Part shown: piece by piece, positions 1 through 51,445 of the stretch
Layout of the letters: each line of letters begins with the position of its first letter
How positions within the stretch are numbered: the first letter of the stretch is position 1
Assembly: GCA_963712745.1 (NCBI GenBank)
Contig: CAVQJC010000019.1
Span: forward strand, 1-51,445
Source of the DNA: an uncultured Chloroflexia bacterium
GTDB lineage: Bacteria; Chloroflexota; Limnocylindria; Limnocylindrales; CSP1-4
Reading direction: 5' to 3'
DNA length: 51,445 bases
Program-made: the position numbers and the translations under genes
The notes under the pieces: model-generated
Told to the model about the DNA's origin: nothing
Database searches by the model: none
What the model saw: only the letters and a program-made list of their open reading frames with translations

Positions 1-2
1 CC

Positions 3-1076
3 GGGGAGCGCCGCGCTCACGCCCTCAGCTCCGCGCCGAGCCCAGGCCAGCACGCGGAAGCCCCCCAGCTGGCGGGGGTCGAGCAGGCGGGCCACCGCGG
101 CGCGGGCCTCCAGATACGCCTGCGGGTCGACGTCCGGCCGCCGGCCCAGCTCCGCCAGCAGCTCCCCCAGGCCGAGGCGGGCCAGGAAGGGCCCCTGCGT
201 GGTGGAGCCGACGAGCTCGAGCCCGGCCATCCCAGCCGCGCGCTCGAGCGCGGTGACGTCGACATGCGCAGTCATGTCGGTATGGCCGAGCGCCGTAAAG
301 GGATCGTCCGAGACCTCGTGGCCGCGGTAGGTCAGCAGGGAGCCTGCCATGCGCCGGGGCCCGTACAGCTCGGTCGCATCGTGGCCGTAGTCGATGACCA
401 GCACGACGCCGTCCACGGCCAGTCCCCCCGCCACCTCCTCGAACCAGCCCCGCAGCGCCAGGCAGACCTCCGCCCGCTGGCCCTCCTGCAGCTCGACCCC
501 TTCCTCGGCCAGGCGGGCGGCCAACGCCGGCGTCGACGGTTCAGCCACGATCTCGCGGAACCAGTGGTCGGCCCAGCCGACCCAGGCCTCCCGGAGCTTC
601 CCTTGACGGATGAGCCGGTGGACCGGCAAGGCGTCGAGATACTCGTTGGCCAGTACGAAGTCAGCCCGCCCGCTGATGGGGTCGCTGCGCTCGGGCAGGT
701 CGGCGCGGACCCAGTCGACATGGAAGCCGAGACCGTCGGTGGCGCTATCGCGGAGCGTGCCCCGACCGGCCCCGTACTCCAGCACCCGGAAGGGGGCGGA
801 GTCCGAAACACGCCCGGCGGCTTCAAGCAGCCGGCCCAGGCAGCGTCCGAAGAACGGATGCAGCTCCGGGGCGGTGAGGAAATCGCCCGACCGCGTCGGC
901 CGCGACTCGCTGACCGCGTAGTAGCCGAGACCCGGCTCGGTCAGTGCGCGCTCCATGAAGCGGGCGAACGTGATGCGCTGCCCTGGAGCCGCCAGGATCT
1001 CGTCGCGGATGGTCTCCACGAGTCGGGGCTCACTCCCGCTCCAGCGAGGGTCCGGGCGCGAGTGCACATGGTCCAT
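3..1076 (-). CDS. SAM-dependent methyltransferase, MidA/NDUFAF7 (DUF185) family; 3' end runs off the window
   Basis: Not in the ORF track because it has no stop in the window. Manual translation from ATG 1076 gives ITFARFMERAL..PGLGYY, GDFLTAPELHPFFG, VLEYGAGRG and C-terminal LLDPRQLGGFRVL. Confidence 0.88.
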   Translation of the reverse strand, partial: MDHVHSRPDPRWSGSEPRLVETIRDEILAAPGQRITFARFMERALTEPGLGYYAVSESRPTRSGDFLTAPELHPFFGRCLGRLLEAAGRVSDSAPFRVLEYGAGRGTLRDSATDGLGFHVDWVRADLPERSDPISGRADFVLANEYLDALPVHRLIRQGKLREAWVGWADHWFREIVAEPSTPALAARLAEEGVELQEGQRAEVCLALRGWFEEVAGGLAVDGVVLVIDYGHDATELYGPRRMAGSLLTYRGHEVSDDPFTALGHTDMTAHVDVTALERAAGMAGLELVGSTTQGPFLARLGLGELLAELGRRPDVDPQAYLEARAAVARLLDPRQLGGFRVLAWARRGAEGVSAALP

Positions 1077-1089
1077 GCGGCACGCCGCC

Positions 1090-1851
1090 CTAGGCGACGA
1101 AGCCCCCGTCGACCGTCAGCAGCGCGCCGGTGACCCAGCGGCTCTCGTCGGACATGAGGTAGACGACCGCGTGGGCGACATCGTCGACGCCACCGAGCCG
1201 ACCCAGCGGCGTGGCCTCGGCGATGGCACGAGCGACTCCCTCCTGGGCCAGGACGTCGCGGTTGATGTCCGTCTCGATGGTGCCGGGCAGCACGGCGTTG
1301 ACGGTGATGTCATGCGCAGCCAGCGCGACCGCAGCCGCCTTGGTGAACATGTTGGCAGCGCCCTTGGACGTGCAATAGGGGACCTGCAGCGGGTCGGTCG
1401 CCTTCTGACCACTGATGGAGGTGACATTGCAGATGTGGCCGGGCCGCCCGGCCTCGACCATGGCCCGTGCCACGCACTGGGTCATGAGGAACGGACCCTT
1501 GGCGTTGACCGCCATGATCGAGTCCCACTGCTCCTCGGTCACCTCCAGCAGGTCGATGAACGGCCCCACGCCGGCGTTGTTGACCAGCCCGTCCGGCACC
1601 CCGAACGAAGCGCTGACTTCCCGCACCATGCGCTGCACATCGTGCGCGACCGAGACGTCGCCGGCGATGGCCATGGCCGACCCGCCGGCGGCCTCGATGG
1701 CGGCCACGGTCTCCTGTAGCGCAGCGCTGACCGTCCGGCCGTGGACGGCGACCCTGGCACCCGCTTCCGCGCAGCGGATGGCGCAGGCCCGGCCGATCCC
1801 CCGGGAGCTGCCGGTCACGATGATGGACTTGTCCTCCAGACGCCTGCTCAT
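1090..1851 (-). CDS. Short-chain dehydrogenase/reductase (FabG/glucose dehydrogenase-like)
   Basis: Motifs TGSSRGIG, NNAG, YCTSK and VDGG. AAGGAGG precedes ATG 1851. Confidence 0.92.
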   Translation of the reverse strand: MSRRLEDKSIIVTGSSRGIGRACAIRCAEAGARVAVHGRTVSAALQETVAAIEAAGGSAMAIAGDVSVAHDVQRMVREVSASFGVPDGLVNNAGVGPFIDLLEVTEEQWDSIMAVNAKGPFLMTQCVARAMVEAGRPGHICNVTSISGQKATDPLQVPYCTSKGAANMFTKAAAVALAAHDITVNAVLPGTIETDINRDVLAQEGVARAIAEATPLGRLGGVDDVAHAVVYLMSDESRWVTGALLTVDGGFVA

Positions 1852-2044
1852 CCGACCCTCCTTTGCCTTGCCCCCCACAGCCTCTCACGAGGTGGGCCCG
1901 AGTGGACCGCGAACCTGGAGCCCGGGCCTATCATCGGTGCAGCCGGGTCGGCCCGGGTCGTCAGACGCGCTTGAACCGGCTGACGCGCTCGGTCCGGCTG
2001 GGGCCGCGCGCGATGAGGGAAGCAGCACGAGGTGGTCGGTTCGA

Positions 2045-3001
2045 ATGGGTAGGTACGGATTGGGCGAGGTCATCCCCACCCGCCTGGCCTACGGAGAGGC
2101 GCTGCGTGACTTGGGCGAGGTGAACGAGCGCGTGGTGGTGCTGGAGGCGGACATCGGCAAGTCCACCAGGAGTGCCATGTTCGGAGCTGCACACCCCGAG
2201 CGGTACTTCAACCTCGGCATCGCCGAGCAGAACGAGATGGCCGTGGCAGCCGGGCTCTCCAGTTGCGGCAAGATCCCCTTCGTTTCGACCTACGCCGTCT
2301 TCGCCAGCATGCGCGCGTGCGAGCAGGTGCGGACGTTCGTGGCCTATCCGCGGGCCAACGTCAAGATCTGCCCCAGCCACGGCGGGCTCACTCCCGGCAA
2401 CGACGGACCGACCCACCAGGCGACCGAGGATCTCGGCATCATGCGCACCATCCCCAACATGACCGTGTGCATGCCGACCGATGCCACCATGGCCTACAAG
2501 GCCGTCTTCGCTGCCGCCGAGATGGACGGACCGCTCTACCTGCGCCTGACGCGCGACGGCGTGCCTGTCATCTATGACGACGATCTCGACTTCAGGTTCG
2601 GCCAGGCCATCGTGCTGCGGACCGGTGCCGACGCGACCATCATCGCCAACGGCGACCTGGTCACCCAGGCCCTCGGAGCCGCTGGCCGTCTGGCGGCACG
2701 GGGCGTGGCGGTCACGGTCATCGACATGCACACCATCAAGCCGCTCGATGAGGCCTGCGTCATCGAGCATTGCGCCGACACGCGTTTCGTGGTGACAGCC
2801 GAGGATCACCAGGTCAACGGCGGGCTGGGCAGCGCCGTGGCGGAGGTGCTGGGTGAGCACTGCCCCGTGCCCATGAAGCGGATCGGTCTACGGGACACCT
2901 TCGCCGAGTCGGGCCCATACCTCGAGCTGCTCAGGAAGTACGGCATGGATGCGGCCGCCATCGAGCAAGCCGTGCTCGCTGGCCTGGCCGACCACCCGTG
3001 A
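2045..3001 (+). CDS. Transketolase, C-terminal (pyrimidine-binding/C-terminal) subunit
   Basis: Motifs GIAEQN, RACEQVR, DGPTHQ, DMHTIKPLD and EDHQVNGGLGSAV. GAGGTGG precedes ATG 2045. Confidence 0.93.
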   Translation: MGRYGLGEVIPTRLAYGEALRDLGEVNERVVVLEADIGKSTRSAMFGAAHPERYFNLGIAEQNEMAVAAGLSSCGKIPFVSTYAVFASMRACEQVRTFVAYPRANVKICPSHGGLTPGNDGPTHQATEDLGIMRTIPNMTVCMPTDATMAYKAVFAAAEMDGPLYLRLTRDGVPVIYDDDLDFRFGQAIVLRTGADATIIANGDLVTQALGAAGRLAARGVAVTVIDMHTIKPLDEACVIEHCADTRFVVTAEDHQVNGGLGSAVAEVLGEHCPVPMKRIGLRDTFAESGPYLELLRKYGMDAAAIEQAVLAGLADHP

Positions 3002-3744
3002 GCTTCACCGGGAAGATCGTCCTGGTGACGGGGGCAGGCCAGGGCATCGGAGCGGCCATCGCCCGAGAGTTCGCCGCGCGAGGCGCCCACGTCGCGGTCA
3101 ACGACATCAACGCCGCCGCCGTGGAGCGAACGGTGGATGAGATCAGGTCCGCACGTTCACTCGCCGCCGGCTACGTGGCGGACGTCACCTCCGAGGAGGA
3201 CGTGCGCGCCATGTACGAGCGCATCGTCGAGGCCAGCGGCCGGCTCGACGTGCTCGTGAACAACGCCGGCATCCTCAGCATCGCTGTCACCGAGGAGCTG
3301 GAGGTCGATGCCTGGGAGCGCACGCTGTCGGTCAACCTGAAAGGCGCATTCCTCTGCTGTCGCGCGGTGCTTCCCCAGATGAAGGCCCGGCGCTCCGGGA
3401 AGATCATCAACATCGCGTCCCTGGCTGGCCAGAGCGGTGGCATCATGCCCGGCCCGGACTACTCCGCATCCAAGGGTGGGCTACTGGCCCTGACCAAGAA
3501 GATCGCGCTCGAGGCTGCGCCGTACGGCGTCAACGTCAACGCCATCGCGCCGGGGACCACCATGACCTCCATGATCGAGGCTCTGCCGGAGGGGGCCAAG
3601 GCTGCCCTGGAGGCGAAGATACCGCTGGGCAGGCTGGGCACGCCGGAGGATGTCGCCTACGCGGCCGTCTTCCTCGCGGGCGACGAGTCGTCCTTCATCA
3701 CCGGGGCCACCCTCGATGTCAACGGCGGGCTGCTGATGCGCTAG
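2998..3744 (+). CDS. Short-chain dehydrogenase/reductase (FabG-like)
   Basis: Motifs TGAGQGIG, NNAG, YSASK and DVNGG. GTGA overlap with the upstream gene. Confidence 0.92.
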   Translation: MSFTGKIVLVTGAGQGIGAAIAREFAARGAHVAVNDINAAAVERTVDEIRSARSLAAGYVADVTSEEDVRAMYERIVEASGRLDVLVNNAGILSIAVTEELEVDAWERTLSVNLKGAFLCCRAVLPQMKARRSGKIINIASLAGQSGGIMPGPDYSASKGGLLALTKKIALEAAPYGVNVNAIAPGTTMTSMIEALPEGAKAALEAKIPLGRLGTPEDVAYAAVFLAGDESSFITGATLDVNGGLLMR

Positions 3745-4589
3745 GGGCGTCGATGCTCCAGGGCTTCGAGCTCGGCCATCGCCTGGCGGAACTGCTGTTC
3801 GTCGGGAACGGTGCCGTGCCACTCGACCCGGTCCTCCATATAGGAGACGCCCTTGCCCTTGACGGTGTTGGCCACCACCACCGACGGCATGGCTTGCACC
3901 GAGCGGGCCTCGGCGAAGGCCGCCCGGATGGCCTCCACATCGTGCCCGTCGCACTCGATGACGTGCCAGTCGAACGAGGCGAGCTTGGCCTTGAGGTCAC
4001 CCAGCGGCATGACCTCGTCGTTGTGGCCGTCCAGTTGCAGCCGGTTGTAGTCGACGATGGCACAGAGGTTGCCGAGCCGGTACTTGGCGGCGGACATCAG
4101 GGCCTCCCACACGAGGCCCTCCTGCATCTCGCCGCAGCCGAGCATCACGTAGGTCCGGAAGTTCCGGCTGTCCAGCCCAGCTGAGAGGGCCATGCCCACG
4201 CCCACCGAGAGCCCGGTGCCGAGCGATCCGGTGGTGTAGTCCACGCCCGGCGTCTTCCTCATGTCCGGGTGACCCTGCAGGATGCCGTCGATCTGCCGCA
4301 GCCTCCCCAGGTGCTCCATGCCGAAGTAGCCCTTCATCGCCAGCACGGCATAGAGCACCGGACAGGCGTGCCCCTTCGAGAGCAGGAAGCGATCTCGGTC
4401 GGCCCATCGCGGGTTCGACGGGTCGATCCGCATCTCGTCGTAATAGAGCACCGTGACCAGGTCCGCGGAGGACAACGAGCTGCCGGGGTGGCCGGACCTG
4501 GCCTGGAAGATCATGCGCAGGAGGTTCTTGCGCAGCTCGGTCGCGGTTCGCCGTAGTTCGGCATCCGGAGCACGCATCGCTCCAGCCAT
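3741..4589 (-). CDS. Transketolase, N-terminal (TPP-binding) subunit
   Basis: Motifs SGHPGSSLS, DRFLLSKGHA, LQGHP, TTGSLG and GCGEMQEG. Start uncertain (4577, 4589 or 4631). Confidence 0.92.
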   Translation of the reverse strand: MAGAMRAPDAELRRTATELRKNLLRMIFQARSGHPGSSLSSADLVTVLYYDEMRIDPSNPRWADRDRFLLSKGHACPVLYAVLAMKGYFGMEHLGRLRQIDGILQGHPDMRKTPGVDYTTGSLGTGLSVGVGMALSAGLDSRNFRTYVMLGCGEMQEGLVWEALMSAAKYRLGNLCAIVDYNRLQLDGHNDEVMPLGDLKAKLASFDWHVIECDGHDVEAIRAAFAEARSVQAMPSVVVANTVKGKGVSYMEDRVEWHGTVPDEQQFRQAMAELEALEHRRP

Positions 4590-4705
4590 GGGATCTCGCT
4601 TCGTGATGCGGTCGAGGGCCGTCGCGCCCAACCATATCGACTTCGCCGCTGGGCGTGGTGGTCACACGCCCCCTCGGCTGCGGTCGCCGCTCGTGGCAGG
4701 CCCAG

Positions 4706-7459
4706 CTAGTGCAGGCGACGCTTGCGTTCCCGCTTCTGGGGCGCCTCGGTGGGTGGCAGGTCCATGAGGCTCGGTTGCAGGTCGGCGCCTACCGCCGCCC
4801 CGCTGCCCACCGGTTCGCCGGGGCCTCGCGGGTCGCGGCGGTCGGACGCTTCCGAGACGAACGACTCACCCTCTGAACCGGTGCACACGATGGTGCCACC
4901 GACCGGGTCGGCGTCGGCGGTGATGGTGCTGCCGGGCTTGAACTTGCCCTCCAGCAGCGCCCTCGCCAGCGGGTTCTCCAGCAGCCGCTGGACTGCCCGC
5001 TTCAGCGGACGCGCCCCGTAGTGCGGATCGTTGCCCTCGCGGCTGATGAGCGCCTTGGCGGCCGGCGTCAGCACCAGCTCCAGGTCGTGCTCCTCGAGGC
5101 GCGCGGTGAGGTCGGCCACGAGCAGGTCGACGATGGCCGAGAGGGCCTCGTCGTCGAGGCTGTGGAACATGATGACCTCGTCGATGCGATTGAGGAACTC
5201 CGGCCGGAAGGTGGCCCGCAGAGCCTCGGTCACCGAACGCTCAACGTCGGCCTCCGTCGTGCCCTCGGGCCGGTCGGCCGCGAGGACCTGTGAGCCCACG
5301 TTGCTGGTCATGATGAGCACGGTGTCCTTGAACGAGACCGCGTGGCCCTGGCCGTCGGTCAGGCGACCGTCGTCGAGCACCTGCAGCAGGACGTTGAACA
5401 CGTCCGGGTGCGCCTTCTCGATCTCGTCGAGCAGGATGACCTGGTAGGGCCGCCGGCGGACGGCCTCGGTCAGCTGGCCGCCCTCCTCGTAGCCGACGTA
5501 CCCGGGTGGCGCGCCGATGAGGCGGCTGACCGCGAACTTCTCCATGTACTCGCTCATGTCGATGCGGGTCATGGCCGACTCGTCATCGAAGAGGAACTGC
5601 GCCAGTGCCCGTGCGGTCTCCGTCTTGCCCACGCCGGTCGGACCCAGGAAGATGAACGAGCCGATGGGCCGCTTGGGATCCTTCAACCCGGCACGCGCGC
5701 GTCGGACCGCGTCGGACACGGCGCTGATAGCCTCGTCCTGGCCGACCACGCGCTCGTGCAGGCGCTCCTCCATGTGGATGAGCTTGGCCTGTTCGCCCTC
5801 CATCAGGCGCGTCACGGGGATGCCCGTCCAGGCGGCCACGATGCGCGCGATGTCGTCCGCCTCGACCTCCTCCTTGAGCAGGCGTCGGGCGCCCTCGTCG
5901 GCGGCCAGGGCTGCCTCCTCGTCGGCCAGGCGCCCCTGCAGCTCGGGGATCACCCCGTAGCGCAGCTCGGCCGCCCGTCCATAGTCGGCTTCGCGTTCAG
6001 CGGCCTCAGCCTCGTGCTCGGCGGCCTCCAGCTCCGTCTTGGTCGAGCGCAGGGCGCTGATGGCGCCCTTCTCCTGCTCCCATTGGCTCTTGAGAGCGGC
6101 CGCGCGCTCGGACAGGTCGGCCAGCTCGCGCTCGAGCGCCTCCAGCCTGGACCTGGAGGCGTCGTCGGTCTCCTTCTTCAGGGCCTCACGCTCGATCTCC
6201 AGCTGGATGCGACGACGCTCCAGCTCGTCGAGCTCGACGGGCATCGAATCCATCTCCATGCGCAGGCGGCTGGCGGCCTCGTCGACGAGGTCGATGGCCT
6301 TGTCCGGCAGGAAGCGCTCGCTGATGTAGCGGTTGGAGAGCACAGCCGCGGCCACCATGGCCGAGTCGGTGATGCGCACGCCGTGGTGCACCTCGTAGCG
6401 CTCGCGCAGCCCGCGCAGGATAGAGATCGTCTCCTCCACGTTGGGCTGGTCGACATAGACCGGCTGGAAGCGGCGCTCCAGGGCCGCGTCCTTCTCGACG
6501 TGCTTGCGATACTCGTCGAGCGTCGTCGCGCCGATGGTGTGGAGCTCGCCGCGGGCGAGCATCGGCTTGAGCAGGTTGGAGGCGTCCATGGCGCCTTCTG
6601 CGGCACCCGCGCCCACCACCGTGTGGAGCTCGTCGATGAAGAGCACCACCTGCCCGTCCGAGTCCTTGATCTCCTTGAGCACGGCCTTCAGCCGTTCCTC
6701 GAACTCGCCGCGGAACTTGGCCCCCGCGATGAGGGCACCGAGGTCGAGCCCGACCACGGACTTGCCGCGCAGGCCGTCGGGTACGTCGCCGCGCACGATG
6801 CGCTGGGCCAGGCCCTCGACGATGGCCGTCTTGCCCACGCCGGGCTCACCGATGAGCACGGGGTTGTTCTTGGTCCGGCGACTGAGCACCTGGATGACGC
6901 GGCGGATCTCCTCGTCGCGACCGACGACCGGGTCCAGCTTGCCCTCGCGCGCAGCTGCGGTCAGGTCGACGCCGTACTTCTCCAGCGATTGGTAGGTGCC
7001 CTCGGGATTGGGCGAGGTCACGCGCTGGCTGCCGCGCACGCCTTCGAGCGCACGCAGCAGCGCCTCTCGGCCCGCGCCGTTCGCCTCCAGCAGTGACTGG
7101 GCCTCGCCGCCGGCCTCCGCTGCGGCCAGCAGCAGGTGCTCCGTGGAGACGTACTCATCCCCGAGCCGTCGAGCCTCATCCTCGGCCCGGCCGAGGAGTT
7201 GCTGGACCCGTGGGTCCAGGCCCATCTGGCCACCCTCGATCTTGGCCCGGCGGCTGAGCGCAGCGCTGACCTCGACGGCCACCGCGGCGGGGTCGGCGCC
7301 GAGCTTGCGCAGGGTCATGACCGGCACGCCCTCGGGGTCACCGAGCAGCGCGGCCAGGAGGTGCTCGACGTCGAGCACGGGGGATTTGGAGGCCGAGGCC
7401 AGCTGCTGTGCCGCGAGGATGGCCTCCTGTGCTTTCTGGGTATAGCGGTCGAGCTTCAT
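4706..7459 (-). CDS. clpB: ATP-dependent disaggregase ClpB
   Basis: Two AAA+ modules ([16 protein letters not shown]), coiled-coil middle domain, [16 protein letters not shown] 7459 begins [13 protein letters not shown]. Confidence 0.96.
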
Positions 7460-7481
7460 GACGGAGAAACGTCCTTGTCGT

Positions 7482-8552
7482 TCAGCGAGTTCGGGTTCCG
7501 GGCTCCTGCCGCGGATCTGATTGTTCGATGTGGTCGATGAAGGCCTGCGCCTTGGCCCGCCCCTCCTCGTCAAGGAACGTCGGCAGCACGACCTTGGTGC
7601 GCACGCGCAGGTCACCGTGGCCTTCTGCGCCGAAGCGCGGCAGGCCCTGACCGGTCAGCCGGAAGACGCGCCCGTTCTGGGTCCCGGGCGGGATGCTCAG
7701 CGCCAGCTTCTTGCCGGCCAGGGTGCTGATGTGAACGTCGGAGCCGAGCAGCGCTTCGCCCAGCGCCAGCGACAGGTCCATGGTCAGGTCGGCGCCGTCG
7801 CGCGTGAATACCGGGTGCTTGCTGACGCGCACGGTGATGAAGACGTTACCGCCGCCTTCGGCCTTGCCGGTGAGGCGGATCTTCTGGCCGTCGCGCACGC
7901 CCGGCGGGATCTTGACCTCGAGCGTCCTGCCGCCGACCTGGAGGTGTCGCTCCGTGCCGCGCATGACCTCCTCGAGACTGATGGTGGCGTCGGCCGTGGC
8001 GTCGGCCGGCCGCGGCGGCACCGGTCGGCGCCCTCGTGGTGAGCCGGTGCCGAAACCGGACGGGGCGTAGCCCGCGCCGCTGTCGCCACCGAGGCCACCG
8101 AAGAGCGGGTCGATGTCGATGTGCGCGCCGCCCAGGCCGCCTGGCGCGCCGGCGCCGCCCGCTCCTCGGCTCCCGCCGGCGAAGAAGGTGCGGAAGAAAT
8201 CGCTGAAGCCGGAGAGGTCCTCGGCGTTGCCGCGGTACTCGAAGCGCATGCCGCCGGGGAAGCCCCCGGCACCACCGCCCGCGCCGGCGAAGCCGGTGAA
8301 GGGGTTGCCGCCGCCAGCCTGCTGGTAGGCCTGCCAGTTAGAGCCGAGCCGGTCGTAGGCCTTGCGCTTCTCGGTGTCAGAGAGGACCTCGTTGGCCTCG
8401 CTGATCTCCTTGAAGCGCTTCTCGGCCGCAGCGTCGTCCTTGTTGACGTCCGGATGGTTCTCGCGGGCAAGGCGACGGAAGGCCTTCTTGATGTCGGCCT
8501 GACTGGCGTCCTTGCCTACGCCGAGGGTGGCGTAGTAGTCGCGATACTCCAT
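7482..8552 (-). CDS. Class B J-domain co-chaperone (CbpA/DnaJ-like, no Zn finger)
   Basis: N-terminal J domain with HPD, G/F-rich region and DnaJ C-terminal domain; no CxxCxGxG repeats. Confidence 0.92.
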
Positions 8553-8567
8553 CCGTCTCCGTGGGGA

Positions 8568-11087
<2,520 letters not shown>

Positions 11088-11528
11088 TCAGATCTCCTTG
11101 GCGGTCCGGTCGAGGTTCGACGGGGGCTTGGGTCGCGAAGCCCGGGGCACGGCGTCCGATGTCTCGTCCGCCGGCTCCCCGGGCCTCTCACCATCGGTGC
11201 GGCCGATGGTTTCGGGTTCGCTGTACAAGGTCTCGAGGATGCGCGCACCCAGACGCTCCTCGAGCTCGAAGAGGACGCGGACCCCGGCCAGGTTCACGCC
11301 CAGGTTCTGGGTGAGGTGCCGGATCCAGAGGATCCGGCGCAGGTCGTTCTCCGAGTAGAGCCGGATGTTGGTAGGGGTGCGGGCTGGACTGACCAGCCCC
11401 TCACCCTCGTAGATGCGCAACGTCCGGGGATGGACGCTTACCAGCTCCGCGGCGACACTGATGATGTAGACCGGCCGGCTGGCGTCGGGACCCGATGGGC
11501 GCCGACGCGCACCAGCCCTATCCCGCAC
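11088..11528 (-). CDS. hspR: MerR-family heat-shock repressor, HspR-like
   Basis: Motifs PVYIISVAAELVSVHPRTLRIYE and LGVNLAGV. GTG 11528 lies 4 nt after the hsp20 stop. Chaperone-operon context. Confidence 0.85.
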   Translation of the reverse strand: MRDRAGARRRPSGPDASRPVYIISVAAELVSVHPRTLRIYEGEGLVSPARTPTNIRLYSENDLRRILWIRHLTQNLGVNLAGVRVLFELEERLGARILETLYSEPETIGRTDGERPGEPADETSDAVPRASRPKPPSNLDRTAKEI

Positions 11529-11532
11529 GGGT

Positions 11533-12051
11533 TCAGGCCTGTCCGACCGCGTCCGTGTTCGACTCGTCCCGAGCTCCCTGGGACTCGGCTGCCACGGCGG
11601 CGCGCGCCTCGGTGACAGCCTTGACCGGGATCTGGCGGGGCTTGGCGGCCTCCGCGCGCGGGATGACGAGCCGCAGCATGCCATTCTCGAAGACGGCATC
11701 AGCCTTGTCGGTGTCGAGGCCGCTGGGGAGCGTCAGCGCGCGCCTGCCGCTGCTGCGGCGCAGCTCGCGGTAGATGCGCTCACCCTCCTGGGTCTCGCGC
11801 TCGGCTTGCTCCTTGACGCCGATGGTCAGCGTGTCCTGGTGGAGCGTGATCTCGACGTCCTCGGGATGGATGCCGGGAAGTGCCGCTTCGATGGTGATGG
11901 CGTCCTCGCTCGAGGTGATGTCGAGCGGCAGCCGCGCCTCGACCGAGCCACCCCAGGCCAGCGGCCGGAAGGTGGAGTCGTCGAAGAGGCGGTCGACGGC
12001 ACTGCGGAAACTCATCAGCTCAGAGGCTGGGGTCCTGCGGATAACGGCCAT
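11533..12051 (-). CDS. Hsp20/alpha-crystallin small heat-shock protein
   Basis: Motifs LPGIHPEDVEI and AVFENGMLRLVIP. GGAGG SD upstream. Confidence 0.93.
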   Translation of the reverse strand: MAVIRRTPASELMSFRSAVDRLFDDSTFRPLAWGGSVEARLPLDITSSEDAITIEAALPGIHPEDVEITLHQDTLTIGVKEQAERETQEGERIYRELRRSSGRRALTLPSGLDTDKADAVFENGMLRLVIPRAEAAKPRQIPVKAVTEARAAVAAESQGARDESNTDAVGQA

Positions 12052-12138
12052 GTCTAGGTTCCTCCGTGTCTTGGTTGCGTGCTTCTCTTTCGGGGTTGGG
12101 CACTGGACGGTTCGCGAACTTCGCCCTGTACACGGAGG

Positions 12139-12169
12139 ATACTAGAACCTTGACAAGGTCATTGTCAAG
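12139..12169 (-). promoter_or_regulatory. Sigma70-type promoter of the heat-shock operon overlapped by a HAIR-like inverted repeat
   Basis: CTTGACA-N7-TGTCAAG at 12149-12169. On the minus strand: TTGACA (12168-12163), 18 nt, TAGTAT (12144-12139). Confidence 0.75.
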
Positions 12170-12418
12170 TCTTATGTCTGCGAGTATGTCAACTATGTTG
12201 CCATCGGCGGGCCATGAAGGCTATCAACCGAGGTAGCCGGGTCCGTGAGTGTGGCACGGATGGCGTACGAGCACAAACGTGCCTATCGTGGCTCGCCCCG
12301 CCGGGCCCCTGGGCTCAGGGCCGAGGCGGCCCGACCGGGTCCCAGGGCTCAGGCGTCCAGTACGTGGAAGGATGGCGGCGACCCCGCCCCTGCGCTCACG
12401 TGCCGCCGGACGGCGCGA

Positions 12419-13099
12419 TCAGGCCTGAGCGATCTCCGGGACCGAGCCGATGAGTTGCATGCGCAGGTCGTTCTCACACTCGGTGCGCGAGATGGCGATG
12501 ACCTTGTCGCCCTCCCGGAAGATCGTCTCCGGGCGGATCGACTGTGCCCGGTCGTCGCGGATGACCACGAAGAGCGTGCAGCCCTCCGGCAGGTCGATGT
12601 CAGCTGGCCGGCGGCCAAGGGCAGGCGAGTCCTCGGCGATCTGGGCCTCGAGCAGCTCCAGTTCGCCGCCCTCGAGGTTGGCCAGGTGCAGCAGCTCGTG
12701 GACCGGGATGTCCTGCTCGATGGCGGCCAGGACCATGCGCGTGGGGCTGATGATCTCGTCCACGCCGAGGTTTCGGAAGAGGACCTCGTTGCGCGGGTTG
12801 TTGACGCGCGCGATCGTGCGCGGCACGTCGAAGTGATGCTTGGCCATCTGGCAGACGACGAGGTTGTCGGCATCGTCGCCGGTCACCGCGGCCACGATGG
12901 TGGCTCGGTTGGCTCCGGCCTCGGACAGGTGCGTGCCCTCGCAGCCGTCGCGGTTCACGACGACCGCGCCGAGCTCATCACGTATCCGCTCGGCCGAGCC
13001 GGGGTCCTTCTCCATGAGTACGATCTCATGCCCTGCCGCCAGGAGCTCCTTGGTCAGGTAGAAGCCGATGCGGCCTCCGCCCACGACGATCACGAACAC
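12419..13099 (-). CDS. TrkA/KtrA-family RCK protein (RCK_N plus RCK_C)
   Basis: Motifs IVVGGGRIG, AVTGDDADNLVVC and TIARVNNP; TrkA_C domain. GGAGG precedes GTG 13099. Confidence 0.9.
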   Translation of the reverse strand: MFVIVVGGGRIGFYLTKELLAAGHEIVLMEKDPGSAERIRDELGAVVVNRDGCEGTHLSEAGANRATIVAAVTGDDADNLVVCQMAKHHFDVPRTIARVNNPRNEVLFRNLGVDEIISPTRMVLAAIEQDIPVHELLHLANLEGGELELLEAQIAEDSPALGRRPADIDLPEGCTLFVVIRDDRAQSIRPETIFREGDKVIAISRTECENDLRMQLIGSVPEIAQA

Positions 13100-13100
13100 C

Positions 13101-13658
13101 TCAGCGACCTCCACTCGTGTCGGTGGGAACGGCCGGCACGGCCGCGATCGGCCCTCCGTCAGGCGCACTGGTCCCAGCCGCCGGGACCGCCTCCACAGCC
13201 GGCCGCGGGGTCGGTGGCGGTGCCACCGCCACGGTGACGTCGGCCGCGCCCGGGATGGCCGGCTTGCCCATGTAGCGGCCGATGCTGTCGATCATCATCT
13301 CGGTCCGGTTGACGGTGTCGATGCCGAGGCTGGAGTAGGCCTTCGAGCGCATCGGGTCGTTGATCTTGCACAGCACATGCGGGATGCCGAACGCCTGCTT
13401 GGCCAGCTGGGCCGCGAGGATGTTGCGGTTGTCGCCGTTGGTCATGGCGAAGAACCACTCGCATTCGCCCGCACCGGCACGCTCGAGCACGCTGCTGTCG
13501 GTGCCGTCACCACGGAGCGCCTGGCCCGAGAAGCCCGGGGCCAGTCGGCGGAACGACTCGGTCCGGGTGTCGAGGATGACCACCTCGTGGCCTTCCTCGG
13601 CGAGTTGGCTGGCGATGCCGGCGCCGACGCGCCCGCTCCCGACGATGATCACGCGCAT
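13101..13658 (-). CDS. TrkA-family RCK_N-only protein with Pro/Ala-rich tail
   Basis: Motifs IIVGSGRVG, GDGTD and MTNGDNRNILAAQ; no RCK_C domain. Confidence 0.88.
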   Translation of the reverse strand: MRVIIVGSGRVGAGIASQLAEEGHEVVILDTRTESFRRLAPGFSGQALRGDGTDSSVLERAGAGECEWFFAMTNGDNRNILAAQLAKQAFGIPHVLCKINDPMRSKAYSSLGIDTVNRTEMMIDSIGRYMGKPAIPGAADVTVAVAPPPTPRPAVEAVPAAGTSAPDGGPIAAVPAVPTDTSGGR

Positions 13659-13661
13659 CGG

Positions 13662-14128
13662 TCAGATCCTCTTCATGGCTTCATCGCGCGCTTCGCTGCT
13701 GGAGACCGGTTCACGGACCACGAAGACACGGCAGGGTGCGTTCTTGAACACATAGGGGATGGTGCGGCCCAGGGCGAAGTCGCCGCCGAAACGGACGTGA
13801 TAGGGGAGGCCCATGACGATGGCGTCGGCCTCGAGTGCGACGGCTTCGTCGACCAGCGCCGCGCCGACGTCACGTGCCTGCAGCAGCTGCGTGGAAAGTG
13901 GCACCTTCACCTTCTCGGCCATGACCTCGGCCAGATCGAGTGTGCGCGATGCCTCCTCACGCTGGTCAACGAGATCGTCCTCGAGGTCGTGACTCCAGTC
14001 GACCTGGACTACGTAGACCGCCACCAACTCGCTCTCGTCGGCGCGCGCAAGCTTGCAGCCGCACTCGATGACGAGCTCGTCTGTGGGGCTACCGTTGAGG
14101 CTGAGGACGGCACGGTGGACCGGCTCAC
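13662..14128 (-). CDS. Universal stress protein (Usp) with an apparent 1-nt frameshift just after the start
   Basis: The frame upstream of TTG 14027 reads HRAVLSLNGSPTDELVIECGCKLARA, a Usp N-terminus; the C-terminus has DAIVMG..LGRT..APCRVFVV. AAGGAG plus GTG at 14128 is one base out of frame. Confidence 0.8.
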
Positions 14129-14154
14129 CGAGCGATCTCCTTGGGCACGGCCGA

Positions 14155-14163
14155 AGCCTACCA
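14155..14163 (-). promoter_or_regulatory. Extended -10 promoter (TG-G-TAGGCT) for usp-trkA-trkA
   Basis: Minus strand reads GGTGGTAGGCT, 12 nt upstream of the AAGGAG SD. Confidence 0.5.
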
Positions 14164-14232
14164 CCGCCTCGCGCTGCGGGGCGACCGCGCGTTTCGCCGG
14201 CCCCGGCCGGTCAGCCCGTCCCGACTCCTGCC

Positions 14233-16398
14233 TCAGCGGCGCCACCCGAATCGTCGTTTGGGCGCATCGGTCGCGACGCCCTCTGCCACGTGCTCGTCGG
14301 CCGTGTCGACCTCGTCAGCGTTGTCGTTGCCGTTCTGTCCTGCGCGGAGGCCGCCGTAGGGGACCTCGACCACGACCGTGTTGTAGCGACCGACCAGGGC
14401 GTGTCGGATGCGGTCGGTCTTCTGGTTGTGCAGGATCCGATCCCACCAGTGCCGCGGCACGTATTCCGCCAGGACCACCACGGTGATGGTGTTCTCCGGC
14501 GTGGGAGCCATCACGTCGAGATAGTGCAGGAAGGGCAGGACCAGCGAACGGTAGGGAGTCTCGATGATGACCAGGGGCACGTCCGGCAGCATGTGCTCCC
14601 AGTCCTTGCGCAGCTTGGCCGCAGCCTCGGCGTCGATGGTGATGTGGACCGCGGTCACGTCATCGGACAGGGCGCGGCCGAACTGCACCGAGCGGATGAC
14701 TGCGCGTGACAGCGTCGGCACCGGGATGATCACGCGAGACTGCTTGGTCGACTTGCCATAGACACGCGAGGTGTCGACCTCCAGTTCCTTTTCGGCCGTG
14801 TCGTACTCGTGGTGGATGAACCACATCACCGCCACCAGGACGGGGATGAGTCCGAGCACGATGAGCGACGTGGGTGCCTTGACGACCGCCACGTCGATGG
14901 CCACCAGGCCGGTGACCACGGCGCCGATGGCGTTGACGCTGAGGCGGCGCCTGAAACCTGGCGGACGCTCGCGCAGCCAGTGCCGGATCATGCCCGTCTG
15001 GCTGATGGTGAAGTCGATGAACACGCCCACCGCGTAGAGCGGGATGAGTGCGTGCGTATCGCCGCCGAAGATCACGATGAGGATGATGGCCAGCACGCCC
15101 AGCACGACGATGCCCGCGGTGAAGGCGAGTCGATCGCCGCGATAGGCGAAGCGGCGTGGCCAGAAGTTGTCCGCGGCCAGCACCGCCGCCAGGCGTGGGA
15201 AGGCCGAGAACGAGGTATTCGCGGCCAGCATCAGGATGATCGCGGCGAACGTGAGGAACAGGTAGAAGCCGATGGAATCGAGACCGAACACGCTGCCCGC
15301 GACCATGGACAGGACGGTGGGCCCGCCATCTTCACTGGGCACGATGGCAAAGCCGTTGGCCAGGAAGGTGATGCCGATGAACAGCGTCGCCAGCAGGACG
15401 GCCATGACGGCCAGGGTCGTGGCGGCGTTCTTGGACTCCGGCGGATTGAAGGCGGGCACGCCGGTGGCGATGGCCTCGGTTCCGGTAAGCGCCACGGCTC
15501 CGGACGCGAAGGCGCGCATGGCCAGCAGGACGAGGGCCACACTGGCCATGTCTACGGACGAGTCGGCCAGGGCATCGTAGCTGGCACCCTCCCCGAGCAC
15601 GATGATCTTCCAGGCCCCCAAGACGATCATGAGCAGCGCTGAGCCCACGAAGAGGTAGGTCGGGATGGCGAAGATGTTGCCCGCCTCGCGCACGCCGCGC
15701 AGGTTGGCCAGGGTGATGACCGCCACCACGGAGACGGCGATGGCCACCTGCCACGGACCGAGGGCGGGGAGGGCGGCCACGATCTGTTCCGAGGCCGATG
15801 AGATCGACACGGCTACGGTCAGGACGTAGTCGATGAGCAAGGCGCCTGCAGCGATGAGCGAGGCCATCCGGCCCAGGTTGGCCTTGGAGACCGAGTAGGA
15901 GCCACCACCGTTGGGGTAGGCCACCACCACCTGTCGATAGCTGATGGCAACGATGCCCAGGAGCAGGGCGATGGTGATGGAGATGGGCAGGGCCAGGTTC
16001 AGGACGGCCACACCCACGCCGGCCAGCAGCAGGGCGCGCAGGATCTCCTCAGTGGCGTAGGCGCTGGAGCTGATGGCGTCGGAGCTGAAGATGGCCAGGG
16101 CCTTCTTCTTGGAGAGGCGCTCTCCGATCTCCTCGGCCGAGGCCAACGGCCGGCCGAACAGGAGTCTTCGGCTGGAAGCCACCAGGCGGCGGCTCGCGGC
16201 CTTCTCCTCGTGTGCCTTGGGGCGAGCCTCGAGAGCGCCGGACGGCGTGTACCGGAAGTACTCGCTGCGAGGGCGGTCCACGCGCACGCGACGATTGCCC
16301 GGCTTCTGGCCTGCTAGGCCGCGGGGCGTAGGCGTCTGCGATGTCTTCTCGAGGGGGGATGGCGGGCGCTTGTCGCCCTCGTCACTCGTCATGGGCAT
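14233..16398 (-). CDS. APC-superfamily transporter, KimA/YdaO-like K+ importer (paralogue A)
   Basis: Motifs FSSDAISSSAYATEE, YPNGGGSY, LLIDYVLTVAVS, LTGTEAI, ANTSFSAFP, LIPLYAVGVF and C-terminal PYRSLV..WWDRILHNQ. Confidence 0.9.
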   Translation of the reverse strand: MPMTSDEGDKRPPSPLEKTSQTPTPRGLAGQKPGNRRVRVDRPRSEYFRYTPSGALEARPKAHEEKAASRRLVASSRRLLFGRPLASAEEIGERLSKKKALAIFSSDAISSSAYATEEILRALLLAGVGVAVLNLALPISITIALLLGIVAISYRQVVVAYPNGGGSYSVSKANLGRMASLIAAGALLIDYVLTVAVSISSASEQIVAALPALGPWQVAIAVSVVAVITLANLRGVREAGNIFAIPTYLFVGSALLMIVLGAWKIIVLGEGASYDALADSSVDMASVALVLLAMRAFASGAVALTGTEAIATGVPAFNPPESKNAATTLAVMAVLLATLFIGITFLANGFAIVPSEDGGPTVLSMVAGSVFGLDSIGFYLFLTFAAIILMLAANTSFSAFPRLAAVLAADNFWPRRFAYRGDRLAFTAGIVVLGVLAIILIVIFGGDTHALIPLYAVGVFIDFTISQTGMIRHWLRERPPGFRRRLSVNAIGAVVTGLVAIDVAVVKAPTSLIVLGLIPVLVAVMWFIHHEYDTAEKELEVDTSRVYGKSTKQSRVIIPVPTLSRAVIRSVQFGRALSDDVTAVHITIDAEAAAKLRKDWEHMLPDVPLVIIETPYRSLVLPFLHYLDVMAPTPENTITVVVLAEYVPRHWWDRILHNQKTDRIRHALVGRYNTVVVEVPYGGLRAGQNGNDNADEVDTADEHVAEGVATDAPKRRFGWRR

Positions 16399-16622
16399 GG
16401 GCGAGTCGCCAGGGCGCCTCGCGGGACGCGTATCCGGGCTGGGTCGCCGGACACGCTGTCATCTGGTTCCTATGTGGAGCCGCCGGTGCGCTCGAGACCG
16501 ATGGGTCGAATGCGCCTGACCTTGGCTTTTCGGTTGGCAGTATGCGCGCTCTCGGGCAAGCCGGCAGCGTGTGTCGGCCCGGCCACGCAGACCGGACGGC
16601 GGGGTCGAAGCGCCTGCCCGGG

Positions 16623-18893
16623 CTATCGGTCGCGAGTGCCGCGATCCGCATCAGCCCTCGCATCCAGCTCGACCTCGGCCGTGGTGTCCCGATCGGTTCT
16701 GCCGTCCCGGGCAGACCCGCCGTCGGCCTCGCCTCCGTCCTGGCCGCTCGCGCCCTCGAGTGGTTCATCTGGCCGGCGGCTCGGCCACAGCCCACGGAAG
16801 CTGATGCCTGCCTGGCGGTGCTCGCGGCCGTAGGGCACGTCGGCCACGACCGTCTCCGGCCGGCCTACCAGGGCACTCTTCAGCTTGGCCGCCGTCTGGT
16901 TGTAGAGGATGCGGTCCCAGAAGTGCCGGGGCACGTACTCCGGCAGGACGACGATGGTGATGACGTCTTTCTCCGAGAGGGCCATCACGTCGAGGTAGTG
17001 CAGGAAGGGCACGACGAGCGAGCGGTAGGGCGTTTCGACGATGACCAGGGGCACGCCGGGCAGCGCCCGCTCCCACGCCGAGCGCACCGTCTGGCCCTCC
17101 TCCAGGTCGGGAGTGATGAGCACGGCCGTCACGTCGTCGGACATCGAGCGGCCGAACTGGACCGACTGCACCGAAGCCCGCGACAGGTTCATGATCGGGA
17201 TTAGCACGCGGTTCCGCTTGCGCGGCGCATCGAACACCTGGTCAGGCTTGAGTCCGAGGTCCACGCCCACGGCGTCGTACTCCCGCCGGATGAACCACAT
17301 CACTGCCACCTGGACGGGCAGCACCACGATGACCAGCAGCGACTCGGGTGCCTTGGAGACGGTGACCGAGACCAGGATGATGCCGGTGATGACCGCCCCG
17401 ACGGCGTTGATGGTGAGGCGGAACTGCCAGCCGGACGTCTTGTTCCTCAACCAGTGCAGGACCATGCCCGACTGGCTGATGGTGAAGTCGCTGAAGATGG
17501 CCACGGCGTACAGCGGGATGAGGGCTGTGGTGTTGCCACTGAAGGCGACGATGAGGATCGAGGCCAGCACACCCAGCACGACGATGCCCAGGGTGTAGGC
17601 CAGGCGCTCGCCGCGAAAGGAGAACGCCCGCGGAAAGAAGCGGTCGCCGGCCAGCACCGCCGCCAGCACCGGGAAGGCCGCGAAGGAGGTATTCGCCGCC
17701 AGGATAAGGATGAGCGTGGTGAAGGTGAGGAAGAGGAAGAAGCCGACCGAGCCGTCGCCGAAGACCGCCTCAGCCGACTGGGCGATGATGGTGACCTCGT
17801 CGTTGGGGACGAGGCCGTAGCCGTTGGATAGGAAGGTGATGCCCACGAAGAGCGTGCCCAGGATGATCGACATGACCGCGAGGGTGGTGGCCGCGTTGCG
17901 CGCCTCGGGCGGCTTGAACGCGGGCACGCCGGTGGCGATGGCCTCGGTGCCGGTCAGGCCCACGGCGCCGGCCGAGAACGCGCGCACGGCCAGCAGCACC
18001 AGCGCGAGGCTGCTCATGTCGACCGTCGCCTCCGCCAGCGAGGGATAGGACGCCTCGACGCCCACCACGATGATCTGGTAGCCGCCCAGGCCGATCATCA
18101 GCAGGGCCATGCCCAGGAACAGGTAGGTCGGGATGGCGAAGATGTTGCCGGCCTCGCGCAGGCCGCGCAGGTTGCCGATGGTGATGAGCAGCACGGCCCC
18201 CACGGCGATGACTTCCTTCCACGGCGCCAGTTGAGGGATGGCCGAAGCGATCTGGTCCGAGGCTGACGAGACCGACACGGCCACCGTCAGCACGTAGCCG
18301 ATGAGCAGCGCAGAGGCCGCCACCAGCGAGGGCATGCGGCCGAACGTGGCCTTCGACACCGAGTACGACCCGCCGCCGGTGGGGTAGGCCAGGACGATCA
18401 TGCGATACGAGAGCGCCACGACGCCCAGCAGCAGGGCCAGGCCGATGGACACCGGCAGCGAGAGACCGAGGTAGCCGTAGCCGACACCGGCACTGGCACC
18501 CGCCACCACCAGCGCGCGCAGGATCTCCTCGGTCGCGTAGGCGCTCGAGCTGATGGCGTCCGAGCTGAAGATCGCCAGCGCCTTCCTCTTGGGCAGGCGT
18601 TCCTCGCCCTCCTCCTCGGACGCCAGCGGTCGCCCGAAGAGCACGCGCCGGGCGACGGCGAAGCCTCGTCCCAGGGGTCGCTTCTCCTCGTGGGCCTTGG
18701 GGCGCGCCACGAGCGTGTCCTTGGCCGCGTAGCGGAAGTACTCCGCCTGCGGCCGTTCTACGCGGACGCGGCGGTCACCCAGCTTCCGACCGCGCAGGTG
18801 CGCCGGAGCCCCGGGGTCCTTCTCGTGCGAGCCGTCCTCCCGTTCGGGCGGCTGTCGCTCACCCCTGGGGCTGCCCTGCGGCTCGTCGCTCAC
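16623..18893 (-). CDS. APC-superfamily transporter, KimA/YdaO-like (paralogue B)
   Basis: Same motifs as paralogue A (FSSDAISSSAYATEE, YPTGGGSY, LTGTEAI, PYRSLV); tandem duplicate. Confidence 0.9.
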   Translation of the reverse strand: MSDEPQGSPRGERQPPEREDGSHEKDPGAPAHLRGRKLGDRRVRVERPQAEYFRYAAKDTLVARPKAHEEKRPLGRGFAVARRVLFGRPLASEEEGEERLPKRKALAIFSSDAISSSAYATEEILRALVVAGASAGVGYGYLGLSLPVSIGLALLLGVVALSYRMIVLAYPTGGGSYSVSKATFGRMPSLVAASALLIGYVLTVAVSVSSASDQIASAIPQLAPWKEVIAVGAVLLITIGNLRGLREAGNIFAIPTYLFLGMALLMIGLGGYQIIVVGVEASYPSLAEATVDMSSLALVLLAVRAFSAGAVGLTGTEAIATGVPAFKPPEARNAATTLAVMSIILGTLFVGITFLSNGYGLVPNDEVTIIAQSAEAVFGDGSVGFFLFLTFTTLILILAANTSFAAFPVLAAVLAGDRFFPRAFSFRGERLAYTLGIVVLGVLASILIVAFSGNTTALIPLYAVAIFSDFTISQSGMVLHWLRNKTSGWQFRLTINAVGAVITGIILVSVTVSKAPESLLVIVVLPVQVAVMWFIRREYDAVGVDLGLKPDQVFDAPRKRNRVLIPIMNLSRASVQSVQFGRSMSDDVTAVLITPDLEEGQTVRSAWERALPGVPLVIVETPYRSLVVPFLHYLDVMALSEKDVITIVVLPEYVPRHFWDRILYNQTAAKLKSALVGRPETVVADVPYGREHRQAGISFRGLWPSRRPDEPLEGASGQDGGEADGGSARDGRTDRDTTAEVELDARADADRGTRDR

Positions 18894-18899
18894 GGGCGA

Positions 18900-19622
18900 C
18901 TAGACCCCCAGCTCCAGGCGGTCGGCCAGGCGCTTGGGCAGGGTCGTGGAGCGGATGTCCGCCTGGGTCCGTTCGATGTCGTAGGCGAAGCGGAGCCACT
19001 CCACCTCGCCGGAGTCGGTGTCGATGACCATGGCGCAGGCCCGTGGGTCGCCATCACGTGGCTGGCCCACCGAGCCCGGGTTCAGGATGCAGCGCCGGTC
19101 GTCGAGTGTGAGCGAGCTGCCGTCCTCGGCCAGCAGCGCCTCTACCTGGCCCTGGTCATCGCGGAACGTGAGCTGGTGATGGGTGTGGCCCACCAGGCAG
19201 TAGGGCGTCTCGAAGGCAGCCAGGTTGATGCGGGCGGCCGGGATGGAGAAGAGGTACTCCCAGAGCGGGTCGCGCGGGCTGCCGTGTACGAGCGTGAAGT
19301 CGCCCTCGACGCGCATGTCCGGCTGGTCGGCGAGCCACTCGAGGTTCGCCGGCTTCATGGTCTCAGCCGTCCACTTCACGGCCGCCCGGGCGAGGTCGTT
19401 GAAGGTGCCTGTGGGGATACGCCCGAGTGTGGCGGCATCGTGGTTGCCCTGGACAGCCACCGCATCCTCGTCGCGCAATCGCTCCACCACCTGATCGGGA
19501 TGCGGGCCGTAGCCGACGATGTCGCCGGTGATCCAAAGCTGGTCGCGCGTGCCCACTGCCTCGAGGGCGGCCTCGAGGGCAGGGCTGTTCGAGTGGATGT
19601 CCGAGAGGACCGCGACGCGCAT
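18900..19622 (-). CDS. Calcineurin-like metallophosphoesterase (YfcE/MJ0936-like)
   Basis: Motifs SDIHSN, GDIVGYGP, GNHD, HGSP, GHTH and NPGSVGQPRDGD. Confidence 0.92.
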   Translation of the reverse strand: MRVAVLSDIHSNSPALEAALEAVGTRDQLWITGDIVGYGPHPDQVVERLRDEDAVAVQGNHDAATLGRIPTGTFNDLARAAVKWTAETMKPANLEWLADQPDMRVEGDFTLVHGSPRDPLWEYLFSIPAARINLAAFETPYCLVGHTHHQLTFRDDQGQVEALLAEDGSSLTLDDRRCILNPGSVGQPRDGDPRACAMVIDTDSGEVEWLRFAYDIERTQADIRSTTLPKRLADRLELGV

Positions 19623-19654
19623 CGGCGCGAGGGTAACAGGGCGAGCGTGCCCGG

Positions 19655-20497
19655 TCAGCGCCGGCGGCGCTTGCGCACACCGGCCGGGCGCGGGTAGGCG
19701 ATGGGCGTGGGCCGCTCCTTGGCCACCACTACCAGTCGGTGACCGGGCAGCCCTGGCGTCTCCACGTCGATGACCTCGGGCCGGCCGCCGCCGACGGCCC
19801 GGATGATCGAGCCTGCGTCGCGCAACTCCCCCAGGAGGCCACCACCCTCTTCCTCGCGCTTCCAGGCCACGAGCGCGCCACCCGCGCGGGTCAGCGGAAG
19901 GCCCAGCTCCACGACCTCGGCCAGGGATCCCACGGCCCGGGCGACGACCACGTGCCAGGCCTGGCGCTGTTCGGGCTCCTCGGCGACGTCCTCCGCGCGT
20001 TCGGCGATGGCCTCGATGACCGGGGTGGGTCGGACCTCGTCCTCGGCCAGCACCTCGGCGACGGCTGCGCCGGCCACGGCCAGGAAACGGGCCTTCTTGC
20101 CGACCGAGTCGAGCAGGCCCACGCGTGCGAATGGCAACGCGGCCGCCAGCGGCAGGCCCGGATAGCCGCCCCCGCTACCGATGTCGAGCAGCGTCGCTCC
20201 TGGCCTGGCCATGCCCTCGACAACGGCCACTGCTGAGAGCGAATCACAGACGTGGCGTCGGGCCATGGCGTCGGGCTCGCGGATGGCCGTGAGGTTGATG
20301 GCCGCGTTCCAGTCACGCAGCAGACGAGCGTGTCCCTCGTAGGCGCGCCGGGCTGGGGGCGAGGCCGCAGCCGAGCCGGACAGGCCCAGTTCGACGATCC
20401 CCGCCTCGAGTGCCTCATCGAAGGCCGCACCCATGGGCTCGAGTGCCCACGGATCGGTCGGTAGCTCCCGGCGAGCAGGGCGCTCGGGGTCGGTCAT
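19655..20497 (-). CDS. rsmG: 16S rRNA m7G527 methyltransferase RsmG (GidB)
   Basis: Motifs WNAAINLTAIR, HVCDSL, DIGSGGGYPGLPLA, KKARFL, VARAV and TP..YPR. ATG 20497 follows GAGGGGG; GTG 20536 is an alternative start. Confidence 0.93.
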   Translation of the reverse strand: MTDPERPARRELPTDPWALEPMGAAFDEALEAGIVELGLSGSAAASPPARRAYEGHARLLRDWNAAINLTAIREPDAMARRHVCDSLSAVAVVEGMARPGATLLDIGSGGGYPGLPLAAALPFARVGLLDSVGKKARFLAVAGAAVAEVLAEDEVRPTPVIEAIAERAEDVAEEPEQRQAWHVVVARAVGSLAEVVELGLPLTRAGGALVAWKREEEGGGLLGELRDAGSIIRAVGGGRPEVIDVETPGLPGHRLVVVAKERPTPIAYPRPAGVRKRRRR

Positions 20498-20522
20498 CAG
20501 CTTGCGCCCCCTCGCTCCGGCC

Positions 20523-20781
20523 AAACGCTGACGCACGATGCGCCAGACATGGAAGTGCGCCGGAAGCGACCCTCCTCATGGCCGGCTCGCGGTCGTCGTC
20601 GCGAACTCGTAACCCGGGCCAAAGCCGCTCCCGGCGCTGGAACGTTCCTCGCACCCGGCGACGTTTCTGTCTTCCGACACCCGGACGGTCGTCGCGCATG
20701 GATCTCTCCATGCATCGCCACGGGTGGCGTTACCGTACTCCGCCACTGCACGACACCACGTAGGGCACCGCGTGGTGCAGG
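20523..20781 (-). ncRNA. Candidate structured RNA (6S-like rod) or long structured leader of rsmG
   Basis: 14-bp helix (20624-20637 with 20557-20570) whose two G-U pairs work only on the minus strand; central bubble; apical stem; GNRA-capped hairpins upstream; promoter just above. Confidence 0.4.
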
Positions 20782-20787
20782 AAGGGC

Positions 20788-20816
20788 AGTGTCCGCAGCG
20801 CCACGCGCGGCGTCAA
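20788..20816 (-). promoter_or_regulatory. Sigma70-type promoter TTGACG-N17-GACACT
   Basis: -35 at 20816-20811 and -10 at 20793-20788 on the minus strand. Confidence 0.55.
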
Positions 20817-20821
20817 GGAGG

Positions 20822-20884
20822 TTATCCACCAAACGTGGTGCGCTCGGGCACCGTTGTGGACAAATTGGATCGGATGGTGGATAA
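20822..20884. promoter_or_regulatory. Cluster of three DnaA-box-like 9-mers
   Basis: TTATCCACC (20822-20830, +), TTGTCCACA (20855-20863, -) and TTATCCACC (20876-20884, -); each is one mismatch from TTATCCACA. Confidence 0.6.
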
Positions 20885-20949
20885 GCCCGATCGCTGGTGG
20901 GCATCGGGCGGCACCGGCGCCTGCGCTGCAGGCGAGCCACCGGTCCGCG

Positions 20950-21306
20950 TCAGGGTTCCGGGCTGGCGCGGTTCGGGCGGGTCGGGCGACCCATGCCCCT
21001 GCGCACGACTTCCATCACCTCGCTCGTGAGTGCGTCGGCATCGCCACTCTTGACGACCGAGTTGACGCAGCCGTGGACGTGATCCTCCATCAGCAGCATC
21101 GAGACCGAATCGATAGCGGCCCGCAGGGCCGCGGTCTGCTGCAGCACGTCGACGCAATCCTCGTCCCGCTCGATCATGCGGGCGACACCGCGAACCTGTC
21201 CCTCCATGCGCGCCAGGCGACGCAGGACCTGCTCGCGGGAGCCGCCGTACGGGCGCGGCGCCGCGACCGCGATCCGACGTCGCTTGCTGCTGGAGCCTCC
21301 GCCCAC
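20950..21306 (-). CDS. csoR: CsoR/RcnR-family metal-sensing repressor
   Basis: Motif RRLARMEGQVRGVARMIE..DCVDVLQQ..HVHGCV (C-H-C fingerprint). AGGAGG precedes GTG 21306. Confidence 0.88.
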   Translation of the reverse strand: MGGGSSSKRRRIAVAAPRPYGGSREQVLRRLARMEGQVRGVARMIERDEDCVDVLQQTAALRAAIDSVSMLLMEDHVHGCVNSVVKSGDADALTSEVMEVVRRGMGRPTRPNRASPEP

Positions 21307-21329
21307 GTTGCCTCCTGTGGTTCCCCGTG

Positions 21330-21347
21330 ATACTGGGTGGGAGTATA
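21330..21347. promoter_or_regulatory. CsoR/RcnR-type operator overlapping a TATACT -10 element
   Basis: Palindrome ATACT-GGGTGGG-AGTAT at 21330-21346; minus-strand TATACT at 21347-21342. Confidence 0.8.
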
Positions 21348-21350
21348 GCC

Positions 21351-21769
21351 CTATGGCGCGGCCGGCCTTTCTGCCAGTAGCTCGAGGACGCCCCAGGTCG
21401 CGAAGGCCATGGCCACGATGGCCAGCCACAGCCCGGGTGCGTCGAGCGGGGTCAGGCTGTACTCGGCCTCGCCGCCGAGCAGGTCGATGACGGCCAGGGC
21501 AAGACCCACGACCCCGGCTGTCACGAGCAGCACGTAGACGATCGGCCGGTCAAGGACGAACTCACCGGTCCGGGTGGTGTAGGGCGAGACGATGAGCGCG
21601 AGCATGACCAGCGCGGCCATGAACATGATCCAGCCGGTGCCGGCGAAGCCCCACGCGGTCTCAACCTCCAGCACGATGCCCCCGGCCTTCTGCCAGCTCA
21701 GCGGCATCGAGATGACCGCGAGCACGGCGCCGATGGCGATGAGCGTACGGCCTCGCCCCAGACCTCGCC

Positions 21770-21773
<4 letters not shown>
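21351..21773 (-). CDS. Hypothetical integral membrane protein (about 4 TM)
   Basis: Four hydrophobic segments; GTGA overlap with the hpt stop. Confidence 0.8.
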
Positions 21774-22327
<554 letters not shown>

Positions 22328-22366
22328 GCGCTCGCTTCTCCTCTTGTCGATCGCTGACGAAGATCG

Positions 22367-22792
22367 TCAGTCGCGGGCTTGCTCGGACTGTTGCGCTCCC
22401 GCGTGTGTGCCGGCCGCGACCTTCTTGGGCGGCGGCTGGCCCTCGATGCCGATGAGCGAGGCCGCCGCATCGAGGCGGCCGTACTTGAGCATGAGGGCCT
22501 TGAAATCACGCGCGTAGAACAGCTTGATGCGGATCATGGGATAGAGCTCACGCAGGTGGCGAAGCTTTCGGTTCTTCTTGCGCACCAGGCTCTGCTTGAG
22601 TGTGGTCAGCTCCACGTAGAGGTCGAGGTCGGGCAGGTAGAAGTCCGGTGCGAACGACTCGACGACCATGCCCTCGACGTTCCAGCGGATCGGAAACGTG
22701 TGCGGTTCGTACTGCCAGTCGACCTTGTAGTAGTCGAGGATGCGGGCCAGCTCCGCTTCACTGGCATGGGCGAAACGGGGCGGCTCGCTCAA
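22367..22792 (-). CDS. Hypothetical protein with a PD-(D/E)XK-like nuclease fold
   Basis: Motif SE..ARILD..WQYEP..F..PDFYLP..LYVELTT. TTG 22792 overlaps the upstream stop (TTGA). Confidence 0.75.
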   Translation of the reverse strand: MSEPPRFAHASEAELARILDYYKVDWQYEPHTFPIRWNVEGMVVESFAPDFYLPDLDLYVELTTLKQSLVRKKNRKLRHLRELYPMIRIKLFYARDFKALMLKYGRLDAAASLIGIEGQPPPKKVAAGTHAGAQQSEQARD

Positions 22793-23157
22793 CGCGCCTT
22801 CCCGTCGAAGCGAGCGATGAGCTGGTGGACGTCGCCGTCGAAATCGTCGAGCAGGTGGTGTGCGTCGAGCACGTCGTCGGCGGTGACGGGTGGACCATCG
22901 GGCACGGCGTCGGCATCGGCCAGGCGAGCATCGTCGGCTCGCACGAGCTCCCCGCCCTCGAGCGTGGCCGTCTCGCCGTCGACCTGGATGGTCACGATGG
23001 CCACGGCCTGCGAGCCGCAATGATCACACGACAGGTCGACGAAGAACAGCTCCTCGCGCTGCGCGATGAGGCGGATATGGCCCTGGCCGTAGGCCTGCCC
23101 ACATGCCGCGCAGGCAAAGGACGCCAGTTCGCTCGTCAACCAGCTCTCAGCGTCCAT
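22789..23157 (-). CDS. Hypothetical Zn-ribbon protein (two CxxC)
   Basis: CAACG and CDHCG motifs, acidic C-terminal helix, TACACT-N6-ATG upstream. Confidence 0.78.
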   Translation of the reverse strand: MDAESWLTSELASFACAACGQAYGQGHIRLIAQREELFFVDLSCDHCGSQAVAIVTIQVDGETATLEGGELVRADDARLADADAVPDGPPVTADDVLDAHHLLDDFDGDVHQLIARFDGKAR

Positions 23158-23229
23158 GCCCAGAGTGTACGGCGAGTGTCATGCGAGCACGTTGCGGCAC
23201 CGTTGCGGCGGAGGGCACGAATCGCAGAC

Positions 23230-23263
23230 GCAACTTCCCAAGGGCTGCAACTTCCCAAGGGCT
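23230..23263. repeat. Tandem duplication, 2 x 17 bp (GCAACTTCCCAAGGGCT)
   Basis: Exact copies at 23230-23246 and 23247-23263. Confidence 0.9.
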
Positions 23264-23278
23264 TGCGTCGCGTGGTAA

Positions 23279-23316
23279 AACGGGGCGAACCCAAAGCAAC
23301 GGGGCGAACCCAAAGC
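23279..23316. repeat. Tandem duplication, 2 x 19 bp (AACGGGGCGAACCCAAAGC)
   Basis: Exact copies at 23279-23297 and 23298-23316. Confidence 0.9.
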
Positions 23317-23338
23317 ACTTGAGGGAGGACATCTGTCT

Positions 23339-24202
23339 ATGGGCTCCAGGAGCAGGCGAGCATTCGCCGTCACCTCGTCAGCCGTGTTGGCCTTGGCCTT
23401 CGCAGCCCCCGCCGCCGGCCAGGATGCTGAACCCGACTATCTGCAGCGGATCCTGGACAAGGGCATCATCGTCATGTCGACCGACCCACTGTATCCACCG
23501 CAGTCGTTCCTGGACGATGCCGGTGAGATCGTGGGCTTCGACTTGGACGTCGGCCAGGCCATCGCGGACAAGCTGGGCGTCCAGTTCGTGCCCACACCCA
23601 CACCCTGGGACATCGTGGCCTCGGGCCGCTGGGCCGACCGCATGGACTTCAGCGTCGGTTCGATGACCATCACCCCGGAACGCGCGGAGTCCATTGACTT
23701 CACCAGGCCCTATCGCTTCGACGCAGCCGGTGTTGCCGTCCGTGACGGCGTCGAGGCCGCGAGCATCGAAGACCTCGCTGGCATGAACGTCTGCGTGGGC
23801 TCGGCCACGACGTACTTCCAGTGGCTGAACGGAACGCTCGAACTTGACCAGAGCATCGGCGCGTTCCAGGTCGAGCCGCCGTCGCCCGTGAACGTCGTCA
23901 GCCGCGAGACCGATCGCATCTGTGCTGACGAGTGGGCCTCAGGCCGATCCGACACGGACGCCTGGGTCACCTCGCAGGAGACCATCTCGCAGGCCGTCGA
24001 AGAGGGCCTGCCGGTCGTGCCCATCGGCGACGCGGTCTTCGGGGAGCCGCTGGCGGTCGCCTTCGACAACTCGGTCGAGGATAACGACTCGCTGGTCGCA
24101 CGCGTGGACGAGATCGTCGGCGAGCTGCGCGACGAGGGCGTCCTCACTGAGCTTTCCGAGAAGTGGTACGGCGTGGACCTGACCTCGCCGCCGACCCAAT
24201 GA
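23339..24202 (+). CDS. Polar amino-acid ABC transporter substrate-binding protein
   Basis: Signal peptide; motifs YPPQSF, GFDLDV, SMTITPER..IDFTRPY and LSEKWYG. GGAGG SD. Confidence 0.92.
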   Translation: MGSRSRRAFAVTSSAVLALAFAAPAAGQDAEPDYLQRILDKGIIVMSTDPLYPPQSFLDDAGEIVGFDLDVGQAIADKLGVQFVPTPTPWDIVASGRWADRMDFSVGSMTITPERAESIDFTRPYRFDAAGVAVRDGVEAASIEDLAGMNVCVGSATTYFQWLNGTLELDQSIGAFQVEPPSPVNVVSRETDRICADEWASGRSDTDAWVTSQETISQAVEEGLPVVPIGDAVFGEPLAVAFDNSVEDNDSLVARVDEIVGELRDEGVLTELSEKWYGVDLTSPPTQ

Positions 24203-24231
24203 GGTCGCTGACACATCAGTAGCCAACGACG

Positions 24232-24256
24232 GAGGGGGCGCGACGGGCGCCCCCTC
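24232..24256 (+). terminator. Intercistronic GC-rich hairpin after the SBP gene
   Basis: GAGGGGGCGC-GACGG-GCGCCCCCTC; no strong U-tract, so it may be a stabiliser or attenuator. Confidence 0.5.
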
Positions 24257-24276
24257 TCGCCATTTCTGGGGGAGTC

Positions 24277-25191
24277 ATGACCGTGACAACTCCGAGCCGG
24301 GGAGAAGGCATCGACAGGCGCGATCCCGATCCGATCGTTGCACAGATCATCGAGGCTGACCGTCGCAGGCGACTCCGTTCTCGCATCATCTTTGCCGCCA
24401 CCTGGGCGGCGATCATCGGCGGCATAGTCGCTCTCCTCGCCCTGGGGGGCGCCATCAACCTCGAGTTCCTCAACGAGGGGCCGCCCTGGTGGCGCTTCAT
24501 CCTGGGCGAAGTCTCGATCTCGACCGACGGCTTCTTCGGCATCGCCATCGGCCCATTCAAGTTCGTCATCAGCGGCGCCTTCGCGACCATCCTCATCTCG
24601 GTGGTCGCGATCACGTTCGCCATCGTCTTCGCCCTGCTCGGCAGCGTCGGCCGCCTCTCGAAGAACCCGGTCATCTACGCGGTCGCCACGCTCTATGTCT
24701 CACTAGTGCGGGGCACGCCGCTGCTGGTGCAGATCCTCTTCATCTGGCTGGCGCTACCCCAGATCTGGCAGGGCTTCGGGACCGTCGACGCACTGATCAT
24801 GGGCACCTTCGCGGTGGCCTTCAACTACGGGGCCTACATGACCGAGATCTTCCGCGCCGGCATCCAGGCCGTGCCCAACGGGCAGCGGGAGGCGGCCGCC
24901 GCGCTGGGTATGGGCGAGCGCCGGATCTTCGTCCGCATCGTGCTGCCGCAGGCCTTCCGCATCGTCATCCCGGCCATCGGCAACGAGTTCATCGCCATGA
25001 TCAAGGACACCTCCCTGCTCGCGGTCATCGGCGTCCAGGAGCTCCTCTGGAAGGCGCGTACCGTGGGCTCCCAGAACTTCAAGATGCTCGAGACGCTCAT
25101 CCTGGCAGCGCTCGTGTACTGGGTCCTGACCATCATCTTCTCGTACTTCCAGGAGCGACTGGAGAAGCGCATGGCGCGAGGTGACCGATGA
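24277..25191 (+). CDS. Polar amino-acid ABC transporter permease
   Basis: Motifs RGTPLLVQ, AYMTEIFRAGIQAV..GQREAA and NEFIAMIKDTSL. Confidence 0.94.
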   Translation: MTVTTPSRGEGIDRRDPDPIVAQIIEADRRRRLRSRIIFAATWAAIIGGIVALLALGGAINLEFLNEGPPWWRFILGEVSISTDGFFGIAIGPFKFVISGAFATILISVVAITFAIVFALLGSVGRLSKNPVIYAVATLYVSLVRGTPLLVQILFIWLALPQIWQGFGTVDALIMGTFAVAFNYGAYMTEIFRAGIQAVPNGQREAAAALGMGERRIFVRIVLPQAFRIVIPAIGNEFIAMIKDTSLLAVIGVQELLWKARTVGSQNFKMLETLILAALVYWVLTIIFSYFQERLEKRMARGDR

Positions 25192-26060
25192 GCGTTCCAC
25201 TGGGAGCGGTGGTCCTCGAGGCCACGGATATCGAGAAGTACTTCGCGAAGAATCACGTACTCCATGGTGTGAGCCTGTCGGTGCGCAGGCATGAGACGGT
25301 CATGCTCATCGGGCGCTCCGGCTCGGGCAAGACCACCTTCCTGCGCTGCCTCAATTTCCTGGAGGAGCCCACGGTCGGCTCGGTGACCATGGGTGACCTT
25401 CGGGTCGAGGCCGACCCATTGCAGAAGGCCGGCCGCGCGCGCAAGGGCGACATCCGCCAGCTGCGGCAGCAGACCGGCATGGTCTTCCAGGACTTCAACC
25501 TCTTCCCGCATATGAGCGTGCTCGAGAACCTCATCGAGGCACCCATCCACGTCAAGGGTGTCAGCAAGGACGAGGCGGTGGCGACTGCAGAGAAGTTCCT
25601 CGAGAAGGTGCAGCTCCTCGACAAGCGTGATGAGTATCCCGCGCGCATGTCCGGTGGCCAGAAGCAACGCGCCGCCATCGCTCGCGCGCTGTGCATGGAG
25701 CCGGAGGTCCTGTTGTTCGACGAGCCTACAAGCGCTCTCGACCCAGAGCTCATCGGCGAGGTCATCGTGGTCATGGAGCAGCTGGCCCACGAAGGCTCGA
25801 CGATGATCGTGGTCAGCCACGAGATGGCCTTCGCACGTGAGGCGGCCGACCGTGTCATCTACCTCGAGGGTGGCCTCATCGTCGAGGAGGGCCCGCCCGA
25901 GCAAGTGCTGGATGACCCCCAGGAGGAGGCCACCAAGCAGTTCCTGCGGCGATTCCTGACCGAGGGCGCCAAGGCGCCGCCCGCGGCTGAGGCCCAGGCC
26001 GCACCCGTCGGCGAGGAACCTCTCGGCAGCAGCCTGCACGGCCACGGGGGCGGCGGCTAG
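25188..26060 (+). CDS. Polar amino-acid ABC transporter ATPase (GlnQ-like)
   Basis: Motifs GRSGSGKTT, FQDFNLFPH, MSGGQKQR and FDEPTSALDPE. Confidence 0.95.
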   Translation: MSVPLGAVVLEATDIEKYFAKNHVLHGVSLSVRRHETVMLIGRSGSGKTTFLRCLNFLEEPTVGSVTMGDLRVEADPLQKAGRARKGDIRQLRQQTGMVFQDFNLFPHMSVLENLIEAPIHVKGVSKDEAVATAEKFLEKVQLLDKRDEYPARMSGGQKQRAAIARALCMEPEVLLFDEPTSALDPELIGEVIVVMEQLAHEGSTMIVVSHEMAFAREAADRVIYLEGGLIVEEGPPEQVLDDPQEEATKQFLRRFLTEGAKAPPAAEAQAAPVGEEPLGSSLHGHGGGG

Positions 26061-26320
26061 CGAGACGCACCTGTGCCGGCAGGGGCCTCGTGCACGACGT
26101 GCACGAATCGGACGCGCCTGGCCTCGGGGCAACCAGCGGCTTGTCATCTCCCGAACACGGGCGTCGACGGCGTGCAGCACATGGTCGAGGTCGACTCGAT
26201 GGCCGTGCCGACGGTATGACTGGTGCGCCACTCGCAAGGTCGGAGGCAGCCGGCGTCGCCTCCACTCCTCGCTGATCATCCCTGCGCCGCCGTCGACCTA
26301 GCCGGGGATCCGCAGACCTC

Positions 26321-26450
26321 CACGTCGGGTCGCACGCCGCGCACGTCGGGTCGCACGCCGCGATCCGTCGGGCCGCACGCCGCGATCCGTCGGGCCGCAC
26401 GCCGCGATACGTCGGATCGCACGCCGCGATACGTCGGACCGCACGCCGCG
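26321..26450. repeat. Intergenic VNTR, 6 x 21-22 bp (core CGTCGGRYCGCACGCCGCG)
   Basis: Units start at 26321, 26342, 26363, 26385, 26407 and 26429; contiguous, with no unique spacers. Confidence 0.9.
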
Positions 26451-26674
26451 GTCGCTTGCATCACACGCACGAGTCCGCCGCTCCTGAGCCACGACGAGTC
26501 GGTTCCTTGCGGTTGATGCACGTTGTCGTCGGTCATGTGCATGGGATGGTCGAAAGCGGTAGCCCCGCGGCCATGCACGTCGCGCTCGTGCGTCACCTGC
26601 AACACCTGCCACGGGTGCGACTGGGTCTCACGTGGGACCCGTTCGGGTGCCGTCCCCGGACGTCGAACTGACGG

Positions 26675-27388
26675 CTAGATCTCGCCAAGGTAGGAGCGAC
26701 GCACGTCCTCGTTCTGGGCCAGCTGCTCGCACGTGTCGGCCAGGATGATCCGGCCCGTCTGGAGGACGTAGCCCCGGCTGGCCACCTTCAGCGCCGTGGC
26801 CGCGTTCTGTTCCACGAGCAGGATGGCGGTGCCCTCCTCGTTGATGCGCTCGACGGTCTCGAAGATGAACTCGACGAGGTTCGGAGCCAGGCCCATCGAG
26901 GGCTCGTCGAGGAGCAGGATGCGCGGTTTGGTCATCAGGGCCCGGCCCATGGCCAGCATCTGCTGCTCCCCACCGGACAGGGTGCCCGCGACCTGGGTGC
27001 GACGCTCCTTGAGGCGCGGGAACATCTGGAAGGCGTTCTCGACACCTTCCGTGATGGTGGCCTTGTCCTCGACGGTGAAGGCTCCCATGCGGAGGTTCTC
27101 CTCGACCGTCAGGGACGCGAAGATGCGCCGACCCTCCGGAACCTGCACCACGCCTCGCGTGACCACCTGGTGCGGCGGCACGTGCGTGAGGTCCTCGCCG
27201 TCGAACACGACATCGCCCTGCTTGGGCACGAGCAGGCTGCTGATGGTATTCAGCGTCGTCGTCTTGCCGGCGCCGTTGGCGCCGATGAGCGTCACGATCT
27301 CGCCTTCGTCCACGGTCAGCGAGACGCCCTGGAGGGCGTGGATCTTGCCGTAGTACGTGTGCAGGTCGTCTATCTCGAGCAGGGCCAT
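26675..27388 (-). CDS. livF: Branched-chain amino-acid ABC ATPase LivF
   Basis: Motifs GANGAGKTT, VPEGRRIF, LSGGEQQMLA and LDEPSMGLAP. Confidence 0.93.
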   Translation of the reverse strand: MALLEIDDLHTYYGKIHALQGVSLTVDEGEIVTLIGANGAGKTTTLNTISSLLVPKQGDVVFDGEDLTHVPPHQVVTRGVVQVPEGRRIFASLTVEENLRMGAFTVEDKATITEGVENAFQMFPRLKERRTQVAGTLSGGEQQMLAMGRALMTKPRILLLDEPSMGLAPNLVEFIFETVERINEEGTAILLVEQNAATALKVASRGYVLQTGRIILADTCEQLAQNEDVRRSYLGEI

Positions 27389-27390
27389 GG

Positions 27391-28287
27391 TCAGTCGTCC
27401 TTCTCAGGCTCGGTAGCCTCGGTGTCTGCGGCTGGCGAGGGAGCGTGGGCTCCGACAGCCTCCTTCGCGGCCTCCTGGTCTTCGGGGTCCAGGTCGGGCT
27501 CGTACTCGCCCAGCACAGCCTCCGAGGCGGCCTTGCCCAGGTAGGCCTCGATGACGCGGGCGTTGCGCTGGATCTCGGCCGGCGTGCCCTCGGCGATGCG
27601 TTCGCCGTAGTCGAGCACCGTGATGCGCTCGGAGATGTCCATGACCACGCGCATCTCGTGCTCGATGAGCAGGATGGTGATGCCCAGATCATCGCGCAGC
27701 CGGCGGATGAGCGCCGTCGTCGCAGCCGTCTCGGCGGGGTTCATGCCGGCCGTGGGCTCGTCGAGCAGCAGGATGCGCGGGCGCGTGCCCAGCGCGCGGG
27801 CGATCTCGAGGCGGCGCTGGTCGCCGTAGGACATGTTGCTTGCCTGCAGGTCGTGGCGACCCTCGAGCCCGACGTAGTCGAGGAGCTGGTGCGCCTCCTC
27901 CAGCGCTGCGGCCTCCTCCTCCTTCTGGCCCCGCGTGCGCAGCACCGCCTGCACCCACGTGGACGTCAGATGCTGGTGCTCGCCCACGAGCACGTTCTCG
28001 GCGGCCGTCATGCCCCCGAAGAGGCGGATGTTCTGGTACGTCCGCGACAGGCCCATGCGGGCGATCTTGTCCGGCCGCAGCTCGTGGATGGGCTCGCCGC
28101 CAAGGGTGATGGTGCCTTCGTCGATCTGGTAGAAGCCCGCGATGCAGTTGAAGAACGTGGTCTTGCCCGCGCCGTTGGGGCCAATGACGCTGACGATGGC
28201 GCCCTCGTCGAGGTCGAAGGTCAGGTCGTTGACCGCGGTCAGGCCGCCGAATTGCTTGGTCGCGTTGCGCGCTTCGAGGAGTGCCAT
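27391..28287 (-). CDS. livG: Branched-chain amino-acid ABC ATPase LivG
   Basis: Motifs FGGLTAV, GPNGAGKTT, YGDQRRLEIARAL and VIEAYLG. Confidence 0.93.
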   Translation of the reverse strand: MALLEARNATKQFGGLTAVNDLTFDLDEGAIVSVIGPNGAGKTTFFNCIAGFYQIDEGTITLGGEPIHELRPDKIARMGLSRTYQNIRLFGGMTAAENVLVGEHQHLTSTWVQAVLRTRGQKEEEAAALEEAHQLLDYVGLEGRHDLQASNMSYGDQRRLEIARALGTRPRILLLDEPTAGMNPAETAATTALIRRLRDDLGITILLIEHEMRVVMDISERITVLDYGERIAEGTPAEIQRNARVIEAYLGKAASEAVLGEYEPDLDPEDQEAAKEAVGAHAPSPAADTEATEPEKDD

Positions 28288-28290
28288 CGC

Positions 28291-30119
28291 CTAGGCCTGC
28301 TTCGCCGCGCCCGCCGCTGGCGTGGCCGCGCCGCCGGTGCCGCCGCCGCCGCCCTCCATGACCTGGTCTTCGCGGTGCATCTCCTGGCGCCCGATGCGTG
28401 AGGGCACGAGACCCTCCGGCCGCCAGTGCATGACGGCGATGAGCGCGATGCCGTACATCAGGAAGCGGAACTCTGCGAACTCGCGGAAGAGCTCCGGCAG
28501 GCCGATGATGAAGATGGCCCCGAGGACGATGCCGGGGATGCTGCCCATGCCGCCGATGACGACGATGCAGACCACCAGGATGGAGACATCGAGGCGGATC
28601 GACGTGGGGTTGATAGAGCCGAAGAGGGCCGCGAAGCCGGCCCCGCCGAGCCCGGCGAAGGCGGCACCGAGCATGTAGGCCAGCGACTTGGTCTGCACCA
28701 GGTTCACGCCCAGCGCTTCGGCCACGTCCTCGTCCTCGCGGATGGCGATCCAGGCGCGGCCGAGCCGCGACTCGCGCAGCCGGTAGGCCACGAAGGCGAT
28801 GACCGCCGCAGACACGAGCGCCACGTAGTAGATCTGCACAGGACCCGACAGCGGGTCGGTCGCGGACACGTCGACGGGCTTGGGCACGTCGCGGATGCCG
28901 TCGGCACCACCGATCCAGGGCTTGAGCAGGTCGGAGATCGCGAGGATGCGGATGATCTCGCCGAAGGCGAGGGTGGCGATGGCCAGGTAGTCGCCGCGGA
29001 TGCCGAGGATGGGCAGGCCCAACAGCATGCCGAAGGCCATGGCCACGGCCACCGCGAACGGGATGGCCAGCCAGAACGGCCAGTCGGCGACGCCCAGGTG
29101 GCCGACCGACGTGAGCAGGCCCACCGTGTACGCGCCGACCGCGAAGAAGGCTACGAAGCCCAGGTCCAGCAGGCCGGCCAGGCCGAGCGTCACGTTCAGG
29201 CCCAGGCCCATCATCACGTAGAGGGCGATGGTCGCCACCGAGAGAGCCACGGCCGGGCCCAGCGAGAACCAGTTGGGGAAGCCGCCCACGGCCGCCGGCA
29301 GCGGGATGAGCAGGACGATTATGAGCAGGACCGTGGACATGGGCACGGCCACGGCCTGCTGCTGCCGTTTGGGCAGGCGACGCACACGTTCCATCGGCCG
29401 CAGCCAGTGGTGGATGGCGAAGAGGATGCCCGCGATGACCAGGACGGCTACGGCCCCGGTCATGGTCAGGCCATCCGATGCGAAGAGCTCGCGCGCCAGG
29501 CCCTTGAGCGCGTCCTGCTGCAGCCATGGGTTGCGCAGGATGCTCGAGAAGAGGCCCATGCCTACGAGGATGCCGACCGACGCCACCAGTAGCAGGCGGG
29601 CCTTCCGGGGCAGCAGGGCCAGGATGCCGCCGATGGCACCGAGGCTGATGCCGACGAGAGCCGGGAACCAGAAACCCTGCTCGGGCGATTCGAGGCCCAG
29701 GTACTCCGCGCCGGAGAGGAGCCTGTAGAGGGCAGGTGAAGCGTTCGGGAACCACTCCCGCAGGTTGAGGACCTCGGGCTGCCCGAGGAGGATCAGAAGC
29801 GAGAGCGCGGCCCCGCTCATGAAGCCCGTGATGGCCGAGCCGATGACCGCGTTGGTCGGTCCGGCCGGCGCCCGCCTTGCGCCCACGTAGCCAGCGGCGA
29901 TGCCCGCCAGCACCAGGAAGGTCTGGCCCAGCGTGATGACGTCGTCGATGAGGCCGCGATCCTCGAACTTGCCCACGAACCCCACCAGCACCGCGTAGAG
30001 CGCCACGCCCGCGAACAGGAGGCCAGCGAGGAACACCGAGCGCCACGGTGCCAGGCGCCCGAGGCGAGAAGTCGGTGCTGCGGGAGCCGGCGCTGCGGGC
30101 GCGGGCGCGGTGGTCTCGG

Positions 30120-30123
<4 letters not shown>
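28291..30123 (-). CDS. livM: Branched-chain amino-acid ABC permease LivM with long N-terminal membrane extension
   Basis: Motifs GLAGLLDLGFVAF, RGDYLAIATLAFGEI, GRAWIAIREDE and RPEGL. Confidence 0.9.
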
Positions 30124-31247
<1,124 letters not shown>

Positions 31248-31351
31248 CGTTCTTGTGGACCGATCGCCGACCGATCGATCAGGTATGCAGTCGTCGAGCC
31301 GGGCGACTGGCGCCGCCCGGCTCGAATCATGGTCGCTTCAGGTCCCGGCGC

Positions 31352-32575
31352 CTACGGCCAGACCTCGTCCAGGGGTGCGCGCTGGTTGTCGAAGTCTTCC
31401 TGCGAGACCAGGTAGACCGAGACGGCGTTCACGCCACACTGCCCGTACTCGTCGCAGGTGAGCGTGCCGGTCACACCCTCGAAGTCGGCGGTCGCGAAGA
31501 CGTTCTCGCGGACCTTGCCCAGGTCGATGTCCAGCGAGCCGTCCTCGTTCTCCACCGCGGCGGCTTCGATGGCGGCGAACATGAGGTTCGCGGCGTCGTA
31601 GCCCTGCGCGTGGAACGGACCTGGTGGCGGGCTGCCGACGAATTCGGTGTAGCGCTCCACGAACTCCGGATAGGCGTCGGTGAAGGCGCCGAAGCCGGAG
31701 CCGGACAGGTACATGCCCACGACGTTGGAGCCCACGGCCTCCATGAAGGCCGTGGTGGCCAGACCGTCGGAGCCGACGAGGACGGTCTCTTCGAGGCCGG
31801 CCACGTCACGCACCTGGTCGGTGATGAAGGCGCCCTCAGCCGTGAAGATGGGGAAATAAAGCGCCTGCGGGCTGCCGGTGGCGATCGAGGTCAGAGTCGG
31901 GTTCATGTCGGTCTGGCCCACGGTCACGGCCTCTGCGCCCGTGATCGTGCCGCCCAGCGCCTCGAAGTTCTGGGCGAAGACGTCGACGAGACCCGCTGCG
32001 TAGGTGGAGCCGTCGTGGATGGTCGCCACCCGGTCGAGGCCCAGGCCATTCTTGAGGAAGTCAGCCACGGCCGCGCCCTGGTCGAGGTCGCTGAACGCGG
32101 TGCGCGTGAACGCCGCGAAGGGTGGGTTGGCGGCCCGGAAGTCGGCCAGTGTGAAGTCCTTGTTGGTAGCCGACGGCGAGATGGTCGTCAGGCCCGCACC
32201 GAAGAGGGCCTCGATGCCGCCGACGGTCTCGGTCGAGCAGGCCGAGCCGAACACGCCGACCACGGTCGGGTCGGCCGCGATGACCGCGGCGGCTGCGGCG
32301 CCACCCTCCACGGAGCAGCCACCGTCCTGCGCCTCGACCTCGATCTCGTGTCCCAGGATCTCGCCCTTCTCGTCCGCAGCCAGGCGGATGGCATCCAGCC
32401 AGTCCTGGCCGAGGGCAGCGTTGGCGCCGGTGAGCACTCCGAACGTGGCCACCTTGACGGGGTCGCCATCAGGGACGTTGACGACCCGGGACTCGTCCTG
32501 GGCCGCTGCGGGTGCACTAGCGGCGGCCGCCAGCAGGCCGGTCGCGGCAAGGACACCGAGGCTCCTTCGCATCAT
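31352..32575 (-). CDS. Branched-chain amino-acid ABC substrate-binding protein (LivJ/K-like)
   Basis: Signal peptide; motifs DGGC, GSACS, ISPSATN and YDAAN. GAGGAGG upstream of ATG 32575. Confidence 0.92.
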   Translation of the reverse strand: MMRRSLGVLAATGLLAAAASAPAAAQDESRVVNVPDGDPVKVATFGVLTGANAALGQDWLDAIRLAADEKGEILGHEIEVEAQDGGCSVEGGAAAAAVIAADPTVVGVFGSACSTETVGGIEALFGAGLTTISPSATNKDFTLADFRAANPPFAAFTRTAFSDLDQGAAVADFLKNGLGLDRVATIHDGSTYAAGLVDVFAQNFEALGGTITGAEAVTVGQTDMNPTLTSIATGSPQALYFPIFTAEGAFITDQVRDVAGLEETVLVGSDGLATTAFMEAVGSNVVGMYLSGSGFGAFTDAYPEFVERYTEFVGSPPPGPFHAQGYDAANLMFAAIEAAAVENEDGSLDIDLGKVRENVFATADFEGVTGTLTCDEYGQCGVNAVSVYLVSQEDFDNQRAPLDEVWP

Positions 32576-32768
32576 CTTCCTTGATCCTCCTCTATAGGTC
32601 GAGCCACCGACATGGAGCGTCGCCCGCCTCACGTGGGCGGGCCGCATCTTCGTCGGCATGACGCGTTCCTCGGGATCCTCGATGGGTGTGGTTCACCCAC
32701 GTCCTGGCCCCCTCGTCGGTGTCACGCAAACGAGGACGCACGGTTGGCCCTCGCTCAAGCGTTGCGAC

Positions 32769-32796
32769 ATTCTAGACCGGTACAGGACGCTTGCAA
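32769..32796 (-). promoter_or_regulatory. Sigma70-type promoter of the liv operon (TTGCAA-N16-TAGAAT)
   Basis: -35 at 32796-32791 and -10 at 32774-32769 on the minus strand. Confidence 0.6.
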
Positions 32797-32945
32797 GGTC
32801 GCATCGTCGTTGAAGTGGGGCTGCGGGCCGTGCTTGAAATGCTACCTAAAAGGGTCAGACCACACACAGGGTGTTGACTCCTCGCACCACCGGCACCGAG
32901 ATCGGGGAGTCCGCGGACGTCGTTCCGCGGCTGCGAAGAATCGTA

Positions 32946-32972
32946 ACGGCCGGGGCTCCGAGCCCCGGCCGT
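32946..32972 (-). terminator. Perfect 12-bp hairpin downstream of the small lipoprotein gene
   Basis: ACGGCCGGGGCT-CCG-AGCCCCGGCCGT, followed on the minus strand by TACGATTCTT. Confidence 0.65.
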
Positions 32973-33008
32973 CGCTGGTGTGCAGTCCGGCTCACGCCGG
33001 CCCGGGGC

Positions 33009-33137
33009 TTACTCCGTGGCGGCCTCGCTCGCCGCGGGAGACCCGGCCGGAGCTTCGGTGGCGTCGTCGTTGTTGTCGCAGGCGACGACAGCGAAGGCGA
33101 AGACAAGGGCAGCCAGCAGAGCGGTGATCTTCTTCAT
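33009..33137 (-). CDS. Small 42-aa putative lipoprotein
   Basis: MKKITALLAALVFAFAVVA-C-DNNDDATEAPAGSPAASEAATE; AAGGAGG SD; lipobox-like VVAC; downstream hairpin. Confidence 0.8.
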   Translation of the reverse strand: MKKITALLAALVFAFAVVACDNNDDATEAPAGSPAASEAATE

Positions 33138-33306
33138 GGTTCCTGATCCCTCCTTGGGTGTTGTTCGATGACGGCGCAAGCGCCGGTTGATGCGGGGGCA
33201 GGCCCGAGGGATGCGGTGCACGGCACTGGCAGCATCCGTCGACGCCAACCCATGGTGGTGGCACCCACACGAAATGGACACGCTCACGGCAAGCGCACCG
33301 TGGAGT

Positions 33307-33334
33307 ATCATAGACCGCGGCGTAGCGAATGCAA
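33307..33334 (-). promoter_or_regulatory. Promoter TTGCAT-N16-TATGAT, probably for the small lipoprotein gene
   Basis: -35 at 33334-33329 and -10 at 33312-33307 on the minus strand; overlaps a plus-strand TATCAT at 33306-33311. Confidence 0.5.
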
Positions 33335-33607
33335 GACGCCCCGAGCGCCCCGGGCGTGTGCGGACAGTGACCCGATGATGGTCCTGGAACACCCGGTGCG
33401 GCGCGCTCTGGGTCGGTCGGCCGTCTCTCAAGGCGAGCAGACCACTTCCATTCCCGACGTTACCAGTCGTGATCAGACAGACCGTTTGCGCCCAGTGGGC
33501 CCGGTCGTCACTAGGAGATCGACACATCAGCAACGAGCGGACACGACACACGCGATGCGCGCTGGGCTCTGCCCTAGGCCGCGACCGTCGCTTCGAGTGT
33601 CCAGCCC

Positions 33608-33634
33608 TGCAGAGTTGCCCACGGCAACTCTGCA
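33608..33634 (+). other. Perfect 12-bp hairpin just before the SD of the NYN gene
   Basis: TGCAGAGTTGCC-CAC-GGCAACTCTGCA, then AGGAG at 33641. Confidence 0.6.
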
Positions 33635-33651
33635 CCACACAGGAGTCCTGA

Positions 33652-35508
33652 GTGAGCAAGAACGTCGCCGTCTTCGTGGACGTTGCGAACATCTTCTATG
33701 CGGCCAAGGCCGCCGGGATCGACATCGACTACGTGACCCTCTTGAAGTCGGCCACGGCCAACCGCGACTTCGTGCGCGCGTACGCCTACACCGGCCTCGA
33801 TCCGGAGAACGAGAACCAGCGCCAGTTCCACGCCTTCCTGGCGCGTTCCGGCTACAAGGTCGTGAGCAAGGACATCCGCAAGTACGGCGACGGCCGGGTC
33901 AAGGCCAACCTCGACATCGAGCTCGTCGTGGACATGATGCGCATGGCCGAGAAGCTCGACGTCGCCGTCGTCGTCTCGGGTGACGGCGACTTTGCCCCGG
34001 CCATCGCTGCGGTCCAGCAGATGGGCACGCGCGTGGAGGTCATCAGCTTCCGCGGCAACACCAGCAGCGACCTCATCGACGTGGCCGACGTGTTCATCGA
34101 CATCACCAACGTGGCCAAGGTCGAGAAGGGCGCCCGCAGCGGACGCCGCGTCGCTTCCGACGGCGACCTCTCCATGACCGAAGTGCCCGACAAGGAGTCG
34201 GGCGTCACGCCGCGCCGCCGCCGTCGTCGCGATGACGACGGCGCCGAGAGGACCCCGCGAACGGTGCGTGCTCCGCGCCGCCGTGGAGGCCGGCCGGCGG
34301 AGGCCGACCAGGTCGAGAAGGCCGAGAGCGTGGAGTCGCCGCCCGCGGCAGCGGGCCTGGTGGCCTTGCCCGGCGAGAAGCTGTCACGCGGTGCCGAGGT
34401 CGCCGAAGTGCCCGAAGAGGCCGTGGCTGCGGTGGCTGCCGAAGCCGCTGACGAACAGGTCGCCGAGGACGGCAGCGGCCGCCGCCGCCGCCGCCGCCGT
34501 GGCGGCCGTGGCCGTGGCCGTGGCGGCCGTGGCTCCGAGACCACCGACGGCCAGCCCGAAGAGCAGCCCGATGACGAGGATCTCGTCGTCCAGCAGCCCG
34601 ATGACGAGGATCTCGTCGTCGAGCACCCCGACGAGGTGCCGACGCTGCCCCAGCACTCGGGCTTCGGCTCCGTCTGGGACAGCCAGATCGGCGTGCCTGC
34701 CGACACCGCTCTGACTTCGTCTGCGACTCGCCCGGAGGAGGAAGAGGAGTTCGAGGATGAGCCGGAGGTGCCCGAGTACCTCCTGGCCGAGAAGAGGCAG
34801 GGTCGCCGCAGTGGCGGTGGCGCCGGCCGCGGCCGGGGACGCGGTGGCCGCAGTGGCGGATACCGCTCGGCCATCGACCGTGAACGCTACGGCACCGGCT
34901 CAAGCTTCTCGCGCAGCAGCGGCGGTGGCAAGGGCCGTTCGGCCAGCACGCCGCGCGCCTCGGTACACGCGATGGAGCCCATCGAGCAGACTCGCGGCGG
35001 CGATCCCTGGAGTGAGGTACCGCCGGAGGTGCAGGCGCTGCTGAAGGCCGAGCTCGCCCGTCGCGAAGGCGCAGCCGAGCCAAGGTCCAAGGCTCCGGCC
35101 GAGGAGGAGCAGCCCAAGAAGCGCACCACCCGCAAGCGCCCGACCAAGAAGGCCGCGCTGGCCGAGGCCGAGGCGCCCGTGGAGGAGGCTGCCGGGACTC
35201 CGGCCGAGGAGGAGCAGCCCAAGAAGCGCACCACCCGCAAGCGCCCGACCAAGAAGGCCGCGCTGGCCGAGGCCGAGGCGCCCGTGGAGGAGGCTGCCGG
35301 GACTCCGGCCGAGGAGGAGCAGCCCAAGAAGCGCACCACCCGCAAGCGCCCGACCAAGAAGGCCGCGCTGGCCGAGGCCGAGGCGCCCGTGGAGGAGGCT
35401 GCCGGGACTCCGGCCGAGGAGGAGCAGCCCAAGAAGCGCACCACCCGCAAGCGCCCGACCAAGAAGGCCGCGGTGGCCGAGGCCGAGGCGCCCGTGGAGG
35501 AGGCCTAG
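33652..35508 (+). CDS. NYN (LabA/DUF88, PIN-like) domain protein with a long disordered C-terminal region
   Basis: Motifs VFVDVANI, KANLDIELVVDM, VVSGDGDFAP and SSDLIDVADVF; about 450-aa low-complexity tail; AGGAG SD. Confidence 0.9.
   Translation: MSKNVAVFVDVANIFYAAKAAGIDIDYVTLLKSATANRDFVRAYAYTGLDPENENQRQFHAFLARSGYKVVSKDIRKYGDGRVKANLDIELVVDMMRMAEKLDVAVVVSGDGDFAPAIAAVQQMGTRVEVISFRGNTSSDLIDVADVFIDITNVAKVEKGARSGRRVASDGDLSMTEVPDKESGVTPRRRRRRDDDGAERTPRTVRAPRRRGGRPAEADQVEKAESVESPPAAAGLVALPGEKLSRGAEVAEVPEEAVAAVAAEAADEQVAEDGSGRRRRRRRGGRGRGRGGRGSETTDGQPEEQPDDEDLVVQQPDDEDLVVEHPDEVPTLPQHSGFGSVWDSQIGVPADTALTSSATRPEEEEEFEDEPEVPEYLLAEKRQGRRSGGGAGRGRGRGGRSGGYRSAIDRERYGTGSSFSRSSGGGKGRSASTPRASVHAMEPIEQTRGGDPWSEVPPEVQALLKAELARREGAAEPRSKAPAEEEQPKKRTTRKRPTKKAALAEAEAPVEEAAGTPAEEEQPKKRTTRKRPTKKAALAEAEAPVEEAAGTPAEEEQPKKRTTRKRPTKKAALAEAEAPVEEAAGTPAEEEQPKKRTTRKRPTKKAAVAEAEAPVEEA
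34561..34635 (+). repeat. Intragenic 30-bp tandem repeat, about 2.5 copies (xQPDDEDLVV)
   Basis: Units at 34561, 34591 and a partial unit at 34621. Confidence 0.85.
35093..35505 (+). repeat. Intragenic 105-bp (35-aa) tandem repeat, about 3.9 copies
   Basis: Units at 35093, 35198, 35303 and 35408 encode PAEEEQPKKRTTRKRPTKKAALAEAEAPVEEAAGT; near-identical at the DNA level. Confidence 0.92.
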
Positions 35509-35516
35509 CGGCCAGC

Positions 35517-36638
35517 ATGGATGGTGTCGACCAACCACCCGAGGCCGGCGGCACCTTCCTGACCCGCGGTCACGCGGCCGCGGTCAGATCCATCGCACGT
35601 TCGGTCCGCAGCGAACGACCGCCTCATGCCCTCCTGCTGGTCGGTCCGCGGGGAGTGGGCAAGACTACCCTTGCGCTCGACCTGGCCGCGGGCCTGCTCT
35701 GCCTGGCCGACGATGCCACCGCCCGGCCTTGCCGAAGCTGCCCGGCCTGTCGCAAGGTCGCAGCGGGCAATCATGCCGACCTGCATCTCATCGCACCCGA
35801 GGGTGCAGGGGAGCAGATCCGCATCGGGCAGGTGCAGCAGCTGGCCTCCGACCTGGCCCTGACGGCGATGGAGGGTCGCTTCCGGGTGGCCGTGGTGACC
35901 TCGGCCCATCGGCTCAACCTCGACGCCCAGAATGCCCTGCTCAAGACGCTTGAAGAACCTGGACCGGCGACCTGCCTCATGCTCTGTGCCGACGAAGCTG
36001 CCTCACTGCTGCCCACGGTCCTCTCGCGATCGGCTCGGTTGCGCCTGGCGCCGCTGCCGGTCAAGACGCTTGCCGCGCTGCTCGTCGAGGACGGCCATGC
36101 CACGCCAGCGATGGCGCGCTCCCTGGCCGTGGCGGCGGCCGGACGTCCCGGCCTCGCCATCCGCCTGGCCGATCAGCCCGCGGCGGTCATCGCCCGTGCC
36201 CGCATCGGCCGAACCCTGCTCGACCTCGTGACGGCCGACCGACGCACCCGCCTGGGCGCGGCCGCTGACCTCATCACCGATGCCGCGGCAGTCGACGCGG
36301 CCATGCGCGGCGAGGTGGCGCCGTCAGCCAGGCGGCTGCAGCCGTTGGAGCGTCGTCGTGCCATCGGGCTCATCGTCGAGGTCTGGCGCGAGCTCGGCCG
36401 AGACTTGGCCGTGGCCGCTCAGGGCAAGGGTCAGGGCCGCGGTATCCGCGACCTCGACCAGCTGGAGGAGCTGCTGGCGCTCAGCGGGCGCGTGGACGCC
36501 AGATCGCTCCGCCCTTTCCTCGACCGCCTCGACCGGCTGATGCTGGCAGTCGAGGCCTACGCCAGCCCCGAGTTGACGCTGGACGTACTGCTGCTGACCT
36601 GGCCCCGGGCCATGTCCCAGGCGCGGAGTGCGGCGTGA
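35517..36638 (+). CDS. holB: DNA polymerase III subunit delta'
   Basis: Motifs HALLLVGPRGVGKT, Zn module (C..CRSCPAC), NHADL, QNALLKTLEEP and LLPTVLSR. Confidence 0.92.
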   Translation: MDGVDQPPEAGGTFLTRGHAAAVRSIARSVRSERPPHALLLVGPRGVGKTTLALDLAAGLLCLADDATARPCRSCPACRKVAAGNHADLHLIAPEGAGEQIRIGQVQQLASDLALTAMEGRFRVAVVTSAHRLNLDAQNALLKTLEEPGPATCLMLCADEAASLLPTVLSRSARLRLAPLPVKTLAALLVEDGHATPAMARSLAVAAAGRPGLAIRLADQPAAVIARARIGRTLLDLVTADRRTRLGAAADLITDAAAVDAAMRGEVAPSARRLQPLERRRAIGLIVEVWRELGRDLAVAAQGKGQGRGIRDLDQLEELLALSGRVDARSLRPFLDRLDRLMLAVEAYASPELTLDVLLLTWPRAMSQARSAA

Positions 36639-36937
36639 GCGGCAGCAGGATGCGCCTGGTGGCCACCGTCCGCGGCTCCGTCCAGGGCGTTGGCTATCGC
36701 TGGTTCGTACAGCAGGCGGCCGCGCGGCTCGAGCTCGCCGGCTGGGTCGCCAACCAGGCAGACGGCTCGGTGGAGGTCGTGGCCGAGGGGCTCGGCGATC
36801 TGCTGAACGTCCTGGTGCAGGAGCTGTGGCAGGGTCCTCCAGGCTCGTGGGTCGGCAGCGTCGAGGTCCGCTACGAACCTCCCCGCGGCAACCTCGTGGG
36901 CTTCATCGTCCGCAGCGGGGCCCATCCCGGCGACTGA
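36635..36937 (+). CDS. acyP: Acylphosphatase
   Basis: Motifs GSVQGVGYR, GWVANQADGSVE and GPP. Confidence 0.93.
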   Translation: MSGSRMRLVATVRGSVQGVGYRWFVQQAAARLELAGWVANQADGSVEVVAEGLGDLLNVLVQELWQGPPGSWVGSVEVRYEPPRGNLVGFIVRSGAHPGD

Positions 36938-36980
36938 CCGGCCACGAGGCCCCCGCGCGGTCGCCTGCCGGCCCGTGGCC

Positions 36981-36999
36981 TGCTAGGGTGAGACACCCT
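36981..36999 (+). promoter_or_regulatory. Extended -10 (TG-C-TAGGGT) overlapped by palindrome AGGGTG-AGA-CACCCT
   Basis: Lies upstream of the AGGAG SD and ATG 37020. Confidence 0.5.
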
Positions 37000-37019
37000 G
37001 AACGCCCCCAGGAGAACCG

Positions 37020-37448
37020 ATGTCGCTCACGCCACAGGAGAAGCGCGCTCAGCTGGAGCTTGTGCCGCTCTTCTCGGATTGCAGCAGCCAGGTCCTCGAC
37101 CAGCTGGCGGAGGTCACCACCGAGTTCGAGTTCGCCGCCGACACGCCCATCGTGCAGCAGGGACAGGTCGGCAACGGGCTCTACATCATCGTCAGCGGCG
37201 GTGCCCGCATCGTGGCCGGCAGTGGCGAGCTGGCCCGCTTCGGCCCCGGTGATTTCTTCGGTGAGCTCTCGGTCATCGATCAGCAGCCGCGGACCGCCAC
37301 GGCCTTCGCATTGGGCGACACCGTCTGTCTGGCCCTGGCCTCGTGGGACCTGGTGGCCGTGCTCGAGCGCGAACCGGTCCTGGCCATGAACCTGCTCCGT
37401 GAGCTGGTCCGACGGCTACGCGAAGCAGACGTCCAGCTGCGCCACTAG
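37020..37448 (+). CDS. Stand-alone cyclic nucleotide-binding domain protein
   Basis: Motifs VPLFS, IVQQGQVG..LYIIVSG and GDFFGELS..QPRTAT. Confidence 0.92.
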   Translation: MSLTPQEKRAQLELVPLFSDCSSQVLDQLAEVTTEFEFAADTPIVQQGQVGNGLYIIVSGGARIVAGSGELARFGPGDFFGELSVIDQQPRTATAFALGDTVCLALASWDLVAVLEREPVLAMNLLRELVRRLREADVQLRH

Positions 37449-37479
37449 CAGACCGCAGACAGCAGAGGGAGGCACCTGC

Positions 37480-37896
37480 ATGAACCAGCAGGAGATCCTC
37501 GACGCGCTCGCCGGGTTGAGCCTGTTCTCCGACCTCGATCGGCCAAGACTCCAGGCGGTCGCCCATACGATGTCGGAGGAATCGTTCGCATCCGGCCAGC
37601 GCATCCTGCGCCAGGGCTTCTCCGGCAGCGGCTTCTTCGTGATCCTCGATGGCGAGGTCGCGGTCCGCGTCGATGGCGTGGACGTGGCCCGTCTGGGCAA
37701 GGGCGACTTCTTTGGAGAGATCTCGCTGCTGCTGGGCGAGCCGCCCATCGCCGACGTGGTGACCACCGCCCACGTGCAGGCCCTGCAGTTGGCGGGTCCG
37801 GACCTGCGCGAGTTCCTGCTCGCCTACCCGGTCGTGATGTACCGCATGCTGCAATCGGTCAGCCGGCGCCTCGACCGCGCCAACCGCCGCAGCTAG
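37480..37896 (+). CDS. Second stand-alone cyclic nucleotide-binding domain protein (degenerate phosphate-binding cassette)
   Basis: Motifs LSLFS, ILRQG, FFVILDGEV and GDFFGEISLLLGEPPIAD. GGAGG precedes ATG 37480. Confidence 0.9.
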   Translation: MNQQEILDALAGLSLFSDLDRPRLQAVAHTMSEESFASGQRILRQGFSGSGFFVILDGEVAVRVDGVDVARLGKGDFFGEISLLLGEPPIADVVTTAHVQALQLAGPDLREFLLAYPVVMYRMLQSVSRRLDRANRRS

Positions 37897-37900
37897 GCCC

Positions 37901-39416
37901 ATGACCGGAGCACACGGCAAGGCTCGATCCGGTCTTCCCGCCAGGCGAGTACGGCGTGGTCGTCATCGGCAGCGGGCCCGGCGGACTGCAGGTCTCCTAC
38001 TACCTCTCGCGCCTGGGTATCGACCACGCGGTGCTCTCCGCCGACCCCTCGCCAGGCGGCATGTTCCGCCAGTTCCCGTTCTTCCAGCGGCTGCTCTCGT
38101 GGACCAAGCCACATGCCCGCCACGCTCACGACACGCGTGAATACGAGCGCTACGACTTCAACAGCCTGGTCGCTCACGAGCCCGAGAACCGGGCCGTGAT
38201 GCCGGGACTCATGGACGGCTCGTCGGAGTTCCCCGCGCGGGCGGAGATGGAAGCGGGCATCGTCGAGTTCGTCCGCCGGACCGGTCTGCGGGTGCGCTAC
38301 GACACGCCCTGGCAAGGCACGTCACGCGAGGGCGACATCTACGTGCTCCACACCCCGAGCGGCGACTACCGCACGCGGGTGGCGGTCTTCTGCGTCGGGA
38401 TCGCCGAGCCGCTGCTGCCCGCGGACGTCCCCGGCATCGAGCACGCCGCCCACTACGTGGACACCCGCGAGGCCGCAACCTACGCGGACAAGCGACTGTT
38501 CATCATGGGCAAGGCCAACTCCGGATTCGAGCTCGCCAGCGGCCTGCTGCAGTGGGCCAGCCCCATCATCCTGGCTTCGCCCCGGCCGGCCCAGCTGTCG
38601 GTGAACCTGCACTCGCTGGGCGGCGTGCGCGCTCGCTACGTGCAGCCCTGGGAAGACGCTGAGCTTGGTGGCGGTGTCTTCATCCTCGATGCCGCTATCG
38701 AGCGTCTCGAGAAGCATGCTGATGGCATCGCCGTGCACACGCGCCGCAGCGATACATCCGAGCCGTTCGTGGCGGAGGTCGACGAGGTCATCGCCGCCAC
38801 CGGCTTCAGCTCGCCACTGCTCGACCTGCCCCAGCTGGGCGTGAGCACCTTCGGTCGCAGCGGCCTGCCTTCGATGACCAACAGCTATGAGTCCGTCTCC
38901 ATGCCCGGCGTCTTCTTCGCCGGCACCATCACCCAGGCTGTCTCCGGGCTCAAGAAGTACGGCATCCCGGCCAACTCCGGAGCGGTCCACGGCCATCGCT
39001 ACAACGGTCGTCTCGCCGTCGACGAGATCGCCCGGCGCTACTTCGGTGTCGAACGGCCCCGCCCCGAGGTCGATGCGGTCGACGTCGTGGAACGCCTGCT
39101 CACCTCTGTCTCGGTCGCGCCCGAGCTGTGGCACCAGAAGTCCTATCTCGCCCACGCGCTTTCCGGCGACCCCGACGGGAGCATCCGTGACGAGGGCATC
39201 GTCTCGCTCGCCGAGTACGTGGATACGGCCGGACCTGACGGCGCGGCCATCACCGTCGAGACCGACGATCGCGGCAGCATCCACCCGGCGGTCTACGTTC
39301 GCCGCCGGGGACGGGTCGACGCGGATGCCGTGCTCGATGAGAGCCCGCTCACCGAATACCGCACGGCCGAGCATCGCGCGCAGCTGGCTGCACTCATCGG
39401 CGATATCCTGAGCTAG
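37901..39416 (+). CDS. FAD/NAD(P)-dependent oxidoreductase (flavin monooxygenase/pyridine nucleotide-disulfide-like); apparent 1-nt frameshift near the start, or GTG start at 37956
   Basis: Motifs IGSGPGG, GGMF, IMGKANSG, IAATGF and FFAG. The ORF 37956-39416 is intact; ATG 37901 joins it if one G at 37907/37908 is removed. Confidence 0.85.
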
Positions 39417-39466
39417 CGAGCCTAGCCGCCGCCTCAGTCTGTGTGGCCGCTGTTATCGTGGAACTG

Positions 39467-42400
39467 ATGGACCTGCGCCTGGACTTCCGCATCGCCCGCC
39501 CGGCACGCGACCGCTACGGCTTCGACGAGAACCTGTTCTCGAGCGACGGCGACGTCATCGTCTTCGATGCCGCGCGAGCACTGTCGCTGGCCGAGCGCTT
39601 CGTGGACGAGGACGCCGACCGGGCCCGGGTGGCCTCGGAGATCGCCGCCATCGGCCTCATCCACGAGCTCGGTCATCGGGCCGTGGCCGTCGAGCGCCGC
39701 GGCGATCCCGGCGGTGGGGGACCCCTGGCACGCGGCCTGGGCGCGCTCGACGGGCGTCTCGGCGAGACCGCAGTCGACAGCGGCCTGGCCACCTACGAGG
39801 CCACGTTCCCGGCCCTGCCCGTCTACCGGGAGGAGGTCGACGTCGAGGAATGGCTGGCCCGCGCCAAGGGGGATGTCCCCGGCCGCGAGGCGGCGCTCGA
39901 GGAGCTGGCACTCACCAGCATCGCCGCACGCAACCCGGCCGCCGCGGCCTACCGCGAGCTGACCTCACACCCGTCCCTGAACCAGTCCGCGCAGCGACAG
40001 CTGCTCGACGGTCTCTCCGGGGCCGAGCTGGACCCCGCTGACCCGGACCTGGAGCGCAAGGCGCCCGCCCGCCCGCTGTGGGCGCGCCTGAACGAGCCCA
40101 TCGAGGCCGCGCCTCAGTCGCTCGGCGCACAGCTCCGCTGGATCCGCATCCATTGGGCCGGTTGGCTCGACGATGCCGACCTGCTCCACATCGACCGGCA
40201 GCTGGGCCTGCTCGATGAGATCGACCGCGCTGCCTGGATGAAGGCGCGGCGGTCACCTGGCGGAGGAACGGCCGAGGCGGCGGCCCTCTCCGGCTTCGGG
40301 GCCTTCGACGAGGAGCCCGAGGCCTTCAGTGCGGACCGCGACTGGATGGCCGAGCTCGTGCTCGTGGCCAAGTCGACGTATGTCTGGCTCTCGCAGCTGT
40401 CCCGCGACTATGGACGCGAGATCAGCCGCCTCGACCAGGTCCCCGATGAAGAGCTGGACGAGCTCCGCTCTCGGGGCTTCACCGGCCTCTGGCTCATCGG
40501 CATCTGGGAGCGGAGTGCCGCCTCGCGGAAGATCAAGCAGTGGCGGGGCAATCCCGAGGCCATGGCTTCAGCCTACTCGGTGGCGGACTACCGCATCGCG
40601 GGCGAACTCGGCGGCGATGGCGCCTGGGCCAACCTGCGTGAGCGAGCCGAGGCTCGCGGCATCCGCCTGGCGGCAGACATGGTGCCCAATCACATGGGCA
40701 TCGACTCGACTTGGGTGATGGAGCATCCCGAGCGCTTCATCTCCTCGCCCTATCCGCCCTTCGAGTCGTACTCCTTCAGCGGTGACGACCTCTCGTCGGA
40801 CGAGCGCGTGGTGATCCAGCTCGAGGACCACTACTGGGACTCGTCCGACGCGGCGGTCGTCTTCAAGCGCATCGACAAGGCCACCGGCGACGAGCGCTAC
40901 ATCTACCACGGCAACGACGGCACCAGCTTTCCCTGGAACGACACCGCCCAGCTCGACTACCTCCGGGCCGAGGTCAGAGAAGCGGTCATCGGCCAGATCC
41001 TGGAGGTGGCTCGCCACTTCTCCGTGATCCGCTTTGATGCGGCCATGGTCCTCGCGCGCCGGCACATCCAGCGCCTGTGGTACCCGCAACCGGGCCACGA
41101 GGCGGGCATCCCTTCGCGCGCCGCGGCTGCCGTGCCCGCCCATGAGCTGCGCCGGCTCATGCCCCAGGAGTTCTGGCGCGAGGTCGTGGACCGGGTGGCC
41201 GCAGAGGTGCCCGATACACTGCTGCTGGCCGAGGCCTTCTGGCTCATGGAAGGCTACTTCGTCCGCACCCTGGGCATGCACCGGGTCTACAACAGCGCCT
41301 TCATGCACATGCTGCGCGACGAGAAGAACGCCCAGTACCAGCAGGTCATCCGCGAGACGGTCTCGTTCGACGCACGCATCCTGGGTCGCTACGTCAACTT
41401 CATGAACAACCCTGACGAACGCTCTGCGATCGACCAGTTCGGTAGCGATGATAAGTATTTTGGGGTGGCAACGCTGCTGGCCACGCTGCCCGGCCTGCCC
41501 ATGTTCGGGCACGGTCAGTTCGAGGGCTACAGCGAGCAGTATGGGATGGAGTTCCGCCGCCCCCAGCGCGACGAATGGCCCGATGGGGGCCTGATAGAGC
41601 GCCATCACCGTCAGATCAGCCCGTTGCTGCACGAGCGCTGGCGCTTCTCGGGTGCCACCGGCTTCCGGCAGCTGACGGCCCTCGAGGGTGGCGCTGCCAC
41701 GCCAGACGTGTTCGTATATGCCAACCAGGCCGCGAAGGGCCCGCGGGGAGCCCCGGAACGTCGGTCCCTGGTGGTCTATCTCAACCGCTACCCGCGGGCA
41801 CACGTGCGCATCCCCGGTGTGGCCGATGCGCTCGACCTGGGCCACGATCCCGATGGCTTCCTCATCCTTCACGACCAGCGCAGCGGGCTCGGTTACCTGC
41901 GTCAGATCGCCGACCTCCGGCAGCACGGGCTGGAGCTCTCGCTTGACGGCTACGGTTGCCACGTCTTCCTGGGTTTCGAAGAGGTCAGCGATGCCTCCGG
42001 CGCAGGCTGGGCCGAGCTGGCTCAGCGGGTCGGTCTCGCGGGCATCCCGGATGCCCATACCGCGCTGCGGCGGATGCGCGACGAACCGGTACGTGAAGCG
42101 GTAGCCGCCGTGTTCACCACCCGGCTGGCGCAGGAGGCGTTCCTGCCGGAGCCGGCGGGCGATCCCGATACGCATGCCGGGGCGGATGCGTCGAGAGCCG
42201 CGCTGGACGCCGCGATGGAGCGGCTGGCCACGGCCGCAGGTGCGCCAGGCGATACACTTAGCATGGCTTATGACACGGCGGGGTCGTTGATCAGGGTGCG
42301 TCAGGTCCGGCCCCGGTTGCTGGCCCAGGCACTCGCTGGCTGGATCCTGGCCAGCGCCATCGGTGATCTCGCCTGTGACGGGGACATGGCTCGCACGGTG

Positions 42401-42793
42401 GCTGCCTACGATGACTGGGACGCGGCTGCGGCCGTTGGCGACCTGGCGCGCCGGGCTGGCAGCAGCGATGCCCGGGCCTGGCGCGCGGCCGAACTGGCCC
42501 GATCGCTACTGGCCGTAAGACCTGGTGACCTGACCGGCGCGGCCGACCGCGACGGTCTGCCGCTGTCCTGGTTCGAGTCGGCGGCTGTGCGGGCTGCCAC
42601 CGGTTGGAACGAGTGGGAGGGCCGTACGTTCATCTCGCAGGAGGCCTGGGACGAGTTCGTGGATGCCGTCGCCGAGCGCGAGATGCTGCTCGACCTGCCG
42701 GGTGCCAGCAGCGCCGCCTCCGAGCTCCGCCGCCGCGCGGCCGCCGCCAGCTACCGACTCGAACCCGCTGCCGGTCCCTCAGCACAGGCATGA
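39467..42793 (+). CDS. Large alpha-amylase family (GH13) glycoside hydrolase
   Basis: Motifs DMVPNH, WNDTAQLDY, RFDAAM, LAEAFW, FMNNPDE and LPGLPMFGHGQ. Start inferred from TG-T-TATCGT-N7-ATG; GTG 39443 is an alternative. Confidence 0.9.
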   Translation: MDLRLDFRIARPARDRYGFDENLFSSDGDVIVFDAARALSLAERFVDEDADRARVASEIAAIGLIHELGHRAVAVERRGDPGGGGPLARGLGALDGRLGETAVDSGLATYEATFPALPVYREEVDVEEWLARAKGDVPGREAALEELALTSIAARNPAAAAYRELTSHPSLNQSAQRQLLDGLSGAELDPADPDLERKAPARPLWARLNEPIEAAPQSLGAQLRWIRIHWAGWLDDADLLHIDRQLGLLDEIDRAAWMKARRSPGGGTAEAAALSGFGAFDEEPEAFSADRDWMAELVLVAKSTYVWLSQLSRDYGREISRLDQVPDEELDELRSRGFTGLWLIGIWERSAASRKIKQWRGNPEAMASAYSVADYRIAGELGGDGAWANLRERAEARGIRLAADMVPNHMGIDSTWVMEHPERFISSPYPPFESYSFSGDDLSSDERVVIQLEDHYWDSSDAAVVFKRIDKATGDERYIYHGNDGTSFPWNDTAQLDYLRAEVREAVIGQILEVARHFSVIRFDAAMVLARRHIQRLWYPQPGHEAGIPSRAAAAVPAHELRRLMPQEFWREVVDRVAAEVPDTLLLAEAFWLMEGYFVRTLGMHRVYNSAFMHMLRDEKNAQYQQVIRETVSFDARILGRYVNFMNNPDERSAIDQFGSDDKYFGVATLLATLPGLPMFGHGQFEGYSEQYGMEFRRPQRDEWPDGGLIERHHRQISPLLHERWRFSGATGFRQLTALEGGAATPDVFVYANQAAKGPRGAPERRSLVVYLNRYPRAHVRIPGVADALDLGHDPDGFLILHDQRSGLGYLRQIADLRQHGLELSLDGYGCHVFLGFEEVSDASGAGWAELAQRVGLAGIPDAHTALRRMRDEPVREAVAAVFTTRLAQEAFLPEPAGDPDTHAGADASRAALDAAMERLATAAGAPGDTLSMAYDTAGSLIRVRQVRPRLLAQALAGWILASAIGDLACDGDMARTVAAYDDWDAAAAVGDLARRAGSSDARAWRAAELARSLLAVRPGDLTGAADRDGLPLSWFESAAVRAATGWNEWEGRTFISQEAWDEFVDAVAEREMLLDLPGASSAASELRRRAAAASYRLEPAAGPSAQA

Positions 42794-43494
42794 GCAGCGA
42801 TCGCCTCGGCGATCTGGTCGCTGACATCACATCCTGCCGGCGCTGCCCGCGCCTGGTGGAGTGGCGCGAAGAGGTGTCGCTCACCAAGGTCGCACGCCAC
42901 CGCGACTCGGTCTACTGGGGCCGGCCCGTGCCCGGCTTCGGCGACCCCCGCGCCCGCCTGCTGCTGGTCGGTCTGGCGCCGGCCGCGCACGGTGGCAATC
43001 GCACCGGGCGCGTGTTCACCGGCGACAACCCGGGCGGCTCGGGCGAGCTCCTCTTCGAGGCGCTCCACCATGCCAGGTACTCACCTTGGCCGCGCTCGTT
43101 GAGTCCTGCTGACGGACTGCGCCTCGATGATGCCTACATCGCTGCCGTGAATCGTTGCGCTCCGCCGGCCAACAAGCCCACTACCACCGAGCGGAACGAA
43201 TGCCTGCCGTTCCTCGCACGCGAGCTGCGGCTGCTCCGTTCCGTCCGGGTCGTGCTCGCTCTGGGTGGTTACGCCTGGGATGCGGTGCTGCGCGTGTTGG
43301 CCGCAGAAGGGCACACGGTCAAGCCCAAGCCGCGCTTCGGTCACGGTGCCGAGGCGCTCGTCGGGCCGTACGTCATCCTGGGCTGCTACCACCCCAGCCA
43401 GCAGAACACCTTCACCGGCCGCCTGACGATGGCCATGCTCGAGGTGATGCTGGCGCGGGCCAGGACGCTTGCGGAGCGTGGCGTTACCGAATGA
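42790..43494 (+). CDS. Uracil-DNA glycosylase, family 5 (UdgB-like)
   Basis: Motifs CRRCPRL, GLAPAAHGGNRTGRVFTGD, RCAPPANKP and YHPSQQNTFTG. ATGA overlap with the upstream gene. Confidence 0.92.
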   Translation: MSSDRLGDLVADITSCRRCPRLVEWREEVSLTKVARHRDSVYWGRPVPGFGDPRARLLLVGLAPAAHGGNRTGRVFTGDNPGGSGELLFEALHHARYSPWPRSLSPADGLRLDDAYIAAVNRCAPPANKPTTTERNECLPFLARELRLLRSVRVVLALGGYAWDAVLRVLAAEGHTVKPKPRFGHGAEALVGPYVILGCYHPSQQNTFTGRLTMAMLEVMLARARTLAERGVTE

Positions 43495-43515
43495 TTCGAG
43501 GCTGACATTCGGTCA

Positions 43516-44460
43516 GCCGAAGCCGGCCAGGCCGGCGACACCTGCCCCATGGGCGAGGCCGGCTTCTGCTTCGGCCCCACCGGCGCGGTCACCCGCGTCA
43601 GCGAGGGAAGCGCCGAGCGCATCGCCGAGGCCCTGCCTTCCGCCGGCAGCGGGCCTGAGGCGGTGGGCCCCAGCGACATCGTCCTCGACGAGGATGGTTC
43701 GTACTACGTCGTGGTCAATCACGGTGGAGATCCCGCCGAGCGCGGGGAGGGTGACCTCAGCGGCTGGCTGCTCAAGCTCGATGCCGAGGGCAACGTCGAG
43801 CCGGTCGTCGACGTGGCTGCCTTCGAAACGGACATTGACCCGATGCCGAGTTCTCGATGGGTGTGCTCGACACTGACCCGCAGTCGATCGCCAGCTATGA
43901 GGACGGCCTCCTCGTGGCTGACGCCGGCGGCAACTCGCTCCTCTCGGTCGACGGCTCCGGCACCGTCTCGCTGGTGGCGGTCTTCCCGCCGGCGATGCAG
44001 GAGTTCCCTGCGGAGATGCTGGCGGCCATGGGCCCGCCGCCCGACGCCGATGGCGAGATGGCCCCTGAGGGCGAAGCTATGGCCGAGGGAGAGGAGATGG
44101 CTCCCGAGGGCGACGAGATGGCCGAAAGTGATGAGATGCCGGCCGACGGCGCCTCCGTCATGGTTCCGATGCCCGTCGAGACGGTGCCTACCACCGTCGT
44201 CGTCGGCCCCGACGGCGCCTACTACGTGGGCCAGCTCACCGGCTTTCCCTTCCCGGTCGGCGGCGCTTCCGTCTACCGGGTCGCGCCCGGCGGCGAGCCC
44301 GAGGTGTACGCCAGCGGCTTCACCAACATCATCGATATCGGCTTCGGCCCGGACGAAACGCTCTACCTGGCCGAGATCGTCCATGACGGCCTGATCGGTA
44401 TGTTCAGCGGCGTGGCCCCACCCATCGGCGCGGTCCTGGCTGTGCCCCCCGGCGGGCGCC
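43516..44460 (+). pseudogene. ScyD/ScyE-like beta-propeller protein remnant, frameshifted and apparently truncated at both ends
   Basis: AEAG..C..CFGPTG, then a frame change near 43850 to VADAGGNSLL, VPTTVVVGPDGAYYVGQLTGFPFP and SGFTNIIDIGFGPD. No signal peptide; homology-like sequence ends at the convergent gene. Confidence 0.7.
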
Positions 44461-44465
44461 GAGAC

Positions 44466-45320
44466 CTAGCCGGCCAGGTGGCGGAAGTTGGGCCAGAGCG
44501 AGAGGTCGAGGTCGGGCTCCATCGCGAGCAGCTCGCGCACGTCGCCCTCGAATGATGCCGCCAGATCGGGGGACTCGTCGAGCACCGCAGGCGAGGGCCG
44601 TTCGGCGCTGACGTTGAAGGCCTGGCCCAGCAGCTCCGGCGGCGGGGTCCATATCGGCAGCCCCAGGAAGTCGAGGGTCCGGGCATATTCGCCAGCAGCA
44701 TCGGCCAGGCACTTCTCGAACTGCAGGATGAGCAATCTGTCCCGCCCGAAGGCTTCGATGTAGGGCCGCAGCCCGAAGGCGTAGAACGAGCGCTCCAGGG
44801 CGTCCTTGCGTCCGGCCCACAGGTTCATGCGCTTGCCGCGCCGCCGCTTGACCTTCTGCCAGTGGCCCACGCCCGAGCGATAGCGCTCGACCGGGTCGCG
44901 CAGCAGCACCAGCAGCTTGGCCTCCGGTGCCAGCACCTTCATGGCCTCGATGACGGCAGGATCGTTGAGGTAGGCCGGCGTCCACTCGCCGATGGTCTTG
45001 CCCTCTGGCCGCGGGAAATAGCGGTAGTAGGCCTCGCGGTCCTCGTCGAACAACGGCCGCCAGCCGTAGCGACTGAGCTGGTGCGTCTCCTTGGGCTCGT
45101 TGACGATGACGTCGGGGTGGTGGGTGATGAGCTTCCACCAGCGCGTCGTACCGGCCTTCTGGACCCCGATGCCGATATAGTCGGGTGGACCCAGCCGCCA
45201 GCCTTCCTGCAGCGGCAGCGGCGGCTTGCCTGTACGGTTTCGCGGCTGGCCCACCGAGTTGGGCGCCCCTCCCGGTGGCCGCGGGCGGACGATGCGCCGG
45301 ATACGTCGCTTGATGTCCAT
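44466..45320 (-). CDS. PAPS-dependent sulfotransferase
   Basis: 5'-PSB motif IGVQKAGTT, plus KETH, GEWTPAY and the 3'-PB motif LRDPVERYRS. Confidence 0.9.
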   Translation of the reverse strand: MDIKRRIRRIVRPRPPGGAPNSVGQPRNRTGKPPLPLQEGWRLGPPDYIGIGVQKAGTTRWWKLITHHPDVIVNEPKETHQLSRYGWRPLFDEDREAYYRYFPRPEGKTIGEWTPAYLNDPAVIEAMKVLAPEAKLLVLLRDPVERYRSGVGHWQKVKRRRGKRMNLWAGRKDALERSFYAFGLRPYIEAFGRDRLLILQFEKCLADAAGEYARTLDFLGLPIWTPPPELLGQAFNVSAERPSPAVLDESPDLAASFEGDVRELLAMEPDLDLSLWPNFRHLAG

Positions 45321-45387
45321 CGGCGCGAGTGTGACACGACCGCCCCTCGGCGCGCCCCTGCGTCCGCGTCCCTAGACTCGGAGGCGA

Positions 45388-46689
45388 ATGCACCGAGTCC
45401 ACACCATCACCGGTTTGCTGCGACGCAACCCGGACTTTGCCCGCCTCTACCTGGCCCTGCTCGTCGCCTTCGCGGCTGACTGGTTCGCTACGGTGGCGCT
45501 CATCGACCTCGTCCTGGAGACGACCGACTCGACCGCAGCGGCCTCGCTCATGCTCGTGCTGCAGATGGCGCCGTTCCTGGTGGCCACGCCCATCGCGGGC
45601 ATGCTCGCGGACCGCTTCGACCGACGCCTGATGCTGGCCGGCGCCAACTTCGCCCGCGGCATCGTCTGTATCGGCCTGCTCTTCGCGGTCGACGCCGACA
45701 GCGTCTGGATCGCCTTCGCGGTGGTGGCGTTGCTGGCCTTCGGCGCAGCGTTCTTCGAGCCCACCGTGAGTGCCTCCCTGCCGAACCTCGTCGACCGCCA
45801 AGACTTGCCCACGGCCAACGCCCTCATCGGCTCGGCCTGGGGCACGATGGTCGCCTTCGGCGCCGCCATCGGCGGGGTCGTGGCCGCCACCGTCGGTCGT
45901 GAGGTCACGTTCCTCATGTACCCAGTGCTGTTCTTCGTCTCGGGTGCGCTGGTGTGGTCGGTCAAGCGCTCGCTGCGCGAGCCCGACTCGGTGACCCCGG
46001 AGGAGGCCCCTCACGGCATCAGCGGCCTCATCTCGACCGTCACCGAGACGCTGGCCCTGGCCCGGCGCGACCATGCCGTGGCCTCGCTGCTGCTGACCAA
46101 GCCCACCTTCGGCGTGGCGACCGGCATCGTGCATATGCTGGCCATCACCAGCGACGACATCTGGGGCGCCGGCCAGCTGGGCGTGGGCATCCTCTTCGCG
46201 GCTCGCGGCCTGGGGGCGCTGGTGGGGCCGTTCGCGGCACGCACCTTCGCCACCGACGACATGGGCCGACTCCTGCGTGGCGTCAGCCTCTCCTTCGTCA
46301 TCTATCTCGTGGGCTATGCGCTGCTGCCGCTCTCGCCGGTCATCTGGGCGGCTGCCGTGTTCGTCTTCATCGGCCACCTCGGCGGCGGGGCGCAGTGGAC
46401 CCTCTCGTCGTTCGGGCTCCAGCGCACCACGCCGGACCGCATCCGCGGCCGCGTCTTCGCCGTCGACTTCGGCCTGGCCCTGGCCGTCTCGTCGGTCTCG
46501 ACGCTGGCCGCCGGCGCCCTCGCGGGCACCATCGGCCCGCTGCCGACGCTCTACGTGATGCTGGGCGCTATGGCTGTGACCGTGGCCCTCTGGTTCTGGT
46601 GGACAGGGCCCATCCGGCGCGCCCCCCGGGCTCCCGAACCCGTCCCCGACGAGCCGCCGCCACACGCCACGCCCGAACCACCCATCTGA
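45388..46689 (+). CDS. Major facilitator superfamily transporter
   Basis: About 12 TM segments; motifs GMLADRFDRR and RGRVFA. Confidence 0.92.
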   Translation: MHRVHTITGLLRRNPDFARLYLALLVAFAADWFATVALIDLVLETTDSTAAASLMLVLQMAPFLVATPIAGMLADRFDRRLMLAGANFARGIVCIGLLFAVDADSVWIAFAVVALLAFGAAFFEPTVSASLPNLVDRQDLPTANALIGSAWGTMVAFGAAIGGVVAATVGREVTFLMYPVLFFVSGALVWSVKRSLREPDSVTPEEAPHGISGLISTVTETLALARRDHAVASLLLTKPTFGVATGIVHMLAITSDDIWGAGQLGVGILFAARGLGALVGPFAARTFATDDMGRLLRGVSLSFVIYLVGYALLPLSPVIWAAAVFVFIGHLGGGAQWTLSSFGLQRTTPDRIRGRVFAVDFGLALAVSSVSTLAAGALAGTIGPLPTLYVMLGAMAVTVALWFWWTGPIRRAPRAPEPVPDEPPPHATPEPPI

Positions 46690-46730
46690 GCCGCGAGCCG
46701 GTGCCGGCGACCCAGGCCCGCGCCATGCAC

Positions 46731-46775
46731 CGATAGTCAATGTGTCGTAGACTGTCGATTACTTATTGACTATCG
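46731..46775. promoter_or_regulatory. Inverted repeat (putative MarR operator) flanking a TAGACT -10
   Basis: CGATAGTCAAT (46731-46741), 23 nt, ATTGACTATCG (46765-46775); TAGACT at 46748-46753. Confidence 0.65.
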
Positions 46776-46783
46776 TTAGGGCA

Positions 46784-47280
46784 TTGAGCGACCACTTGCA
46801 CACCGACCGTATCGACCACACCGACGCCGCCGCCCAGCGGCTCGGAACGCTGATGCACCAGTTGCGCGGACTGGCCGGGCCATCGCCGGAGGACCTGGTG
46901 GGTATCGACCTGCCGCGTCACCAATTGCGGGCGCTCTTCATCGTGTCGCGGCATGGACCGCTGACCGTAGGCCGGCTGGCGGAAGCCACCCACGCCAGCC
47001 TGGCCAGCACGTCGGCGCTCACCGAGCGCCTGGTCAAGTCGGGCCACGTCCAGCGCCGCGCCGACCCCGACGACCGGCGCAAGGTCCTGCTTCTGGTCAC
47101 GAAGAAGGGGAGCGAGGTCGTCGATCAGCTGGCGACCCGTTTCCACGCCCGTTTCGACCGGCTCGTGGTGGCCATGAGCTCCGAGGGCCGCAAGGCGCTC
47201 GAGATCGGGCTCACCGACATGATTCGCGCTGCCGACGGACTCGGCCTGCTGCCCCACATCGACGATCACGGAGATGCCCG

Positions 47281-47284
<4 letters not shown>
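46784..47284 (+). CDS. MarR-family transcriptional regulator
   Basis: Motif QLRAL..GPLTVGRLA..LTERLVKSGHVQR..DPDDRR. Start uncertain (46766, 46784 or 46853). Confidence 0.88.
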
Positions 47285-48272
<988 letters not shown>

Positions 48273-48273
<1 letters not shown>

Positions 48274-49073
48274 TGATGCAGTCAGAGATCCTTCGAGGCA
48301 CCTGGGTCGTCGCCTATCGCGAGCTCCTCCGCTATGTCACCGAGCGCTCGCGTATCGTCAGCTCGCTGGCCATGCCTCTGCTCCTCCTCGTCGTCTTCGG
48401 GGCGGGCTTCACCAACGTCATCGGCGGCATGGCGCCGGGGATCGACTACCTGCAGTTCATGTATCCCGGCATCATCGCGATAACCGTGCTCACCACATCC
48501 CTCTTCGCGGGCATCTCGGTGGTCTGGGACCGCGAATACGGCTTCCTGCGGGAGATACTGGTGGCGCCCATCGCGCGCACGGGTATCGTCCTGGGCAAGG
48601 CCATCGGGGCCACGCTCCAGGCCTCGATCCAGGTGGCGCTGATGCTCATCCTCGCGCCGTTGCTCGGCGTCGAGCTCAACCTGGGCATCGTCCTGGGGCT
48701 GATCCCCATGATCATCATCCTCTCGCTGGGCCTGGCCGGGCTGGGCATCTTCATGGCCTCGTTCATGCGCTCCCAGCAGGGCTTCCAGACGATGATGCAG
48801 ATCATCATCTTCCCGCTCATCTTCCTCGCTGGCGTGTTCTTCCCCGTCAACAACGTGCCGGTGTGGATGGAGGTCATCAGCAAGGTCAACCCGCTGACCT
48901 ACGGTGTCGATGCGGTCCGCCAGGTCTTCCTCGGCACTGAAGCCAGTGCCGCCGGGCTGGGCGTGACCATCGGCGACCACACCTTCACCATGGGCCAGGA
49001 CGTCCTGGTGGTGGCCATCATGAGCACGATCTCGCTCTCCGCCGCGGTCTGGGCCTTCAACCGCCAGGAGTAG
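48273..49073 (+). CDS. ABC-2 exporter permease (DrrB-like)
   Basis: Motifs DREYGFLREILVAP, LAGVFFP and NPLTYGVD. Confidence 0.93.
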
Positions 49074-49113
49074 CTGGCGGGCACTGGTCGCTCACGCGCA
49101 CCGGGCACGACGG

Positions 49114-49154
49114 CGAACGGCGTCCGCTCCCGCGAGGGAACGGATCGCCGTTCG
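49114..49154. terminator. Hairpin between convergent permease genes
   Basis: CGAACGGCG-TCCG-C-TCCC-GCGA-GGGA-A-CGGA-T-CGCCGTTCG, with a GNRA loop. Confidence 0.55.
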
Positions 49155-49167
49155 ATGTGGTCGCGGT

Positions 49168-50001
49168 TCAGGCGGCGATGTCGCGTCGCTTGAAGAGGTA
49201 CACGCTCGCTACCAGCGGCACCACCGCCAGGATCGCCAGCAGCGCAGCGGATGCCCAGTCGATGCCGTTCGTCATCGGGTCGGTGCCGATGAAGTGATGC
49301 CACGGCGAGAGCCACACCAGGTCGGCGATGGGGTCTGCCAGCGGTACGAAGCTGGACCAGGCGTACGCCACCACGGCCGCGAGCATGGCCACGAGGATGG
49401 CCAGCACGCCGCGCCCGGTCACGATCGAGACGACCATCGCCAGGCCGCCGACGGCGCACGAAAGCAGCGTCAGCATGAGGCCGATGGCGAACACGTCGCC
49501 AGCCCCGAGCTCGACCCCCGCCGCCACCACGCCAAGGATGACGCCGAGGCTGAGGATCGCCACGGCAGCGACCACATGGACGACCATGGCCACGATCTTG
49601 TCGATGGCCAGTCGCGTGCGGCGCGTGGGGGTCGACATCACCAGGCCCAGGGTCCGGTTCTCCATCTCGCCACCGAACGCGCGCGCGGCCGAGGACGCAG
49701 CCACGAACATGACCGCGAACGGGAACACGATCGAGTACATCTCGCCCGTGAACCAGCCGGCCGGTGTGGCCATGTCCACGCCGCCGGCGATGGACATGAT
49801 CTCGGCGGGCATCTGCGCCAGCATCTCGGTGAGGACGTCCTCGAGCGCGAGGTACATGGGCCCCATCACGAAGCCCATACCCCCACCAGCGGCCCCCACC
49901 AGCAACGCCAGCAGCAGCCGGTCGGAGATGGCCTTGGTCAGGGTGTTGGTCAAAGCGAAGCGCCGGTAGCCGCGCACGCCCTGGAGTGCGTTGGTGGTCA
50001 C
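49168..50001 (-). CDS. ABC-2 type exporter permease
   Basis: About 6 TM segments; motifs GEMENRTLGLVMSTP, LSPWH and FKRRDI. Confidence 0.88.
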   Translation of the reverse strand: MTTNALQGVRGYRRFALTNTLTKAISDRLLLALLVGAAGGGMGFVMGPMYLALEDVLTEMLAQMPAEIMSIAGGVDMATPAGWFTGEMYSIVFPFAVMFVAASSAARAFGGEMENRTLGLVMSTPTRRTRLAIDKIVAMVVHVVAAVAILSLGVILGVVAAGVELGAGDVFAIGLMLTLLSCAVGGLAMVVSIVTGRGVLAILVAMLAAVVAYAWSSFVPLADPIADLVWLSPWHHFIGTDPMTNGIDWASAALLAILAVVPLVASVYLFKRRDIAA

Positions 50002-50005
50002 GTGA

Positions 50006-50806
50006 CTATCCCTTCAGGTCGCGCCGGTCGAGCGTGTATGCGCCCATACCGAACAGCGCGGCCGCGATGACGACGGCGATGCCGAGCAGGATCGGGTCCA
50101 GGCCCTCGTACAGCGCCTCGGCGCCGGTGTAGAGGTACCACGGTGTGAGGCGGGCGAGTTCGGCGAGATCCTCCACGACCGGCACCATCGTGGTCACGAA
50201 GTACGAGACCAGGGCGAGGCCGGCCGCCACCCCGATGCCCACTGCGGATGAGCCACGCCAGGCGCTGATACCCAGCGACAGTGCACCGAAGAGGAGGACC
50301 ATGCCCACGAGCTGGACACTCGAGGAGAAGGCGTCGTGGCCGGAGATGTCCAGGCCGAACAGGCCGGAGAACACCACCATGCCCAGCCACATGGCCGCGG
50401 TGATGACGACCACGCCGATGGCGACCACGATGGTCTTGGCCACAAGGATGGAGCGCCGCCGCAGCGGGCTCGAGAGCAGGAGTGGCAACGTCCTCGACTC
50501 CTCCTCGCCGACCGCGGCACTGGCGCCCAGCCCGATGGCGTAGCTCAGCAGCACGATCGGTCCCATCAGCGAATACATGCCGGCCATGGCCATGCCGGCA
50601 GCGGTGCCATCCTGCTGGCCATAGATGTTGGCCAGCGCCTCCGGAAAATCGTCGAGCATCGTCACGTAGGCGTCACCCGCGGTGCTCATGACGGCCACGT
50701 AGAACGCGCCGATGATGATCAGCGCAAGGATGGCGATGACCGTCCACAGGAGCCAGTCGCGGATGGTCTTGGTGAAGACGTTGGTGAGGAGTCGGTCACG
50801 CAACAT
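50006..50806 (-). CDS. ABC-2 type exporter permease (paralogue)
   Basis: Motifs GEEESRTLPLLLSSP, LTPWY and LDRRDL. ATG 50806 overlaps the ATPase stop. Confidence 0.88.
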   Translation of the reverse strand: MLRDRLLTNVFTKTIRDWLLWTVIAILALIIIGAFYVAVMSTAGDAYVTMLDDFPEALANIYGQQDGTAAGMAMAGMYSLMGPIVLLSYAIGLGASAAVGEEESRTLPLLLSSPLRRRSILVAKTIVVAIGVVVITAAMWLGMVVFSGLFGLDISGHDAFSSSVQLVGMVLLFGALSLGISAWRGSSAVGIGVAAGLALVSYFVTTMVPVVEDLAELARLTPWYLYTGAEALYEGLDPILLGIAVVIAAALFGMGAYTLDRRDLKG

Positions 50807-51443
50807 CGTCGCCGTTCCCGTGGTAGTAGTCGAGGAAGATCTGCTCCAGATCGGCCTCGCGGCTGTTGACGTTGACGACGTTGTGTTCGATGGCCGCCCG
50901 CAACAGCGCGTTGACCGAGCCCTCGAATGAGACGACCACGGAGTTGCCGCGGGCCTCAGCCGAGCGCACCCCTGCCAGGGACGCGAAGACGGTCGCCTCG
51001 ACCGGCTCGTCGAACTCGAGGTCGATACGTCGGATGGCCTTGCGCTTGAGGGCGTCGACACGTTCGACCACCACGAGGTGCCCGTGGCGCAGGATGCCCA
51101 CGCGGTCGGCCACGCGCTCGACCTCGGCCAGGCTGTGGCTGGAGAGGAAGACCGTGCGACCGTCGTCGCGTACCTGGCGGATGAGCGTCTGCAGCTCCTG
51201 CTGCATCAGAGGGTCAAGGCCCGTGCTGGGCTCGTCGAGGATGACCAGCTCGGACTTGTTCATGAAGGCCTGGATGAGCCCGACCTTCTGCTTGTTGCCG
51301 GTCGAGAGCTCGCCCACCTTGCGCGTGAGGTCGACCTCCAGGCGCTCGCTCAGCTCGTTCACGTAGGCCTCGTCCACGCCGCCGCGGAGATTGGCCAGGT
51401 AGGTGATGTTCTCGGCACCGGTGAGCTTGGGATAGAGCGAGTA
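50796..51443 (-). CDS. ABC exporter ATPase; 5' end outside the window
   Basis: Motifs LSTGNKQKVG, LDEPSTGLDP, SSHSLAEVE and DLEQIFL. The frame stays open to the window edge. Confidence 0.92.
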   Translation of the reverse strand, partial: YSLYPKLTGAENITYLANLRGGVDEAYVNELSERLEVDLTRKVGELSTGNKQKVGLIQAFMNKSELVILDEPSTGLDPLMQQELQTLIRQVRDDGRTVFLSSHSLAEVERVADRVGILRHGHLVVVERVDALKRKAIRRIDLEFDEPVEATVFASLAGVRSAEARGNSVVVSFEGSVNALLRAAIEHNVVNVNSREADLEQIFLDYYHGNGDDVA

Positions 51444-51445
51444 CT

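Follow-up and report, generated by a model that had tools for sequence, protein, structure and literature searches.

The protein described here is very probably a nuclease of the NYN (PIN-like) family that carries a long C-terminal disordered tail maintained by selection. It is encoded in contig CAVQJC010000019.1 of assembly GCA_963712745.1, which derives from an uncultured Chloroflexia bacterium (Limnocylindrales CSP1-4) and from which a stretch of 51,445 nt, called the window below, was analyzed. The coding sequence (33652..35508, on the forward strand like every other feature given below) starts with GTG and encodes 618 amino acids, the NYN nuclease domain being followed by the disordered tail. 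This tailed NYN protein is a real, undescribed variant. Among the literature matches listed, the tailed bacterial form was not found described; those matches also contained nothing on an NYN domain combined with intrinsic disorder and a bacterial RNA degradosome, and nothing relevant on PNPase with a DnaQ insertion in Chloroflexi, while no literature on Limnocylindria ribonucleases was found. As to function, the explanation that we tentatively prefer, at somewhat less than even probability, is a metal-dependent NYN endoribonuclease whose C-terminal disordered region of ~460 residues would capture RNA and partners.

The gene and its nuclease domain

A Shine-Dalgarno-like AGGAG (33641..33645) lies 6 nt 5' of the GTG codon, and (A)GGAG likewise precedes the GTG of the tailed NYN gene in 10 relatives. 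A conserved 5' leader RNA was considered and rejected because the upstream conservation belongs to a small acetyltransferase-like gene, which is present in 10 relatives and absent from the window. Contigs from two RNA libraries match the gene at 99-100% within 33807-34064 (258 nt) and 34788-34961 (174 nt), which gives a weak hint of expression, as such contigs show presence and neither transcription nor abundance; tail stretches without RNA-contig cover count as no evidence either way. Among the sequencing runs, the fraction of sampled words shared was at most 0.42 for DNA runs and at most 0.14 for RNA libraries.

The match of residues 4-151 (33661..34104) to Pfam PF01936 takes in positions 1-144 of the 145-position profile, with E 7.6e-36 and a score of 124.2 bits (cut-off, 24.2). 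NYN was the sole family found at E <= 0.1 in a Pfam scan of the 618-residue protein, with neither PF10150 nor LOTUS/OST-HTH detected. In an AlphaFold2 model built with 93 aligned relatives, residues 1-155 are folded (pLDDT 59-93 per 10-residue block), and a Foldseek search of the PDB with this model retrieved 2qip (TM 0.79, E 8e-13, 34% identity), which was matched by sequence as well (E 5e-19), and the NYN domain of MARF1 (5yaa/6fdl; TM 0.72-0.76, sequence identity 15-17%). The predicted catalytic residues are D10, D50, D88, and D111, plus N13, S109, and D113. According to the excerpted text of the MARF1 paper (PMC6217404), catalytic D178/D215/D246/D272, along with N181 and S270, are situated at the ends of β1, β2, and β4 and at the start of α3. 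D10, D50, D88, D111, N13, and S109 occupy the same topological places, with D50 placed from topology and a DP motif, and with HMMER putting the Asp of 2qip three residues further on. Together with D113, these six residues are either invariant or conserved in at least 90% of 93 relatives, across which the identity of the whole domain is 0.89. The initial annotation of this DNA had proposed an intact NYN/LabA domain with its acidic motifs, and Pfam, fold, and residue conservation bear this out; judged from sequence and model, the domain has a genuine NYN fold, complete with the four acidic residues of the MARF1 catalytic site. All of the strings quoted in that annotation, i.e., VDVAN, LDIEL, SGDGDF, three Arg/RGG tracts, and five hydrophobic islands, are present in the translation.

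Organization of the disordered tail

The ~460 residues after the NYN domain are disordered in the AlphaFold2 model, in which pLDDT is below 50 for 400 of the 618 residues and the tail is interrupted by short helices at 342-345, 376-385, 404-412, and 458-474. Charged residues account for 38% of positions 186-618, with a net charge per residue of -0.009, and are strongly segregated (z = 10.6, reached by none of 500 shuffles), compared with z = 0.2 for the NYN domain, which 195 of 500 shuffles reach. The low-complexity tail of alternating Arg/RGG and acidic tracts that had been noticed from the letters is therefore both disordered and charge-blocky. The expectation that short islands would be conserved while the linkers between them diverge also held when it was checked: among 93 relatives, nine islands comprising 93 of the 463 tail residues are 91% identical and the linkers 32%, a contrast that was matched in none of 1000 shuffles. 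As computed from sequence, the tail is a blocky polyampholyte of the kind expected in condensate (BR-body-like) scaffolds, and its disorder with short conserved microdomains between divergent linkers is one of the features expected of degradosome scaffolds.

The island directly following the NYN domain, residues 157-182 (34120..34197; VEKGARSGRRVA / DLSMTEVPDKE), had escaped the initial annotation and ranks first in conservation among the tail islands (identity 0.93-0.94 in 93 relatives), and it is predicted to be disordered, with pLDDT below 50 at 163-169, 175-177, and 179-182. It is followed by the first poly-Arg tract, PRRRRRR (residues 187-193, 34210..34230), in which R188, R190, and R191 each reach a conservation of at least 90%, and by the island LPGEKLSR (residues 239-246, 34366..34389; identity 0.92). 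The tract of Arg7 and RGG at residues 276-291 (34477..34524; GRRRRRRRGGRGRGRG) shows an identity of 0.97. It is the tail element retained in all three families that possess the protein (the tails of families f2 and f3 included), and it is echoed in other Chloroflexota NYN proteins, namely those with an N-terminal disordered region. Beyond an acidic repeat of 30 bp x 2.3 (QPDDEDLVV units, 34562..34631), a variable linker that had also been missed, come the islands FGSVWDSQIG (residues 338-347, 34663..34692; identity 0.93), which includes the short helix 342-345, and EPEVPEYLLAEKRQ (residues 370-383, 34759..34800; identity 0.85), which overlaps the predicted helix 376-385. A second RGG tract (residues 392-403, 34825..34860), read from the translation and the alignment, precedes the island AIDRERYG (residues 407-414, 34870..34893; identity 0.89) with the predicted helix 404-412. 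The island PWSEVPP...LKAELAR (residues 452-470, 35005..35061) coincides with the amphipathic helix 458-474, whose pLDDT is the highest in the tail (85 for block 461-470). At the C-terminus lie four tandem 35-residue units (35093..35504; 105 bp x 3.9, 99% matches), likewise absent from the initial annotation, each composed of a basic core, PKKRTTRKRPTKK, and an acidic/Ala spacer. Every relative has several copies of its own variant of the basic repeat unit, and AAKPAAKP-type repeats occur in f2.

When eight short patterns of the island motifs were searched in six frames of the organism's own genome, this gene alone matched all of them; seven further matches to single patterns, in unrelated frames, are due to chance. 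Scanning the whole genome for poly-Arg/RGG tracts yielded 330 stop-to-stop frames, of which almost all are spurious products of high-GC DNA. Three other frames with RG repeats were discarded, two being off-frame throughout and the third having its RG tract off-frame, upstream of a real-looking protein. Look-alikes of residues 186-480 in the ESM Atlas scored 0.81-0.86 at best, below the 0.9 that chance reaches, and were set aside as a composition-level lead; the matches belonged to Planctomycetota clusters and to an Arg-rich RhlB extension (PF12300).

Distribution and RNA-decay enzymes

A survey of 401 genomes of the phylum detected the tailed form in each of the 44 genomes belonging to three Limnocylindria (Chloroflexota) families, i.e., in 23/23 genomes of family f1 and the window's own genome, 4/4 of f2, and 16/16 of f3, and in none of the sampled genomes outside them. 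The tail is also present in all 27 genomes of these families in the class sample, so its presence throughout close relatives, on which the initial annotation had made its reading depend, is borne out. A single match was found per genome, save for a few genomes with extra partial pieces. The lineage is uncultured and abundant in soils and sediments. A search with the tail only (residues 226-480) against 1.84 billion representatives gave 156 matches, of which 47 were at least 440 aa long. Thirty of these carry NYN, 13 have no domain, and four have only the downstream holB domain and are read-through calls; no other catalytic domain was found on the tail in the 47 proteins.

Other Chloroflexota NYN proteins likewise have a poly-Arg/RGG tract alongside the NYN domain. 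In families f9, f24, f28, f45, and f57, however, a low-complexity region of 250-330 aa lies N-terminal to the NYN domain, unlike the C-terminal tail studied here, and their NYN domains group in a supported clade of their own (99/98). In f4 and f83, which lack the tailed form, a divergent NYN domain (52.6-63.2 bits) precedes a middle part that looks helical and an RGG tract at the C-terminus, while the protein of f78 is a bare NYN domain of 183 aa, 55% identical and without a tail.

The initial annotation had raised the possibility of an alternative degradosome. Among the decay nucleases that it named, RNase E/G (PF10150) gave no match in the window's genome, whose completeness is 84.55%, but RNase Y and RNase J are encoded there, as is PNPase. 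Because RNase Y, RNase J, and PNPase are the usual set of bacteria without RNase E, an alternative degradosome is not required: no gap in RNA decay has to be filled. PF10150 scores above the Pfam cut-off in just 1 of the 401 sampled genomes, so the absence of RNase E/G, being nearly phylum-wide, does not single out the tailed lineage, and the idea that RNase E loss explains the tail was rejected.

A PNPase with an inserted DEDDh exonuclease occurs in the same 44 genomes as the tailed NYN protein and in no others sampled, and f1, f2, and f3 form one group in the PNPase tree (SH-aLRT 99, by a quick method). The matching distributions suggest that the whole decay apparatus of the clade has been remodeled, although their coincidence is only a lead because it concerns one clade and perhaps one ancestor. 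It is conceivable, albeit distinctly unlikely, that the tailed NYN protein and the DEDDh-PNPase arose together on one Limnocylindria stem and form one degradosome that the PIN-like endonuclease organizes. The Arg7/RGG tract and the Trp-containing islands of the tail would then dock RNA and the two-chemistry PNPase, perhaps within a condensate, and such a machine would neither rely on RNase E nor correspond to the RNase Y-based assemblies of Firmicutes.

Possible function and comparison with known systems

In the mechanism that we consider for the NYN endoribonuclease, substrate capture, and probably assembly into larger bodies, would proceed via the C-terminal disordered region, which would act like the C-terminal half of RNase E placed on an unrelated nuclease. 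Multivalent RNA binding might come from the Arg7/RGG tracts together with the four basic tandem repeats, the acidic blocks might temper this binding or drive self-association, and the conserved islands, three of which are predicted nascent helices, could be short linear motifs that dock partners or become folded when bound. The ends produced by cleavage would be 5'-phosphate and 3'-OH, which would suit the genome-encoded RNase J and PNPase. These elements do not stand equally firm: that the tail binds RNA is likely, that it recruits protein partners is rather doubtful, and the formation of condensates by the protein is unlikely. Taken together, a role as an RNA-processing hub is a plausible, well-motivated hypothesis. 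The intact NYN domain, the disordered tail, and the conserved islands all stood up, while the absence of a decay gap and the phylum-wide lack of RNase E/G count against it. A further point against a hub is that the conserved neighbor of the gene, holB, is a replication gene and not one of RNA decay.

The same conservation can be read in another way. The NYN identity of 0.89 against 0.32 for the linkers, together with the observation that in f3 the NYN domain is 67-68% identical while PNPase is 62-63%, would also be compatible with a substrate that is fixed and universal, such as the ribosome, and the gene is a near single-copy core gene throughout the genomes of the clade. The protein might, then, be a nuclease for maturation of the ribosome or of rRNA/tRNA, a less likely alternative, in which NYN would cleave at one fixed site of the ribosome or of a precursor, the basic/RGG tail would serve as an RNA chaperone or ribosome tether, and the islands would contact ribosomal components. 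Parallels are provided by nucleolar PIN nucleases and by Rae1/YacP of B. subtilis. Against such a role, no rRNA, tRNA, or ribosomal-protein gene adjoins the tailed NYN gene, Rfam gave no match at gathering scores in the whole window, and the related families f4 and f83 manage without the tailed protein.

The genomic neighbors are holB, an acylphosphatase gene, and an amino-acid transporter gene. The holB gene for the DNA polymerase III delta' subunit (35517..36638; Pfam PF13177, E 4.9e-42) begins 9 nt beyond the stop codon. Of 15 loci from f1-f3, 12 have it downstream of the tailed NYN gene and the remaining three end before it; this conserved neighbor is probably co-transcribed with the tailed NYN gene. 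A DNA- or nucleoid-associated nuclease tied to replication could be imagined from this, given that the PIN-like fold is common to flap nucleases, that f2 has AAKPAAKP-type repeats, and that the C-terminal basic repeats may resemble histone-H1-like DNA-binding repeats. Nevertheless, holB adjoins none of eight NYN loci in other Chloroflexota classes, primer removal is covered by a FEN-type 5'-3' exonuclease of the genome (PF02739, E 7.7e-30), and RGG tracts are typical RNA binders. The excerpted text of PMC6217404 cuts both ways, as it likens NYN to T4 RNase H but reports that MARF1-NYN, the closest characterized relative in fold, cleaves single-stranded RNA. On balance, a replication nuclease is improbable. 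It is more improbable still that the domain binds without cutting, as proposed for cyanobacterial LabA, with the tail tuning its localization. In the excerpted text of PMC5499597, functional studies of the NYN.COG1432 (LabA-like) group were lacking as of 2017 and no enzymatic activity had been shown for its members, but conservation of the predicted catalytic residues at the level seen in the 93 relatives would be unexpected if catalysis were dispensable. Lastly, an NYN-type anti-phage defense nuclease is extremely unlikely, since the match to PADLOC PDLC01154 ("LabA-like protein, NYN family nuclease"; E 2.9e-22) covers the NYN domain only (positions 149-298 of the 310-position profile, whose first half is unmatched) and since a core gene with fixed, syntenic housekeeping neighbors in 44 clade genomes is unlike a defense island.

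Scaffold tails with short docking motifs organize the RNase E degradosome, and the tailed NYN protein bears on the question of whether similar hubs are built by bacteria that lack RNase E: in it, an unrelated NYN/PIN-like fold has gained a tail whose evolutionary signature is that of the RNase E scaffold. If the tail does recruit RNA and partners, it would represent an independent invention of the degradosome idea and the first mechanistic foothold for the large LabA-like family, and it would offer a compact system, with one protein and nine mapped motifs, for the evolution of disordered scaffolds.

Among known proteins, LabA-like VPA0982 of Vibrio parahaemolyticus (PDB 2QIP; PF01936) shares the domain family, the fold, and the acidic motifs, but it is a bare domain of ~165 aa, to which the present protein adds a disordered region of ~460 residues that contains the nine islands, the RGG tracts, and the basic repeats. 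Mammalian MARF1 (NYN + RRM + LOTUS) has the NYN fold and the four catalytic Asp positions in common with it, and in both a nuclease domain is joined to an appended RNA-binding part, putative in the tailed protein. That part is folded LOTUS/OST-HTH in MARF1, whereas it is disordered here. The C-terminal scaffold of RNase E from E. coli, Caulobacter, and cyanobacteria, an enzyme that forms BR-bodies, is likewise a long disordered region after a nuclease domain, and in both tails Arg-rich segments of the RNA-binding type alternate with acidic blocks. The catalytic domains are unrelated, the tailed NYN protein being without PF10150, so a resemblance, if there is one, would concern function and the tail only; in addition, no membrane-targeting helix was identified in the tailed NYN protein. 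Within that scope, the excerpted text of PMC4435900 describes short conserved microdomains in divergent linkers for γ-proteobacterial RNase E, and the Arg6-7 run of the NYN tail resembles the Arg6 nonapeptide RRRRRRSSA that is, in the excerpted text of PMC3964918, the PNPase-docking site of cyanobacterial RNase E.

The NYN gene and its active site

The gene at 33652-35508 (plus strand), in a window whose G+C content is ~69%, translates into a protein of 618 residues with a GTG start, which an AGGAG site read from the sequence precedes by 6 nt, and all the strings quoted in the initial annotation are present in it. A Pfam search of the protein placed the NYN family (PF01936) at residues 4-151 (E 7.6e-36, 124.2 bits against a cut-off of 24.2) and matched no other family at E <= 0.1, and both matches of an NCBIfam search were sub-threshold. 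The sole match in a sequence search for solved structures was VPA0982 (PDB 2qip, E 5e-19). In the AlphaFold2 model, built on an alignment of 93 relatives, residues 1-155 are folded and pLDDT is below 50 at 400 of the 618 residues; Foldseek against the PDB ranked 2qip first (TM 0.79), then the mouse and human MARF1 NYN domains (TM 0.72-0.76), and beyond these generic Rossmann-like folds. PMC6217404 describes MARF1-NYN as a proven, Mg/Mn-dependent ssRNA nuclease with four catalytic Asp residues, three at the ends of beta1, beta2 and beta4 and the fourth where alpha3 starts, a conserved Asn 3 residues past the first Asp and a Ser 2 residues ahead of the last. These places are occupied in the window protein by D10 (with N13), D50, D88 and S109-x-D111, the D50 assignment being made by topology, with HMMER placing the 2qip Asp three residues further on. 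Across the 93 aligned relatives, each of these residues is either invariant or conserved at 90% or more. The safest statement is that the gene is under selection and encodes a predicted core NYN nuclease with its catalytic residues intact.

Conserved islands, charge pattern and repeats of the tail

A homologue search scored 8000 candidates, of which 2349 had E <= 0.001; PF01936 was present in all 120 matches listed of these 2349, whose source names point to Candidatus Limnocylindrales/Limnocylindria, Chloroflexota. All 120 were aligned and then 93 of them; most of the 27 left out were under about 545 aa in length, carried a partial flag or ran into the next gene (P0107). The initial annotation had proposed an RNase E-like scaffold, to be checked by whether its short islands are conserved and its linkers diverge, and that pattern was borne out in the 93 relatives. 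Beyond position 155, 93 of 463 residues fall into nine islands, whose mean identity is 0.91, versus 0.32 for the linkers and 0.89 for the NYN domain. Shuffling the per-position values 1000 times gave a mean island total of 15.8 and a maximum of 53, short of the observed 93 every time. The five hydrophobic islands named at the outset are all among the nine, as is the Arg7/RGG tract; the best conserved of all, at residues 157-182 (VEKGARSGRRVA, DLSMTEVPDKE), is predicted to be disordered and was absent from that list. It is safest to state that selection on the long disordered tail is strong and patchy.

Low complexity does not fully describe the tail. Its residues are 38% charged and near-neutral overall, with a charge segregation (z = 10.6) reached by none of 500 shuffles; the NYN domain is not segregated (z = 0.2). 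Short helices at residues 342-345, 376-385, 404-412 and 458-474 are the sole structured tail elements in the AlphaFold2 model, in which the block at 461-470 has a pLDDT of 85. Two repeats had escaped the initial annotation, an acidic one of 30 bp x 2.3 and, at 35093-35504, one of 105 bp x 3.9 (99% matches) that encodes four units of 35 aa, each with a basic core. For a survey of C-terminal repeats, 54 of the 120 homologues were kept (at least 540 aa, M start, SGDGDF present, P0107 out), and the 25 C-termini read mostly carry a unit variant particular to the species, in several near-identical copies. Basic units of 30-36 aa in the window's protein and its relatives (proteins P0002-P0046) are near-identical within a protein and different between species, which suggests either several rounds of expansion or concerted evolution. 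The frame-shifted C-terminal ends of several database entries are probably assembly errors within the repeat.

Distribution of the tailed form and RNA-decay genes

Tailed NYN proteins occur in 44 genomes of a 401-genome phylum sample, belonging to three Limnocylindria families (f1, 23/23 plus the window's genome; f2, 4/4; f3, 16/16), and in the rest of the sample the query matched NYN domains only and no tailed form. In a 41-genome class sample the tailed form is present in 27/27 f1-f3 genomes and in 0/14 genomes of f4 and f83, two families of the same class that have only a divergent NYN (52.6-63.2 bits versus 124-134.3) in a different architecture. Matches in f1 run to the C-terminus; those in f2 and f3 stop at about residue 300, and the f2 and f3 tails share basic repeats, acidic helix-like motifs and the Arg7/RGG tract, with partly different islands. 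A tail-only phmmer query (residues 226-480) against 1.84 billion cluster representatives gave 156 matches, 47 of them at least 440 aa: 30 have NYN, four have only a pol III delta' domain, which is read-through into the next gene, and 13 have neither and are probably fragments. No catalytic domain other than NYN was found in these 47, and our literature searches found no paper on the tailed bacterial NYN architecture.

Other layouts exist in the phylum. In several other families a low-complexity region of 250-330 aa with a poly-Arg tract lies N-terminal to NYN domains that form a separate supported clade (99/98), and one family has a bare NYN domain (55% identity). At seven such loci (L016-L022) the proteins are 324-481 aa long with a C-terminal domain and a low-complexity N-terminal part, the reverse of the window's protein; LPPLEYSE(I/L)Q immediately precedes the poly-Arg tract at two f24 loci, and a SPFGSPEPSFARGFGP-type motif occurs at four or five of the seven, with a helix ahead of the domain. 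In the f4 and f83 proteins (L069-L072; 534-583 aa) the NYN at the N-terminus is divergent (LIDWENVYY, VSGDRDL); the rest comprises a short RGG tract, a middle of ~300 aa that looks helical and has no Pfam match, and a C-terminal RRGSRGGRGRRGGRGRG. A poly-Arg/RGG tract beside NYN domains in three layouts would fit an RNA-binding accessory role.

RNase E/G had no match in the window's genome (20 contigs, 84.55% complete), which encodes RNase J (599.7 bits), RNase Y (657 bits), PNPase, two DEAD-box helicases and a FEN-type 5' nuclease. The alternative degradosome first suggested for this gene is consistent with the missing RNase E/G match; however, RNase E/G exceeds the Pfam cut-off in just 1/401 phylum genomes, so its absence is a trait of the phylum and not specific to the tailed lineage, which weakens the framing as an alternative to RNase E but still allows for an additional hub. 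On contig C10, a span of about 33 kb includes RNase Y, RNase J and PNPase (70013-71518, 94965-96593 and 101037-103631). The PNPase (865 aa, minus strand; loci L028, L029, L033) has a DEDDh exonuclease (PF00929, E 5.5e-29) inserted at residues 254-406, after the first RNase PH module and ahead of the helical domain. This insert is present in 27/27 f1-f3 genomes and 0/14 f4/f83 genomes of the class sample, and a phylum query of insert plus both junctions matched end to end solely in the 44 tailed-NYN genomes. Among the genomes counted in the phylum tallies of tailed NYN, RNase E/G and PNPase insert are five with an unpublished flag (G344, G272, G173, G145, G227), which count solely toward the "not found" side. 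In a quick-method PNPase tree with five outgroup genomes, f1, f2 and f3 form one clade (SH-aLRT 99). A single ancestor can therefore account for the co-distribution, which is a lead and not a test.

Gene neighbourhood and possible roles

The gene for the pol III delta' subunit, holB, starts 9 nt past the NYN stop codon and is followed by an acylphosphatase gene; it is downstream at 12/15 f1-f3 loci, the remaining three running out at contig edges, and at 0/8 loci of other families. Adjacent small genes at 37020-37448 and 37399-37896 (plus strand), whose frames as listed overlap by ~50 nt, have one cyclic-nucleotide-binding domain (PF00027) each. An amino-acid ABC transporter lies upstream on the opposite strand. 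At 33009-33137 (minus strand) there is a lipoprotein-like ORF of 42 aa with a signal-peptide-like start, Cys at position 20, a GGAGG site before the ORF, a GC-rich hairpin after the ORF (near 32950-32972) and no Pfam match. Ten relatives (L005-L015) have a same-strand gene of ~150 aa, acetyltransferase-like by eye, directly upstream of the NYN gene, where the window has ~510 nt of apparently non-coding sequence (33138-33651); tblastn found no copy in the assembled window genome (best E 0.73). Rfam had no match in the whole window. RNA-library contigs from two studies match at 99-100%, one stretch of 258 nt falling in the NYN domain and one of 174 nt in the tail, which is no proof of transcription, and a third RNA library contains many relatives at 90-99%.

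We tentatively favor, at somewhat less than even odds, a hub in which the tail would recruit RNA and partners around the NYN nuclease. A role in ribosome or rRNA processing ranks next and seems rather doubtful, and a replication-linked DNA role, for a gene whose neighbor is holB, is improbable. As for the tail of the putative hub, its combination of short conserved islands with Arg-rich tracts, blocks of acidic residues and multivalent basic repeats is, by analogy, the pattern of an RNase E-type scaffold (PMC4435900), and its Arg-rich tracts may be compared with the Arg6 PNPase site in PMC3964918.
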